64,000 nt of DNA from an uncultured Chloroflexia bacterium (lineage in GTDB: Bacteria; Chloroflexota; Anaerolineae; Anaerolineales; UBA11858), in NCBI GenBank assembly GCA_963751575.1, contig CAVVUX010000002.1, forward strand, positions 742,208 to 806,207. The letters are read 5' to 3'. Below are positions 1-64,000 of this stretch, one piece after another (within the stretch, counting starts at the first letter, position 1; the number at the start of each line of letters is the position of its first letter). The position numbers were made by a program, and so were the translations under genes. The notes beneath the pieces are model-generated. The model saw only the letters and a list, made by a program, of their open reading frames with translations. It was not told where the DNA came from and did not search any database.

Positions 1-703
1 CAGCTGCGGTCGCAACGCCGACAACCTTCAGATCCTCGGTGACATAGCCCAGACCATCATAGCCGATGGCATTCGGGTTCTGCCTGATCTCAGCACCGAT
101 ACCCTCCGATGAGGGAAGGAGCAGTGTTGTTGGCGAAAAGAGTGTTTTATCCTCTTTTATTCCCATTCTGATGACTTCTTCCAGGAAGTAAACATGGGTG
201 CCGGAATTGGTTTCCCGGGAGAGTCTCACGATCGGACGGTCTTCTCCGCCAACTTCCTGCCAATTATTAATTTTTCCGCTGTATATATCCGAGATCTGCT
301 GCAAGGTTAAATGGTTAACCGGATTATTCAGATTGATGATAATTGCTATCGCATCCCTGGCAATTACATGTTCTACCGGATCTGACCCATTGGCGAGGGC
401 AGAATCCCTTTCGACATCCTTGATCTGTCTGGACGCGTTGGCAATGTCAACTGTGCCGTTAATGAGGGCAGCGATTCCAGTGCCAGACCCCCCTCCAGTC
501 ACTGAAAGCTGGATGGAGGGATTGATTACCTGGTACTCTTCTGCCCAGGCCAGAGCCAAATTTACAATTGTGTCTGAGCCTTTGTTTTCAATGAGTGAGA
601 TCTGGGAGGATGAAGTACCAGTTGAGGAGTTGGGACCAGAACAGCTGGTTTGGGCGAGTCCTAAGATAACGATTAAAGCAATCCCGGATTGAACAATTTT
701 CAT
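1..703 (-). CDS. pstS: Phosphate ABC transporter substrate-binding lipoprotein (partial, runs off window start)
   Basis: Not in the ORF track. Manual minus-strand translation gives MKIVQSGIALIVILGLAQTSC (lipobox), then IENKGSDTIVNLALAWAEEY, SVTGGGSGTGIAALINGTVDIANASR, RETNSGTHVYF and NPNAIGYDGLGY. Divergent from pstB. Confidence 0.92.
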   Translation of the reverse strand, partial: MKIVQSGIALIVILGLAQTSCSGPNSSTGTSSSQISLIENKGSDTIVNLALAWAEEYQVINPSIQLSVTGGGSGTGIAALINGTVDIANASRQIKDVERDSALANGSDPVEHVIARDAIAIIINLNNPVNHLTLQQISDIYSGKINNWQEVGGEDRPIVRLSRETNSGTHVYFLEEVIRMGIKEDKTLFSPTTLLLPSSEGIGAEIRQNPNAIGYDGLGYVTEDLKVVGVATAA

Positions 704-763
704 CATCCAAATTATAGACTGAAAGTAGATCATCAGCAAGCAATCATTCTCTGCTTTTATCAT

Positions 764-784
764 TATCTGTTTGCTAAACAGATA
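764..784. promoter_or_regulatory. Perfect palindrome TATCTGTTT-gct-AAACAGATA between divergent pstS and pstB; candidate operator
   Basis: 9-bp arms with a 3-nt spacer, centred in the intergenic region between two TATAAT boxes (711-716 on minus, 849-854 on plus). Confidence 0.4.
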
Positions 785-861
785 CATCCTGTCAAATTCA
801 ACAGAACAGCAGGCATGGTCCTGATAAAATCCGTGCTTTTAAATGGTATATAATTTGGGGT

Positions 862-1629
862 ATGACCGAAAACGGAACAACTTTTGAGATCAGGAATTTA
901 AATTTTTACTACGGTGAGAAACTGGCATTAAGTCAGATCAATATGGATATCTTGCCGAGGAAGGTAACTGCCTTGATCGGTCCTTCCGGGTGTGGAAAAT
1001 CTACTTTTTTGCGCTGCTTAAACAGAATGAATGACACCATTCCCGGCACCAGGTTGGAGGGCAAGATCACACTTTCTGGGGAGGATATCTATGCCAGGGA
1101 AATGGATCTGGCTGAGCTCCGTCAGAAAGTTGGTATGGTTTTTCAAAAACCTAATCCATTCCCAAAATCTGTTTTTGATAATGTAGCCTATGGCCCCCGG
1201 GTGCTCGGAATCGCAGGCACCAGGTCAAACTTGGAAAAGATCGTTGAGACCAGTCTGAAAAGAGCGGCTCTGTGGGAAACTGTCAAGGATCATTTGCAGG
1301 ATAACGCATTAAACCTTTCCCTTGGTCAGCAGCAAAGATTGTGTATCGCCAGGGTCCTGGCTGTCAAAGCTGAGGTTATCTTGATGGATGAACCTTGCTC
1401 CGCGTTGGACCCGATCGATACTGCAAGAGTAGAAGAATTGATACGTGAATTAAGAAAGCTGTATACGATCGTTATCGTCACTCATAATATGCAGCAAGCT
1501 GCCCGAGTCTCGGACCATACCGGATTATTCTGGTTGGGAGAATTGATCGAGTTCAATCCTACTGACAGATTGTTTACTAATCCGGAACACGATTTGACAG
1601 AATCGTATATTACCGGGCGTCTCGGGTAA
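862..1629 (+). CDS. pstB: Phosphate ABC transporter ATP-binding protein
   Basis: Walker [24 protein letters not shown], signature LSLGQQQRL, Walker [27 protein letters not shown]-terminal YITGRLG. Confidence 0.96.
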
Positions 1630-1660
1630 GTTCCGTGCGGGTTAGATAATTTATAGAAAT

Positions 1661-1696
1661 AAAAAACCTTCCAGCACTTATTGGAAGGTTTTTTTT
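1661..1696. terminator. Bidirectional intrinsic terminator
   Basis: AAAAAACCTTCCA-loop-TGGAAGGTTTTTT between convergent genes. Confidence 0.85.
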
Positions 1697-1708
1697 CAGG
1701 TAGATAGG

Positions 1709-2572
1709 TTATGGCAGGGGGCTGAAACTGTCAACAACGCTTTCGAACAGTGGAAGGTTTGTTGTGTATAGTTCTGCGGGTGTTGTAAATACCAGATTCC
1801 AGGCGGATTCTTCTCCCAGGATCGCATAGATGATCTGTTTGCCAGCTCCCATTTCCAGATCGATCACATCCAGGATGACCCGCTCCATGGGATATGGAGA
1901 ATCCTGGTAGAGTTCGCGGCTCGAGATCTCGAAATCGACCTCACTGTCGGATAGAGCTTCATTTAATAGATCCTCGGTCGTTGATCCGAGAGACCATTCA
2001 AGACTGGCAAGGATTATTGCTGATTGACTGTTTTCTTCAATTGCCAGGATAAAATCGAACTCCGGCAGCTCTTCAAGTTCGATCTGTTCAAGTGTTGGCT
2101 GAGGTTCTGCTCCTAACTCTTCGCTGAGGTCTTGAGCAAATTCCGCGAAACCCTCTGTAAATGCCTGCATCACACTGAACATCATTTCCATCATCACACC
2201 TGCAAAATCAAGGACTTCAAAACCGGGTGGGATTTGGATAGAAGCAGTTTTTCCATTCACCCCTGTCCATCCTGTTCGATCTGCAAAGATGGTTGGGTAG
2301 GTAATCTCAGATGCTTCCAGCACGAGGCTTATTTGATAATTGGCGGGATCTTGGGTTGGTAAAGGGGTTGGACTGGGAATTGGTGTCAGAGTTGGTGTCA
2401 GGGTTGGTACCGGGGTCCAGGTGGGAGGGAGGCCTGATAAGGCCGTGGCCCTGGGCACAATATCGGTCGCGGATAATTGTGGTTGAGCAGCGGGAGGCTG
2501 GATCAAACCGCAGGAGGATGTAAAGATGATGATCAGCGTGACAATCAATAATGACCTTGAACTTTTCTTCAT
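1709..2572 (-). CDS. Hypothetical lipoprotein with Pro/Thr-rich linker
   Basis: Signal peptide ending FTSSC, LPPTWTPVPTLTPTLTPIPSPTP linker, acidic C-terminal domain. Confidence 0.75.
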   Translation of the reverse strand: MKKSSRSLLIVTLIIIFTSSCGLIQPPAAQPQLSATDIVPRATALSGLPPTWTPVPTLTPTLTPIPSPTPLPTQDPANYQISLVLEASEITYPTIFADRTGWTGVNGKTASIQIPPGFEVLDFAGVMMEMMFSVMQAFTEGFAEFAQDLSEELGAEPQPTLEQIELEELPEFDFILAIEENSQSAIILASLEWSLGSTTEDLLNEALSDSEVDFEISSRELYQDSPYPMERVILDVIDLEMGAGKQIIYAILGEESAWNLVFTTPAELYTTNLPLFESVVDSFSPLP

Positions 2573-2586
2573 TGGCTTCCTTTATT

Positions 2587-3069
2587 CTAATTTACAGCTG
2601 CTCTTCCCCGTGAGAGTTCTGGCTTCCGCATCTGAATCAAAGATACACCAATGCCATAGGTGATGAAATCGCCGATCGGGGACACTTCGATTAGACAATT
2701 GTCATTAATGAAATCTTGATCATCAGCTTTATGCCTAAAAACAGATTGCAGCAATTCTTGGGGAGCTTCACTTGCAGGAATGATGCGGGCTGTCCCAGAA
2801 AAAGAAATCGTTGCCTGGGGGATCTTGATCCAGGGCATGACCGGAATCCGTTTGGCAATCGGAATCGTCAGCGACACGGAGTTATTTTCCTTAATATGAC
2901 GGACTTTCCAGGTTTTCAATCCCGTACCGATGTAGAATTTTCTGTCATTTATAAGATAGACAATTCCTACAGTTCTGGATTCCTGATCCCCTGTTACCAT
3001 ACCAAGGACTGCAAAGAGTTGATCCTCAATAGCTTTCCAGACTATTTCTGTGGTTGCGGGATTGTTCAT
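2587..3069 (-). CDS. Pyridoxamine 5'-phosphate oxidase-like (flavin/F420-binding split-barrel) family protein
   Basis: FAVLGMVT...SRTVGIVY...FYIGT...KVRHIKENNSVSLT pattern. Start moved to the ATG at 3069 because of an AGGAG RBS. Confidence 0.7.
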   Translation of the reverse strand: MNNPATTEIVWKAIEDQLFAVLGMVTGDQESRTVGIVYLINDRKFYIGTGLKTWKVRHIKENNSVSLTIPIAKRIPVMPWIKIPQATISFSGTARIIPASEAPQELLQSVFRHKADDQDFINDNCLIEVSPIGDFITYGIGVSLIQMRKPELSRGRAAVN

Positions 3070-3214
3070 TCGTCTGGCTCCTGGTTGCATTGTCATCGAT
3101 AGGGCAGGTGGATCTATTTGTAAATCATAACACAGTAGGTTCCATGGCTGATGTGATGATCAGGGTCAGGAGGTTTTCCAGCTCAGATAACCTCCTGACA
3201 AGAGAGACCGGGTA

Positions 3215-4186
3215 TTATTTAAAACTTATCGAGCCCGACCCTTGATCGATCACCATCTCTATTGTGTATTTTGATCCATCATAGTTATCAGAGACCCAGG
3301 TTCCATCACCCCGTTTTTCACCGCTGACAAGGTTAAAATCTTCCCCGGGATTGAAGGAACCGCTGCCGGAATCCAGTTTGACCCTGATTCCAGTACTTTC
3401 GGGGATATTGATCCTCAGGCTGCCGGACCCGCTGTCAATTTTCACTGTAAAGGATTGTTCTGAAGGAAGTAACAGGCTGATTGATCCTGAGCCGCTATCC
3501 AGAACTAGATCTGCAACGAGCAACCTTGCCAGGTCAAATTCGCAGCTGCCAGACCCAGAATCCAGTGTCAGATCGAGTGGGATATCCGGCGTGAGATAAA
3601 TATCCCAGGATGCGTTGGGACCAGATTGGAAGGGATAGGAAACCCAGTTATTGACCAATCTAGTGTCGAGGATGACATCAGCGGTTTTTCCCTGGGAGTC
3701 CACCTCAAATACCAGCTCTCCCTGATAGGTGAGATCACCCTCGATTAAATTCTTTGACCCTTCCAGAGCTCCCAGGTACCCTGGCTGGCTGGTCCAATCG
3801 ATGAATACATTGGCGGATTGATAACCATCCAGGGTTTGCTCAATATGGGAAGTTTCCCAGGGTGAGTCGCGGGTAAAGCGGCTGAATGCAGGCAGCTGGT
3901 CTGCAAAATATGCAGCCCCAGCCGCACCAGCGATCAAAACCAGGATCAGGATAGCGCTGATGACCGCACCCAGAGTTGAGCGCTGTCCGACCAGCACATC
4001 AATCCCGATCGCGATCAGGACCAGGGGCCAGAAACGCCAGAGCAGATTCCAGGTGCTCCAATCGACAAGGCCCAGATTCGACAAAAGCAGCAGTATGCCA
4101 GCTGAGATCAACAGGATAGGCCAGAAGAAAGACCGGGATCGTCGTCTTCCGGTCTGGATGGGTTCAAGATGATTGTTGTCAGTCAT
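3215..4186 (-). CDS. DUF5668/LiaF-like membrane protein with C-terminal beta-solenoid (toast-rack/adhesin-like) repeats
   Basis: N-terminal FWPILLISAGILLLLSNLG...LWRFWPLVLIAIGIDVL helices and five D(S/Q)GSGS repeats. Confidence 0.75.
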   Translation of the reverse strand: MTDNNHLEPIQTGRRRSRSFFWPILLISAGILLLLSNLGLVDWSTWNLLWRFWPLVLIAIGIDVLVGQRSTLGAVISAILILVLIAGAAGAAYFADQLPAFSRFTRDSPWETSHIEQTLDGYQSANVFIDWTSQPGYLGALEGSKNLIEGDLTYQGELVFEVDSQGKTADVILDTRLVNNWVSYPFQSGPNASWDIYLTPDIPLDLTLDSGSGSCEFDLARLLVADLVLDSGSGSISLLLPSEQSFTVKIDSGSGSLRINIPESTGIRVKLDSGSGSFNPGEDFNLVSGEKRGDGTWVSDNYDGSKYTIEMVIDQGSGSISFK

Positions 4187-4327
4187 AATTCTCTCCTAGA
4201 TGGTGCTGGTTTGAAATTAATAGCATAAAATAAGGTAACCTGATGATAAATATACGGATTAGCGGTTGCCGAGTTGTAAACTCTGGTAGGGGAATATTAC
4301 CATTTGTTAGATCACAAAGGTCATTCG

Positions 4328-5296
4328 ATGCGAATTCATTTTAAACGATTGCTTGAAAATGAGCAGCAAAAATTCCTGTGTTCTGGACTGGACGAAGGCA
4401 TCAGCATCACCTCGGGAGATCTTTTATCAGGGCAGGAGGATGTTAGGATCCTGGTCGCCGGCAGGCCAAACCGGGATGATCTAGAACAGCTTCCCAATCT
4501 GGACACACTGATTATTCCCTGGACAGGTATTCCGGAAGAGACCAGATCAATCCTGGTCAATTTTCCAGATCTGAGAGTTCATAACCTGCATCATAACGCA
4601 GCTTCAACAGCTGAATTGGCGATTTCTTTATTAATGGCTGTGGCAAAACAAATCATACCGATGGATCGCTTGCTGCGGGCTGGCAATTGGCAGCCGCGCT
4701 ATCAGAACAACGATACGATCTTATTGTCAGGAAAAAACGCTCTGCTGGTGGGTTATGGAGAGATTGGGCAGCGGATCAAGATTGGACTGGATGGCCTGGG
4801 CGTGAACACGAAAGTAATCAGGAGAAATCCTGAGCCCGTTGCCGCTGACAATTTTATTCATGGGCCAGATTCACTTCATGAGCTGCTGCCCGGGTCCGAG
4901 ATCCTGATCCTGGCCATTCCATACACAAAAGATACCAAGGACTTCATCGATGAAAGGGAATTTTCCCTTTTACCTCCAACTGCTATTCTGATCAATATCG
5001 CAAGAGGAAAAATCGTCAATCAAAGCGCTTTGTACAGGGCATTAGCTGATAAGCGGATCTTTGGCGCTGGCCTGGACGTCTGGTATAACTACCCGGATTC
5101 AAAAGAGGCCAGGGAAAGTACTATGCCTGGAGATTATCCGTTCCATGAATTGGACAACCTTGTTTTAAGTCCTCATCGGGGAGGGATGGTGGTAGAAACG
5201 GAAAAATTGCGGATGGAGGATCTTGCCAGGTTGATCAATGCTGCCAGCAGGGGGGAAGAGATCCCGAATCAGGTTGATCTCGAGCTTGGTTACTGA
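4328..5296 (+). CDS. D-isomer-specific 2-hydroxyacid dehydrogenase family protein
   Basis: NAASTAELA, GYGEIG Rossmann motif, LINIARG, AGLDVW, LSPHRGG. Confidence 0.9.
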   Translation: MRIHFKRLLENEQQKFLCSGLDEGISITSGDLLSGQEDVRILVAGRPNRDDLEQLPNLDTLIIPWTGIPEETRSILVNFPDLRVHNLHHNAASTAELAISLLMAVAKQIIPMDRLLRAGNWQPRYQNNDTILLSGKNALLVGYGEIGQRIKIGLDGLGVNTKVIRRNPEPVAADNFIHGPDSLHELLPGSEILILAIPYTKDTKDFIDEREFSLLPPTAILINIARGKIVNQSALYRALADKRIFGAGLDVWYNYPDSKEARESTMPGDYPFHELDNLVLSPHRGGMVVETEKLRMEDLARLINAASRGEEIPNQVDLELGY

Positions 5297-5306
5297 CCCG
5301 TTAGTT

Positions 5307-6290
5307 TTATAAGATACCTTGGTTAATAAACCACTTAATGCTGTCCCGGGCGGTCTCTTCCAGGAACCTGACATTAAATTTGAATTCTTTTTTCGCTTTA
5401 TCAGTATTGTAACCTTGCCAGCGCGTGTAAGCCCGGAGCTGGTCCTGGGCAGGAGGGATAAAAGGAATCAGGTCAGCTGCGCCAATATAAAAGTCGATTA
5501 ACCCGGGAGGAAGGGTAAACAGGGGAGGTTTGACATCAGCGATGCTGCCAATTATTTTAACCGCCTGCATGATCTGGTAATTATCACCACCCAGAATATA
5601 CCTCTGGCCGGTCTTTCCGATCCTGGCGGCGATAACATGAGCTGCAGCTGCATCCCTGACATCGATAATATTTACTACTCCAGGAGGAACTGCTTTGGCC
5701 TGGCCTCGCGCGATCATCAATAATATTTCACTTGAGCTGACATGGACGTCACCAGGTCCAAGAACAAGGGTGGGATTTAAGATGACAATATCGTATCCAA
5801 CCCCGGCAGCATCCAGGGCTAGATTTTCCATCGCGCTTTTAACCTCAAAATAGGCATTATCTGGCAGCGTTCCAAATTGATAAAAATCCCGTTCATCCGC
5901 CAACCGGTTTTGGCCTGCCTCCGGTATACCGATCGTTGTCAAACTGCTTGTATAGATTAATCTTCTGATCTTCGTCTCTCTGGTCGCCCTGATCACATTT
6001 TTCATTTGGTTTGAAGCAAACTCAACATATTCGCGAGTATTTCCGCGTTTCCCTCCGGCTGGATAGCTGGCCCCGGCATGAAACACAAAATCCATGCCAG
6101 CCATGGCTTTGGCCAGGGAGGCATAGTCATTCAGGTTCCCGTCTATCCATTGGATGGGATAGTTCTCGAGTTGACCGGTAGCTGTTGGATCCCTTCTCAG
6201 CCCGGATACATTCCACCCGACTTCCAGGGCTTTTTGGGCAATATGTCCCCCAATAAAACCCGTAGCACCAAGCACCAAGACGTTATACAT
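5307..6290 (-). CDS. NAD-dependent epimerase/dehydratase (dihydroflavonol reductase/HpnA-like SDR)
   Basis: VLVLGATGFIG, YTSS, YFEVK (YxxxK), NPTLVLGPGD, IIDVRDAAAAH. Confidence 0.88.
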   Translation of the reverse strand: MYNVLVLGATGFIGGHIAQKALEVGWNVSGLRRDPTATGQLENYPIQWIDGNLNDYASLAKAMAGMDFVFHAGASYPAGGKRGNTREYVEFASNQMKNVIRATRETKIRRLIYTSSLTTIGIPEAGQNRLADERDFYQFGTLPDNAYFEVKSAMENLALDAAGVGYDIVILNPTLVLGPGDVHVSSSEILLMIARGQAKAVPPGVVNIIDVRDAAAAHVIAARIGKTGQRYILGGDNYQIMQAVKIIGSIADVKPPLFTLPPGLIDFYIGAADLIPFIPPAQDQLRAYTRWQGYNTDKAKKEFKFNVRFLEETARDSIKWFINQGIL

Positions 6291-6293
6291 CGA

Positions 6294-6716
6294 TCAGGTT
6301 CCTTTCTTTCTGTTGTGGGGATCTTTCTGGATCAGATCGATCTCATCCTCATAATCAAGGATTTTGATAGCCTGTTCAATCGTTAGCCAGCGGACCTCAT
6401 CCACTTCTCCATTCATTTTTTGTGGCTGATATGATTTGATATCCATATGCCAGAACAAAACAACTTTGGGATATCCGTTAAGGTTATAGGATATGCTGCC
6501 AGCAAAATCAGTGATCTTCCCGGTGCAGCCTGTTTCTTCCAGTACTTCTCTCAGAGCAGCTTTGGCCCAGAATTCCCCTGGATCAACTTTTCCCTTAGGA
6601 AGAGACCAATCGTTATGCTTTCGGCGGTGGACAACGGCCAGTTTTTTTTCATCCTCTTCTGTTTTCCAGACAATTCCCCCGGCTGCCAGAATGACAGAAT
6701 TCTTTCTCTTTGTCAA
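6294..6716 (-). CDS. NUDIX hydrolase
   Basis: AAGGIVW, WSLPKG, Nudix box GKVDPGEFWAKAALREVLEETG; TTG start with AAGGAG RBS. Confidence 0.92.
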   Translation of the reverse strand: MTKRKNSVILAAGGIVWKTEEDEKKLAVVHRRKHNDWSLPKGKVDPGEFWAKAALREVLEETGCTGKITDFAGSISYNLNGYPKVVLFWHMDIKSYQPQKMNGEVDEVRWLTIEQAIKILDYEDEIDLIQKDPHNRKKGT

Positions 6717-6837
6717 TATTGTGCTCCTTTGTGATGCTAAAGACTGAACCGGGTTAATTTTATCATACGGACAGTGATCCCCATTCAGTTGCAGCAGACA
6801 ATGGGTAGGCGATGATCTTGGGTTTGGTTGAGAATTA

Positions 6838-7959
6838 TTACATCCAGGGTTCAGGAATTTCCTGTATTCTTTGGACTATTTCCTGCTGTTCCAATACTGA
6901 ATAGTAATGTCTTACTGCGGAAACATAGATATTCTTGTCATTTTTCAAACACCATTTACAAATTTGCAGGAGTTCGTGCAGTCCTTGCTGCATGGCAAGT
7001 CCTTCCGGAATCCCAAATCTGTAGGTGAGCAGGTATGGATTCTCTTCGTTCAAATAGGAAAGGATTGATTCCAGAGCTTGGATTAGATCAGGGAGAGGGG
7101 GTTTTTCTTCCAAGTGTTGAATTGCCTGGGCTGGAAGTTCCAGGTCAATAATGAAGATATCCAAAACCGTGGGGCTGTGCAGTAATTTTGCCAGTTGGAC
7201 CTCGTGTTTAAGTTCGAGATCTCCTGGCAAAGGGAGGTTTTCTCCTCCTGGGTCTGTCCCCTGGATTTCGATTTCAAACCGTTCATTGGTGATTTCTGGA
7301 TCATGGCTGTCCTCGGCTGTAGATGCCAGTGAGTAGACGGCATCCATAACCTCGGCAGCATGGGACTGAAAATAGACTTTTTTGGCGATTCCTTCAGGGA
7401 GAATTGCAGGAGCCAATACCTGTCCGATCTTCATTTTTAAGGCCGGACGTTTTAATTTTAATCCTGCATCCATCGCGCCGGCTGTATTATTAAAACCTAC
7501 CGGCAAGATCGGTGCCCCGGATCTGTAGCTCAACCAGGATATGCCAGGTAAAGCTTTTTGTTTTCCAACATCCCAAATCCCACCTTCTGGAAAAAGACCA
7601 ACGATTCCTTCTTGTTCGAGAACATCCAGCGCGCTGCTTAAAGCTGCCCGATCGTAAGCTCCTCGCTTGATCGGAATTGATCCATAAAGAGTATTGATTA
7701 ATTGGGTGATTTTTTCTGCCGGAACGTCAGCTGCGCTCAACATTTCTATCTGCCAGGGGGAAAATCCATTCAGGAGCACGACTTCCATCGCACCTGTGTG
7801 ATTTCCAACAACCAGCAAGGGCCCTTTTTTTGGCAAATTTTCCTTTCCGCTGATTTCAACTTTGAAAAGGAGACTGAGCAGGATCTTGAAAAATATACGG
7901 ATCAGGAATCTGGAGATTCTTCTGCGGGGATAAGTTGCCGGGCCTTGTTTGTTTAGCAT
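6838..7959 (-). CDS. Lysophospholipid/1-acyl-sn-glycerol-3-phosphate acyltransferase family protein with C-terminal extension
   Basis: VVGNHTGAME (NHx4D/E), PIKRG, GLFPEGG, APILPV, then about 160 aa of unknown C-terminal domain. Confidence 0.85.
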   Translation of the reverse strand: MLNKQGPATYPRRRISRFLIRIFFKILLSLLFKVEISGKENLPKKGPLLVVGNHTGAMEVVLLNGFSPWQIEMLSAADVPAEKITQLINTLYGSIPIKRGAYDRAALSSALDVLEQEGIVGLFPEGGIWDVGKQKALPGISWLSYRSGAPILPVGFNNTAGAMDAGLKLKRPALKMKIGQVLAPAILPEGIAKKVYFQSHAAEVMDAVYSLASTAEDSHDPEITNERFEIEIQGTDPGGENLPLPGDLELKHEVQLAKLLHSPTVLDIFIIDLELPAQAIQHLEEKPPLPDLIQALESILSYLNEENPYLLTYRFGIPEGLAMQQGLHELLQICKWCLKNDKNIYVSAVRHYYSVLEQQEIVQRIQEIPEPWM

Positions 7960-8049
7960 AATTTCCTGCAGATTACGAGGCTTCCTGACAGATGGATTTG
8001 CGTCTGTTCGATCGCTGGTTGGAGGATAATAATTTCAACTCTGATTATA

Positions 8050-8787
8050 TCAATCTTGGTTTAGTTTCTGACCAGCTGCGTGATCGACCATCCAGATCAA
8101 TTTTCCCTGGTCCGGCTTGATTAGCTGGCTGGGGTATTTTCGAGGCTGGAAAGGCCCTTCCAGCACTTGCTGCAGTGTGTCTGCTTTGTTGTTCCCGGCG
8201 ACAAGGATAATTATCATCTTGGCAGCGTTGATCAACCTGGGTGTAAAGGTGACTCTCCAGGAATTAATTTGAGGGACTTGATCCGAAGCGACCCATTCAT
8301 AGGCTTCTGGAGCTGTTATGATATTTGTTCCAGGAAATAAAGAAGCAGTATGGCCATCTTCTCCCATTCCCAGGAGTATTAAGTCAAATCTGGGGGGGAG
8401 GTCAGGCAGCCACTTCAAGATCTCATTTTGATAGATGGTTGCCGCCTTGATTGGATCCAGTTCTCCTTTGATCCGATGGATATTTTGAGGTTGGATCATC
8501 AGCGGTTGGAGCAGTTTTAGATTGGCGCGTCTGTAATTGCTTTGCGGATCATCAGGAGGCACGACCCTTTCATCCCCCCAGAAAAAATGGATCCTGTTCC
8601 AATCCACGATCTCGGCTGAACCTTCCGCGGTGAGGTGTTCAAAGACCGAGTCTGGAGTGGTTCCGCCGGATAGTACGACTGTAAATTGGCCCGTCTGCTT
8701 AATCGAATTCGAGGCCAGATCGATGAATAGACCCGCTGCTGCTGCAGCCATTTGGTTAAGATCTGGATAAATTTGGATGCTGGTCAC
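8050..8787 (-). CDS. pgl: 6-phosphogluconolactonase
   Basis: VLSGGTTP, FFWGDERVVPPDDPQSNY, FDLILLGMGEDGHTASLFPG. Confidence 0.95.
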   Translation of the reverse strand: MTSIQIYPDLNQMAAAAAGLFIDLASNSIKQTGQFTVVLSGGTTPDSVFEHLTAEGSAEIVDWNRIHFFWGDERVVPPDDPQSNYRRANLKLLQPLMIQPQNIHRIKGELDPIKAATIYQNEILKWLPDLPPRFDLILLGMGEDGHTASLFPGTNIITAPEAYEWVASDQVPQINSWRVTFTPRLINAAKMIIILVAGNNKADTLQQVLEGPFQPRKYPSQLIKPDQGKLIWMVDHAAGQKLNQD

Positions 8788-8929
8788 GTAGTGTCCTTTT
8801 CGATCTAAAACATGATCAATAATATAAGTATACCCGATGCAAATCTAACCCTAAAATTTCTAAATTTTGACCTAGATCAGCTGTGATATACTAGCTCTCA
8901 GCGAGTAACTTATTTGGAATTAAGGTGTT

Positions 8930-9496
8930 ATGAGTAGTAGTGCAGATCTGAATAATAACAATAAATCTGAGAGCGACCTGATTTCCCTGGCTTCTGAAGG
9001 AAATGCAGATGCATTTGGACAATTATACGAAAAGTATATCGATCAGATTTATAATTATATTTTTTTCCGGACCAGTAACGGGAAGGATGCTGAAGACATT
9101 TGTTCCAGGGTTTTCTTGAGAGCTCTCAAACATATTGAGAGGTATGAAGACCGGGGATATCCATTTTCAGCCTGGTTGTACCGGATCGCGCACAATTTGG
9201 TTGTAAATTGGTACCGGGACAGCGAGCGATCAGATGAAATCTCGCTTGCCGATCAGTATCCCCCTCCTACAATCGAGGGAACGATTGAAGACAGGCTAGA
9301 AAAGAAAGACGAAGAAAGACAATTGATGGCAATCATCAACAGTTTGCCAGAGGATCGCAAAGAACTATTGATCCTGAAGCATGTTGAAGACTTAACAAAT
9401 TATGAAATCGGCCAGATCATGGATCGGACCGAAGGTGCGATCAAAGCCTTATATCATCGAACGCTGGAGTCCCTGCGGGATGATTATGGCCTTTGA
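8930..9496 (+). CDS. ECF-type sigma-70 factor
   Basis: Region 2 AFGQLYEKY...DAEDICSRVF...FSAWLYRIAHN; region 4 LTNYEIGQIMDRTEGAIKALYHR. Confidence 0.92.
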   Translation: MSSSADLNNNNKSESDLISLASEGNADAFGQLYEKYIDQIYNYIFFRTSNGKDAEDICSRVFLRALKHIERYEDRGYPFSAWLYRIAHNLVVNWYRDSERSDEISLADQYPPPTIEGTIEDRLEKKDEERQLMAIINSLPEDRKELLILKHVEDLTNYEIGQIMDRTEGAIKALYHRTLESLRDDYGL

Positions 9497-9511
9497 AAAC
9501 AAGGATATCTG

Positions 9512-10370
9512 ATGCTGCGGATTGTAATGGACAGTGCTGGGGATTTACCACAGGAATGGATCTCCCAATATCAAATTGAGATCATTCCCATTAATGTTCA
9601 TATGGGAGACAAAGTCTTCCTGGAGAATGTTGACCTCACCATTGATCAATTTTATAGCTGGGTTAAAGAAGACCGGGAAAGTTCCTCAAACCTCACAGCC
9701 ATCTCCCCAGCAGTATATCGAGTTCTACCGGAGCTTTGCTCAACCGGGGGATGTGATCTTATCGATCCACCTGACCAGCAAGTTGTCAGGGACTTTTAAA
9801 TCTGCCCTCCTGGCTGCAAAAGAGTTGGAGCATGAACCCTTCCGGGTCATTCCTTTTGATACTTTGGCTGGCACGGGGATCCAGGGATATATGTGTCGGG
9901 AAGCCAGGATCATGGATCAGCAGGGTGCTGATGCCGATCAAATACTAGAACGCCTGAAGCAGATCAGGGAGAAGACACAGGTAATATTCACTGTGGATAA
10001 CCTGGAATTTGCCCGTAAAAGCGGAAGGGTAAAGAGGCTGGAAGCTGTCCTGGCATCGATTTTAAATATCAAACCAATTATTACTCTCAGCGAAGGATCA
10101 TTGGCTGTCGCCGATAAAGTCAGGACCAGGAGAGCATCTCTGGATTTCATCCTTCAGGAAATGTCTCGCAGAATGGAAGGAAATCTCATTAATGCGGCTA
10201 TTATGCATGCTCATGATCTTGCAACCGCACTGGATTTATCAGAACGCATAGAGGAATTTTTGAATATTAGGGATTTATTCATTGAAGAATTATCAGTCGC
10301 CATTGCAACACATCTTGGCCCAGGTACGGTTGGGATTGTTGCCTACCCTGTAGAGGAAGGGATTAACTAG
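9512..10370 (+). CDS. DegV/FakB family fatty-acid-binding protein (one frameshift near 9665, probably a sequencing error)
   Basis: MLRIVMDSAGDLP in one frame joins PQTSQPSP...SIHLTSKLSGT...KSGR...LNIKPII...THLGPGTVG in another; removing one A restores it. Confidence 0.88.
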
Positions 10371-10371
10371 A

Positions 10372-10671
10372 ATGGGTACTAAAAATAGTTTGCCGAAAGA
10401 TTTGTTACATGTAGAGAGCCGGCTGAAAGATGTTTTGCAGCCTGTTCACCCCAGAGCGGGTTTTGTTGAAGATCTCCGGATCCAGCTTGATGAGGAAATG
10501 GTTCTGAAAATGAAATCCAGAAAGGTGAAAATGGGCTTGTTGCTAGCCGGTGGGATCGTTGGCGCAGCAGTCATGGTGGTCACTCTGATCAAATCGATCA
10601 TGACCTGGCCGAAATTGATCCAATCTCTCCTTGGTAAATTGCGCAAAAGACCCCAGGCAGCATCTGCGTAA
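10372..10671 (+). CDS. Small single-pass membrane protein (possible anti-sigma-like)
   Basis: 99 aa; ESRLKDVLQPVHPRAGFVEDLRIQL followed by one TM helix; starts 1 nt after the DegV stop. Confidence 0.65.
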   Translation: MGTKNSLPKDLLHVESRLKDVLQPVHPRAGFVEDLRIQLDEEMVLKMKSRKVKMGLLLAGGIVGAAVMVVTLIKSIMTWPKLIQSLLGKLRKRPQAASA

Positions 10672-10720
10672 GAAATCCTTTCGGTTAGGGTCAATACACA
10701 AGAATAAGATAACGGTATCC

Positions 10721-10756
10721 AAAACCCGGATCAAATCATGGTTCGGGTTTTTGTTT
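10721..10756 (+). terminator. Intrinsic terminator
   Basis: AAAACCCGGATC-loop-GGTTCGGGTTTTTGTTT after the sigma-DegV operon. Confidence 0.7.
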
Positions 10757-10919
10757 GGATTGTGAGTATAAATTATATATAAAACGTTTCAACACTGAAT
10801 TTCCTGAGATAACTATGCTACAATTTTTTCCATGAAGGAAGCATATTGCACCACTGAAAATATTGCTGAAATATCATCTGAGTTGGTTAAAGAATATGCC
10901 AATCCATGAAAGTTGAAAT

Positions 10920-11953
10920 ATGAGAGAAATAATCGATCAAATCGCTGATTGGCTTCACACCGGCCAATCTATTGCTGTGGCTTCTGTGGTCAAGACTTGG
11001 GGTTCCTCACCCAGGCAAGCTGGAGCTGTGATGGCTGTTAGTCAGGACGGGCAAATTGCAGGATCTGTTAGCGGTGGCTGTGTAGAGGGTGCTGTGATCC
11101 AGGCAGCAAAAGAAGTCATAGAGACAAATTTACCGGTCAGGCTGCAATATGGTGTGGCTGATGCTGATGCCTGGGAGGTAGGTTTGGCCTGCGGGGGAGA
11201 GATAGAGATCTTTGTTAGGCCTTTCTTCTCCAAAAATTTGGAAGGTTGGATCAAAGCCTTAGATTCTAAAACTTCATTCTGTGCGGTGATGATAATTAAT
11301 TCTGATAGAGAATATGGCGGTCAGGAATCATTCCTTTTCCAGGATGGAACATTTTACAATGCTGATCCTCATTCTGTGTCCTTAACCAACCTGAAGGACA
11401 TAGCTGGCAAAACACTCTTAAGCGGAAAATCGGCAGCGGTCGTTCTTCCCAGAATGAAGAAATAGAATTATTTGTGACAGTTTTGAATCTCCCTCTAGAT
11501 CTGATCCTTGTTGGCGGCGTCCACCTGACTCAGCCCCTGGTCAGAATTGCAGAAATTATGGGTTTTAACATCACTGTGATCGATCCTAGAAAATTATTCA
11601 GCACCAGGGAACGATTTCCAGGCGTGAAGTTAATTCCAGAGTGGCCATCGACTGCCTTTAAACAAATTCAACTTTCACCTTCATCTGCCGTTGTCATGCT
11701 GACCCATGATCCAAAAATTGATGATCCAGCGATCCTGATAGCTTTGGAATCCGAAGCTTTTTACGTAGGTGCTCTAGGAAGTAAAAACACACATCAAAAA
11801 AGAATGGAGCGTTTACGGGAAGCAGGTGCTGCTGAAGCAAACCTGGTCAGGATCCACGCTCCAGTGGGATTGGACCTGGGTGGCAGATCTCCTCAAGAGA
11901 TCGCTCTCTCCATTGTCGCTCAAATCGTCGAAGTCTGGAATAAGTCTGCTTGA
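10920..11953 (+). CDS. xdhC: XdhC/CoxI family molybdenum-hydroxylase maturation factor (one frameshift near 11450)
   Basis: N-half TWGSSPRQAGA, GSVSGGCVEG, AWEVGLACGGEI; C-half LTHDPKIDDP, YVGALGS, RIHAPVGLDLGGRSPQEIALSI in the next frame. Confidence 0.88.
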
Positions 11954-12006
11954 TGTTATCTGATATCTTTCTGGAATTGGGTCTATAATCAAAATATAAT
12001 AAATAT

Positions 12007-12858
12007 ATGACTGATATCAGCCTGGCGCTTGGCGGAGGTGGCTCAAAGGGTTATGCCCATCTGGGTGTGATCAGAGGTCTTCAGGCTGCGGGGTTCCGGA
12101 TCAAAGCTGTGGCAGGTACGAGTGCTGGCGGGTTGGCAGCCTGTGTCTTTGCGGCAGGTTATTCCCCTGACGAAATAATAGAAAGAATAAGCAGCCTGCC
12201 GCAGGATAATCTTTACGGTTTTGGCCGGGGACCTGCATTGCTGGGCAACAAAGGAATCCAGAATATTCTGGCAGGGTTCCTGGGGGAGATGGTATTCTCT
12301 GATTTAAAAATTCCCTGTGCAGTGGTTGCAGTAGACCTGGTCAATATGGCTGAGGTTGTTCTTAACCAGGGCAGGGTGATTGATGCAGTCATGGCAACCA
12401 GTGCAGTCCCTGGAATATTCCCACCCCTGGAGTGGAAGGATCAGGTGCTGGTTGATGGGATGGTACTCAATCCAGTTCCTGTCGGTCTGGCGCGTTCCAT
12501 GGCACCGAAACTTCCAGTGATTGCTGTCACATTAACTGCAGAACCTGACCGCTGGAAAATCTCATCTCCTTGGGAAACTGTACCGATCAATCCACTGATC
12601 AGGCCTATCTCAAAACTGAGGGTTGCCAAAGCATTTGATATTTATATGCGGTCGATGGATACAGCATTACATATGCTGGGTGAGATCAGGCTAGAAGCTG
12701 ATAAACCTGATCTTATCATCAGGCCGGAAGTATCCAGTATTGGATCCCTCGAAAGGGTAGATATACAAAAAGTAGCTGAGTTGGGTGATCAGGCAGTGGT
12801 CGATGTCAGATTTGCTCTTCAAAAATTATCAAGAAAGAATAATTGGTTTAAACGATAA
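12007..12858 (+). CDS. Patatin-like phospholipase (RssA-like)
   Basis: LALGGGGSKGYAHLG, GTSAG (GxSxG), LVDG. Confidence 0.92.
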   Translation: MTDISLALGGGGSKGYAHLGVIRGLQAAGFRIKAVAGTSAGGLAACVFAAGYSPDEIIERISSLPQDNLYGFGRGPALLGNKGIQNILAGFLGEMVFSDLKIPCAVVAVDLVNMAEVVLNQGRVIDAVMATSAVPGIFPPLEWKDQVLVDGMVLNPVPVGLARSMAPKLPVIAVTLTAEPDRWKISSPWETVPINPLIRPISKLRVAKAFDIYMRSMDTALHMLGEIRLEADKPDLIIRPEVSSIGSLERVDIQKVAELGDQAVVDVRFALQKLSRKNNWFKR

Positions 12859-13090
12859 ATACTCCAGCAGTCAACGTGGTTCCTGTTGATCTTCTTCCTG
12901 AGAGCATCAAAACCTGACCTACTTCACCGCGAGCTGCAGGATCGTATCAACCAATCCTCTGGTAGCTCATCTACATTCTCCTTTTAATACCCTGGTATGG
13001 AATGATCTTGTTTCATTTAAGCGTATTTTTTATTTGGGGTAGAATAAGCCTAGTCAAGCGAAACCAGGATTCTTACTGCCATTTTCCGAT

Positions 13091-14359
13091 ATGAAAATTA
13101 CAGGGCTGAAACTGAAATACAGGGTAATTCCATATATCATACCTGTTGTGTTCATTCTACAACTGGTATCTCCCAGAAAAGTCTGGATGATCCTGCTTGT
13201 CGGCCTCAGCTTCGCCTATGCGCTAAGTTATGCCTGGGCTGTTTCACTAAAAGCCCGTTTAAGCTTATCCCGAGAGATGCGTTTTGGATGGTCTCAGGTG
13301 GGTGATCATTTGCAGGAAAGGTTCAACTTGGATAACAGCGGTTGGGCTCCAGCGACCTGGTTGTACCTGGAGGACCATTCAGACCTGGCAGGTTATAGTG
13401 GTAGCAGAGTCACAAGGATTGGGGGAAATTCTCATCGGCAGTGGTTTGAACGGGGTGTCTGTGAGCGCAGAGGGCTTTACACCATAGGTCCCACAGTTAT
13501 CTATACCGGTGACCCGCTGGGTATATTTGAAGTGAAGATTGAATATTTGGCAACCAGCAACATGATGGTCATGCCGCCAATTGTTTCGCTGCCGGAAATT
13601 CAGATCGCGCCAGGTGGAAAAATTGGGGAAGGCATCAATATTACAAAATCCTGGGATCACACGGTCACAGCCTCTGGTGTGCGTGAATACAAACCGGGAG
13701 ACAGCCTGAGATATATCCATTGGCCGACATCTGCCCGGAGACCGGAGCTGTATGTGCGGACATTTGACAGCACACCAACCAGCGACCAGTGGCTATTTAT
13801 GGACATGAACGCAGAAGTCCATGCTGGAGAAGGCGATAATGCATCAGAAGAGCATGGCATCATCCTGGCTGCTTCTTTAATGAATTGGTCGCTTGAAAAC
13901 GGACGTGCTGTAGGTTTAGGAGCCAATGGTCATGATCTTTCCTGGTACAAACCAAGAGCTGATGAAACTCAAAAATGGACAATTCTCAGAGCGCTAGCCT
14001 TGCTGGAAAAAGGAGACCAATCGCTTATGCGGTTGCTGGAAGTAGCCCGGCAGTCAATCCGGTTCAGATCAAGTCTGATCATCATCACGCCGGATCTGAG
14101 TGGTAGCTGGTTGAGCCCGGTTTTATTGATGCGGAAGAAGGGCATTATTCCAACAATATTGCTGTTGAATGCTCCAAAATTTGGTGGTCAAGGGAATGCT
14201 CTTCAGCTTCAGACGAGATTAATTTCACTTGGATTGAATAATTATTTGATCAATCCGGATTACCTGGATAATCTGGTTGTCCAATTATCTCCAGCAACTC
14301 AGAAGCGCAGAGAGGAATTCAAGGATGCTCGGAAAGTTCATTGGAGGCCGCTGATTTGA
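13091..14359 (+). CDS. DUF58 domain protein (MoxR-associated)
   Basis: RRGLYTIGP...GDPLGIF, GVREYKPGDSLRYIHWPTSAR...LYVRTF. Confidence 0.9.
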   Translation: MKITGLKLKYRVIPYIIPVVFILQLVSPRKVWMILLVGLSFAYALSYAWAVSLKARLSLSREMRFGWSQVGDHLQERFNLDNSGWAPATWLYLEDHSDLAGYSGSRVTRIGGNSHRQWFERGVCERRGLYTIGPTVIYTGDPLGIFEVKIEYLATSNMMVMPPIVSLPEIQIAPGGKIGEGINITKSWDHTVTASGVREYKPGDSLRYIHWPTSARRPELYVRTFDSTPTSDQWLFMDMNAEVHAGEGDNASEEHGIILAASLMNWSLENGRAVGLGANGHDLSWYKPRADETQKWTILRALALLEKGDQSLMRLLEVARQSIRFRSSLIIITPDLSGSWLSPVLLMRKKGIIPTILLLNAPKFGGQGNALQLQTRLISLGLNNYLINPDYLDNLVVQLSPATQKRREEFKDARKVHWRPLI

Positions 14360-16770
14360 GTGCCCTTCGAACTATTATCCGAAATCGTATATCCTTGACT
14401 TTGATTATCCTCCTGTTCTTGATATACGTAATTATGTACACCGTGGTTCTTGGCGTTGAACTGGTAATAAGAGGCACATCAGTGGAAGTTTTACATTTGA
14501 TGATTGTCCTGGGGATAGGTGTCGGCTGGTTATTGGCTCGATCTCAAATAAAATTTTGGCCAGTGCTCTTTATATCCCTCATATCTGGCTTTGTACTGAC
14601 TGCAGTTCACATCGGTGGCCTCGATGCTGCTGTCAGCGAATTGATCTATGCCGGAGCTGGATATCTCTGGCGCTGGATGACCAGCGGAGATGTTGGAGAT
14701 CCATCCCGGCTGAATTTTGTTCTTTCGGTTATTCAATCAAGGTTTCGTGATGTTGTCTTCAATATCGCCATCTGGGTCAAAGATATTCAAGCAGGTTTTG
14801 CTGTCTATAACCAGATCAGCACTTTACTGACTTGGGGCTTCTTGCTCTGGCTGCTCTCCTGTTGGATAGCCTGGATCACTAGAAAAAGAAACCTGCCGAT
14901 CTGGGGCATTATTCCAGCTGGGTCATTGTTAGCTATCCTGATGACGTATACTCTCGAAAATAGGATCCTTCTGGTCATATTGCTCGGAGCTGGATTAATC
15001 CTGATTGGCCTGGTAAATCAGGAAGTACAGCAGCGATATTGGAGAACAAAGAAGATCAAAGGAGCAGAGAACGTCAAAGAGCGTTTAGCACTCGTGATTG
15101 TTGGTATTTCCCTGTCCACCATGGTCTTTGCGGGGTTGATGCCTTCGATCAGGGTCAGGGCAATCTCGGATCCTTTTGAAAATTGGATCTATGGTGATCA
15201 AGATGCGGGAGAAGGTGGTGTCGAATCAGGGATTGAGATTGGTTCATTTAACACAGACCTGTACTCAGTTGCGCGGTTTGCGGGACTGCCACGGCAAAAA
15301 TTAATAGGCTCAGGACCTGAGCTGGCCAAGCGTGTGGTCATGCTAGTTTCCTTCCCGACCACGACCTTTGTTAAAACGGAACTGCCCAATGCTGCCAGAT
15401 ATTGGCGCTCATATTCATATGATCAATATACGGGAATCGGCTGGCAGTCCAGCCCGACTATAGAAATTGAGTACAAACCAGGACAGGAGATCAATCAAAT
15501 CGAATCAGATCATTTTGATATTATCACGCAGGAGATCAGGCTCAGCAATTCATTGCGAGGAACCCTTTATTCTGCTGGTCCCCCAGTTACTGTTGATCAA
15601 GATGTGCTTGCGTCATGGCGGTTGGTCAGTGAAGATGATCTAACGGACACCAATCAGACTGCGAGTGTAAATGATCTGTTCGGAATTACAAATGACCATA
15701 TCCTATATCAGGTAAGATCGCTGGTTCCCTCATCAAATGATGCTGATCTGAGACTAGCAATAGAAGATATTCCGGATTGGATCACTGCCCGCTATCTTGG
15801 TCTGCCAGAGACCGTACCGGACCGGGTTCTGGACCTGGCCAGGGAGATTGTTGCCAATCAACCTACGGCGTACGACCAGGCAAAAGCAATTGAAACATTC
15901 CTAAGATCCTATCCTTATACTCTCGAACTTCCATCTCCTCCTGTTGATCGGGATCTGGCAGATTATTTCCTGTTTGATCTGCAGACCGGATATTGTGATT
16001 ATTATGCGACCTCTATGGTTGTTCTAGCACGGGCAATTGGATTACCGTCCAGGGTGGTTGTCGGGTATGTGGGCGGTCAATATGACGAGGAAAATAATCA
16101 TTATCTGGTTACAGAGGCTGATGCCCACACCTGGGTAGAAATATATTTTGGGGTCTATGGCTGGATTCCTTTCGAACCAACTGCTGCCCAATCCCTGATT
16201 GATGAAGACGAGTTGATCTTGCCACTGCCGCCGGAGCTGGAACAACCTCCCCAAATCCTTGAGAATGCTTTCAAAACTGAGGTTCCGGGTTGGGAGCTTG
16301 GGATTGGTGGACTGATATTGGTCGTCATGGGGATCTGGATAGGAAACCAGGTCGATTGGAATCGGATAAAAAAATTGGATCCAGACAGTTTGATCCTGGT
16401 CATTTATCAAAGGTTATACCGTTATGGGCGCTGGTTGGGGCTCGGGCATCAGAAATCTGACACATTGTATGAATTCGCTCAGAATATAAATCGATATATT
16501 ACCCAACTGATCGATAGTCCGGGCCAGGAAAAAAATTTGATCGAAGCCGAGTCTGAGATCAGCAAGCTGACAGAGTATGCTATCATGGCAAATTACAGCC
16601 CGGCTGCTGTTGGAATCGAGCGGACGGGAAAAATCCTGGAAAACTGGAAAAAATTGCGCGGAAGACTTCGATATGCCGTTTGGCTGTCAACCTGGAAGAG
16701 GATAAGTGATCAGGTTTTCCGTCGAGGAGCGGTCACTGAAAACAATGAGGACCTTAGCAATGGAGCCTGA
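14356..16770 (+). CDS. Multi-pass membrane transglutaminase-like (TGc) domain protein
   Basis: N-terminal TM helices, YWRSYSYDQYTGIGW, catalytic GYCDYYATSM, DAHTWVEIYF, WIPFEPT; TTG start overlapping the DUF58 stop, with a GGAGG RBS. Confidence 0.9.
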   Translation: MSALRTIIRNRISLTLIILLFLIYVIMYTVVLGVELVIRGTSVEVLHLMIVLGIGVGWLLARSQIKFWPVLFISLISGFVLTAVHIGGLDAAVSELIYAGAGYLWRWMTSGDVGDPSRLNFVLSVIQSRFRDVVFNIAIWVKDIQAGFAVYNQISTLLTWGFLLWLLSCWIAWITRKRNLPIWGIIPAGSLLAILMTYTLENRILLVILLGAGLILIGLVNQEVQQRYWRTKKIKGAENVKERLALVIVGISLSTMVFAGLMPSIRVRAISDPFENWIYGDQDAGEGGVESGIEIGSFNTDLYSVARFAGLPRQKLIGSGPELAKRVVMLVSFPTTTFVKTELPNAARYWRSYSYDQYTGIGWQSSPTIEIEYKPGQEINQIESDHFDIITQEIRLSNSLRGTLYSAGPPVTVDQDVLASWRLVSEDDLTDTNQTASVNDLFGITNDHILYQVRSLVPSSNDADLRLAIEDIPDWITARYLGLPETVPDRVLDLAREIVANQPTAYDQAKAIETFLRSYPYTLELPSPPVDRDLADYFLFDLQTGYCDYYATSMVVLARAIGLPSRVVVGYVGGQYDEENNHYLVTEADAHTWVEIYFGVYGWIPFEPTAAQSLIDEDELILPLPPELEQPPQILENAFKTEVPGWELGIGGLILVVMGIWIGNQVDWNRIKKLDPDSLILVIYQRLYRYGRWLGLGHQKSDTLYEFAQNINRYITQLIDSPGQEKNLIEAESEISKLTEYAIMANYSPAAVGIERTGKILENWKKLRGRLRYAVWLSTWKRISDQVFRRGAVTENNEDLSNGA

Positions 16771-17725
16771 GATGGATAAAGTAAAAGATTTAACAACACA
16801 ATTGGTGCAGAACATAGAAAATGTCATTATTGGGAAGAGAAAGGCTGTCCAGCTGGTTGTGCTGGGATTGATATGTGAAGGCCATGTACTTATTGAAGAT
16901 GTTCCCGGGGTTGGTAAAACTATGCTGGCCAGAAGCCTTGCCCGCTCGTTGAACTGTTCTTTTAATCGCATTCAATGCACCCCGGATATGCTTCCCAGTG
17001 ATATTACCGGTGTAGATATCTACGACCAATCGACCAGTACATTCAAATTTCTCCCTGGTCCTATATTGAACCAGATAGTTTTAGCAGATGAGATCAATCG
17101 AGCTACACCAAAAACTCAATCCGCCCTGTTAGAGGCTATGGAGGAGAGGCAGGTGACGATTGGTGGTAAAACTCACTCGATCCCGGCTCCATTTATGGTG
17201 CTGGCGACCCAAAATCCTATTGAATATGAGGGGACTTTTCCTCTTCCCGAAGCTCAGCTCGACAGATTCCTGGTGAAGGTCAGTATTGGTTATCCCGGGA
17301 TCACAGAAGAGATTTCGGTCATTGAAAAACAGCAGCTGGTGCATCCGATCGATTCCGTAGATGCTGTGACTTCCGCCAAAGAGATCTTGGTGGTTCAAAA
17401 ACGTATCAAGGAGGTATTTATCGCAGATTCGATCAAGAAGTATATTGTGGAAATCACCCAGGAAACCAGGTCAGCCGATTCGGTCTATTTAGGAGCGAGC
17501 CCTCGCGGCAGCCTGGCATTGGCCAGGGCTAGCCAGGCCTGGGCAGCTATGTATGGTCGCGATTTTGTGATTCCTGATGATGTTAAATTACTTGCTGAAG
17601 CCACCTTGGGACACAGGGTGATCTTAAGCTCATCAGCAAGATTGCAGGAACTGCGAACAGGTGATTTGATCCGCGATATTCTCCGGAAAGTGCCTGTTCC
17701 GGGTGGGGATTACCGCGGTGACTAA
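16760..17725 (+). CDS. moxR: MoxR family AAA+ ATPase
   Basis: GHVLIEDVPGVGKT, RIQCTPDMLPSDITG, LADEINRATPKTQSALLEAM, ATQNPIEYEGTFPLPEAQLDRF. Confidence 0.95.
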   Translation: MEPEMDKVKDLTTQLVQNIENVIIGKRKAVQLVVLGLICEGHVLIEDVPGVGKTMLARSLARSLNCSFNRIQCTPDMLPSDITGVDIYDQSTSTFKFLPGPILNQIVLADEINRATPKTQSALLEAMEERQVTIGGKTHSIPAPFMVLATQNPIEYEGTFPLPEAQLDRFLVKVSIGYPGITEEISVIEKQQLVHPIDSVDAVTSAKEILVVQKRIKEVFIADSIKKYIVEITQETRSADSVYLGASPRGSLALARASQAWAAMYGRDFVIPDDVKLLAEATLGHRVILSSSARLQELRTGDLIRDILRKVPVPGGDYRGD

Positions 17726-17948
17726 AGATTTACGGGAATACACACAAAATACTCAAAATCGGCTGATAGGGGGATTTTTGATCCTGGTCTTTCTGGTAGG
17801 TGATGGCTTGATCTACCTGTTTTACGGACAAGGTGCTGCCTTGGTCGGCCTGGGATGCCTGGTAGGGGCATTGCTGCCTGTCGGCATCGTGGTCCTTTTT
17901 TTATGGTTGATAGATAAATCTGTCAAGAATCGAAACGATCATTCGTGA
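17718..17948 (+). CDS. Small two-helix membrane protein, hypothetical
   Basis: GTG start overlaps the moxR end; two hydrophobic segments; ends at a terminator. Confidence 0.65.
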   Translation: MTKDLREYTQNTQNRLIGGFLILVFLVGDGLIYLFYGQGAALVGLGCLVGALLPVGIVVLFLWLIDKSVKNRNDHS

Positions 17949-17990
17949 TAAAAAAAACGGGATCTCGAGTAGATCCCGTTTTTTTTATCA
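17946..17990. terminator. Bidirectional intrinsic terminator (perfect 20-bp inverted repeat)
   Basis: TGATAAAAAAAACGGGATCT-cgagt-AGATCCCGTTTTTTTTATCA; its ends are the TGA stops of both convergent genes. Confidence 0.9.
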
Positions 17991-19858
17991 GAGGGAAGCG
18001 TTAAGTATTTCGACCAGGTCCAGGACCTGGACGTTTTCAGTGAGCCCTTTTGTCCGCAGGGCATCATCGAACATGATCAAGCAGTAAGGGCAGGCGGTGG
18101 TTATGGTATCCGCTTCAATTTCAAGGGCATGATTTAATCGATTCTGGTTGATGCGGGTCTCGGCAGATGTTTCCAGCCACATCGCGCCCCCACCACCACC
18201 GCAGCAGAAGCTATTCTCCCGGTTAGATTTCATTTCGACGGGTTTTAGATCGATCTGAGAAAGGATTTTCCTTGGCTGCGCATAGACATCATGATAGCGT
18301 CCAAGGTAGCAGGAATCGTGAAAAGTAAGTTTGCCATACTTATTTTTTTCGGTTGGGTTTAAATCCATTTCATGCAATCTATCAGCCAGGAATTCAGAAG
18401 CATGGAGAACCTTAAAATTCCCACCATATCTAGGATATTCATCCCGGAAAGTGTTTAAACCGTGCGGGCAGAGGGTCACCAGAGTATTAAATGTGTATTC
18501 AGCGAAGAGTTTGATATTCTCTTCCGCAGCAACCTGGAAAAGATACTCATTGCCCATTCTGCGGGTAGTTTCTCCGCAGCACATCTCGGCATCACCCAGG
18601 ATACCGTAATCCACACCGAGTTTATTAAGGACTTCAATAAAAGCCCGGGTAACCTTTTGATTGCGATCATCAAATGAACCGGCACATCCAATATAATAGA
18701 GGACATCAACCTGATCGCCCGGATTTAGGACCCGAACATTTAAACCATCTGCCCACTTCATCCGGTTTTGTCCCGGCATGCCCCATGGATTTCCCTGGCG
18801 TTCGAAATTCCTCAATGTTTCGCCAACAGTGGCCGGAACATCCCCGGTCATCAAGACCTGGGCTCTCCTGATATCCATTACCTGTTCCGGTGGCCGGATA
18901 AATGCTGGACAAACATCAAGGCAGTGTCCGCAGGTTGTGCAGGACCATAAAAACTCATCTTTCAGAATCTCCGGATTCAGATTTCCGTTTGCTCCATCAA
19001 GGGATAGAAGCAGAGATTCAGCCATGGTTTCTCTGAGCATATACAACAAGGTTCGGGGGGAATAATTCAGTCCGCTGATCGTCGCAGGGCAGACCTGTTC
19101 ACAGCGACCACACTGAAGGCAGGCATCAAAAGCCAGTAAATTTAGTGATGAAAATTCCTTGATATGCAGTGGCGCCTAGATCTTCAGCATTCATGATATC
19201 TTCAATGGTTTCCAGTTCACCCTTCTGTCGATCGGTTTTAAGGAATATGTGGATCGGGAGTGAAGATCATATGGCGCATTTTTGTGAACGGAATGCTGGC
19301 AGCGATCAGCAGGCCAAGGCCGACATGCAGAATAAAGATATAAGGGTGGATCTCAGCAGCTTGAGTGGTCGTCAGCGCAGTATTTTGAATTAAACCCGCA
19401 GTCCAGTTTCCGATCGGAGACCAGGCAGCCCAATCAGGTTTCCTGATGAAGATGCGTAATCCTTCGGTAAAAAATCCAACTAGTGGAATTAAACCCAGCA
19501 GAACCAGGGCGTAATAGTCATCCCAGGAATTTTCCATATAATCTGGTTTGATAACCAAGCGGCGGATCAACGCCATCAGGACCCCAGCCAGAATGAATAC
19601 GCCGGCCAGATCCATGATCAGTTCATAAGCAAAATAGACATTTTCTGAGAAAAGGGGCCATGTGAAAGGGACAAATAACCCCATTTGCATGATCTTGATC
19701 GCAGTCCCTATTACCTGGATAAGAACTCCCCAGAATATCAGCAGGTGCATGATACCCGGATAGATTTTTTTTATTGTTCGAACCTGGCCCAGCGCATAGA
19801 GCAAGGTTTCTCCCAGTCTTGACCAGGGATTTGATATTCGTTTTTCAGTGGTTGTCAT
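17988..19858 (-). CDS. Membrane-bound heterodisulfide-reductase-like Fe-S oxidoreductase (NarI-type cytochrome b domain + 2x[4Fe-4S] + 2 CCG domains; HdrF/EMO/FadF-like); two frameshifts at about 19170-19260
   Basis: YPGIMHLLIFWG and EIHPYIFILHVG TM His residues, PFTKMRHM, CLQCGRCEQVCP, CTTCGHCLDVCP, YYIGC..MCCG..LCPHG, FHDSC..FCCGGGGG..ACPYC. Start ATGA overlaps the Rieske stop. Confidence 0.88.
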
Positions 19859-20292
19859 GCGGAACCTCCAATGAAAATCTCTCCATTTGTAATGGTCAGG
19901 GTGATCTTTTCCAGAGGCTGCGGTGGGGGACCAGAGATAACATCCCCCTCAAGGGGTTCAAAGTATCCTTCATGGCAGGGGCAGTGGATCTCCTGGGCAG
20001 CGCTGTCCCATTTGCAGATACAGGCAAAATGTGTGCAGACTGCAGAATAAGCTTTGATCCCTTCGGTCTGTGTGGATAACGAGGGCAGGGTAGCGCCCAA
20101 AGGGAACAGTGATGCTTTCACCGGGTGGCATGTCATCCACAGTTCCGACCCGGACGGGGTCTGATGGGACTTCTTCCAGGCTGGGGGGATAAAAATAGGC
20201 AATAAATGGTCCCAGCAAGTGCTGTCAATCCTGTAGCTGCCAGTCCCTTTTTGATCACATTGAAAAAGTCACGTCGTGGTTATTGAACTCAT
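19855..20292 (-). CDS. petC: Rieske [2Fe-2S] subunit of a Rieske/cytb complex (three single-base frameshifts)
   Basis: Reconstructed MSSITRRDFF (Tat motif) + TM, box I CTHFAC, box II CPCHEGYF, Pro loop SGPPPQPL; ATG immediately follows the subunit IV stop. Confidence 0.88.
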
Positions 20293-20690
20293 TTAGCTCA
20301 CCTCCCCCCAGATCGTCAGGGCAATAAGAACGATCATTCCAACCACTGAAATCCAGAATCTGATCCGGATGTTCTTTTTTGATTGTATCAGGTTTGTTGT
20401 CAAGGAATGGCCAGATCAATAATAGTAGAATCAGGACAACTGGAAATGTGGCCCCGATCGTTTCAGGGATATATCGCAAGAGCTGATAAAGAGACAGGAA
20501 ATACCATTCGGGTTTGATATGGTCGGGAGTATCCATTGGATCAGCTGGCGCTCCTAATCCTACAGGAGCAAATAAACCGATCACACCAATGATTATGACC
20601 AGGATACCGAAGACCAAGGCGACTTTTGCTTCAAGCGCTAGGTGATCTGGATAAAATGGGACTGACTTTTTCTGATTGATTTTCTGACAT
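20293..20690 (-). CDS. petD: Cytochrome b6f/bc subunit IV (C-terminal part of split cytochrome b); probable frameshifts near both ends
   Basis: PFYPDHL, LGAPADPMDTPDHIKPEWYFLSLYQLLRYIP (PEWY motif), WPFLD; third TM RFWISVVGMIVLIALTIWGEVS* in the adjacent frame. Confidence 0.88.
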
Positions 20691-20728
20691 AACATTACTC
20701 CCAGTTAGTGATTTCCTGATCCAACACT

Positions 20729-21689
20729 TTAGAGGGGTTTCATCATGCCTTGTTTCCTGACCATAATAAAATGCAGACCCATGGCTGCAACAGTTACCAG
20801 AGGCAGGATCAGGATATGCAGCGCGAAGAATCTGCTTAAAGTCAGACTGGTAATATTCCAGCCTGCTCGCAAGAAAACCAACGCCAATTCACCAATCACA
20901 GGTATACTGCCGGCTATTTCAGTTCCGACAGTGGTAGCCCAGTAAGCCCGCTGATCCCAGGGCAGTAAATAACCGGTGAAACCAAATGCGAGTGTCATTA
21001 TAAGCAAGCCGACGCCGGATACCCAATTTAGTTCTCTGGGGGGTTTATAGACTCCCATAATGAAAACTCTCAGCATATGAGCAATTGCCATGACGATCAT
21101 GCCATTAGCTGACCAATGATGGATCATGCGGATCGCTGATCCCAGCAGGACTTCATTTTCAATGAAATGGATGCTGGCATAAGCTTCTGCCGGGGTTGGT
21201 TTGTAATAAAAGGCCAGCATGATCCCTGTCACACCCTGGACAAGAAATAGGAAAAATGTCAATCCGCCGAGACAGTACCACCAGCGTCGCTGCCAGTCTG
21301 GAACTGGTTTAGCAAGGATTGGTTTCAGGAATTCAGATAATTCATATCGCTCATCGATCCAGGCCAGGATCCGGGTGGGTATAGGGATCCACTCAGATCT
21401 GGATCTCCAGACGCTGGCGCTGCGGGCAACACCGAACAGCAGGACAAGACCTGCTGCCCCAAAAAGGATCCAGCGACCTAACGGTGTCCACAGATTGGTG
21501 AAAGCCTCTTCGACATGGCATTGGATGCAGGTATCTTGTTCTGGTTCTGGCGGAGCAGCTTGAAAGATCTTCACTCCCGGCGAGTTCAGCTTGATTTGAT
21601 GCAGAGTAAGCGTGAACGCCAGCAGCCGTGATCAGTAGAAGGCTTAGACTGCCAATCACGATTAGGACAGTACGGAATAATTTTTTCAT
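20729..21689 (-). CDS. petB: Cytochrome b6-like protein with N-terminal signal peptide, CxxCH heme-c segment and extra TM helix (one frameshift near 21575-21610)
   Basis: Signal MKKLFRTVLIVIGSLSLLLITAAGVHA, CIQCH, TM, then WIDERY..WWYCLGG..TGIMLAFYY, IHHWSAN..AHMLRVF, PRELNW, GFTGYLLPWDQRAYWA, LSRFFALH..LHF, VRKQGMMKPL*. Confidence 0.92.
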
Positions 21690-21915
21690 AAATAACCTCG
21701 TCTACGCTGTATCCAGTGAGACTTAAATCGAGTGAATTAATGGTTTAACAGGATTGAGATTGATGTTATCCATTCAGCAAGTAATCGATTGAGAGTCCGA
21801 TAGTTATTTTGAATGTTGTCCAGGAGATACCAATTGTCCCTGACAAAATGGTTACATCAGATGGATATCTAAAAAATATAACATAATCCTGCATTTCGAG
21901 AGCATGTGTCATTCT

Positions 21916-22435
21916 TCACCCATGATTATGTACATCAGCTATCAGCGAGTTTTGAAAGGAAAAATCCTTCATGATCTGGGAGGTAACAATTGGAATTGCA
22001 GCTGCTACCGCTGGCGTGGGTGTTTCATTGAAGTCAAGGATGTTTTCAACTTCTACAGCATAGATGTGAATTCTCGGGGGATCTTATATCCCATCTGTTC
22101 TGCAGCGTCGAGCGCAGTGACCAGGGAAGTATCATGAGCGGATGTGCTGTGTTGGGTTGGGCTGAAATTGATCTCAGGTCATCCAGGGTCATTTTGTGGA
22201 TTTTTCCGGGTTTTGTGGTCTCTGGGATGCAAGATAATAGGCATCGATCAGGATCACCCGATCGTATCCGAGCATAGCTTCCATCAAACGCAGTCCTCCC
22301 GCGCTGGCTTCGGTGATTGTCAGCTCGGGATGGGCGTCAAGATCGATGATATCCTTCCAGCATTCGGGCAACTTTTACGCCGACGCCGTCGTCTGTCAGG
22401 ATTGGATTGCCCAAACCAATTATCAAGGTTTTCAT
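21916..22435 (-). CDS. Hydrogenase maturation endopeptidase (HyaD/HycI family); several frameshifts
   Basis: Manual translation MKTLIIGLGNPILTDDGVGVKVA..., EASAGGLRLMEAMLGYDRVILIDA, STSAHDTSL, AVEVENILDFNETPTPAVAAAIP; follows mvhA. Confidence 0.85.
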
Positions 22436-22445
22436 ATTATCTCAT

Positions 22446-22494
22446 AAAAAGGAAGTAACCAGTTCCAGGAATAGATGCTGGTCACTGGTTACTT
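22446..22494 (-). terminator. Terminator-like hairpin between mvhA and the maturation protease
   Basis: AAGTAACCAGT/ACTGGTTACTT 11-bp stem followed by CCTTTTT on the minus strand. Confidence 0.55.
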
Positions 22495-22526
22495 AATTCA
22501 CTTCTGATCTCTCAATTACCCATCAG

Positions 22527-24015
22527 TTAGTCAACATACTGGCTTCTGGTTTCGATCAAATTTCCCTCTGCGTCTTTGATTTGAACTTCCAGCGGCATCT
22601 GGCCCGGCAGTGAGTGAGTCGCGCAGGACATGCAGGGATCGTAATTCCTGAAAGCCATCTCGATGGTGTTGAGCAAGCCTTCGCTGACTTCACCACCTTT
22701 GATCAGCCCTTCGGCTGCTTTTTTGATCGACATCGCGATCGGGGCATTATTGTTGGTTGTTCCAACAATCAGGTTCACATCGGTCAGGATACCATTCTCG
22801 TCAGTTTTGTAGTGATGGGTCAGGGTACCCCGGGGTGCTTCAACACTGCCAACACCTTCTGTCGGCGTGTTGGTGACGACCTGCCGCACATTGGGATCAG
22901 TGATTTCAGGATCTTCTGTCAATTCAAGCATTCTTTCCGCTGCATAGAGCAGTTCAACCAGTCGAGCCCAGTGTGTTGCCAGACGGTGATGGACCGGGGT
23001 ATAACGTCCAGCTTCTTTCTTGGAACCCAGGGTCTCATAAAAACGTTCAAAATGTTCCTGGGCCTTCGGTGTTGCCATGCCATCAGAAGCGTTCAGTCGG
23101 GAAAGCGGGGTGGCACAATAGACACCGCTGTCCACACCATCTACAAATCCTTTCCAGCCCACATCTTTCAGGTAGGGGAATTTCAGGTAGGACCAGGGTT
23201 CTACTCGTTCAGCGATATGCTCGGCATAATCTTTGGCAGGATACTTGACCAGTTCTTTGCCATCTGGTCCGGTTACCCGGATCAACCCATCATAGAAATT
23301 GATGAGATTATTCTCATCCACAGTACCCATGTAGTAGGTCTGCATGGGTGAAGGCATCCGAGACGATCAGATCCACATAAGCCTGGTTGGCGAGCACGAT
23401 ATCATCAAAGAGTTTCAAACTGAAGAGGGCAAAATCAACATTTTGTTTGGCATAATCAAGAACGATTTTCTGATTCTCTTTGGTCAGTGCCTGGCTCCAT
23501 CCCCCGGGTAGTCCAGCAACAGGATGGATTCCACGACCTCCAAGCATTTTGATGACTTCGTGGTTTCTTTTCCTGCATTCAATCACCTGCTTTCCAATAT
23601 CCACACCAACTTTGTGGATAACGCCCAGGATATTCCTTTCAGCTGGATTTGAATCCGGGCCAAGAACAAAATCAGGACCACCAAGGGCATAAAAGTGGAC
23701 GGTATGGTCGGTGACATAGAAGGAGGTGTAGAATAACTCTCGGAGCTTCTTGACAACGGAAGGCGGTTCAACATCAAACAGGGCATCGAGTGCTTTGGTG
23801 GCAGCCATGTGATGGGCTTCAGGGCAAACACCGCAGATCCGGTTTGTGATGCGGGGCATTTCTTCAGCCGGCCGGCCGATCGAAAATTGTTCAAACCCCC
23901 GCAGTTCTGGAATTTGCAGATAGGCGTTTTCTACATTGCCTTTTTCATCCAGGAAGATCTCGATCTTGCCGTGGCCTTCCAGTCTGGTGATGGGATCGAT
24001 TGTTATCCGTTCCAT
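22527..24015 (-). CDS. mvhA: [NiFe]-hydrogenase large subunit, group 3c (MvhA-type); one frameshift near 23347
   Basis: IDPITRLEGHGKI, PELRGFE, L1 RICGVCPEAH, VEAPRGTLTHHY, VGTTNN, L2 YDPCMSCATH plus cleavable C-terminal extension. Confidence 0.93.
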
Positions 24016-25038
24016 TACAAATCTCCTTTTCCATTCTTGACACGTCGGAGAATTGAGTGTGCCATGCTGAAGCGGTAGAAAGTACCCGCAGGATCAGCGA
24101 TGGTATCTACAACTTCCTGGATTTTATGCTTCAAGTTCATCTTCTTCCATTGTTTCATCACCAGCATCGATGACCGAGGCAATGGCGGATAACATTTGCG
24201 CACCTTGATCGATCACTCCTTCAGGAGGACCGTAACATCCCCGGCAGCCTATTCCAACTGTTGGGCAAAGTGCTCCGCAGCCGCTCCGGGTGGCCAGGCC
24301 CATGCAGATCAAGCCTTGTTCCAGACAGACATTGATCCGGATCAGGTATCATTTCGTAGGGTCGGTAGAAACGTTCGATCGTTTTTTCGCTTTTTTCACG
24401 CTCACATTCATCGCAGACAGCTGATGTGCCAGCACCGATAATCGCTCCAGCTGGCGGTAAGGGGATCGCCTTCCAGTAAGCGCTCCAACAACAACCTGGA
24501 AAACAGCCCAGATCTGGGGCGGTTCTGGTGGACAGCCTGGCAGGTAATAATCCACATCAATCACCTGGTCGAGGGATTTTACCGTATTGTAGAAATCGGG
24601 CAGGGTCAGATCACCTTCTGCGACCTTGGTCACCTCCTGGGGGAAGATTCCATCAGGATTATCGATCGATGGATTGTCGATATATACCTTGTTAAAAGTG
24701 GCTTCTTTGGTGGTCAGATTGGAAAGGGCAGGTATACAACCTTCGTACGCGCAGGATCCATAGGCAACCATCACTTTGGATTTCTTCCGCAGCAGGTGGG
24801 CCATTTCCTCATTTTCTGAAGTCCTGATCGCGCCATTGAACAAACATACATCAATATATCCATCTGGATAGCTTTCAAGATCCTTGGTTTTGAAATCTGC
24901 AATGCAAGGGAAGAAGGCGATATCAAAGACTTCGTCCACGGTCAGGATATTCTCGTGGATATTGAGAACTGAGATCTCACATCCACCGCAGGATGCAGCC
25001 CAGTACATGGCCAGTTTTGGTTTTTCTTTTGCTCCCAT
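24015..25038 (-). CDS. mvhG: [NiFe]-hydrogenase small subunit (MvhG-type); several frameshifts in the C-terminal third
   Basis: WAASCGGCE, GSCAYEGCIP, LPGCPPEP, ICMGLATRSGCGALCP..GCRGCYG, ADPAGTFYRFS; TAATG overlap with mvhA. Confidence 0.92.
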
Positions 25039-25039
25039 G

Positions 25040-25502
25040 TCATGCCTCCTTGACGGGGATATGGTACTGATCCATTTCCGCCCAGTACTTTTTCATGCCA
25101 GCGCAGGGGCCCAAGAGCTCGAAGTTCTTCGGTCATTTTATTAACCTTTTCGGCCAGGAAAATGCCTTCAGAGGCGGATGCCCAAAGCAGCTGGACCCGT
25201 TCATCTTCAATTCCCCATTGCGTGAGAGTCTTTTTCAAAAGCAGGAAGCGTCGCAGGGCTTTGATATTTCCATTCACATAATGGCATTCACCGGGATGGC
25301 AGCCTGCGATCAATACACCATCTGCTCCTTTCAGTAGGGCCTTGAGAACAAATTGGGGATCAACTCTGCCAGAACACATCACCCGGATGGGCCTCAGATT
25401 CGGGGCATATTTGATCCGGGCTGTACCAGCCAGATCCGCTGCCCGGTAGGAGCACCAGTTGCACAGGAATCCGACAATTACAGGTTCAAATTGTTCACTC
25501 AT
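25040..25502 (-). CDS. mvhD: Hydrogenase iron-sulfur subunit MvhD ([2Fe-2S]); probable frameshift at the extreme C-terminus
   Basis: GFLCNWCSYRAADLAG, RVMCSGRVDP, GADGVLIAGCHPGECHY, WASASEG. Confidence 0.95.
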
Positions 25503-27546
25503 TTATTCCTCCTTCCCAGCCGGGACTGGTTCTAGATCCTGCACGTCCCACAATAAACCATCGATCTGGGAGAACAGCTGGATGTTGGTAAAGTGGGCGC
25601 CAGTGATGACTCCGCTGGGGCAGGCTGCAACACAGGTACCGCAACCCTGGCAGAGCGCTGTTATAACTTTGGAGATACCTTCTTCTGCGACAAATTCAAT
25701 TGCATTATAGGGACACATATTGTTGCAGATCTTGCAGCCGGAGCAGGTTTCCGCATCGATGCTGGCCCGGATCGGTTCCATCATCACCGTTCCCCGGCTG
25801 ATCAAGCTTGCGACTCTGGAAGCAGCGGCAGCACCCTGGGAAACAGTATCGGGACATCTTTTGGACCCTGGCAAGCACCGGCGATGAAGACACCATCTGT
25901 CATTGTTGCAATTGGATCCAAGTTTGGGATGTCGTTCGATGAAGAAACCTTCAAAGTCGCAGCCCATTTTGAATAGTTGGGATACTTCTTTTGAATCAGG
26001 TTGGGCTTCCATGGCCGGGCTGAGGATCACCATATCAACCGGGACTCGTCTTTGACGGCCGATCAGTGTATCTTCTACCTGGACGATCAATTTGCCTTCT
26101 TCATCAGGGATCCGGGCAGAATCTGTGATCTCTGCTACTTTTCCTCGAATGAAATTGGTACCTTCTTTCAGCAGGCGGTCATAAAACTCTTCATAACCTT
26201 TCCCGGGTGTTCGCATGTCAATATAGCAGTTGTACACTTCTGCGTCCGGAAGCCTTTCATGAACCAGGTGGGCAAATTTCAGCGAGTACATGCAGCAAAC
26301 CTTGGAGCAATATTTGTGGTAATTTTCATCTCGTGATCCAACGCAGTGAACAATGGCAACTGATTCTGGTTCAGTTTCAAAATCTCGCAGAACGATCTTG
26401 CCTTCGGTTGGGCCGGACGCATTGACCATCCTTTCAAATTCAAGGCTGGTGAAGACATTTTCCAGCTGGCCGTAGCCGTATTGGGGAATGCGCTTCACAT
26501 CAAAGAGCTCATAGCCAGTGGCCAGGATGATATTGCCAACCTGAAGCTTGAGGATCTCATCTTTCTGTTCAAAATCGATCGAGTTAGGTTCTGTCGGGCA
26601 GAATTTCTCACAGGCTTTGCATTTTCCTTTCTGGAAATAGACACAGTTTTCTCTGTCGATCACCGGAAATTTAGGCACTGCCTGGGGGAACGGCCGGTAG
26701 ATGACTTTTCGTTCTCCGAGCCCTGCTTCAAATTCATGGTCAACAACTTTGAAGGGACATTTTTCGATGCAAATCCCACAGCCTGTGCAGTGTTCTTCAT
26801 TCACATAGCGGGCTTTTTTCCGGACAGTGACATCAAAATTGCCCAATATAACCATCCATTTTTTCAACTTCACTCCAGGTCAGCAGGGTGATATTAGGAT
26901 GGTGATCAACATCGACCATTTTTGGTGTCAGGATACAGGCAGAGCAGTCCAGGGTGGGAAAGGTCTTATCGAGCTGGGCCATATGGCCGCCGATCGAAGG
27001 CTGTCTTTCAACCAGATAGACATGGTTGCCGCCGTCAGCCAGTTCCAAGTGCTGCCGTGATCCCGGCAATACCGCCCCAACGATCAGGGTATTGGGATTG
27101 ATCTCTACAGGGATTTCCTCCAGTGGTTGATGGTGAACAACTCGTTCAATAGCAGCATTTACCAGGGCTTTGGCTTTGTGGGTTGCTGCTACTTCGTCAT
27201 CGGTGGTCCAGGAATCATGTTCCCGAATATTGGCCATTTCAAACATGAACGGATTCAATCCTCCATTTTCTGTTGCAGTTCGAAAAGTGCCTTCATGCAT
27301 GTGAGGAGAGCAGGATGCAACAACGATCTTGGTTAGTCCTAGTTCCTTGATATCCTGCTCGATCAGTTCCTGCCCCAGACTGGAGCACATGAACTTATAT
27401 TCCCGGGATATCGCAACATGGGGGTTGTTCTCAGCCCATTTTGCAACATCTTCTACATCCACTACTTTGGCGATATTAGTTCCACAGTGGCAGACGTAGA
27501 CACCAACTTTCTCTTCTTGTGTTGGGGGTGATTTGGTATCATTCAT
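25503..27546 (-). CDS. hdrA: Heterodisulfide reductase subunit A (FAD, electron-bifurcating); about five single-base indels
   Basis: VGVYVCHCGTNI, VVASCSP, EMANIREHDSW, repaired IVGGGIAG, IGGHMAQLDKTFPTLDCSACILTPKM, CTGCGICIEKCP, HCVGSRD..YCSKVCCMY, repaired HPKLDP..GACQGPKD, C-terminal ferredoxin motifs. Confidence 0.95.
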
Positions 27547-27611
27547 AGGTTTTTCTCCTATCCAAAACGTCTATCGATACGTTTAATACACTGTATTCTT
27601 TGATATTAATT

Positions 27612-28525
27612 TCATGAAGACCAGGTCATAGATGTCAATTGGCCTCCTTTTGCTAATAGTTTTTTAAAGATCGGTTTTGCTGAAACCAGTTCAACACCAA
27701 AACCCAGTTTCTTGGGAGATATTCCAAGAGCGATGCCAAGCAATTGTGTGAAATAGAGGATTGGGAGATGGAATTTGGTGCCAAATTCCTCATTCACTGC
27801 ATTCTGGTAACATTCCAGATTGACCTGGCACAGTCGGACAGGCGGTGGCTATTACATCAGCCCCATTCTTCTCAGCACTCTGAAGCAGAATCCGGACCAT
27901 TTCCAATGCTGGCGCACGACTGGTCATGATCAGGGATCCCCCGCAGCAGCGCAGTCGTTCCGGAAAATGAGTAGCTTCAGCTCCTATGGCACTGATCAGT
28001 TCTTCAAAATATTGGGGATTTTCAACTTCTTCACCATGCATTCCGCGGTCTGACGATCTGGCAACCATAATAGGGTGCAATGCTTAATCCTTTGAGGGGA
28101 TTGGTTACTTGTTTCTTGATCTCTTCAGGACCGATTTCGTCTGTGCAACAAATTCATGAGATGGTGGACATCGATGTCAGCATTGATTTGCAGGTCATCT
28201 TCTTCTAGGGCAAAATTGATGTGTTCTGCCAGTTCTTGATCTTCTTTGAGAAGATTATTGGTAAAGATAGGCATTCTTATAACAGGCGCTGCAGGGAGCA
28301 ACCAGGTCCAAGCCTTCTTTTTCTGCCAGTGGCAAGGTTCCTCGAAACCAGTGTGTAGGCAAGAAGCTGATCTACATGGAAGTATGTTGTTGCTCCACAG
28401 CAGTTCCAGTCATCCAATTCCTGGAGTTCAATATCAAATTTACGGGTTGTTTCCAGTGTCGATTTATGATAACTGGAGGCCATTTTCTCTAGGGAGCAAC
28501 CGGGGAAATAGGCGAATTTTTTCAT
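27612..28525 (-). CDS. hdrB: Heterodisulfide reductase subunit B (two CCG domains); multiple frameshifts
   Basis: YFPGCSL, DWNCCGA, repaired APCSACY, PYYGCQIVRP, RCCGGS, TACP, LPILYFTQLLGIALG. Confidence 0.92.
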
Positions 28526-29087
28526 GATGATTCTCCTAGAGGAATGATCCTGCGGATCATATTCTTAAAATTTTCCAGGCGTTTGATGCGGGGAGGCAAG
28601 AACAGGTATTTTGCCTTTCAGCACCATTTTGCTGGCATTGAATGCTTCCTGGAAAAATTCTTTGGGTCCCATCTGGAACATGTAGGTTGGCGCCAGGATC
28701 GGTTCATAGGATCGGCCACTCCGGATGATCATTTTCACCCAGGCTTCAGAGAAGGTCGGGCCAACCAGATCATCCGCGTAGGTCTTGTTCCAGATCGAAT
28801 AACGTTTGACTGCATACATGACACCGGCGATGTCGATATCTGCTGGACAGCGTACCGTGCAGTGATAGCAGGATGCGCAGAACCAGTAGGTATTGCAATC
28901 CAAAACGTCATCTTTTAGATCAGCATTGATCATTCCGATCAATCTGCGAGGTGTTTGATCCATGTAATCGGCTACCGGGCAGGTGCCAGAACATGAGCCG
29001 CATTGGATACAGGCATTGATCGGGCTTCCATGCGCAGCGTAGAGAAGGTTAGAAATCTCAGTCGCTGAATGATGGCTTTGATGCCAT
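28522..29087 (-). CDS. hdrC: Heterodisulfide reductase subunit C (2x[4Fe-4S]); two frameshifts
   Basis: CIQCGSCSGTCP, MDQTPRR, WFCASCYHCTVRCP; the repaired C-terminus ends in an ATGA overlap with hdrB. Confidence 0.92.
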
Positions 29088-29124
29088 AAGCTTCTTCCTC
29101 CTTGTTTAATCTGATTTCTTCTCT

Positions 29125-29523
29125 TCAGCCATGTGCTAACAATTGGCTGACTTTTTCCAATAAGAGATTGGGATCCACCGGTTTCTCGAGCAGTTCATCG
29201 GTTGGTAGAAAACGGGGATGGACTGGTTGGCCAGGGAATAGGAATGCCATTTGTTCCCTGATCCCGGTGATGATCAATACTGGAATTTTCCTCAAGACAG
29301 GATCCTTATTAATCTTTCGGGCAACCATGACTCCCTCAGCCCCTCTTCCCATCATGATATCCAGCAGCAAGAGATCATACTTCTTGGATTCCAGGGCTTT
29401 GAAGCCGTCTTTCGGGTTGTAGGCTACATCTACTGAATAGCCAGCTTTCACGAGGGTTGACTGGATTCCCTCTACATAATCTGGATCATCATCTATGATT
29501 AATAATTGAACATCCTTAGCCAT
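29125..29523 (-). CDS. Stand-alone response regulator (receiver domain only)
   Basis: LLIIDDD, LLLLDIMM, VLIITG, LEKP; no output domain; GGAGG RBS before ATG 29523. Confidence 0.9.
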   Translation of the reverse strand: MAKDVQLLIIDDDPDYVEGIQSTLVKAGYSVDVAYNPKDGFKALESKKYDLLLLDIMMGRGAEGVMVARKINKDPVLRKIPVLIITGIREQMAFLFPGQPVHPRFLPTDELLEKPVDPNLLLEKVSQLLAHG

Positions 29524-29536
29524 CTTTCCTCCTTCC

Positions 29537-30665
29537 TCAGGTGGTTTCTGGTCCATCTACCAGTGGTAAACGGATGGTAAAAGTGCTTCCTTTTCCAATT
29601 TCACTATTTACATCAATTGTGCCGCCGTGGGCTTCAACAATCTTTTTAGTTATTGTCAAGCCAACACCGGAGCTTCTCTCTCCTTCGGGAAGGTTCTTCC
29701 CACGGTAAAAATCAGAAAATATAAAGTTCAGGTCCTCTTCGGCAATGCCAATGCCATTATCTGTGACAGCGATTAGTAGCTGGTCATTTTCTTGGGATGC
29801 ATTTACCTGGATTTCACCGCCAATCTGACTGTATTTGACTGAATTTGTAAGCAGATTGACACAGGCTTCAATAAATGTACCTTTATCACCCGAGATATAG
29901 CCCGGATCTTGCTGATAGTGTTTTATGATCGTGATGTCTTTTCTGACAGCCTGGCTTTCAACCGTCTCAATGGCTTGTTCAAGGATTGGAACTAACGGAA
30001 ATGATTTCAAATTGTTCCTTGATCTTGTCTATATCTACTGAGATCACTCTCAGCCAGGTATTTATTAATTTAACAAGTTCCTGGATCCGGTCCTGCAATC
30101 TATGGATTTTATCTGATTGATCAGCTGATAATTTATCTTTTAGATCATCAGCCAGGACATATAAATTCTGCTGGACAGCTCCGAGGGGTGATTTTAATTC
30201 ATGGGAAACGATGGCAGCAAAATATTCCCGGAGCATTTCTTTTTCATTGCGCAGGGCAATGGTTTCCAGGACAAGGTTCCTGCGCTCCAGCCCGCGGTGG
30301 ACAACCAGTCTTAGTTCGTCAGGCTGAAAAGGTTTTGGTATGAAATCAAAAGTACCTTTTTTCATGGCTTCGACTGCAGAGTCAACTGTCGCAAATCCCG
30401 TGATCACAATAGTGACTATGGTTGCGTCATAGGCATAGATCTCCTCCAAGACTTCAAATCCGGACATACCGGGCATTTTTAGATCAACCAGAACCAGATC
30501 TGGCAGGAAATCTTTGAGAGCTTTCAATCCCATCTCTCCATTTTCGGCAGTTTTAACGCGGTAATCCTGACCCTGCAGGATGCGGATACAGGATTCGCGA
30601 ACGATTTCTTCATCGTCAATGACCAATATCTTTGCTGTGATATTATGAACCTTAGTACTTTCCAT
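29537..30665 (-). CDS. Hybrid response regulator-histidine kinase (REC-HisKA-HATPase); one frameshift near 30000
   Basis: ILVIDDE, VLVDLKMPG, FIPKPF, H-box IVSHELKSPL, N-box NLLTNSVKYS, VTDNGIGI, GVGLTITKKIVEAHGG. Confidence 0.9.
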
Positions 30666-32649
30666 TATCACCATTCTCTTCAATAGGCAAGCTTACAATA
30701 AAAGTTGTGCCTTCACCAACACTGCTTTCAACCAGAATGGATCCTTTATGACTCCGGACTAGACCATAACTGATCGCCAGTCCCAGTCCTGTTCCATGCC
30801 CAACATCTTTGGTTGTAAAAAATGGGTCAAAGATCTTCTTTAGGTTTTCTTCACTTATCCCTGATCCTGTATCTGAGAATGCGATATCAATGTCATTTGT
30901 TTTTTCATTGAGTCTGGTGCTAATGGTTAGATATCCACTGCCGTTCATGGCTTCCGCAGCATTGATGATCAGATTCATAAAGACCCGTTCGATCTGGGAA
31001 GGATCTATCACAGCGAGGGGCAGGTTGACCTGGAAATTCCTGTTAATATGGATATTGTGAAACAATGCCTGGAGCTCGACCAGGGAGATGCACTCATCGA
31101 TAATCGCGTTAATATCATAAAACGATTTATCGGGCTGCCTCTGGCGTGAAAAATCCAGCAAACCGCGGATAATATCGCGACAGCGATTTGCCTGTCCAAC
31201 GATTTTTTCCAGGGAATACTGGCAATTCTCATCGAGGTCAGGATTATCTTCCAGAAGCAAATGGGAAAAGGTGACAATCCCCTGAAGCGGGTTATTTAGT
31301 TCATGGGCGATATTAGCTGAGAGCTGGCCGATCAATGCCAGCCGTTCGGATTCCATGATCCGTTTGGTCGCAAAATCTTTCAGGTCCTGATCCCGTTTTT
31401 GCAGCGATTCCGCCATGTCATTAAATGATTCAGCAAGGAACTGCAGTTCATCATTTGTGCGCACATTGACCCTGGTATATAGATTGCCAGCAGCCACTTC
31501 TTTTGAAGCCGAAACCATAGCTTGAATGGGATTTGATACCTGCCTGGCGATCAAGTAAGATACAGCAATTGCCACCAGGATACCCGCGATTGTGATTGCC
31601 AGAAAAGTCACGATAGTCTCCTGGCGGATATCGATATATTTTTGTTCCAGGACACCGACATAAAGAATGCCGATGATCTGCTGCTGAATATTCTTGATTG
31701 GCTCGTAGGCAGTTATGTACCAGTTATTTACGACGTAAGCCCTGTCTATCCAGGGTTCGCCTTGAATGATCACCTGATTGTAAACTTCCTCACTGATCCT
31801 GGTCCCGATTGCCCGGCTGCCATCCTCATTCTTGACATTGGTGGAGATCCTCAGATCATCCTGGAAGATTGTTGCTGTTCCGATATCCTGGCCTTTGTAC
31901 TTGACATCTTCATAGACAGTTTGTTTGATCAGGTCGACTATTTCAAAATTTCGATTGAGCAGCTTTCCACCAAAGACGACTCCCAGAATTTCGTGCTGAG
32001 CGTTTAGAATGGGTGATGCTGCAATCAGCATCATCCCTGACCTTGATTCGCGGGCTGATATTGTTCTGGCCAGCGGGGTATCAATGAAATCGATCTGGGC
32101 TTGTTCTGCCAGTTGAGGCGATTCTTTCTCAAGTTCATATTCTGAAAAAACAACTGTAGCAGTCACACAGCCTTCTATATTTAGGGCAGTTCTGATAAAG
32201 TCATGGTGACTCAGGTCATCCCCGCGTTTTTCAGGATTATGGGTGCGGAGCAGGACCTTTCCATATTTGTTTGTGACACCAAAGATATCCAAACCAGCGG
32301 TGCTGCTGACGTTTATAAGCTCCTGGATGATTTCATCAATATCTTCAATGATGATCGCGTTTTCCAGAATGTCGCGGTCGGCGGTGTAACAAACGACTGA
32401 ACCTATCTGCTGGAGCTGGCTTTCATAGATGACCCTGGCAGCATTGAGATCATTCCTGACCTTATCCTGGGCCTCAGTGAGCACCCTGTTTGATGTGAGA
32501 CGGACTCCAACCACCAGGAAAACACTCCCGATGATGACGATCATCAGCACAAAGGCAGCCATTAATTTTGCATGGATTGGCACCGTTGTACCTTGATATA
32601 AGGTTTTGAATAATCCTTTTTTCTGGTTGGCTTCGTCCGATATATTCAT
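30652..32649 (-). CDS. Membrane sensor histidine kinase (TM-Cache-type periplasmic domain-TM-HAMP-HisKA-HATPase)
   Basis: [16 protein letters not shown]...RAIGT...WYITAYEPI (Cache-like), [44 protein letters not shown]. Confidence 0.93.
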
Positions 32650-32669
32650 AGCTTATGTGCGCAAACAGA

Positions 32670-34661
32670 TTAGATTGCTTCTTCCACCAGCTCGATCAGG
32701 TCCTTAACTGCCAGGTCACTTTCGTGACCTGTTGTTTTAACTGCATCCTGGTACATGGTGACATCTTTTGGACAGGAAACTATAAAAAGTTTGATTCCAT
32801 CCAGGCCAATTGCTTCCCTGATCCGTGCTTCGCTGGGTCGTTCTTCAACTTTTCCTTCGTTCATCCAGATCCGTCCACCACCAGCACCGCAGCATAATGC
32901 TAGATCGCGAGAACGCGGCATTTCAATAATTTCACAACCAGTGGATTCAATGACCCTGCGGGGTGCATCGTAGACCTGGTTGTATCGACCGAGGTAGCAG
33001 GGATCATGGTAAGTCACCTTGTAGTTCAATGACTTGCTGAACCGCAGTTTGCCTTGCTTGATCAACTGATCGAGTAGTTGGCTGTAATGCAAAATTGTTT
33101 GAGGTGCAGAGAAAGCATATTCATTCAACAGGGTGTTGTAGCTGTGGGGATCGGTGGTTACGATAGACTGATATTCGCAGCGTTCGAGGGTCTTTAGATT
33201 CTTTTCCATTAATAGTTCAAAGAGACCTTCTTCTCCCACGCGGCGGACGTCATTACCAGCGTGATTTTCCCCTTTGAACAAAACACCAAAATCCAACCCT
33301 GCCTGCTGGAATACTTTTGCAGTCCTGACGGTTAAATCTGCCACAACAGGATTATAGGAGCCGTAGTCCCCGATAAACCAAAGATATTCAACCGGTTCCC
33401 TTGTTGCATCTTTGATGGCAGGTTCAATGCCTTCAGTCCACTGGGCACGCTTGCGGGGAGATTGGCCAAATGAGTTTCCATATTGTCCCAGGTTGGTGAG
33501 TGCTTCCTGTAATTCTGAATCTATCTGGCCTTCTATGACCAGATGCCGCCTGAGCTCGATTATGGTATCGATGTGTTCGATCAGGACCGGGCATTCAGTT
33601 ATACAGGCTCCACATGTCGTACAAGACCAGAGGACATCTTTGCTGATGCTTGAATGCTCGAGAAGGGATTGATGAAAATCAGACCCATTTGATCTGGCAT
33701 GGTCCAATAATTCCCGGATCCCAATAATCAAATCTTTAGGATTCAATGGATATCCAGCGCCGTAGGCAGGACAAACATCCTGGCAGCGACCGCAATCAGT
33801 ACAGGCATCTCCATTAAGCAGCTGCTTCCAGGTCAGTTGATCGAGATGGCTGACATAGATCGGAATGCCTGCCTGATCAAGAGGGGTAGGAGGCAGTTCG
33901 CCAATTGGTCGGTCCAACTCGGAAAAGAAAATATTCAGCGGACCGGTTAATACATGGAGCAAGGATCCAACGGGTAGGGTGATAATTGCAGCGGCGGCAG
34001 TTAGGAGATGGATCAACCAGATCACAAGATGGAGATTGGTAAGTGCCTGATTCGATGCCCCACTAGAGATAAATAATTGGGCAATCGTCCAGCCGACAGG
34101 CGACCAGGCAGCATTCACTGGTTGTTCTACCGCCAGCCGAAGCGATTCTGTTGTTATCCCGCCCAGCACAATGATCACCAGCATGATCAGGGTCCAGGTG
34201 AATTGCGGCTGGTATGTCAAACGATCAGGCTTGGTGACATACCGCCTGTATATCGCCATGACTGCACCGACAATAAAAACCAGGGTAAAAAGATCCAACG
34301 TCAGCTTATAAATTGAAAATACCGGTCCAGCCAGGAATTTATAAAAGTGTGTGTTGATAGTTGCCAGGGCTGTTCCCAGGAAAAATATAAAGAAACTCCA
34401 GGCCAGCGAGACATGCATGATCCCCGGGTATTTTTGTCTCAAGACCCGGGTCTGGATAATGCCATATCGGATCACATTGATGATCCGGGTTCCGATTTTG
34501 TTCCAGCGAGGTTCAGGCCTGCCGACTTTCCACCAGATCCGGGCTTTCAGGAAAAAACGCAGGAGCAAAATGGCCCCGGCAAGGAACATTACCGTATAAA
34601 CAAGTATATTTGGCGATCCCCACTGATGAGGGATGCCCCAGTATTCAACATGTTCTGGCAT
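32670..34661 (-). CDS. Membrane-bound Fe-S oxidoreductase (ETF:menaquinone oxidoreductase EMO/FadF-like; NarI-type TM + 2x[4Fe-4S] + CCG)
   Basis: YPGIMHVSL, NLHLVIWLIH, LLHVL, CTDCGRCQDVCP, CTTCGACITECP, YHDPCYLGR, CCGAGGG; directly downstream of etfBA. Confidence 0.9.
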   Translation of the reverse strand: MPEHVEYWGIPHQWGSPNILVYTVMFLAGAILLLRFFLKARIWWKVGRPEPRWNKIGTRIINVIRYGIIQTRVLRQKYPGIMHVSLAWSFFIFFLGTALATINTHFYKFLAGPVFSIYKLTLDLFTLVFIVGAVMAIYRRYVTKPDRLTYQPQFTWTLIMLVIIVLGGITTESLRLAVEQPVNAAWSPVGWTIAQLFISSGASNQALTNLHLVIWLIHLLTAAAAIITLPVGSLLHVLTGPLNIFFSELDRPIGELPPTPLDQAGIPIYVSHLDQLTWKQLLNGDACTDCGRCQDVCPAYGAGYPLNPKDLIIGIRELLDHARSNGSDFHQSLLEHSSISKDVLWSCTTCGACITECPVLIEHIDTIIELRRHLVIEGQIDSELQEALTNLGQYGNSFGQSPRKRAQWTEGIEPAIKDATREPVEYLWFIGDYGSYNPVVADLTVRTAKVFQQAGLDFGVLFKGENHAGNDVRRVGEEGLFELLMEKNLKTLERCEYQSIVTTDPHSYNTLLNEYAFSAPQTILHYSQLLDQLIKQGKLRFSKSLNYKVTYHDPCYLGRYNQVYDAPRRVIESTGCEIIEMPRSRDLALCCGAGGGRIWMNEGKVEERPSEARIREAIGLDGIKLFIVSCPKDVTMYQDAVKTTGHESDLAVKDLIELVEEAI

Positions 34662-34689
34662 GGATATCTCTCCTCATAAGGTTTGCCGT

Positions 34690-35655
34690 TCAGCCATTCT
34701 TAATGCTTCCAATTTTCTCTAATAGTGGATCGATAAAATCAAACAGGTCTATTTCAATCCCGTAGGTTGCGATATCAAAAATTGGAGCATCGGGATCACT
34801 GTTGATGGCAATAATCGTTTTGCTATTAGTAATGCCTTCGAGATGTTCTGTCGCACCGCTGATTCCCAGGCTGAAGTAAAGCTCTGGTTTGACGGATTTT
34901 CCTGATTTGCCTACCAGGCGGGATGCAGGAAGCCAACCCTGGTCAATTATCGGTCTGGATGCGCATACCGTGCCCCCCAGCAGTTTGGCGAGATCTTCAG
35001 CAAGCTCGATATTATCTTGGGTTTGAATACCCCGGCCAATAGCCACCAGGACTTTTTCCTGGGCAATATCAACATCGCTGGTGTCTGGTTCGATGTACTG
35101 GGTGATTTTTACTTTCAAATCAGCGAGGTCTGGCGCTGCAAATGGGATGACTTCTGAGGGCGGTCCTGCTTGGCCGGATTCTGGTTTATAACCACCAGGG
35201 ATCATAGTGATCAGGGTGGTAATGTCAGCTAGCTGACTGTCAACCATGATTTTTCCACCGCAAATCTGACTGATGATCGATCCTTGATCTGAGATTTTCA
35301 GGCAGGAATTGATTATCGGAAAATTATGCTGGGCTGCGATACCACTGCAGACGTCTGCACCAAGGGTTGTATTTCCAAAAAAGAATACCCTCGGAGAATA
35401 TTCATTCAATAAGGCATTGAGAGTCCGGTTATAGGCATCAGAGGTGAATTCAGCCAGAGCAGGATGATCACAGTAGATCACCTTATCAACGGCAAGATTG
35501 TCTTTCAATTTTTCCGCACCGCTGCCCAGTAAAATGCCGATGACATCACCACCAGCTTTCTGGGCTAAAACCCTAGCCGCAGCTGTCATAACGTAAGAGA
35601 TATCTGAAACCTGTCCCTGAATATGCTCGATCAGAATATATATATCTTGGGTCAT
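34690..35655 (-). CDS. etfA: Electron transfer flavoprotein alpha subunit
   Basis: VLVAIGRGI, ASRPIIDQGWLP..LVGKSGKSVKP, GISGATEHLEG, IAINSDPDAPIF; GAGGAGG RBS before ATG 35655. Confidence 0.95.
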   Translation of the reverse strand: MTQDIYILIEHIQGQVSDISYVMTAAARVLAQKAGGDVIGILLGSGAEKLKDNLAVDKVIYCDHPALAEFTSDAYNRTLNALLNEYSPRVFFFGNTTLGADVCSGIAAQHNFPIINSCLKISDQGSIISQICGGKIMVDSQLADITTLITMIPGGYKPESGQAGPPSEVIPFAAPDLADLKVKITQYIEPDTSDVDIAQEKVLVAIGRGIQTQDNIELAEDLAKLLGGTVCASRPIIDQGWLPASRLVGKSGKSVKPELYFSLGISGATEHLEGITNSKTIIAINSDPDAPIFDIATYGIEIDLFDFIDPLLEKIGSIKNG

Positions 35656-35668
35656 TTTGTTCCTCCTC

Positions 35669-36436
35669 TTACAACAATCCAAGATCCTGGAGGATCGAGG
35701 ACAATTTGGCGGCAATTTCCTCCTCGTTTCCTTCCAACATCTCGGCTTTTTCTGCTGGTTCTGGCAAGTACATCCGATTTACCTTGATCGAACCTTCTAG
35801 GGTGAGATCAGCTCCGGTGATATCCTCAATCGAAGCAGTGCTCATCATTTGGCGGACTTTGCTTATCGCCACATACCTGGGAGGATCTTCACTCGCTTGG
35901 ATGCCAAGCACCGCGGGCAGTGTGATCTCCATTTCGGCCAGGATTCCCCCGGGATATTCCTTATAAGCATTGACTTGGCCATCATTGAGCGAGAAGCCTG
36001 AGATATAACCAACATAGGGCATACCCAGCAGGTTTGCAACTAATGGGGCCAGATCTCCGGAAGTGTCATCATGAGCCTGGACTCCGTTTAAGATCAAATC
36101 CGGGTTGATATCCTTGATCAAATTGGCAAGCGTTTTTGCCAGGGATATATTGGTAGGTTTTCCATCATCAGCTCCGGTGAGTTTGATCAATCGATCAGCA
36201 CCTTTGGCAGCAGTTGTGAAGAGCATATCCTCAACTCCTTCCGCCTCAGGGCTGATAATTGTCACCTTGGCACCGGTTCGTTCTTTGATGATGATCGCTT
36301 GTTCGATGGCGTGGTTATCAAATTCGTTGATGATTAACCGGAGCCAGGAACGGTCGAGTGCAGTCCCACTGGGGGCTATTTCTAATTCTTCAACGAGGTC
36401 AGGGACAAGGCGAGCGATTACTACTATCTCGGTCAT
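35669..36436 (-). CDS. etfB: Electron transfer flavoprotein beta subunit
   Basis: VVIARLVPD, INEFDNHAIEQA, AKGADR, PDLILNGVQAHD, LPAVL..PRY. Confidence 0.93.
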   Translation of the reverse strand: MTEIVVIARLVPDLVEELEIAPSGTALDRSWLRLIINEFDNHAIEQAIIIKERTGAKVTIISPEAEGVEDMLFTTAAKGADRLIKLTGADDGKPTNISLAKTLANLIKDINPDLILNGVQAHDDTSGDLAPLVANLLGMPYVGYISGFSLNDGQVNAYKEYPGGILAEMEITLPAVLGIQASEDPPRYVAISKVRQMMSTASIEDITGADLTLEGSIKVNRMYLPEPAEKAEMLEGNEEEIAAKLSSILQDLGLL

Positions 36437-36447
36437 AGTATTCCTCC

Positions 36448-37653
36448 TCAGTTATCCATTGCATCTATGATCAGTTCAGCAATATCTTTGACAATAAGTT
36501 TTTCTGCTCCAGAAATTGCTTTGGCTGAATCTTCGAATCTGGGGGGTTCGTAGGGGCAAGCGACTGCCAGAATGTCAGCTTTGACAGCGACCGCTTCTTT
36601 AACCCTCCAATCTGATAAACGGGATTCGGCTTTTTCCCAGCTGAACCCATCCAACCACATTCCTCCACCACCACCTCCACAGCATAAGCTGGTTGATTTA
36701 TTGTGGGCCATCTCAACCAGTTCAAGGCCAGGTATAGCCTCAATTATCTGCCGGGGAGCATCATAGATCTTGTTTACCCTGCCCAGGTAGCATGGATCGT
36801 GGTAGGCAACTCTTGCTTTTCCATTTTCAGTCATCAGGCCAGTGATTTCGTCAAGTCGCTCCAGCAGGAGTTCAGTGTAATGGCGGACAGGATACTCAAT
36901 TCCGAGCTGGGGATACTCGTTCTTGAAGGCATTGAAGGCGTGGGGGTCGGTTGTGATGATCTCATTGAATTCACAGCGGCTGAGCATTTTGGCATTTTTT
37001 TCAGCCAGCATCTCGAATAAGCCGCGTTCGCCGGCAAGCCGCTGGGAATCTCCATCGCTGTGTTCATCGGGTCCCAAGATGCAAAAATCGATTCCTAATT
37101 TATGGAAAAGTTTGGCAACTGACCTGGTGACCTCCTTGACGCGGGGATGATAGGATGCGTAATCACCCACAAACCACATAACATCAAAAGGCCGTTTGGC
37201 TGTGCGAACTATTGGAACTTCGAAATCCAATCCTTCAGCCCAGGCAGCCCTCTTGCGGGCTGACTCACCTAACGGGTTGCTGTATTGCTGGGAAAACTCC
37301 AGGGCGCTCTGCAATTCTGCCGGGACATTGCCTGCCAGCAGGGCTTCTTCTTTAGCACGGGTCATCAAAGCAGGAGTGACCGGAATATCTTTTGGGCAGA
37401 CTTCGGTGCAGGCATAGCAGGAAACACACATCCAGACAGATTCTGATTGCAGCATCTCGTCTAGAATACCCGCCCGCATCCAGGCGATCATTCTGCCTGG
37501 AGGAAATTCCATCGCAAAACCAAATGGGCATACTCCACTGCAGCAAGCACACTGCAGGCAGGTCTGGATCCGATCTCCATCGGGAATCTTGAATAAACTC
37601 TCTTTAAATTCTGTACTGAAGGGGAGCTGTTTCGAAATTGCGTTCACGGCCAT
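36448..37653 (-). CDS. Soluble HdrD/GlpC-like Fe-S oxidoreductase (HdrC-like 2x[4Fe-4S] + CCG domains)
   Basis: CLQCACCSGVCP, WMCVSCYACTEVCP, YHDPCYLGR, LCCGGGGG; first gene of the cluster, with AGGAGG RBS. Confidence 0.9.
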   Translation of the reverse strand: MAVNAISKQLPFSTEFKESLFKIPDGDRIQTCLQCACCSGVCPFGFAMEFPPGRMIAWMRAGILDEMLQSESVWMCVSCYACTEVCPKDIPVTPALMTRAKEEALLAGNVPAELQSALEFSQQYSNPLGESARKRAAWAEGLDFEVPIVRTAKRPFDVMWFVGDYASYHPRVKEVTRSVAKLFHKLGIDFCILGPDEHSDGDSQRLAGERGLFEMLAEKNAKMLSRCEFNEIITTDPHAFNAFKNEYPQLGIEYPVRHYTELLLERLDEITGLMTENGKARVAYHDPCYLGRVNKIYDAPRQIIEAIPGLELVEMAHNKSTSLCCGGGGGGMWLDGFSWEKAESRLSDWRVKEAVAVKADILAVACPYEPPRFEDSAKAISGAEKLIVKDIAELIIDAMDN

Positions 37654-37887
37654 CGGGATGCCTCCTGTTCATGAAGAAAAGGCTGAATAAATCCAAATTC
37701 CTTGGTACAGCACTTAATAATCAATCTCCTTTGTATTGTCCTCAGGAGAGATTAATTTCAGCGAAATCGCATCCACAACGAATAAGTTTTGCAACTATTA
37801 AAATGAGAGATGTAAAGCAGTTAATTATTTTCGTAAATGATTGTTAATTTAACCTTATTAATACTAATATCAGGGTGGTGATAAATA

Positions 37888-37905
37888 AAGTGAAGATAAT
37901 CACAA
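37888..37905. promoter_or_regulatory. Candidate Rex operator between the Hdr/Etf cluster and tkt
   Basis: TTGTGATTATCTTCACTT (minus strand) matches 11 of 14 positions of TTGTGAAnnnnTTCACAA; rex is in the window. Confidence 0.55.
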
Positions 37906-38175
37906 TTAGACACATGAATTGTACTATAACCTGAGGGTCGATGTTTGGATATCCAGACTAGAAACTCCCCAATTAAAGGAAAAAAAACACCCTAGCTTGT
38001 AGATTTCGAGGCTGAGAATTGATTTATTACCAGATAGGGTAAAATAGGGTTGATTTTTTAGTTTGGCAGGAAAGGATGTTTTGTAAGGTATGAGACGGTG
38101 ACCTCATCATTTTCATATAACTGGTAAATGGATCAAGAAACTCCTTTCAGGAATTTTAGGCAGGAGGAAATTAAC

Positions 38176-40185
38176 ATGAGTCATGACAGAGCGCTGGATG
38201 AGAGAGCAATCAACACCATCCGATTTTTATCTGCGGATGCAATCCAGAAAGCAAATTCAGGCCATCCCGGCCTTCCTATGGGAACAGCGGCATTAACCTA
38301 TACTCTCTGGACTAGGCATCTAAAATATAATCCTCTCAATCCTGCCTGGCCTGATCGTGATCGGTTTATTCTCTCTGGCGGGCACGGGTCCATGCTGCTG
38401 TATTCTATGCTGCATTTATCTGGTTTTGATCTGAGCCTGGATGATATCAAGAACTTTCGGCAATGGGACAGTATCACTCCAGGGCATCCTGAATATGGTC
38501 TTACACCAGGGGTTGAGACGACAACTGGTCCATTGGGGCAGGGATTTGCAAACGGCGTAGGATTTGCTATCGCAGAAGCTCATCTTGCCTCGATCTACAA
38601 CAAACCAGATTTTCCAATCATTGATCACTATACCTATGCTTTGGTGACAGACGGTGACTTAATGGAAGGTGTCTCATCAGAAGCAGCTTCATTGGCCGGC
38701 CATCAGAAATTGGGCAAATTAATTTATTTTTACGACGACAATGGGATCTCGATTGATGGGTCTACTGAATTAGCCTTTACTGAAGATCGCGGGGCCAGGT
38801 TTTCAGCTTACGGTTGGCATGTTATCAATGTGAAAGATGGAAATGATATTGATGAGGTTGATCAGGCAATCCAGCTGGCAAAATCAGATCCACGACCTTC
38901 ATTGATCATTTGTAAAACCCATATTGGTTTTGGTATGCCGAATAAACAGGATACCGCTGAGGCGCATGGTTCACCTCCGGGGGATGATGAGTTAAACGCC
39001 GCAAAAGCCGCCCTCGGATGGCCGGAAGATCCGCGTTTTTATGTACCTTCTGAAGTTCGAGAGTTATTTAAGAATGAAATGAAAAAGGGATCAGATCATG
39101 AAAAACGATGGGATGAGCTCTTTTCCCGATATCAGAAAAAATATCCCGCTGAAGCTGCGGAATTAAGCAGACTATTAAAGGGTAAATTACCCGAGACATG
39201 GAACGTGCCCCAATTTCCCCCTGATCCGAAAGGTATGGCAACCCGGGCGGCTTCTGGTAAGGTGATCAACGCTCTGGCTGGTGTTATTCCTGAATTACTG
39301 GGAGGATCTGCGGATCTGGCTCCATCCAATAAAACCTGGATCGATGGCAGCCCGTCATTTCAAGCTGGTCATCGGGAAGGTAGGAATTTCCACTTTGGTG
39401 TCAGGGAGCATGCTATGGGTTCCATTGTAAATGGCATGGCCCTGCATGGCGGTTTAATCCCATATGGGGGGACCTTTATGGTGTTCACGGATTATTTCCG
39501 CCCGGCGATCCGGATCTCGGCTTTATCTCATATCCCCAGTATCTGGGTCCTGACCCATGACAGCGTGGGAGTAGGTGAGGATGGACCAACCCATCAACCG
39601 GTCGAGCATTTAGCAGCTTTACGGGCGATCCCAGGCCTGGTAACAATCCGGCCCAATGATGCCAATGAAACAGCTCAAGCCTGGGCAGTTGCGATCTCCC
39701 GCAGGAATGGCCCAACAGCTTTGGCACTGACGAGGCAGGCATTACCAGTGCTGGACCGAACAATATATGAAGCTGCCTCCGAGTTGAAAAGAGGAGCGTA
39801 TGTACTTGCAGATCTAGGGGAAGCCCGACCGGAACTGATCCTGATGGCGTCCGGATCTGAAGTGGACTTGATTGTCAAAGCCGGGGAACGACTGGCTGCC
39901 GAGGGTATAAATGTTCGTCTGGTCTCCTTCCCAAGTTGGGAGTTATTCCGGGCCCAGGATCAGGCTTACAGAGACCTGGTTTTACCGCCGGGGATCCGCA
40001 GCAGATTAGCAGTGGAAGCTGGAACATCCCTTGGCTGGTGTGAGTGGGTTGGGGACAAGGGAGATCAGTTGACGATCGACAGGTATGGCGCGTCAGCTCC
40101 AGCAGACAGGATATTTGCAGAATTTGGATTTACGGTTGAAGCGGTAATAAACAAGGCAGAAGAATTGCTCAGGAGTTCAAAATAA
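38176..40185 (+). CDS. tkt: Transketolase
   Basis: [68 protein letters not shown] before ATG 38176. Confidence 0.97.
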
Positions 40186-40652
40186 TGCGTATAGCCATTT
40201 GCTCGGACCATGCTGGATTCGAATTAAAACGCACCCTGGTAGGGTATCTTGAGGAACTTGATCATGATGTTCTCGACTTTGGAACAGATTCCATAGCCAG
40301 CGTCGATTATCCTGATTTTGTGGAACTGCTCGGAAACTCTATCCAAAATGGAGCTGCGGAAAGGGGAATTGTGGTCTGCGGATCAGGTATTGGTGGGTGC
40401 ATTACAGCGAATAAGATCAAAGGCGTTTATGCTTCGATCTGTCATGATCTTTACAGTGCGAGACAGGGTGTTGAGCATGACGATATGAATGTGCTATGTT
40501 TAGGCGGCCGGATTATTGATGAGGATCTTGCCAAAGAATTAGTATGGAATTTTTTGGATGCTAGATTTGTTGGAAATGATCCAGGTGAAGAAAGACATTT
40601 AAGACGGACTGCCAAGATAAAAATCATTGAAGAAAAAGGATCAACTAAATGA
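40185..40652 (+). CDS. rpiB: Ribose-5-phosphate isomerase B
   Basis: SDHAGFELK, VDYPDF, CGSGIG, ANKIKG, NVLCLGGR, ERHLRR. Confidence 0.95.
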   Translation: MRIAICSDHAGFELKRTLVGYLEELDHDVLDFGTDSIASVDYPDFVELLGNSIQNGAAERGIVVCGSGIGGCITANKIKGVYASICHDLYSARQGVEHDDMNVLCLGGRIIDEDLAKELVWNFLDARFVGNDPGEERHLRRTAKIKIIEEKGSTK

Positions 40653-41788
40653 AATCTATAATAGAAAAAATCAATCAGATTGGGCAATCTATCTGGTATG
40701 ACAACATCGAGCGGAAACTTCTGAATGATGGTACCTTGGCTGGGATGGTTCAACGGGGTGAAATTAGAGGAATCACATCAAATCCGAGTATTTTTAATAA
40801 GGCAATCAGCAATTCAAAAGATTATGATCAGGAAATAAAATCTCTCCTCAGCGATGATTTGGATCGGGAAGAGATTTACGAACGCCTGGCAATCAAGGAT
40901 ATCCAGAATGCAGCGGATCTATTCCTGGACCTGTACCGGGAAACGGAAGGGGGAGATGGTTATGTGAGTCTTGAGGTGAGTCCTTATCTGGCCCATGATA
41001 CTGCTAATACAGTCAAGGAAGCGAAAAAGCTCTGGAACGCAGTAAACCGTCCCAATTTAATGGTTAAGATTCCAGCTACAAAAGAGGGGCTTCCTGCTCT
41101 AACGGAGGTAATTTCTGAAGGTATAAATGTGAATGTGACCCTGATATTTGGTCTGGACCGCTACCAGCAGGTCAGAGATGCGTACCTTATGGGACTTGAA
41201 AACCGCATTAAGGCCGGTAATGATATTTCTCAGATCGCGTCTGTAGCTTCATTTTTTATTTCCAGAATAGACACAAAAATGGATCAACGGCTTGAAGCCA
41301 TGCAGCTGACTAGTCCGGATGAACTTCAAGACAGAATTAAGAAATTATTTGGAAAAGCGGCTATCGCGTCGGGTAAACTGGCTTTTGTTGATTACAAGAA
41401 CACATTCGAGGTCGATCAAAGATACCAAGCATTAAAAGTAAAGGGCGCAAACAGACAGCGGGCATTATGGGCTTCAACCAGTACCAAAAATAAGGCATAC
41501 CCCGATACATATTATGTTGAGGAGTTGATCGGACCAGGGACTGTAAACACAGTGCCGCCCCAGACATTGCAGGCATTTTATGATCACGGAAGTGTTGAGG
41601 ACACAATTGAGAGGGATTACGTAGAATCATGCAAAATATTTGAGGATATAGCAGCCCTCGGTATAGATATCAATCAGGTTACAGAGGAATTGGAAAAAGA
41701 AGGTGTAAAATCATTTTCTGATGCCTATACTTCTTTACTGGATTCGTTGGAAACCAAAGTTCGCGAATTCAATTCAGCGATCGGGTAG
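40649..41788 (+). CDS. tal: Transaldolase
   Basis: GQSIWYDNI, GITSNPSIF, GYVSLEVSP, NLMVKIPAT, NVNVTLIF, SVASFFISR, LWASTSTK. Confidence 0.96.
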   Translation: MKSIIEKINQIGQSIWYDNIERKLLNDGTLAGMVQRGEIRGITSNPSIFNKAISNSKDYDQEIKSLLSDDLDREEIYERLAIKDIQNAADLFLDLYRETEGGDGYVSLEVSPYLAHDTANTVKEAKKLWNAVNRPNLMVKIPATKEGLPALTEVISEGINVNVTLIFGLDRYQQVRDAYLMGLENRIKAGNDISQIASVASFFISRIDTKMDQRLEAMQLTSPDELQDRIKKLFGKAAIASGKLAFVDYKNTFEVDQRYQALKVKGANRQRALWASTSTKNKAYPDTYYVEELIGPGTVNTVPPQTLQAFYDHGSVEDTIERDYVESCKIFEDIAALGIDINQVTEELEKEGVKSFSDAYTSLLDSLETKVREFNSAIG

Positions 41789-41829
41789 TATATCCAGCAG
41801 CAATTCTTTCGGAAAGGTTTAGAAATTGG

Positions 41830-42489
41830 ATGATTAACAAAACCGCTCCTGTTGGATTCCAGGAAGAATATTGGGAAGCGCTTGAAAAATTAGTCTCGGC
41901 TAATTCCCTGGACAGGGATAGCGCCCTGGATTACTTGCACGAGAACGGATTAATCTGGAGCTCCCCTTTGGCAGCCTACCTGCTGGCAACCAGGACCACC
42001 GATGAAGATCTTGAAGTGAGATTTCATGCGATCAGGATAATGGGGGCTTTGCTTGATTTCGAAAATTCTCAAGGACGCGCTTTGGAAGGGGTGGCATTGG
42101 AAAATGTGCACAGTTTCTTCAAACAATGCGGAAAAGATCAGATCCTCAGGTTATTAGAGGTCGGTGAACGATATCTGGCAGCAGAAAATGCGTTGTTAAA
42201 CATTTTTAAGATCTCTTCCTATGCGGGTGATTTATTGGGTGGAATTGTAAACGACCGGAAACTGCCAGCTTCGATCAGGCAGCAGGCAATCTATTTCGGT
42301 GGGGAAGCTGGTTTCCTGGAGCTGGTCCAGGTTTTCCAAAATTTGATTTTCAGGATTGATAAGAACCGAGAGAGAATGGGTCGAAATTTGACCGATAAAC
42401 TAATCAAAGAAGAGGATTTAATTTATTCTTCAGCAAATGTTGCGCTTGGAAAGTTAAATCCGGAGATAAAGCGAATAGGTAAAATATGA
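41830..42489 (+). CDS. Hypothetical alpha-helical (HEAT-like) protein
   Basis: 219-aa ORF co-oriented with neighbours; DEDLEVRFHAIRIMG and LPASIRQQAIYF resemble HEAT repeats. Confidence 0.6.
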   Translation: MINKTAPVGFQEEYWEALEKLVSANSLDRDSALDYLHENGLIWSSPLAAYLLATRTTDEDLEVRFHAIRIMGALLDFENSQGRALEGVALENVHSFFKQCGKDQILRLLEVGERYLAAENALLNIFKISSYAGDLLGGIVNDRKLPASIRQQAIYFGGEAGFLELVQVFQNLIFRIDKNRERMGRNLTDKLIKEEDLIYSSANVALGKLNPEIKRIGKI

Positions 42490-43112
42490 AAGCAAAAAGA
42501 ATACCTTCAGCCGGGCTGGTATTTTTATTATTCCTGGCAGTTGGTTTGATATGGGGTACGACAGACCTGGTTGAGGCTTCTGGATCTTTCCAGCAGCCAA
42601 CTGTTTCGATCGCTACAGTGACTGGAACCCCAAAAGGACCATTTGCAGTTGTCTATTCAGATCCTGAAGAGCAGATCAATGTTCGATCTGGGCCAGATGT
42701 TTTTTATCCCAAAGTAGGCGTCCTGATCAACCGTCAAGAAGTCCCTGCCCTGGCGAGAACTGAAGGAGGTACCTGGGTTCAAATTGTTTATCCTGGAGTA
42801 CCTGAAGGAGTTGCCTGGGTATATGCTCCCTACGTCAGGGTTACTGGCGAACTTCCAATTGTGCCGAAACCCCCGACTCCAACTCCGGAGACCACACCAA
42901 CCATCGATCCGACTCTGGCAGCCCAGTTTATTTCAGAGATACCTCCAACCCGGAAACCAACCTTCACTCCGCCACCACCGCTGATAATTCCTACATATGA
43001 ATCAGGGACTGTGAGCAGTGGTACGGCCGGTTTGCCGAGCGGTTTTATAATCCTGTCATTGGTATCGGTGGGTATATTTGGATTAATTGTCTCTTTCTTG
43101 AGGAGAATTTAA
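42486..43112 (+). CDS. Exported SH3b-domain protein with Pro/Thr linker and C-terminal TM anchor
   Basis: Signal peptide, QINVRSGP...GTWVQI...AWVYAPYV, PT-rich tract, C-terminal TM followed by RR. Confidence 0.8.
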   Translation: MKAKRIPSAGLVFLLFLAVGLIWGTTDLVEASGSFQQPTVSIATVTGTPKGPFAVVYSDPEEQINVRSGPDVFYPKVGVLINRQEVPALARTEGGTWVQIVYPGVPEGVAWVYAPYVRVTGELPIVPKPPTPTPETTPTIDPTLAAQFISEIPPTRKPTFTPPPPLIIPTYESGTVSSGTAGLPSGFIILSLVSVGIFGLIVSFLRRI

Positions 43113-43128
43113 GTTTAAATGTTAAATT

Positions 43129-43164
43129 AAAAGACCAGGCTGAATGAAAAGCCTGGTCTTTTTT
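43129..43164. terminator. Bidirectional intrinsic terminator
   Basis: AAAAGACCAGGCT-loop-AGCCTGGTCTTTTTT. Confidence 0.85.
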
Positions 43165-43178
43165 AGTTTAAATATTTT

Positions 43179-43532
43179 TTAGCCACAACCCGTGCTGGGA
43201 TCACATCCTGCACAGCCTGACATGGTATTCTGGGGAGCATTTTGTTCGATCTGGAATCCGCTGCGGCCATTTTCCTCAACAAATTTGATAGTAGCTCGCT
43301 GCAAATAAGCCAGGGTTTGGTCATCAACGATGACCTTTACGCCATGATTGGTGTAGACCTGGTCGCTGTCGCTGACCTTGTCATCCAATGACATGCCGTA
43401 TTGAGGACCGCCTCAACCAACACCTGCGATGAATATCCTCAGGGAGTGGCCAGACATCTCCTGTTCTTTCATTAAGGTTTTGATCGCGATGGCAGCTTCT
43501 GGAGTAAGGACGATGCTATCAGAATTTTCCAT
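43179..43532 (-). CDS. HesB/IscA-like selenoprotein (in-frame UGA at 43413-43415 read as Sec)
   Basis: Reading through TGA gives 117 aa: MENSDSIVLTPEAAIAIK...LRIFIAGVG-U-GGPQYGMSLDD...VKVIVD...IKFVE..SGFQI..SGCAGC. TGA sits at the conserved Cys position of A-type carriers. Confidence 0.85.
43379..43393 (-). promoter_or_regulatory. Candidate bacterial SECIS apical hairpin
   Basis: UGUCAU-UGG-AUGACA stem-loop beginning 19 nt after the UGA, G-containing loop, extendable by GGC/GUC pairing. Confidence 0.5.
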
Positions 43533-43544
43533 GTTTATCCTATT

Positions 43545-43562
43545 TTGTGAAAATAATAACAG
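43545..43562. promoter_or_regulatory. Candidate Rex operator upstream of the HesB-like selenoprotein
   Basis: TTGTGAAAATAATAACAG matches 11 of 14 consensus positions, 12 nt upstream of the ATG. Confidence 0.5.
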
Positions 43563-43678
43563 TTGGAATGCATTGTAGCAGGATTGGGTTTTCTGTCAAC
43601 TGTGTATTTCTAATGATAGGTATTTATTATTGAAATATTAATAAAGAAATCATATTTCCTTATCAAAAATCGATAAAT

Positions 43679-44632
43679 TCAAGCAGATTCCCACCATTTC
43701 AGGATCCGTAATGCCCTTAATGTATTCATCCTGCCAGGTTTCCCTGCAGGTTCGAGGACAAAATAGAGACGTCCACTCGGTCCCCTGTAGCTAGGCCAGG
43801 TGCCTTCTTTGTTTCGTTTACCCAGGAGCAGATCTATTGCATCACTGAACCTGGGATCATGAGCTGCCCGGGCTGCCTGAAAATAATCCAGGGCTCTGAC
43901 AGCGTCATAAAACCAGCGGGGAGGGAATGGAAAACGGGTCATGCGGGGATGGACAATTTCTCCTGTACGATGGGAGCGGAATAATTTATGCTGCAGGAGG
44001 AACTCATGGGCCCGAAGTCTTGCTTTTGTAATTGCCTGGTCAGTCCTGCTTGAATTCTCCTGGAAGCTGAGCAATCCTTCCAGGACTGAGATCGTGGTGT
44101 GGAATGAACTGTGGGTTGCTCCTTGATAGGATTCACAGTTCCAACCTCCATCGGCCATCTGCTGTTTAAGAAGATGTTTGGCCAGCTTCTTCATCCGCGG
44201 ATCAGAATTGATGAAATATGACATGAAATTCAGGCACATGCCGGTAACACAGGTTTCGCTGTAATCATAGCTGGCTGATATATTGATACCATCATCAGGC
44301 TCGTAAAATGTCCGATCAAGGTAGACTAGACTGCCTTTGATGGCCTGCGGGTTATTCGGTGGTAACCCTAGTCTTGTCAGGGAGAGCAAAGTGTAATGGG
44401 TGGATATCCACTTGGGGGAATAATATCCGTTTCCCCAGGTTCCACTGGGATCCTGCCTGGAAAGCAGGTCTTTACCCCAACCTTCTTTCGCGATCTGGTC
44501 CCTGGTCCTACGATAGGATTCTGGAGTATGTCCCAGAAGGTCGCGCTCAACCTGCCAGCGAACACAGGGATCACCTTGCAGCAGCCAGCTGATGATCTCA
44601 GCCATTTTTTTGTTAGCCATAATGATCACCAT
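43679..44632 (-). CDS. Prenyltransferase/squalene-cyclase repeat-like protein
   Basis: WLLQGDPCVRWQV, RQDPSGTWG..YSPKWISTHYTL, QQMADGGWNC, SSFHTTISVLEG, FPPRWFYD. Confidence 0.75.
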   Translation of the reverse strand: MVIIMANKKMAEIISWLLQGDPCVRWQVERDLLGHTPESYRRTRDQIAKEGWGKDLLSRQDPSGTWGNGYYSPKWISTHYTLLSLTRLGLPPNNPQAIKGSLVYLDRTFYEPDDGINISASYDYSETCVTGMCLNFMSYFINSDPRMKKLAKHLLKQQMADGGWNCESYQGATHSSFHTTISVLEGLLSFQENSSRTDQAITKARLRAHEFLLQHKLFRSHRTGEIVHPRMTRFPFPPRWFYDAVRALDYFQAARAAHDPRFSDAIDLLLGKRNKEGTWPSYRGPSGRLYFVLEPAGKPGRMNTLRALRILKWWESA

Positions 44633-44746
44633 CCACCCCCAAAATAAGAATCCTATATGAATTGTAATCTAAGGTATAAGCAGAAAACACGAATGTTATA
44701 ATCGGTCAATCTATTTATAACTATCCAATTTGCCGGAGTAAATATT

Positions 44747-45595
44747 TTGAAAAGAGTCCTTTTATCAGTCTTAGCTCATCCCGATGATGAATCATTTGGT
44801 ATGGGCGGCACCTTGGCGAAGTATGCTGATCAGGGGGTGGATGTTCATTTAATCTGCGCTACCAGGGGCGAGGCTGGAGAAGTTGACCCAGAATACCTGG
44901 TTGGATTTTCTTCGATCGGCGAGCTCCGCGAACAGGAACTTAATTGCGCTGTTGCTCAGCTTGGAATCAATCAAGTATATCTTCTCCCGTATCGCGATTC
45001 AGGGATGGCTGGAAGTGAAGATAATAAGCATCCGCAAGCGCTGATCAATGCAGACGCGGATCAGGTGGCTGGTGAGATTGCAGAGTATATCAGGAAAATT
45101 AAACCCGAGGTCGTATTAACATTTGACCCGATCGGCGGATACCGGCATCCTGATCACATCTTTATTCATCAGGCAGCTACAGAGGCCTTTAGGATGGCGG
45201 GCGATCCAGGATTCAAAAGTGCAACGCCGATATATCAACCGAAACGTTTGTTTTATCACACGATACCTAAATACTTTATCCGTTTCAATGTCGGGCTGCT
45301 CAAGCTGCTCGGGAAAGATCCCTCAAAATATGGCAGAAACAAAGATATCGATCTGACCCAAATGGCAGTCGAATTTCCTATTCACGCCAGGATCAATTAC
45401 AACAAGCAAAAAAACCAAAAATCCGCTGCTTCCAGCTGTCATGCCAGTCAGGGGGGAGCTGGATTAACCAGGGGATTTATGAAGGTTATTGCCTGGTTAA
45501 TTGGCGCCAGGGCTGATGATCAATTCATGCAAGCTTATCCAACACCAGAAGGCAACCTGGTGCTTGATGACTTGTATGCTGGAATCACTGAATAA
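44747..45595 (+). CDS. PIG-L/MshB family N-acetylglucosaminyl deacetylase
   Basis: AHPDDESFG, CATRGEAGE, RDSGMAG, GGYRHPDH, CHASQ. Confidence 0.92.
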   Translation: MKRVLLSVLAHPDDESFGMGGTLAKYADQGVDVHLICATRGEAGEVDPEYLVGFSSIGELREQELNCAVAQLGINQVYLLPYRDSGMAGSEDNKHPQALINADADQVAGEIAEYIRKIKPEVVLTFDPIGGYRHPDHIFIHQAATEAFRMAGDPGFKSATPIYQPKRLFYHTIPKYFIRFNVGLLKLLGKDPSKYGRNKDIDLTQMAVEFPIHARINYNKQKNQKSAASSCHASQGGAGLTRGFMKVIAWLIGARADDQFMQAYPTPEGNLVLDDLYAGITE

Positions 45596-45621
45596 AAAGT
45601 ATAAAAGATTTGACTTTACAT

Positions 45622-45660
45622 AAAAAAAATGCCCACCGAGAATGAGGTGGGCATTTTTTT
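45622..45660. terminator. Bidirectional intrinsic terminator
   Basis: AAAAAAATGCCCACC-loop-GGTGGGCATTTTTTT. Confidence 0.88.
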
Positions 45661-45684
45661 ATTAATATATCAGACGTGCTAATC

Positions 45685-46821
45685 TTATGGAAGGTAGGTA
45701 ATTGTGAGCAGCGGATCGGGCCAGATCATCAAGCAGTTAAACATAGCGCCCAGATGATCTCCTTCGAGTTCCATCCGGAACTGGAAGTGACCAGCGCCGT
45801 TGGAGGACACAAAATTCTGCAGGGCTGATGTAATTGTGATCGGCCCTGAGATCCCCAGTCCGGAAGGAGCTGAAAAAAGTGAGGCTGATGGGGCTATAGT
45901 AAATTCTTCAGGGTAGTTTGGTGTTGTACCATAATTAATGACGCCGGCCTTGAGTGGGCCCAGGTCATCAAAACAGGTAACTCCTGAATAATTGGTCATG
46001 TTCAGGCTCGCTGATTGAATTGTGGAGCTGGTGGAAAGGCCGGCCAAACTGTCCAGGTTATAATCCAGGAACGCTCTCAGGGCATCCCCATTTGGTGCGA
46101 TACCCAGTTTAGCGAAATTATCCATTCCACCCTGGCTCATTGATTTGCTGCGGCTGGACCGCTGAAGAGTTACCGTTTGCGGGCTGGGTGCTGGTTCAAC
46201 TTTAATCTCAACCCAGAAAAAATCACTGGAGCTATTCTCAATTTCGAAAATAATATCTGATGGGTCCCTGAGCTGCCAGTTTCCGCGATAGGTACCTGCT
46301 AGACCAGGCGCAGTTAAGACCACAGAGACATCAACGCTCTGCCCGGGATTAACAGTGCCGGTTGTGAGTTGAACCGAGCTGGGCGCATTCATCGCATCTC
46401 CACCAGAAAACACAATATCATACCCTGAAGTCCAGGCACACGATCCCGCGTTCCTTAATCGCCATGTTTTCGTAAATACATCGCCAGGTTCGAATTTAGT
46501 TCCGTCCGGTATGGTGATATCTGTTACAAAACGCCCCAGATTACATGGAATAGGTGTCTGGGATGGTGTCGCTGTCTCCACTTGAGGCGAAGAGGTGGGC
46601 GTATCACCAGGGCCTGGGTCTGGAGTTTCGGAAGCAGGTGCTGGATCAATCAGTCCTGGGTCGGTTGAAGCAGGGGTACCAGCAGCGACTGTTTCCGCAA
46701 CTGACCTGTCAATAATTGCAGTCTGTTCGGCTGCTGATAGCGATCGACCAGGCATGTTGCAGGCGCTGAGGAATAAAATCAGGAATGTGATCAGGACAGC
46801 TACAGGGATATTTCTTTTCAT
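45685..46821 (-). CDS. Lipoprotein with NBR1-Ig-like (FW) domain
   Basis: Lipobox LSAC, PT-rich linker, FVTDITIPDGT..PGDVFTKTWRLRNAGSCAW..PGQSVDVSVVLTAP..GTYRGNWQL; start at ATG 46821 (GGGAG RBS). Confidence 0.85.
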   Translation of the reverse strand: MKRNIPVAVLITFLILFLSACNMPGRSLSAAEQTAIIDRSVAETVAAGTPASTDPGLIDPAPASETPDPGPGDTPTSSPQVETATPSQTPIPCNLGRFVTDITIPDGTKFEPGDVFTKTWRLRNAGSCAWTSGYDIVFSGGDAMNAPSSVQLTTGTVNPGQSVDVSVVLTAPGLAGTYRGNWQLRDPSDIIFEIENSSSDFFWVEIKVEPAPSPQTVTLQRSSRSKSMSQGGMDNFAKLGIAPNGDALRAFLDYNLDSLAGLSTSSTIQSASLNMTNYSGVTCFDDLGPLKAGVINYGTTPNYPEEFTIAPSASLFSAPSGLGISGPITITSALQNFVSSNGAGHFQFRMELEGDHLGAMFNCLMIWPDPLLTITYLP

Positions 46822-46935
46822 TGGCAGTCTCCCAATACTCAACAATACGATCTGACAACTAATTCTATACCCGATTGGTCTCGCGTGCAACTGGAGGGTA
46901 GGCTGATATTCAGTGCTGACCTGCAGGAGCGGAAA

Positions 46936-47592
46936 TCAATCCGCTTTTTCAGGCACCAGGTAGATGCCAGGTATGCTGATCAAGGTGGATATGCCCTTAA
47001 TGATCATATTGCTGAGAAAAATTGAGATCACTACCCCGGAAGGAAAAACTCCCCAAAAAGCTATCATACTAAAGAGAAAACTATCCACTGGGATGCTGAT
47101 AGCATTGCTGACCAAGACCCTGGCCCAGTGATATTTTGTGGTCACCTTTTCAACCCAGATCCGATAACTTTCTGTATCGATTAACTCAGATATCACCTCT
47201 GCGATGATAGATGCAGTTACAATGCGCCAGATGGGTGATAAGACAGCGCCAAATTCTGATTGGGGACCAACCCCGGTATCTGGCGGCAGGATTGAAACTA
47301 CCTTGAAAAATAGTGCCATAAACAGGTTAATACCGGCAGCAGCGAGGATCAGCACCCGGGTTGTTTTAATTCCGGCAACTTTGTGTACCAGATCCCTTAA
47401 TGTGAATGTCAGGGGATAAATGAAGGTTCCGGCGTCAATGGAAAAACCTGCGACAAGCACAATTCGCAAACTGGCGATATCAGCCATCATCTGGGCAGCA
47501 ACATAAAAAACCGAAACAAGTACTATCGTGGTTAGATGATCGGTTTTCTTTTGATGGTCTGTCAACTTTGAAAACTCCCGAGCTTGCGGCAA
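46936..47592 (-). CDS. VUT family (YhhQ-like, queuosine-precursor) transporter
   Basis: GTFIYPLTFTLRDLV, RIVTASIIAEVISELID, RVLVSNAISIPVDSFLFSMIAF; start codon uncertain. Confidence 0.85.
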   Translation of the reverse strand: MPQAREFSKLTDHQKKTDHLTTIVLVSVFYVAAQMMADIASLRIVLVAGFSIDAGTFIYPLTFTLRDLVHKVAGIKTTRVLILAAAGINLFMALFFKVVSILPPDTGVGPQSEFGAVLSPIWRIVTASIIAEVISELIDTESYRIWVEKVTTKYHWARVLVSNAISIPVDSFLFSMIAFWGVFPSGVVISIFLSNMIIKGISTLISIPGIYLVPEKAD

Positions 47593-47640
47593 AGATTTTT
47601 TATCTGTATTGGCCCTCAGATCCCATGCGTTCCTGGGTAA

Positions 47641-49197
47641 TTATTTGTCAGAAAGTGCATCATTTACTTTCTCCGCCAAATGTCCATTAAGGATAATCTC
47701 ACGGACGCGGTCGATTTCCGGTCCCCAAAGCGCATCGCCTGGCTGATACGCGACAGCAGTTCTAATCACCCGGTAGGCTGCGTCTGTACCTTTTCCAAGG
47801 GCAGCTCCTGGATTCACTTTCCTGTGAAGGTCAACTGCTCTGGCAGCTGTATAGAGTTCAATGGCAAGAACATGCCAGGAATTCTCAAGGATTTGCCTGG
47901 TATGCCTGGCTGCTGTCATTGAATTAGCGTTGTGATCTTCCTGGGCAGCTGATGTTGGCAACGAAAAGATCGAATCAGGAGAGGCCAGGGATTTATTTTC
48001 CAGGACAAGTGAAGCTGCAGTATACTGGGGCATCATCATACCCGAGTTGAGTCCGGCGGCTTCGTGTGAATCGACCAGCATGGTGGGCAGGGTTTCATTC
48101 AACTTCCCGTCCGTCAGCCTGTAAATACGCCGTTCTGAAATACCGGCAATTTCAGCCAGAGCGATGCTCAGGAAATCCATCACCATTCCGACCGGTTCGC
48201 CATGGAAATTTCCGCCTGAGATTGCTTCACCCTCTCCAAAAAGAAGGGGATTATCTGTAGCAGCATTTATTTCCCTGGAGATGACTTGTTCAGAAAATTG
48301 CAATGTTTCCCAGGCAGGCCCCTGGACCTGGGGACCACATCTGAGGGAATAAGCATCCTGGACCCGGTTAGTGGAATCAACCAGGCTGCTGCCTTCGATC
48401 AGCTGAAGGATTCTTTTCGCAACCGCAATTTGACCGGGATGCTGCCGTGTTTGGTGGATTCGATCATCAAAAGCACTTGAAATTCCCCGTAAGCACTCCA
48501 AACTAAGTGCCAACGCTATGTTGGCTGTATCTAGCAGGATATTTGCTTCGAAACAGCAGAGTGCTGCGATTGCCGCTGAAAAAGTCGCTCCATTATTAAG
48601 GGCAATGCCTTCTTTGGCATCCAGTATTATCCTGGGAATGTCTGCCTGTTCCATGGCTGATTTGCCAGTGATAATATCTCCTCTGAATTCTGCGAAACCA
48701 GATTCTTCAGCGAGATCTTTTTCGTCAGTCGATAATACCAGGGCGAGATGTGACAGAGGTGCCAGATCGCCAGAGGACCCGAGTGATCCCTGGGATGGTA
48801 TCACTGGATGGAGCCCTTTATTCAACATTTCCAATAACGTTTCGATCAGCTGTAATCGAACACCAGAGAAACCTTTTGCCAGGGTATTTGCCCGGATCAG
48901 GATTGCTGCCCTGACCACATCAGTTGGCAATGGTGCTCCTGTTCCCACAGCATGACTGAGGATCAGGTTCCTGTTCAGGTGCCTGATTTCAGCAACGGAT
49001 ATTTGTCGATCAGCAAATGTGCCGAATCCTGTGTTAATGCCGTAGAAAGGCTTGCCCTGGTCGATGATTTTTTCGACCCAGCCGCGGGATTCGTTGATAT
49101 TAAGCACAGCTCCTGGAGCCAGCGAGACAGGAACGTTTTTATTTGCCACCTGGTAGATCTCTTCTAGAGTTAGCGAGTTTCCATCAATTTGGATCAT
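47641..49197 (-). CDS. hutH: Histidine ammonia-lyase-like MIO-family enzyme
   Basis: YGINTGFG, LILSHAVG (HAL-type SH), GSLGSSGDLAPL, QDAYSLRC, SGGNFHGEP, QEDH. Confidence 0.82.
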   Translation of the reverse strand: MIQIDGNSLTLEEIYQVANKNVPVSLAPGAVLNINESRGWVEKIIDQGKPFYGINTGFGTFADRQISVAEIRHLNRNLILSHAVGTGAPLPTDVVRAAILIRANTLAKGFSGVRLQLIETLLEMLNKGLHPVIPSQGSLGSSGDLAPLSHLALVLSTDEKDLAEESGFAEFRGDIITGKSAMEQADIPRIILDAKEGIALNNGATFSAAIAALCCFEANILLDTANIALALSLECLRGISSAFDDRIHQTRQHPGQIAVAKRILQLIEGSSLVDSTNRVQDAYSLRCGPQVQGPAWETLQFSEQVISREINAATDNPLLFGEGEAISGGNFHGEPVGMVMDFLSIALAEIAGISERRIYRLTDGKLNETLPTMLVDSHEAAGLNSGMMMPQYTAASLVLENKSLASPDSIFSLPTSAAQEDHNANSMTAARHTRQILENSWHVLAIELYTAARAVDLHRKVNPGAALGKGTDAAYRVIRTAVAYQPGDALWGPEIDRVREIILNGHLAEKVNDALSDK

Positions 49198-49230
49198 AAT
49201 TCATCAACCCTGTTCTGAGGCCCTTGTTTT

Positions 49231-50019
49231 TCACCAAGGGAGGATGATTTCACTGCACGGTGTGGAATCTTTATCAATGTATTTATACATCGTAACGCCT
49301 GAAAAGGGTTCTCCCAGAATATTGTCATGAACGGCCCAGGAACGCAATCGCAGATGGGTCGCGGCTTTTGGCTGTCGAAATGGAGTGCTTCCATCCAGGT
49401 ATTGGATCAGATCACCATCTTGATCGAAACCAGAATTTATCCTTGCCATATATTTCTTGCCTGACTGATAATGAAAATTGTAATTTTCGAAGATCAAGGC
49501 AACGTGATAATAGAGGGGTTCAACGAAAAAAAGCTCCTGACCCATGCAGGCCACAAAACTTTCGAATTGCTGTAATGATTGTTGGAATAAATGGGGACCC
49601 CTGTAGATTTGGCCTGGTGCAAGCCCAGCATTTAATGCCAGTTCCTCGGCCGCCAGGTTTCGCTGGTTGTATCCAAAATTGGTTTTAGTTCCATCGGGAA
49701 GTTGATCGACATCAAACCGGGTCGTTTTAGTATCATTCATCCCATAAAGAAGAATATGAATTTGACCATGGATTGTATCAGTCAAGTGCCCGAAGATGAC
49801 TGGATCCCTGGCGTCTGGAGATTCGAATAGAGCAAGTTCCACATCCGTTGCTCCTGGCTGACATTTTAAATGAAATAAATCATTGCCTGCTGGATCCTGC
49901 AGATCGGACTGGATACCAAACATTTCCAGTAGTTCTGGAGGAATGATTTTGGCGTAAGTCTCCCTTTTTACCTGATCTGGAAGCTGATTTAAACCCGAGA
50001 TTGTAGAAGGAAAGCTCAT
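49231..50019 (-). CDS. Conserved hypothetical protein (resembles, from memory, the C-terminal domain of long AcuC/HDAC proteins; possibly GNAT-like)
   Basis: 262-aa ORF with RFDVD, RNLAAE..AGLAPGQ, FVEPLYYHVA..FENYNF, LDGSTPFR, RSWAVHDNIL motifs; family link not verified. Confidence 0.6.
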   Translation of the reverse strand: MSFPSTISGLNQLPDQVKRETYAKIIPPELLEMFGIQSDLQDPAGNDLFHLKCQPGATDVELALFESPDARDPVIFGHLTDTIHGQIHILLYGMNDTKTTRFDVDQLPDGTKTNFGYNQRNLAAEELALNAGLAPGQIYRGPHLFQQSLQQFESFVACMGQELFFVEPLYYHVALIFENYNFHYQSGKKYMARINSGFDQDGDLIQYLDGSTPFRQPKAATHLRLRSWAVHDNILGEPFSGVTMYKYIDKDSTPCSEIILPW

Positions 50020-50047
50020 TCTTGTTCCAGTCTGGTTTATAAATGGG

Positions 50048-50503
50048 TTAAAGCCCTATATTTCTTAGATCTCTTTGGGTTTGGCGCTCCGATTCTCGTT
50101 CTGCGATCTCTTTTCGCTTATCGCGGAGTTTTTTACCCTTGGCAACTGCTATTTCAATTTTAGCCCTGCCATGCGAAAGGTAAACCCGCAGGGGTACAAT
50201 CGTATTTCCCTTGATCCGGACCCGATCCCAGAGCTCCAGGATCTCATTTTTATGGAGCAGGAGTTTTCTGCGTCGATTCGGACTGTGATTATTGATACTG
50301 GCTTGTTCGTAGGGGTGAATGTGGGAGTCGATCAGCCACGCTTCCTCACCGTCAACATGAATATATGCTTGATCGATACTGATCTGGTGATTCCGGATCG
50401 ATTTTATTTCAGAACCTTGTAGAACAATACCAGCCTCAAATGTGTCCAGGATTTCAAAGTTAAAATATGCTTTTTTGTTCTTGGAAATTGTCTTGCCGCT
50501 CAT
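50048..50503 (-). CDS. smpB: SsrA-binding protein
   Basis: NKKAYFNF, EAGIVLQGSEIKSIR, RRRKLLLHKNEI, TIVPL, KGKKLRDKR. Confidence 0.97.
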   Translation of the reverse strand: MSGKTISKNKKAYFNFEILDTFEAGIVLQGSEIKSIRNHQISIDQAYIHVDGEEAWLIDSHIHPYEQASINNHSPNRRRKLLLHKNEILELWDRVRIKGNTIVPLRVYLSHGRAKIEIAVAKGKKLRDKRKEIAERESERQTQRDLRNIGL

Positions 50504-50541
50504 GCGCTCATTTTAACACAGAATGGTTTTGCGGCTGGATA

Positions 50542-51609
50542 TCAGGTGATGACTATCCGGGTCCCATGACCGGTATTATGCCAATCACAATGGTTTTTAT
50601 AGGGAGGATCGTAAGCAGGATTAACCCATCTGAACAACCATTTTGCGTCCGAGTTTGTCATATTGATGCAGCCATGGCTCATCCTGTATCCAAAATTATT
50701 ATGCCAGTAGGTTCCATGGAAGGCGACACCGGTCTTGAATATAAAAAATGTAGCCCAGGACACACCGGGCAGGGAGTAGCTTCCAGGGGCTCCGGTCGCG
50801 ACCACTCCACCCATATGTTTTGAAGGATATTTTGAGGTCACAAAAAATGTCCCCCTGGGCGTGGCAGTTGCATTGGGATTATTCAGGCTGACCTCATTGT
50901 AGCCCAGACCAGAAGATATCCTGGTGGTGTAGACCAATTTATCATCTTCATAAGCGAACAAAGTTTGATCGTTAAGGGAAACTTTAATATGTTTCTTTTC
51001 AGGTGGAACATGAATGCTGGTTGGGATATATTCCTGGTCCTGGATCGGTCTGACATGCTCTCTTCGAACGTAGTATACAAGTGAGGAGGAGAGCTGGGAG
51101 GTGAGCTCATACCACTGGTTTCCATCGGGTCCTTCTTTAATTCCAGTTATCCAGTGATTGGTATCATAATACAAGCGGTATTTCTGTTTCCAGCCCTGGT
51201 ATTCGCTGAATGTCAAAACATCAGTGAACGGTACTGTAATTTCAGCTAAAATCCCGCAATCCGAGATTGAACTGATTGGCTCGTTGAGTCTGTAGCGGGT
51301 TTGTTGAACGTAGACACCAGGCAGATATCCTCCCCAGACTCGATACCAGGTATGGGATGCTCCATCTTCCTCGATAACATCCTGCTCGTAATAGAGGTGG
51401 ATTAATTCATCAAAAGTTGTCTTGCGGACTACCGGACTATCATAATCCGGTTCTTCATAGATTGTGATTATTTTATCGTCTGCGGCAATCCTTCCGATCA
51501 TGCCGTTTGTACGCCTGATACCAGTCGCGGGTATGCCGGGCAAGAAACCTGAACCCATCAAACCGAAGAGAGATAATTTAAGGAAATTTTTGCGCGAAAA
51601 CTTGTTCAA
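50542..51609 (-). CDS. L,D-transpeptidase (YkuD) family protein with Tat-like signal
   Basis: SRKNFLK signal, IKVSLNDQTL, ISSG, TPRGTF, FHGTYWHNNFGYRMSHGCIN (HxxxxxxxxxxxxSHGC). Confidence 0.9.
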   Translation of the reverse strand: MNKFSRKNFLKLSLFGLMGSGFLPGIPATGIRRTNGMIGRIAADDKIITIYEEPDYDSPVVRKTTFDELIHLYYEQDVIEEDGASHTWYRVWGGYLPGVYVQQTRYRLNEPISSISDCGILAEITVPFTDVLTFSEYQGWKQKYRLYYDTNHWITGIKEGPDGNQWYELTSQLSSSLVYYVRREHVRPIQDQEYIPTSIHVPPEKKHIKVSLNDQTLFAYEDDKLVYTTRISSGLGYNEVSLNNPNATATPRGTFFVTSKYPSKHMGGVVATGAPGSYSLPGVSWATFFIFKTGVAFHGTYWHNNFGYRMSHGCINMTNSDAKWLFRWVNPAYDPPYKNHCDWHNTGHGTRIVIT

Positions 51610-51728
51610 GTTGGATCCTCCAATCAAATTCTAACGAAGAGCCGCGTTTCTAACAAGATAAAAAAACACAGATGTCTTCTTGACGGGGGAGAAAGGATAT
51701 TCCTTACCCGTTATAATAAGGTTAGATC

Positions 51729-52640
51729 ATGGCTAACAGACCTCATCCATCATACAGGAAACTCCTGAAATCGGGATCTCTTGAACAGCGGGTCGCCGAA
51801 CTTAACGATAAACTTTCTTGTTGTGACCTCTGTCCCAGGAATTGTTCTGTGAACAGGGCAGTTGGTGAACTTGGAGACTGTGCGGTTGGAGATCAGGCCT
51901 GGGTGAGCAGTTATGGACCACACCTTGGTGAGGAAGATCCGATCAGAGGTTGGAAAGGATCAGGGACAATATTTTTTAGTGGTTGTAATTTATCCTGTAT
52001 CTACTGTCAAAACTCGGATATCAGTCAGCAGCTGGTGGGCAGGCCATATTCACCTGAAGGCTTGGCCGGGATCATGTTGGAATTGGAATCAATGGGTTGC
52101 CACAATATAAACTTGGTTTCACCTACTCATGTCATACCCCAAATTCTTGAAGCGATTTTTATATCAGCCGGCAGCGGACTAAAGATACCAATTGTTTATA
52201 ACTCAGGCGGATATGATTCTGTGCAGACGCTGGAAATATTGGATGGTGCAGTTGATATATATATGCCGGATATGAAATATGGATCTGATAGTCAGGGTCA
52301 CCATTTATCTGGTGTCCCGGATTATTCTCAAATTAATCAGCTTGCTGTTAAAGAGATGCACAGGCAGGTAGGCGACCTTGTAGTAGATGACCGGGGAATT
52401 GCTGTTTCTGGACTGCTGATCCGTCATTTGGTGCTTCCGGCGGGTCTGGCTGGATCCAGGATTATCTTTGAGTTTATTGCGGGAAATTTATCCAAGAACA
52501 CATATCTGAACATCATGGATCAATACCGCCCGGCATATCGAGCTCATGGGTTTATTGATCTGAGCAGGAAGGTGCCTCACGAGCAGTTCAGGCAGGTGGT
52601 AGAGTGGGCCCATGAATTAGGTTTGAACCGATTGGATTAA
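51729..52640 (+). CDS. Radical SAM protein, PflX-like
   Basis: CDLCPRNC, HLGEE, GSGTIFFSGCNLSCIYCQN (CxxxCxxC), GCHNINLVSPTH, VDIYMPDMKY, IRHLVLP. Confidence 0.9.
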   Translation: MANRPHPSYRKLLKSGSLEQRVAELNDKLSCCDLCPRNCSVNRAVGELGDCAVGDQAWVSSYGPHLGEEDPIRGWKGSGTIFFSGCNLSCIYCQNSDISQQLVGRPYSPEGLAGIMLELESMGCHNINLVSPTHVIPQILEAIFISAGSGLKIPIVYNSGGYDSVQTLEILDGAVDIYMPDMKYGSDSQGHHLSGVPDYSQINQLAVKEMHRQVGDLVVDDRGIAVSGLLIRHLVLPAGLAGSRIIFEFIAGNLSKNTYLNIMDQYRPAYRAHGFIDLSRKVPHEQFRQVVEWAHELGLNRLD

Positions 52641-52760
52641 ATGAATAATCACTGGTGGTAAAAAAAAGCCAGATGTTATAATCTTTAATAATTGTTGGGC
52701 GTAGATTTCAGGGTTTTCTCAGGTAAAATTTGCTATCAGTACCCTTTGGGGAGGATCAGA

Positions 52761-53510
52761 ATGTCAGGACATTCCAAGTGGTCGACAATTAAACATAAAA
52801 AAGCTCAAACGGATGCCCGGCGGGGAGCTGAATACACAAAATTAGCGAGGGAAATCCAGATCGCTGCCAAAGAAGGCGGCGGTGACCCCGATATGAATTT
52901 TGGATTGAGGTTGGCAGTTGACAGGGCGAGGGCTGCCAATATGCCCAGCGCAAATATTTCACGAGCGATCAAGAAAGGCACTGGTGAAGACCGTGATGCT
53001 GCCGCGATGGAGAAGCTTTTCTATGAAGGTTATGCACCCCATGGAGTTGCTGTGATACTGAACTGCATCACTGATAACAGGAATCGGACGGTTGCGGATA
53101 TTCGTCACGTTCTGACTAAGCATGGAGGCAGCATGGGCCAGGAAGGATCTGTTTCCTGGCAGTTTACGCGAAAAGCGTTTTTTAATATTCCCTGCGGAAA
53201 TCTCAATTTTGAGGATTTGTTTGAGATCGCAGTCGACACGGGGGCTGACGATGTTGTGGAGGAAGATGAATATTTTGAGATCATTGGTCCGGCTGAAAAT
53301 TTTAAAACCATTCATGATCAGCTGAAGAAAGCATCGATAATTCCCGAGACTTCTGGCTTAAGGATGGATCCAAAACAGGATATCGCCCTCAGTCTCGAGC
53401 AAACTCTTCAGGTCATGAAGGTGATAGATATTCTGGAAGGGTTAGACGATATCCTTGAAGTTTATACTAATCTAAAGATCACTGACGAGGCTCTGGACGG
53501 AGTCTTATAG
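52761..53510 (+). CDS. yebC: YebC/PmpR family protein
   Basis: MSGHSKWSTIKHKK, YEGYAPHG, TDNRNRT, V..YTN. Confidence 0.95.
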   Translation: MSGHSKWSTIKHKKAQTDARRGAEYTKLAREIQIAAKEGGGDPDMNFGLRLAVDRARAANMPSANISRAIKKGTGEDRDAAAMEKLFYEGYAPHGVAVILNCITDNRNRTVADIRHVLTKHGGSMGQEGSVSWQFTRKAFFNIPCGNLNFEDLFEIAVDTGADDVVEEDEYFEIIGPAENFKTIHDQLKKASIIPETSGLRMDPKQDIALSLEQTLQVMKVIDILEGLDDILEVYTNLKITDEALDGVL

Positions 53511-53513
53511 TTG

Positions 53514-54011
53514 ATGGGATCAACACGCGTTGTGATTGGTATTGATCCAGGTACAGCAATCACAGGTTATGGTGTTATTCGCGAATTGGCAGGAGGCGAA
53601 CTTGACTGGATTAATCACGGTGTGATCACAACACCCAGTGATTGGGAGGAACCCCGCAGATTGCTTCACCTCTATAGATCCCTCGGGCAAATCATAAAGG
53701 AAAATCAACCAACTTGCTGTGCTGTTGAAAAGTTATTCTTTCAAAAGAATGTCAGAACAGCTTTGTCTGTTGGTCAGGGCAGGGGTGCGGCTTTAATTGC
53801 TGCTGCAGAAGCTGATCTGCCTGTGGGAGAGTATACACCTCTCGAAATTAAACAAGCGGTAGTAGGATATGGAAATGCCGCAAAGGGCCAGGTTCAGCAG
53901 ATGGTGAAAATCCTCCTGAACTTGAAAGAGCTTCCTGAGCCTGATGATGCAGCTGACGCCCTTGCTGTTGCAATCTGTTATTTGCATTCAACAAGAAAGG
54001 TCATTGGATAA
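53514..54011 (+). CDS. ruvC: Holliday junction resolvase
   Basis: IGIDPGTAITGYG, AVEKLFF, GQGRG, EYTPLEIK..GYGNAAKGQV, PDDAADALAVA. Confidence 0.96.
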   Translation: MGSTRVVIGIDPGTAITGYGVIRELAGGELDWINHGVITTPSDWEEPRRLLHLYRSLGQIIKENQPTCCAVEKLFFQKNVRTALSVGQGRGAALIAAAEADLPVGEYTPLEIKQAVVGYGNAAKGQVQQMVKILLNLKELPEPDDAADALAVAICYLHSTRKVIG

Positions 54012-54012
54012 A

Positions 54013-55278
54013 ATGGTTAGTCAGGATATATTTATAAGGTTTGGTGCTGCCCTGCTGATCGGGGTCTTGATCGGCATGCAGAGGGAATACGCGTACGGTT
54101 TCAGCAAGGGAAAAGGTTTGTTCGCAGGGGCCCGGACCTATGCCTTAATGGCCCTGTTCGGAGCGTCTGCTGGATTATTGGCCGATCTTTTTGAATCTCC
54201 CTGGGTGTTTATCGGGCTGGTGATCATGCTTGGTACGATGATCATTGTGGCGTATTTTATTACAGCGACTGCTAGAGAGGAAATTGGCATCACCTCTGAG
54301 GTAGCCGCTCTGATTACAATTTTGATCGGCGGGATTTGTTATTTTTACTCAATTCAATTTGCAGCAGCCCTTGGCGTAGCCACCACAGTTCTTCTGGCAG
54401 TTAAATGGGAACTTCGCGAGTTTGTCAGAGTGATAACCCAGGACGATGTCTTTGCGACCCTGCAGTTTGCTGTCATTACTGCGATTGTGCTGCCAGTATT
54501 GCCGAATACGACCTATGGTCCACCTCCCCTGGATGTTCTCAATCCATATCAAATCTGGAAAATGGTGGTTTTTATTTCCGGGATCAATTTCCTGGGATAT
54601 ATCCTGGTCAAGGTTGTTGGCCCCAGGCAAGGATTGGGAATCAGTGGTTTGCTGGGCGGATTGGCATCCAGTACGGCCACAACCATCAGTTTTTCCCAGC
54701 GGAGCAAAACCCAGCGCGGCTTGGATAAGCCCTTCGCAGTCGCGATAATTACCGGATGGGTGATCATGTTTATCAGGGTGATTGTTGAGGTGGCTGTGAT
54801 AAATAGCCGCTTGCTGCCCTTGGTATGGCCTGCGCTCACTGCCATGGGTATGGCCGGTTTGATCTACGCGGTCTATCACTTCTTTTCAAAATCAGTTGTT
54901 GATGAAGAAGAACTCAGTTTGTCGAATCCTTTTGATCTTGGACCGGCTCTCAAATTCGGTTTGATCTACGCGTTAATTTTATTGGTAACAAAGGCAGCTG
55001 AAATATATCTAGGTGAGAGGGGAATTTTCATCACCAGTTTTTTCGCTGGATTGGCGGATGTTGATGCGATTACGCTCTCGATATCTGATCTGACCCGCAC
55101 TGGCAGCACGATAACCCTGGAAACCGGGAGCATTGCGGTAATCCTGGCAACAATCTCCAATACTCTTTCGAAAGGTATCCTGGTATTTTTTCTGGGATCA
55201 AAATCATTGCGGAGACACGTCTGGCCAGTGTTTGCCCTGATGCTGACAATTGGTTTAGGTTTTATTCTATTAGTCTGA
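54013..55278 (+). CDS. MgtC/SapB family membrane protein with DUF4010 domain
   Basis: ALLIGVLIGMQRE, AGARTYAL, GITSEVA, LPVLPN, WKMVVFISG, GGLASSTATT, NPFDLGPALKFG, GLADVDAIT. Confidence 0.88.
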   Translation: MVSQDIFIRFGAALLIGVLIGMQREYAYGFSKGKGLFAGARTYALMALFGASAGLLADLFESPWVFIGLVIMLGTMIIVAYFITATAREEIGITSEVAALITILIGGICYFYSIQFAAALGVATTVLLAVKWELREFVRVITQDDVFATLQFAVITAIVLPVLPNTTYGPPPLDVLNPYQIWKMVVFISGINFLGYILVKVVGPRQGLGISGLLGGLASSTATTISFSQRSKTQRGLDKPFAVAIITGWVIMFIRVIVEVAVINSRLLPLVWPALTAMGMAGLIYAVYHFFSKSVVDEEELSLSNPFDLGPALKFGLIYALILLVTKAAEIYLGERGIFITSFFAGLADVDAITLSISDLTRTGSTITLETGSIAVILATISNTLSKGILVFFLGSKSLRRHVWPVFALMLTIGLGFILLV

Positions 55279-55289
55279 GAGACACTTTT

Positions 55290-55865
55290 ATGATAGCTAC
55301 TATTCAGGGACAGGTAATTCAAACCGGAGAAGATTTCATAATTGTTGAAGTCGGCGGCATCGGTTATTTGGTTTATGTCACTAAAATTTTGAATCGCACC
55401 TTGCGAAGAGGAGAGAAAATCTCTCTCTTTACCCAACTGATCGTCAGGGAGGATTCTTTGACACTTTATGGTTTCAAAGACCAGGATGAGATCGGTTTTT
55501 TCCAGGAATTGGTTAAAGTTAATGGCGTAGGACCGCGCTTGGCATTAGAAACTTTATCAACCCACTCACCTGATATTCTCAAGCGGGCGGTGCTGAACAA
55601 GCAGGATGAGGTTTTTGCCCAGGTTTCAGGGATTGGAAAAAAGACTGCCCAAAAGATTGTCCTTTCTCTGGAAGATCGGATAACATTTACCGATGATATG
55701 GTTATTACACCTGAGACAGCAGGAGTCAATGCGGAGATCCAGGAAGCATTGACAACGCTGGGTTATTCCGTGCTGGAAGCCCAGGCGGCTCTCCAAACGA
55801 TACCATCAGATGCTCCCCTGAACCTGGAAGCCAGATTGACGATTGCCTTAAGATATTTTAGTTAA
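55290..55865 (+). CDS. ruvA: Holliday junction branch migration protein
   Basis: MIATIQG, VGGIGY, VREDSLTLYGF, VNGVGPRLA, GIGKKTAQKI, ALTTLGY. Confidence 0.96.
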   Translation: MIATIQGQVIQTGEDFIIVEVGGIGYLVYVTKILNRTLRRGEKISLFTQLIVREDSLTLYGFKDQDEIGFFQELVKVNGVGPRLALETLSTHSPDILKRAVLNKQDEVFAQVSGIGKKTAQKIVLSLEDRITFTDDMVITPETAGVNAEIQEALTTLGYSVLEAQAALQTIPSDAPLNLEARLTIALRYFS

Positions 55866-55877
55866 CAGCTATTCTTC

Positions 55878-55906
55878 TGGACAATCTGCTCACAATCAGT
55901 TATCAT
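55878..55906 (+). promoter_or_regulatory. Sigma-70-like promoter for atpAGDC, overlapped by a weak Rex-like box (55878-55895)
   Basis: TGGACA-17 nt-TATCAT; TGGACAATCTGCTCACAA matches 10 of 14 Rex consensus positions. Confidence 0.5.
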
Positions 55907-56075
55907 TTTTGCGGTGTGGGAATGGGAAATCAAAGATCGAATAATCTTCAGAAACTCAACGTTTGAAACTTCCGGCCCCTGCCTTTTCAGGTTCATACTT
56001 AGAACACTTAATTGTTCGATTCAATCATTGGAAACAGCGTTTTGTTTTTGTCCTAGTTTTTAGAGCGGAGGTATC

Positions 56076-57719
56076 GTGACCGAATCCATCAACCAGATTG
56101 CTGCAGATTTCATTAAATCTATCGAAGATTTCGAACCAATCGCAGGTGTCCAGAGTGTTGGTTATGTGATTGATGCCGGGGATGGTATTGCCCGTGTCAA
56201 TGGTTTATCCGATGTCCAGGCCCAGGAGTTGGTCCAGTTCGAGAACGGAGTTTTGGGTACGGCCTTCAACCTTGAGAAAGATAATGTTGGCGTTATTATC
56301 ATGGGTGAATATGACCATATTATCGAGGGCATGGAAGTCCGAACGATCAACCGGATCACATCGGTTCCAGTCGGCGATGGCCTGATTGGACGGGTTGTCA
56401 ACGCTATTGGACAGCCGATAGATGGTAAAGGGCCAATCAGAGAGAGCAGTTTTCGGCCGATTGAACGAATCGCTCCGGGTGTGATTGAAAGAAAGGATGT
56501 CGATCATCCTATCCAAACCGGAATTAAAGCCATCGACTCCATGATCCCGATCGGCGGAGGGCAGCGGGAATTGATTATCGGGGACAGGCAGACCGGTAAA
56601 ACAGCTATTGCAATTGATGCCATCATCAATCAGAAAGGCAAGGATGTTGTTTGCATTTATGTCGCTATTGGACAGAAAAAGGCCGGCGTCGCCCGCACTG
56701 TGGCACTTCTGGAAGAATATGGAGCAATGGAGCACACCATTATTGTCTCTGCTTCTGCAGATGAACCTGCGGCTTTGCAGTATATCGCTCCTTATGCAGG
56801 GTGTGCAATGGGAGAAGAGTTTATGGAGAATGGCCGGGACGCTTTGATCGTTTACGATGATCTTTCAAAGCATGCCTGGTCCTATCGAGAATTATCCCTC
56901 TTGCTCAGGAGACCACCTGGTCGTGAGGCGTACCCCGGAGACTTGTTCTATTTGCATTCGCGCCTGCTGGAAAGGGCAGCCCGCCTGGCGGATCAGTTCG
57001 TGATCGTTCCTGCCGATTTTAAAGGCGATCTTGCCAACGCAGGAGATTCGGTTAATGACAAAGTCTACAACGGTCCGCTGGCGAAGTCTCAAGCGGAAGC
57101 GGACCTAAAAGCAGGTAGTGCTGGAAAGATCTTAAAAGTTCAGGGTACTGGCGGCTCATTAACAGCCCTGCCCATTATCGAAACCCTGCTGGGAGATGTC
57201 TCTGCATATGTGCCGACCAACGTGATCTCGATTACAGATGGTCAAATTTATCTGGAGAACGACCTCTTTTACTCTGGAATCCGCCCGGCAATTAACGCAG
57301 GTATTTCGGTTTCACGAGTAGGTGGAGACGCCCAGATAAAAGCGATGAAACAGGTAGCTGGACGGCTTAGATTGGACATGGCCGCCTTCCGCGAGCTGGC
57401 AGCCTTCGCCCAATTCGGTTCCGATCTGGACAAGGCAACCCAGTCCAGGCTGGATCGCGGACGCCGTTTGCGGGAAATTCTGAAACAACCTCAGTATTCA
57501 CCTGTGCCTATCGCTAGTCAGATCATTGTCATTTATGCAGCTACTAATGGATATGCAGATGAAGTTGAGCTCACGGATATGTTCGCGTGGGAATCTGAAC
57601 TGATCCGTTATATTGAATCCAGCCATCCTGATCTGATTTCTGCATTACTGGATGAAAAACAGATCACAGAGAAAATTGAAAAACAGCTCAAGGCTGCCCT
57701 CGATTCATTCTCGTTGTGA
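56076..57719 (+). CDS. atpA: F1 ATP synthase subunit alpha (with a ~49-aa internal insertion)
   Basis: [63 protein letters not shown]. Confidence 0.97.
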
Positions 57720-57760
57720 TCGCACCCAAGATATTCCTGTTCTGCTGAGGATAAAGATTT

Positions 57761-58645
57761 ATGGCAAATGCACGGGAAGTTAAACAACGAATAAAAAGCG
57801 TTAAAAATATTTCTCAAGTAACACGCGCTCTTCAGGCAGTCAGTGCCAGCAAAGTACGCAAGGCAATCGAGCAGTTGGAGGATACCCGACCTTATTCTGT
57901 CAAAGCCTGGCAGGTGCTGCAGCATATTGCTGGTCAGTCTGACAGGACCTCCCTGCACCCGTTATTGAATGTTCACCCGGAGATTAAAAAAATCCTTGCG
58001 ATCGTTATCAGCGGTGACCGGGGACTGGCAGGTGCATACAATTCTAACTTGATCCGGATGGTAGACCTCTGGGCAATGGATATTACTCAGCCGATCAGTT
58101 ATGTGACCATCGGCAAAAAAGGGCGGGACCAGCTGGTTCGCAGAGGACAGAACATCCTGGCAGAGTTCAGCAATTTGCCCACTCAACCATCTTATAATGA
58201 TGTTTCAGCTGCCGGGAGCATCGCGGTCGATCAGTTTCTAGACGGGAAAGTGGATGAAGTCTATTTGATCTATACCCAATTTGTGACGCGCATGAATTTT
58301 CAACCGGTCGTTAAGAAACTGCTGCCCCTGGAAACAGACAATGAGGATCGAATTAAGCAATTTGAGGAGACTGCACCTCTGTCAGGCGGATATATATTTG
58401 AGCCTGACCAAAAATCCCTTCTGAATGAAATTGTTCCCAGGTTTACTATGCTCCAGGTCTATCACGCTGTGATTGAATCCCTGGCCAGTGAACATTCTGC
58501 CAGAATGGTCGCCATGAAAAATGCCACAGATAACGCAACGGATCTGGCTGATGCCCTTCAGCTTGATTACAACAATGCCCGCCAACAAGCAATTACCAAT
58601 GAACTGCTTGACATTGCAGGTGGTGCAGAAGCAGTTTCCAAATGA
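57761..58645 (+). CDS. atpG: F1 ATP synthase subunit gamma
   Basis: RIKSVKNISQVTRA, GDRGLAGAYN, ASEHSARMVAMKNATDNA, ARQQAITNEL. Confidence 0.97.
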   Translation: MANAREVKQRIKSVKNISQVTRALQAVSASKVRKAIEQLEDTRPYSVKAWQVLQHIAGQSDRTSLHPLLNVHPEIKKILAIVISGDRGLAGAYNSNLIRMVDLWAMDITQPISYVTIGKKGRDQLVRRGQNILAEFSNLPTQPSYNDVSAAGSIAVDQFLDGKVDEVYLIYTQFVTRMNFQPVVKKLLPLETDNEDRIKQFEETAPLSGGYIFEPDQKSLLNEIVPRFTMLQVYHAVIESLASEHSARMVAMKNATDNATDLADALQLDYNNARQQAITNELLDIAGGAEAVSK

Positions 58646-58676
58646 TCCTGGAAAAAATGATTGGGCTAGAAGATAA

Positions 58677-60097
<1,421 letters not shown>

Positions 60098-60114
60098 GCT
60101 CAGGAGCCATTAAT

Positions 60115-60564
60115 ATGCCTATCAGGTGTGAAATAGTTTCCCAGGATCGCCTGGTCTATGAAGGCGATGCAGACATAGTAATTGTCCCGGGATCATTGGG
60201 TGAAATGGGTATTCTGGCAGGCCACGCTCCCTTATTATCTACCCTTGATCTGGGTGTAATCAGGGTTAAAAGCGGGAAAGATGAGCAAGTATTTACTGTC
60301 ACCGGCGGGTTTATAGAAGTCCAGCCGGATATTGTCACGATCATGGCTGATGCGGCTGAGAATGTTGAGGATATTGATATTGACCGGGCCAAGGAAGCTA
60401 TGGATCGGGCCAGTAATATATTGGCTGATGACAGGCCAATCGATCCAGAGACGTATCTTCGTATCCAAACCGCGCTGAAACGTTCGAGTCTGCGCTTAAA
60501 GACAGTCGATCAATACCGAAAACGCGGACAGCGATCCAGGCCTCCAGGTATGGGCAGCGCATAG
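60115..60564 (+). CDS. atpC: F1 ATP synthase subunit epsilon
   Basis: CEIVSQDR, PGSLGEMGILAGHAPL, GGFIEV, DIDIDRA. Confidence 0.95.
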   Translation: MPIRCEIVSQDRLVYEGDADIVIVPGSLGEMGILAGHAPLLSTLDLGVIRVKSGKDEQVFTVTGGFIEVQPDIVTIMADAAENVEDIDIDRAKEAMDRASNILADDRPIDPETYLRIQTALKRSSLRLKTVDQYRKRGQRSRPPGMGSA

Positions 60565-60574
60565 CAGGTAAAAA

Positions 60575-61585
60575 ATGGCATTATTCTCTCAGGATTTTGG
60601 AATAGACCTCGGCACTTATTACACCATGCTCGCTGAGGAGGGTATCCTATTAGAACGGATCCCCACTGTCGCGGCTATCACTATTGATGAACAAAAAATC
60701 GTGGAATATGGCCAGGCAGCCAAAGATATGTTTGGCAGAGTTCCGGATTCGTTTGAGATCTCATATCCGCTTCAGCACGGTGTCATAGCTGATTATGAAG
60801 TAACGATGCGCTTGCTGGAATACCTGATCAAGAAAGTGGCGGGACCGATACGTTTGTTCCATCCCCGGGTGATGGTTACCATCCCCTATGGTGTGACGAG
60901 CGTTGAAATCCGGGCCGTTCAGGAAGCAGTTTTGGAGGCGGGTGCCAGGGAAGTTTTCCTGATCCCGCAACCACTGGCTGCCGCGATAGGGATTGATCTG
61001 CCAATCAACACCCCGACAGGCAATATGATCCTGAATATGGGTGGTGGAGCTACTCAGGCAGCAGTCTTGGCGCTCTACGGTATTGTATCTGCCGGCACAC
61101 TCAGAAAAGGTGGCGCGGATCTTGATGACGCGATCTCTACCTACGTTCGGAGGAAATACGGCTTGATCATTGCTCGTCCGACTGCCGAGCGGATTAAGAT
61201 GGAGATTGGCGCTGCGGTTCCGATGGAGGAAAAATCAGGGATTGAAGTTCAAGGTCAGGATCAGGTTACAGGATTGCCTCAGCCATTGACCTTGACAACT
61301 GGTGAGATTGTTGAAGCGCTTGAGGATCCATTAAAAGAAATTGTTGAGACGGCTCGCCGGGTCCTGGAATAGACACCGCCTGAGCTGGTCTCGGATATTA
61401 TTGATCGCGGGATCGCTCTTTGTGGCGGCTCAGCATTACTTCCTGGTATGGAAAAATTATTGACCAAGGAATTAGGTGTGCCAACATACCTGGTCGATAA
61501 CCCGACTACCTGTGTTGTCGAAGGAGCTTCCCGGGCATTTTCTCCCGGGATCTTCCCCAAGATCCGAAGAAATCTGATCAATTAA
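60575..61585 (+). CDS. mreB: MreB/Mbl-like actin homologue, interrupted by an in-frame TAG at 61370-61372
   Basis: GIDLGT, PLQHGVIADY, PYGVTSVEIRAV, PLAAAIG, TAERIK; after the TAG the frame continues TPPELVSDIIDRGIALCGGSALLPG...DNPTTCVVEG to TAA at 61583-61585. Confidence 0.85.
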
Positions 61586-61606
61586 AGACTTTATTTAACC
61601 ATATGA

Positions 61607-61639
61607 AAATCCCGTACTCTTACAACTAGTACGGGATTT
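61607..61639. terminator. Hairpin terminator between convergent mreB-like and rex
   Basis: AAATCCCGTACT-loop-AGTACGGGATTT. Confidence 0.7.
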
Positions 61640-61661
61640 GTCATTAATAGGGTGCTGTAAT

Positions 61662-62279
61662 TTATTTTAAGAAATAGCTCAGTTTTTGGAGATGGACTGC
61701 AGGATCGATATGTTCAATCTGGACACCACCAGGGGTTTTTATGTAGACGGGAGCGTAATTCAAAATCGCAGTAATGCCGACCTCTACCAACTCATCAATC
61801 ACTTCCTGGGCATTGTCTGCTGGGATGGCCAGGACGGCTATCTGAATCTCTTCCCTGGCAACATAATCGCACATTTCCAAGATATCCTTGACGACCAGAC
61901 TTCCAATCTGTTTGCCGATCTTTTCAGGATCAATGTCGAAGATCGCGTCAACCTTAAATCCGCGATTTAAGAAACCCCCATACCTGGTTAATCCGCTTCC
62001 CAGATCGCCAGCTCCAATAACGATCATTTTCCAGATCGTATCTGTATTCAAAATTTGATTTAACTTATCGATCAGGAAATCAATTTCGTAACCTTTTCCT
62101 CGTTTACCCAGTTCGCCAAAATGCGAGAGGTCCTTCCTGATTTGGGCAGCGGAGATATCCAGAAGTTTTCCTAGTTCATGGGAAGAGGCATACTGGAAGC
62201 CATCTTTCTTCAGCCTGATCAAAGCTCTGAGATAAAGGGGAAGACGACCAATTATTATGCGGGGGATTTGTTTATCCAT
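61662..62279 (-). CDS. rex: Redox-sensing transcriptional repressor Rex
   Basis: IPRIIIGRLPLYLR, SSHELG, AAQIRKDLSHFGELGKRGKGY, VIGAGDLG, AILNYAP; start placed at ATG 62279. Confidence 0.96.
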   Translation of the reverse strand: MDKQIPRIIIGRLPLYLRALIRLKKDGFQYASSHELGKLLDISAAQIRKDLSHFGELGKRGKGYEIDFLIDKLNQILNTDTIWKMIVIGAGDLGSGLTRYGGFLNRGFKVDAIFDIDPEKIGKQIGSLVVKDILEMCDYVAREEIQIAVLAIPADNAQEVIDELVEVGITAILNYAPVYIKTPGGVQIEHIDPAVHLQKLSYFLK

Positions 62280-62322
62280 AGATTTATCTTGCGCTGATAT
62301 TAATTGATGAGTTTTCAAGAGT

Positions 62323-62345
62323 TTGTGAGATTTTGTTCAATTTTA
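62323..62345 (-). promoter_or_regulatory. rex extended -10 (TGgTAAAAT) with an adjoining candidate Rex operator (autoregulation)
   Basis: TAAAAT at 62345-62340 on minus; TTGTGAGATTTTGTTCAA at 62323-62340 matches 10 of 14 positions and covers the predicted start site. Confidence 0.5.
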
Positions 62346-62371
62346 CCATAAGCAATTGCCGGAAATGAGAA

Positions 62372-62380
62372 TGGTATAAT
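62372..62380 (+). promoter_or_regulatory. Extended -10 promoter (TGgTATAAT) for obg-nadD
   Basis: Perfect TGnTATAAT, 125 nt upstream of the obg ATG. Confidence 0.6.
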
Positions 62381-62505
62381 AGCCTGAAATTCAAACCGGA
62401 TGTGATCCTTGATCTTGGTTCGTTCTAACTCCACATCCGGAGGCAGCGAGGGGTGCAGACATATCCCCTGGCTGACCAACGGCTGTTATTTGATGAGAAA
62501 ATCGT

Positions 62506-63783
62506 ATGTATTTTGACGAAGTGGTTATTGATGTTTCTGGCGGCAAGGGTGGCGATGGTGTGATCCAGTTCCGCCGTGAAAAATTTGTTCCGAGGGGTGG
62601 TCCCGACGGTGGAGATGGTGGTCACGGGGGAAATGTCATCCTCCGGGTTGATCAGCATCTTAACACTCTGTCAAAATTCCGTCATCAAAGGATATTTAAA
62701 GCTGATGATGGGATCAGGGGGAAGGGAAAAAACCAGACAGGCGCTTCAGGAGACGATCTGATCATTAACGTTCCTCCCGGAACGATGGTGTTTGACGAAT
62801 CGGATGGGCGGTTGCTGGGTGATCTTATTTTGATAGATCAGGAAATGTTAATCTGCAAAGGTGGACGGGGAGGAAGGGGAAATACCCGGTTCAAAACATC
62901 AAAAAATAAAACTCCCAGGATTGCGGAAAAAGGTGAACCTCCAGAGGAGATTTCGATCCGTTTAGAAATGAAATTAATTGCCGATATCGGCATTATCGGC
63001 GTGCCAAATGCAGGAAAATCAACCTTATTATCTGTAGTAAGCAATGCTAAGCCTAAAATAGCTCCCTATCCTTTTACAACTCTGCAGCCAAATCTAGGCG
63101 TTGTGAACCTTGAGGATGATATTCAATTGGTGCTGGCCGATATTCCCGGACTGATCGAAGGAGCTCACCGGGGAGAAGGACTGGGACATGATTTTCTGCG
63201 GCATATCCAACGGACCAGGGTATTAATCCACCTCTTAGATGGCTTGGCTGAAGAACCGTTTTTGGATTTTGCTCAGATAAACTCGGAATTGGCCCTTTTT
63301 GACCCTGCTCTGGGGGATAAGGCGCAAATTGTGGTCTTGAATAAAATGGATATGCCTGAGGTCGAATTGAAGTGGGAAGCAATTAAAGAAAAACTTCAGG
63401 AAAAAGGGTATCAGGATATATTCATAGTCTCGGCTATTTCCAATCAGGGACTCAAACCTGTTTTATACCGGGCAGCTGAATTGCTGCGCGAAGAACCAGT
63501 TTACCAATACAGATTGCCCGATGCAGATGAAGGTCTTCCGGTATATAGGTTTGATAAGGATCCGCAGAAGTATTCCATTCTCCGGATAGAGCGAGGTTGG
63601 AGGATCTCAGGTGAAGCCCTCGAACGGGCAGCCGCGATGACCTATTGGGAGCATTTTCAATCTATTCGCAGATTTCACCGGATCCTCGAGGCTATGGGTG
63701 TTGATGTGGCCCTGCGAGAGGCAGGAGTTGAGCCTGGTGATCTGGTTTTGATTGGTGATCATGAATTACAATGGGAAGAATGA
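62506..63783 (+). CDS. obg: GTPase Obg/CgtA with C-terminal OCT domain
   Basis: GGKGGDG..FRREKFVPRGGPDGGDGG, GVPNAGKST, YPFTT, ADIPGLIEGA, NKMD, GVDVALREAGVEPGDLV. Confidence 0.97.
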   Translation: MYFDEVVIDVSGGKGGDGVIQFRREKFVPRGGPDGGDGGHGGNVILRVDQHLNTLSKFRHQRIFKADDGIRGKGKNQTGASGDDLIINVPPGTMVFDESDGRLLGDLILIDQEMLICKGGRGGRGNTRFKTSKNKTPRIAEKGEPPEEISIRLEMKLIADIGIIGVPNAGKSTLLSVVSNAKPKIAPYPFTTLQPNLGVVNLEDDIQLVLADIPGLIEGAHRGEGLGHDFLRHIQRTRVLIHLLDGLAEEPFLDFAQINSELALFDPALGDKAQIVVLNKMDMPEVELKWEAIKEKLQEKGYQDIFIVSAISNQGLKPVLYRAAELLREEPVYQYRLPDADEGLPVYRFDKDPQKYSILRIERGWRISGEALERAAAMTYWEHFQSIRRFHRILEAMGVDVALREAGVEPGDLVLIGDHELQWEE

Positions 63784-64000
63784 AAAAGAAACCGAGGATT
63801 GGATATTTTGGGGGCACATTTGATCCACCTCATCTGGGACACTTAGTTCTGGCCGCAGAAGCATTCCACCAGTTGAAATTAGACCAGTTAAACTGGATAT
63901 TAACACCTGATCCACCCCACAAAACAGATCGCCAGATAACTCCTGTCAGACTCCGATTGGAGATGATTAATCTGATAGTTGATTCTCGCTCTGAATTTCG
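63780..64000 (+). CDS. nadD: Nicotinate-nucleotide adenylyltransferase (partial, runs off window end)
   Basis: Manual translation MKKKPRIGYFGGTFDPPHLGHL...TPDPPHK...RLEMI; ATGA overlap with obg. Confidence 0.92.
   Translation, partial: MKKKPRIGYFGGTFDPPHLGHLVLAAEAFHQLKLDQLNWILTPDPPHKTDRQITPVRLRLEMINLIVDSRSEF

What the first reader, a model, noticed from the sequence alone, without database searches (positions are those of the whole stretch)
17988..21689. Rieske/cytb operon whose fourth gene is an Hdr-like membrane oxidoreductase instead of cytochrome c1/f
Seen: the order is petB-petD-Rieske-oxidoreductase. The Rieske ATG directly follows the petD stop, and the oxidoreductase ATGA overlaps the Rieske stop. 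There is no separate cytochrome c gene. A ~225-nt AT-rich gap upstream could hold its own promoter. Established: canonical complexes pass the Rieske electron to a c-type cytochrome on the positive side. Inference: the NarI-type heme-b wire of the partner could carry electrons between the outside Rieske centre and cytoplasmic [4Fe-4S]/CCG centres. That would make a quinol:disulfide (or quinol:Etf) oxidoreductase with a built-in Q-cycle.
Basis: partly seen in the sequence, partly recalled or inferred. Interest (0 to 1): 0.88.

Follow-up and report, generated by a model that had tools for sequence, protein, structure and literature searches.

The report
Rieske/b6 complex sharing helix with EMO
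Many Anaerolineales bacteria keep a four-gene operon in which cytochrome b6 carries a c-type haem motif and an extra membrane helix that the neighbouring EtfD/EMO-family electron-wire protein lacks, so the two likely lock into one respiratory machine, found in no paper I searched, that likely moves electrons from the cytoplasm out to that haem.

Summary
The operon is real: petB-petD-Rieske-oxidoreductase on the minus strand, junctions as described. Eight frameshifts are likely assembly errors. The order holds in 79 of 79 non-redundant Anaerolineales-type loci long enough to show it. Two corrections. (1) A cytochrome c site exists: PetB starts with a signal peptide, an invariant CxxCH and an extra membrane helix. 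(2) The fourth gene is an EMO/EtfD-family ETF:menaquinone oxidoreductase, not a heterodisulfide reductase: it keeps the histidine that blocks Hdr's substrate site. This EMO lacks the family's first membrane helix (0 of 117 have it, against 108 of 117 ordinary EMOs), and PetB's extra helix resembles that helix (HHalign 77%). That points to one physical complex with the haem c beside EMO's outer haem site. The wiring is unresolved: direct haem contact 0.40, relay through menaquinone 0.33. This scan found the operon before on other DNA (five notes); none of the notes I saw mention the shared helix. Eight literature searches found no description.

The parts
20729..21689 (-). petB: split (b6-type) cytochrome b with an N-terminal extension; one frameshift near 21570
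   Evidence: Pfam Cytochrome_B E 1e-50; best solved relatives are cytochrome b6, E 2e-74, from profile position 60 on; intact orthologues of about 320-370 aa
21609..21689 (-). predicted Sec signal peptide of PetB (basic N-region, hydrophobic core, AxA-type end)
   Evidence: read from the sequence and alignment; no signal-peptide predictor was run
21515..21529 (-). CxxCH haem-c attachment motif on PetB, with no cytochrome c domain around it
   Evidence: invariant in 39 of 39 and 61 of 61; CcmF- and CcmC-sized PF01578 genes in the genome
21407..21490 (-). extra membrane helix of PetB (TM0), resembling helix I of ordinary EMOs
   Evidence: helix 22-51 in a low-confidence model; HHalign 77%, E 1.9e-5, 33 ungapped columns, 0 of 100 column shuffles as good
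21263..21274 (-). CLGG motif for haem ci (cn)
   Evidence: 61 of 61; motif defined in PMC5600118
20293..20690 (-). petD (subunit IV) with Qo motif PEWY at 20512-20501; two frameshifts
   Evidence: Pfam Cytochrom_B_C E 4e-14; PEWY in 60 of 61
19855..20292 (-). Rieske [2Fe-2S] protein with twin-arginine motif; Gly and Phe in place of the potential-raising Ser and Tyr; three frameshifts
   Evidence: Pfam Rieske; GxF in 43 of 43 and 61 of 61; RRxF found in 42 of 43
17988..19858 (-). EMO/EtfD-family protein (EMO-2): four-helix NarI-type haem-b domain, two cubane [4Fe-4S], two CCG domains; lacks helix I; two frameshifts
   Evidence: Pfam; 9OJN E 3.6e-92, Foldseek E 8e-25, VIA Z 30.3, rmsd 14.3 A over 493 residues, chain range starting at residue 45; 623 aa single frame in orthologues
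18459..18470 (-). CPHG motif: His equivalent to EtfD His583 / SaEMO His534, which fills Hdr's thiol site
   Evidence: alignment to 9OJN; preprint text; His in 53 of 53
17946..17992 (.). A/T-flanked hairpin between EMO-2 and the convergent gene; likely bidirectional terminator
   Evidence: -28.4 kcal/mol, z -8.7, 0 of 200 shuffles
21690..21914 (-). AT-rich gap upstream of petB; promoter not shown
   Evidence: 64% AT; one 9/12 sigma-70-like site at 21912-21883, not above chance
21915..29100 (-). context, ends approximate: hdrC-hdrB-hdrA-mvhD-mvhG-mvhA and a likely hydrogenase maturation protease, co-directional
   Evidence: Pfam/NCBIfam; the protease name is my reading, it had no family hit; Mvh upstream in 29 of 73 non-redundant loci
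32670..37653 (-). context: soluble HdrD-like Fe-S protein (37653-36448), etfB (36436-35669), etfA (35715-34690), ordinary five-helix EMO-1 (34661-32670)
   Evidence: ETF hits are below the curated cut-offs of the listed NCBIfam models, but PF00766 is over cut-off

Best explanation
The four genes likely build one membrane complex in which PetB's extra helix likely fills the place of the helix missing from the EMO subunit, so that PetB's predicted haem c would sit at EMO's outer haem site and would also serve as the Rieske protein's partner instead of cytochrome c1/f. Electrons most likely enter from reduced ETF (acyl-CoA oxidation, about -10 mV) in the cytoplasm and run outward through the four Fe-S clusters, the inner haem b and the outer haem site to haem c. 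From there they would go to the Rieske cluster and a pmf-driven reverse Q-cycle that reduces menaquinone (up to four charges per two electrons), or to a periplasmic cytochrome if one can reach the haem. Shown: gene order and linkage, cofactor motifs, loss of helix I in EMO-2, gain of signal peptide + CxxCH + helix in PetB, and residue changes at EMO-2's outer site. Inferred: haem attachment, complex formation, position of haem c, ETF as donor, direction.
For: Linkage in 79 of 79 non-redundant loci. EMO-2 is one side of a 100/100 branch against 26 other EMOs. No hydrophobic helix before the first haem His in 0 of 117 EMO-2 proteins, against 108 of 117 EMO-1 and 19 of 21 outgroup EMOs; structural match to EtfD starts at residue 45, while an ordinary EMO aligns from EtfD residue 2. 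PetB TM0 matches EMO helix I (HHalign 77%, 0 of 100 shuffles; third-best of 4144 domain hits among 5824 genome frames). In SaEMO the start of helix I (E22) lines the pocket over the outer haems. EMO-2 keeps the outer-haem residues T52 (60 of 61), E132 (61 of 61) and H178 (60 of 61), spaced like SaEMO A101, E187 and H233. It has lost the acids that line that end in outgroups (D in 17 of 21 at both 58 and 60) and gained Q48, M59 and M82, as expected if a quinone site became a haem-c site. The CxxCH lies nine residues before the helix with no fold around it, and no cytochrome c partner gene travels with the operon. ETF alpha is in 40 of 41 relatives; etfBA lies 13-15 kb upstream in the window and within about 3 kb upstream in L047 and L048; six acyl-CoA dehydrogenase matches in the genome; 2-oxoacid dehydrogenase genes flank the operon in 8-9 loci.
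Against: The helix homology is only moderate: against the narrower EMO-1 set HHalign gave 42% and neither profile ranked the other helix high in the genome; the window's PetB scores E 0.16 against the broad profile. M. smegmatis EtfD keeps the H178 equivalent with no outer haem, so haem presence is not proved. H171 is also in 19 of 21 outgroups, so it is not a haem-c-specific ligand. SaEMO residue equivalences rest on spacing, not on an alignment. A reverse Q-cycle spends about twice what SaEMO needs to move ETF electrons to quinone. ETF is near-universal in these genomes, so co-occurrence is weak evidence; the operon lacks its own etf genes in 71 of 73 loci. No menaquinone head-group pathway was found (MenD over cut-off 0 of 31, MqnA/D 0 of 31), only menA and a menG-like gene in this genome, so the quinone is uncertain.
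Confidence: 0.4

Rival explanations
1. Same complex, wired in series through menaquinone. EMO-2 reduces menaquinone next to its inner haem b, as EtfD does; the Rieske/b6 core reoxidises it by a forward Q-cycle, and haem c passes electrons to periplasmic cytochromes. This is an ETF:cytochrome c oxidoreductase supercomplex that makes pmf.
For: Energetically the simplest; it mirrors EtfD to menaquinone to cytochrome bcc and the ETFDH-complex III association (abstract only). Qo motif, four b-haem histidines and haem ci motif are intact. Loss of the outer proton donors would stop a wasteful reverse loop. Position 45, which is Phe85 at EtfD's quinone site, is Val in EMO-2 against Met/Phe in the five outgroup rows printed. 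The genome holds many multihaem cytochrome frames.
Against: If TM0 takes helix I's place, haem c would lie close to the EMO haem chain and short-circuit the quinone (inference). A bare haem peptide is a poor docking site for a soluble partner; the two paralogous Rieske/cytochrome b operons of this genome carry their CxxCH motifs in longer soluble regions. No haem-copper oxidase was found in this 84% complete genome.
Confidence: 0.33
2. Two separate enzymes that are only co-transcribed and meet through the quinone pool; EMO-2 works with four helices, and TM0 merely anchors haem c.
For: Co-inheritance and translational coupling need no physical contact; TM0 homology is moderate; three database proteins keep CxxCH-TM0 on a degenerate cytochrome b.
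Against: Loss of helix I and gain of a look-alike helix coincide in every complete locus examined; both solved EMOs have five helices.
Confidence: 0.12
3. One reading: quinol oxidised by a forward Q-cycle, with the Rieske electron carried inward (through haem c) to ETF, an enoyl-CoA or a disulfide.
For: The same structural arguments as the best explanation. The Rieske lacks both potential-raising residues (worth about -130 and -65 mV in yeast), which would suit a lower-potential acceptor. Mvh/Hdr genes lie upstream in 29 of 73 loci.
Against: Needs an acceptor near +120 to +220 mV; ETF is about -10 mV and CoM-S-S-CoB -143 mV. The His that blocks the thiol site is kept in 53 of 53. No methyl-menaquinone-forming radical SAM enzyme was recognised among 15 frames scanned (I do not know that the library has a model for it). 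The disulfide version alone I put below 0.03.
Confidence: 0.1
4. EMO-2 couples on the cytoplasmic side to haem ci/bH, feeding or draining the low-potential arm of the Q-cycle, as proposed for the NAD(P)-linked subunits of anammox complexes.
For: Haem ci motif in 61 of 61; TM0 leads straight into the b6 N-terminus near that site; an FrhB/FdhB-like Fe-S gene follows in 39 of 67 loci; cytoplasmic oxidoreductases on Rieske/cytb complexes exist.
Against: The EMO-2-specific changes cluster at the outer end, not the inner end; no direct test was possible.
Confidence: 0.05

Closest known systems
EtfD of Mycobacterium smegmatis (PDB 9OJN; PMC13083937)
   Same: One chain with NarI-type haem-b domain, two cubanes and two CCG domains; His78/His241/His223/His583 align with H38/H196/H178/H465.
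   Different: EMO-2 lacks helix I, keeps both cysteines of the first CCG motif and has Glu at 132 where EtfD has Arg; EtfD is a stand-alone enzyme with one haem.
EMO of Syntrophus aciditrophicus (bioRxiv 10.64898/2026.08.18.745454)
   Same: His-Gly at the second non-cubane cluster in 23 of 53 EMO-2 sequences including the window; spacing of outer-haem residues.
   Different: SaEMO has five helices and proton donors E22/H109 at an outer methyl-menaquinone site; EMO-2 has lost helix I and the H109-position acid or His, and is tied to a Rieske/b6 operon.
b6f and Firmicute b6c-type Rieske/cytochrome b complexes (split PetB/PetD with haem ci)
   Same: Split cytochrome b, CxGG, PEWY, twin-arginine Rieske.
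   Different: No cytochrome f/c1 and no class I domain on subunit IV; instead a bare CxxCH and an extra helix in front of PetB. [quoted passage not shown]
Anammox (Kuenenia) Rieske/cytochrome b complexes with NAD(P)-binding oxidoreductase subunits (PMC5600118, PMC12954380)
   Same: A Rieske/cytb operon that includes a cytoplasmic oxidoreductase.
   Different: Their partner is an NAD(P)-binding Fe-S protein with no membrane haem wire; their Rieske proteins titrate at +303 and +335 mV, and they have c-type cytochrome subunits.
Membrane-bound heterodisulfide reductase HdrDE
   Same: Same domain set; EMO-2 keeps most CCG cysteines.
   Different: Thiol site blocked by His465; single chain; closest solved sequence is EtfD (E 3.6e-92), not HdrB/C (E 1e-4 to 1e-3).

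Membership tests
Rieske/cytochrome b complex, split b6 type | Four-helix cytochrome b with four haem-b histidines | tested here: met
   His at PetB alignment positions 143, 157, 244, 259 in 60-61 of 61; b6 best hit
Rieske/cytochrome b complex, split b6 type | Subunit IV with Qo motif | tested here: met
   PEWY 60 of 61, AHWY 1
Rieske/cytochrome b complex, split b6 type | Exported Rieske protein with both ligand boxes | tested here: met
   CTHFxC and CPCH in 43 of 43, RRxF in 42 of 43
Rieske/cytochrome b complex, split b6 type | CxGG for haem ci | tested here: met
   61 of 61
Rieske/cytochrome b complex, split b6 type | Folded c-type cytochrome (c1, f or class I) as Rieske acceptor | tested here: not met
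   only a bare CxxCH on PetB; no cytochrome c gene recognised in 98 loci
Rieske/cytochrome b complex, split b6 type | Q-cycle activity | not testable with these tools
   needs biochemistry
EMO/EtfD (ETF:menaquinone oxidoreductase) | Single chain NarI-type + two cubanes + two CCG domains | tested here: met
EMO/EtfD (ETF:menaquinone oxidoreductase) | Two His for the inner haem b and a third outer His | tested here: met
   H38, H196, H178
EMO/EtfD (ETF:menaquinone oxidoreductase) | His closing the non-cubane cluster | tested here: met
   53 of 53
EMO/EtfD (ETF:menaquinone oxidoreductase) | Five membrane helices in one chain | tested here: not met
   helix I absent in 117 of 117; four long helices in the model. 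Filed as a truncated EMO-family subunit, not a canonical EMO.
EMO/EtfD (ETF:menaquinone oxidoreductase) | Binds ETF and reduces (methyl)menaquinone | not testable with these tools
   ETF genes in 40 of 41 genomes is context only
Heterodisulfide reductase HdrDE | Open thiol-binding site at the non-cubane clusters | tested here: not met
   His465 fills it, by alignment to EtfD His583
Heterodisulfide reductase HdrDE / DsrMK | Score over curated family cut-offs | tested here: inconclusive
   all listed NCBIfam Hdr, DsrK, TmcB, HmcF and TfrB hits are far below cut-off; no HdrD/HdrE or EMO model appeared among the 25 of 33 families shown

The most novel reading that the evidence does not exclude
A petB-petD-Rieske cassette was inserted into an emo gene after its first helix, creating a new kind of energy-converting complex: a Q-cycle enzyme whose high-potential arm is wired back through the membrane (Rieske - bare haem c - EMO haems - Fe-S - ETF). 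It needs no periplasmic partner and couples a cytoplasmic redox pair to menaquinone at four charges per two electrons, a higher gear than any described redox loop.
Probability: 0.28. Interest if true: 0.93.

Novelty: new variant of a known kind. Interest (0 to 1): 0.78.

Why it matters
Rieske/cytochrome b complexes are taken to hand their high-potential electron to a periplasmic carrier. A version bolted to a transmembrane EMO wire through a donated helix and a minimal haem peptide would be a new layout for complex III. It would also be a new way to deal with ETF electrons, which are too positive to reduce menaquinone easily. It occurs in 42 of 201 sampled Anaerolineales genomes, a group often described as fermenters (recalled). 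The model makes sharp tests: co-purification, haem c distance, and quinone dependence of haem c reduction.

Tried and rejected
AlphaFold2 of mature PetB alone was poor (pLDDT 51) and only shows TM0 as a helix; the EMO-2 model was middling (pLDDT 66). Inter-chain covariation on 61 paired loci (Neff 32-49) was dominated by phylogenetic noise: the TM0-EMO block had the most z>4 pairs (40 per 10,000), but Rieske-EMO had 33 and the true PetB-PetD pair only 4, so the method has no power here. PetB and EMO-2 distances correlate (r 0.93), which shows shared descent, not contact. H171 as a haem-c-specific ligand: rejected, it is in 19 of 21 outgroups. A natural CxxCH-TM0-EMO fusion: none among 44 representatives. 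ESM Atlas on the PetB extension gave only sub-0.9 multihaem look-alikes. Promoter scan not above chance. Class-wide search found the CxxCH-TM0 module in 0 of 150 genomes mostly of other orders, but at most 43 candidates per genome were scored. The Gln48 count is by construction (my filter required it); the valid counts are 41 of 41 and 34 of 34. Agne 2021 (PNAS) was not held; ten Brink 2013 and Dibrova 2013 were not read; the SaEMO preprint's supplements (alignment, phylogeny) are closed and could mention this clade.
Full report
Observation. The minus strand of 17988-21689 holds petB, petD, a Rieske gene and a membrane Fe-S oxidoreductase. The petD stop abuts the Rieske start and the last two genes overlap as ATGA. 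A strong hairpin closes the unit. The upstream gap is AT-rich, but promoter-like sites are not above chance. Eight frameshifts break the genes; against seven orthologues seven are one extra base in the window. Orthologues are mostly intact and other genes in the window, atpD included, are split too, so I read them as assembly errors.

PetB begins with a predicted signal peptide, a variable proline-rich linker, CxxCH and an extra membrane helix (TM0) before the b6 core, which starts at position 60 of the mature-protein profile. CxxCH is present in 61 of 61 complete non-redundant orthologues. The genome has CcmF- and CcmC-sized PF01578 genes. A profile of this extension found 44 representatives among 1.84 billion proteins; 42 are this module and none is followed by an EMO.

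Conservation. I examined 149 loci from genomes and metagenomes; 139 carry the extension, and all 109 with at least 1300 bases downstream have petD, Rieske and the oxidoreductase in order. After removing near-copies at 97% identity it is 79 of 79 among 98 loci. The ten others are three loci cut at the start of petB, two fetched for EMO only, and five paralogous petB, none of which is followed by the oxidoreductase (four had room). The orthologue was found in 42 of 201 genomes of the order, mostly in three families, and the extension in 0 of 150 genomes drawn across the class, a search with limited scoring depth. Of 47 named records 45 are labelled Chloroflexota lineages and two carry other labels; both of those fall inside the clade.

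The Rieske/b6 core looks functional: four b-haem histidines, CLGG for haem ci, PEWY, both Rieske boxes and a twin-arginine motif. All 61 Rieske proteins have Gly and Phe where Ser and Tyr raise the potential. Those changes cost about 130 and 65 mV in yeast, though one anammox protein broke the rule (PMC12954380, passages). Taking about +285 mV for yeast (recalled), I estimate near +90 mV.

The fourth gene is of the EMO/EtfD family. The best solved match is M. smegmatis EtfD by sequence (E 3.6e-92) and fold; HdrB/C chains score E 1e-4 to 1e-3. H38, H196, H178 and H465 align with EtfD His78, His241, His223 and His583. In both solved EMOs that last His fills the site where Hdr binds its thiol (bioRxiv 10.64898/2026.08.18.745454, parts 1-4 of 6 read; PMC13083937, passages). 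It is kept in 53 of 53 long-enough sequences. A disulfide reductase is therefore unlikely.

The shared helix. Both solved EMOs have five membrane helices. The operon's EMO (EMO-2) has no hydrophobic stretch before its first haem His in 117 of 117 proteins parsed (of 120), whereas 108 of 117 relatives of the ordinary EMO-1 in the same window and 19 of 21 outgroup EMOs have one. Its model matches EtfD only from residue 45; an ordinary EMO aligns from residue 2. PetB's TM0 has the same predicted outside-to-inside topology and matches EMO helix I: HHalign 77%, 33 ungapped columns, 0 of 100 column shuffles as good, and rank 3 of 4144 domain hits in the genome, but only E 0.16 for the window's own copy. 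With the narrower EMO-1 set the match was 42% and not ranked. I take this as moderate evidence of homology. The layout is what an insertion of petB-petD-Rieske into an emo gene after helix I would leave (inference). EMO-2 is one side of a 100/100 branch (29 against 26 rows).

The outer site is remodelled. EMO-2 keeps T52, E132 and H178, spaced from the haem histidines like SaEMO A101, E187 and H233 (spacing only, I had no SaEMO sequence). In 20 sampled EMO-2 against 21 outgroups it has lost the Asp at 58 and 60 (60 is the SaEMO H109 proton-donor position) and gained Gln48, Met59 and Met82; Met59 is Tyr or Phe in 14 of 61. In SaEMO the start of helix I lines this pocket, and the CxxCH lies nine residues before TM0. 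The simplest reading is that haem c caps or occupies EMO-2's outer site, perhaps with Met82 as sixth ligand.

Direction. A forward Q-cycle plus an inward wire moves four charges per two electrons, so balance needs a potential gap of twice the pmf. With menaquinone at -80 mV (PMC4683180, passages) and an assumed pmf of 100-150 mV, the acceptor must lie near +120 to +220 mV. ETF/butyryl-CoA (-10 mV) and CoM-S-S-CoB (-143 mV) fall short, so a wired complex with ETF would run outward. Context fits an ETF donor: etfBA in the window and within about 3 kb upstream in two loci, six acyl-CoA dehydrogenase matches, 2-oxoacid dehydrogenase neighbours in 8-9 loci. ETF is in 40 of 41 relatives, so this is weak. 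Mvh/Hdr genes lie upstream in 29 of 73 loci and an FrhB/FdhB-like gene downstream in 39 of 67; either could mark another partner. The quinone is uncertain: menA is present, but MenD and MqnA/D were not found in 31 genomes.

Verdict on mechanism. One complex: about 0.85. The first two are close, and experiments 1 and 5 separate them.

Literature. Eight full-text searches gave no paper describing this operon. I read passages of PMC6037941, PMC5317091, PMC4122944 and PMC5600118 (plus the first part of its tree section), and the abstract of PMC10896730. They describe other partners (multihaem cytochromes, C-terminal class I domains, NAD(P)-binding subunits). Agne 2021 was not held; ten Brink 2013 and Dibrova 2013 were not read; preprint supplements are closed. 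This scan noted the same operon in five other genomes; those unchecked notes agree on the EtfD-type partner, two mention the fused haem site, and one gave me the fifth-gene lead. The few lines shown do not mention the missing helix, and a word search for it found nothing. I score it as a new variant of a known kind, interest 0.78.

Noticed in passing
window 37653-21915, minus strand: One co-directional redox cluster precedes the operon: soluble HdrD-like protein, etfB, etfA, ordinary EMO-1, a histidine kinase with response regulators, hdrCBA, mvhDGA, likely maturation protease. The solFeS-etfBA-EMO-hdrA part recurs in other Anaerolineae orders (L129, L130, L145).
   Followed up: partly
window 34661-32670: EMO-1 and its clade have Asp in place of several CCG cysteines (TDPH instead of xCPH), so their non-cubane clusters may differ from both solved EMOs.
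   Followed up: no
L089:10657-11724 and 38 other non-redundant loci: A fifth, FrhB/FdhB-like Fe-S gene follows EMO-2 in 39 of 67 loci with room, but not in the window; no match in the window's genome.
   Followed up: partly
L001 (G000:C2:248.7-251.1 kb) and L003 (G000:C3:966.6-969.7 kb): Two more Rieske/cytochrome b operons in this genome: one with two CxxCH on a PetD-like frame, one with an N-terminal haem c region on a long cytochrome b followed by a dihaem protein.
   Followed up: partly
P0261, P0270, P0274, P0272: Database proteins that keep signal peptide + CxxCH + TM0 on a shortened, degenerate cytochrome b (three), and one PetB-PetD fusion with the same extension.
   Followed up: no
31 genomes of the window's genus: Neither MenD (over cut-off) nor MqnA/D was found, while this genome has menA, a menG-like gene and several quinone-linked complexes; the head group may be scavenged or made by another route.
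   Followed up: partly
L165 (G000:C3:835787-836698): A haem o synthase over cut-off near two multihaem cytochrome genes, although no haem-copper oxidase subunit I was found in the genome.
   Followed up: no
L048 / L204 (G011): The operon is interrupted by about 1 kb between petB and petD at a contig end; Rieske and EMO-2 lie together on another contig.
   Followed up: partly
window 58683-60003: atpD is split over two frames, one sign that the assembly carries indel errors.
   Followed up: no
L052, L085, L088, L089, L177, L188: In some relatives the operon sits beside 2-oxoacid dehydrogenase E1/E2/E3 genes, a source of acyl-CoAs.
   Followed up: partly
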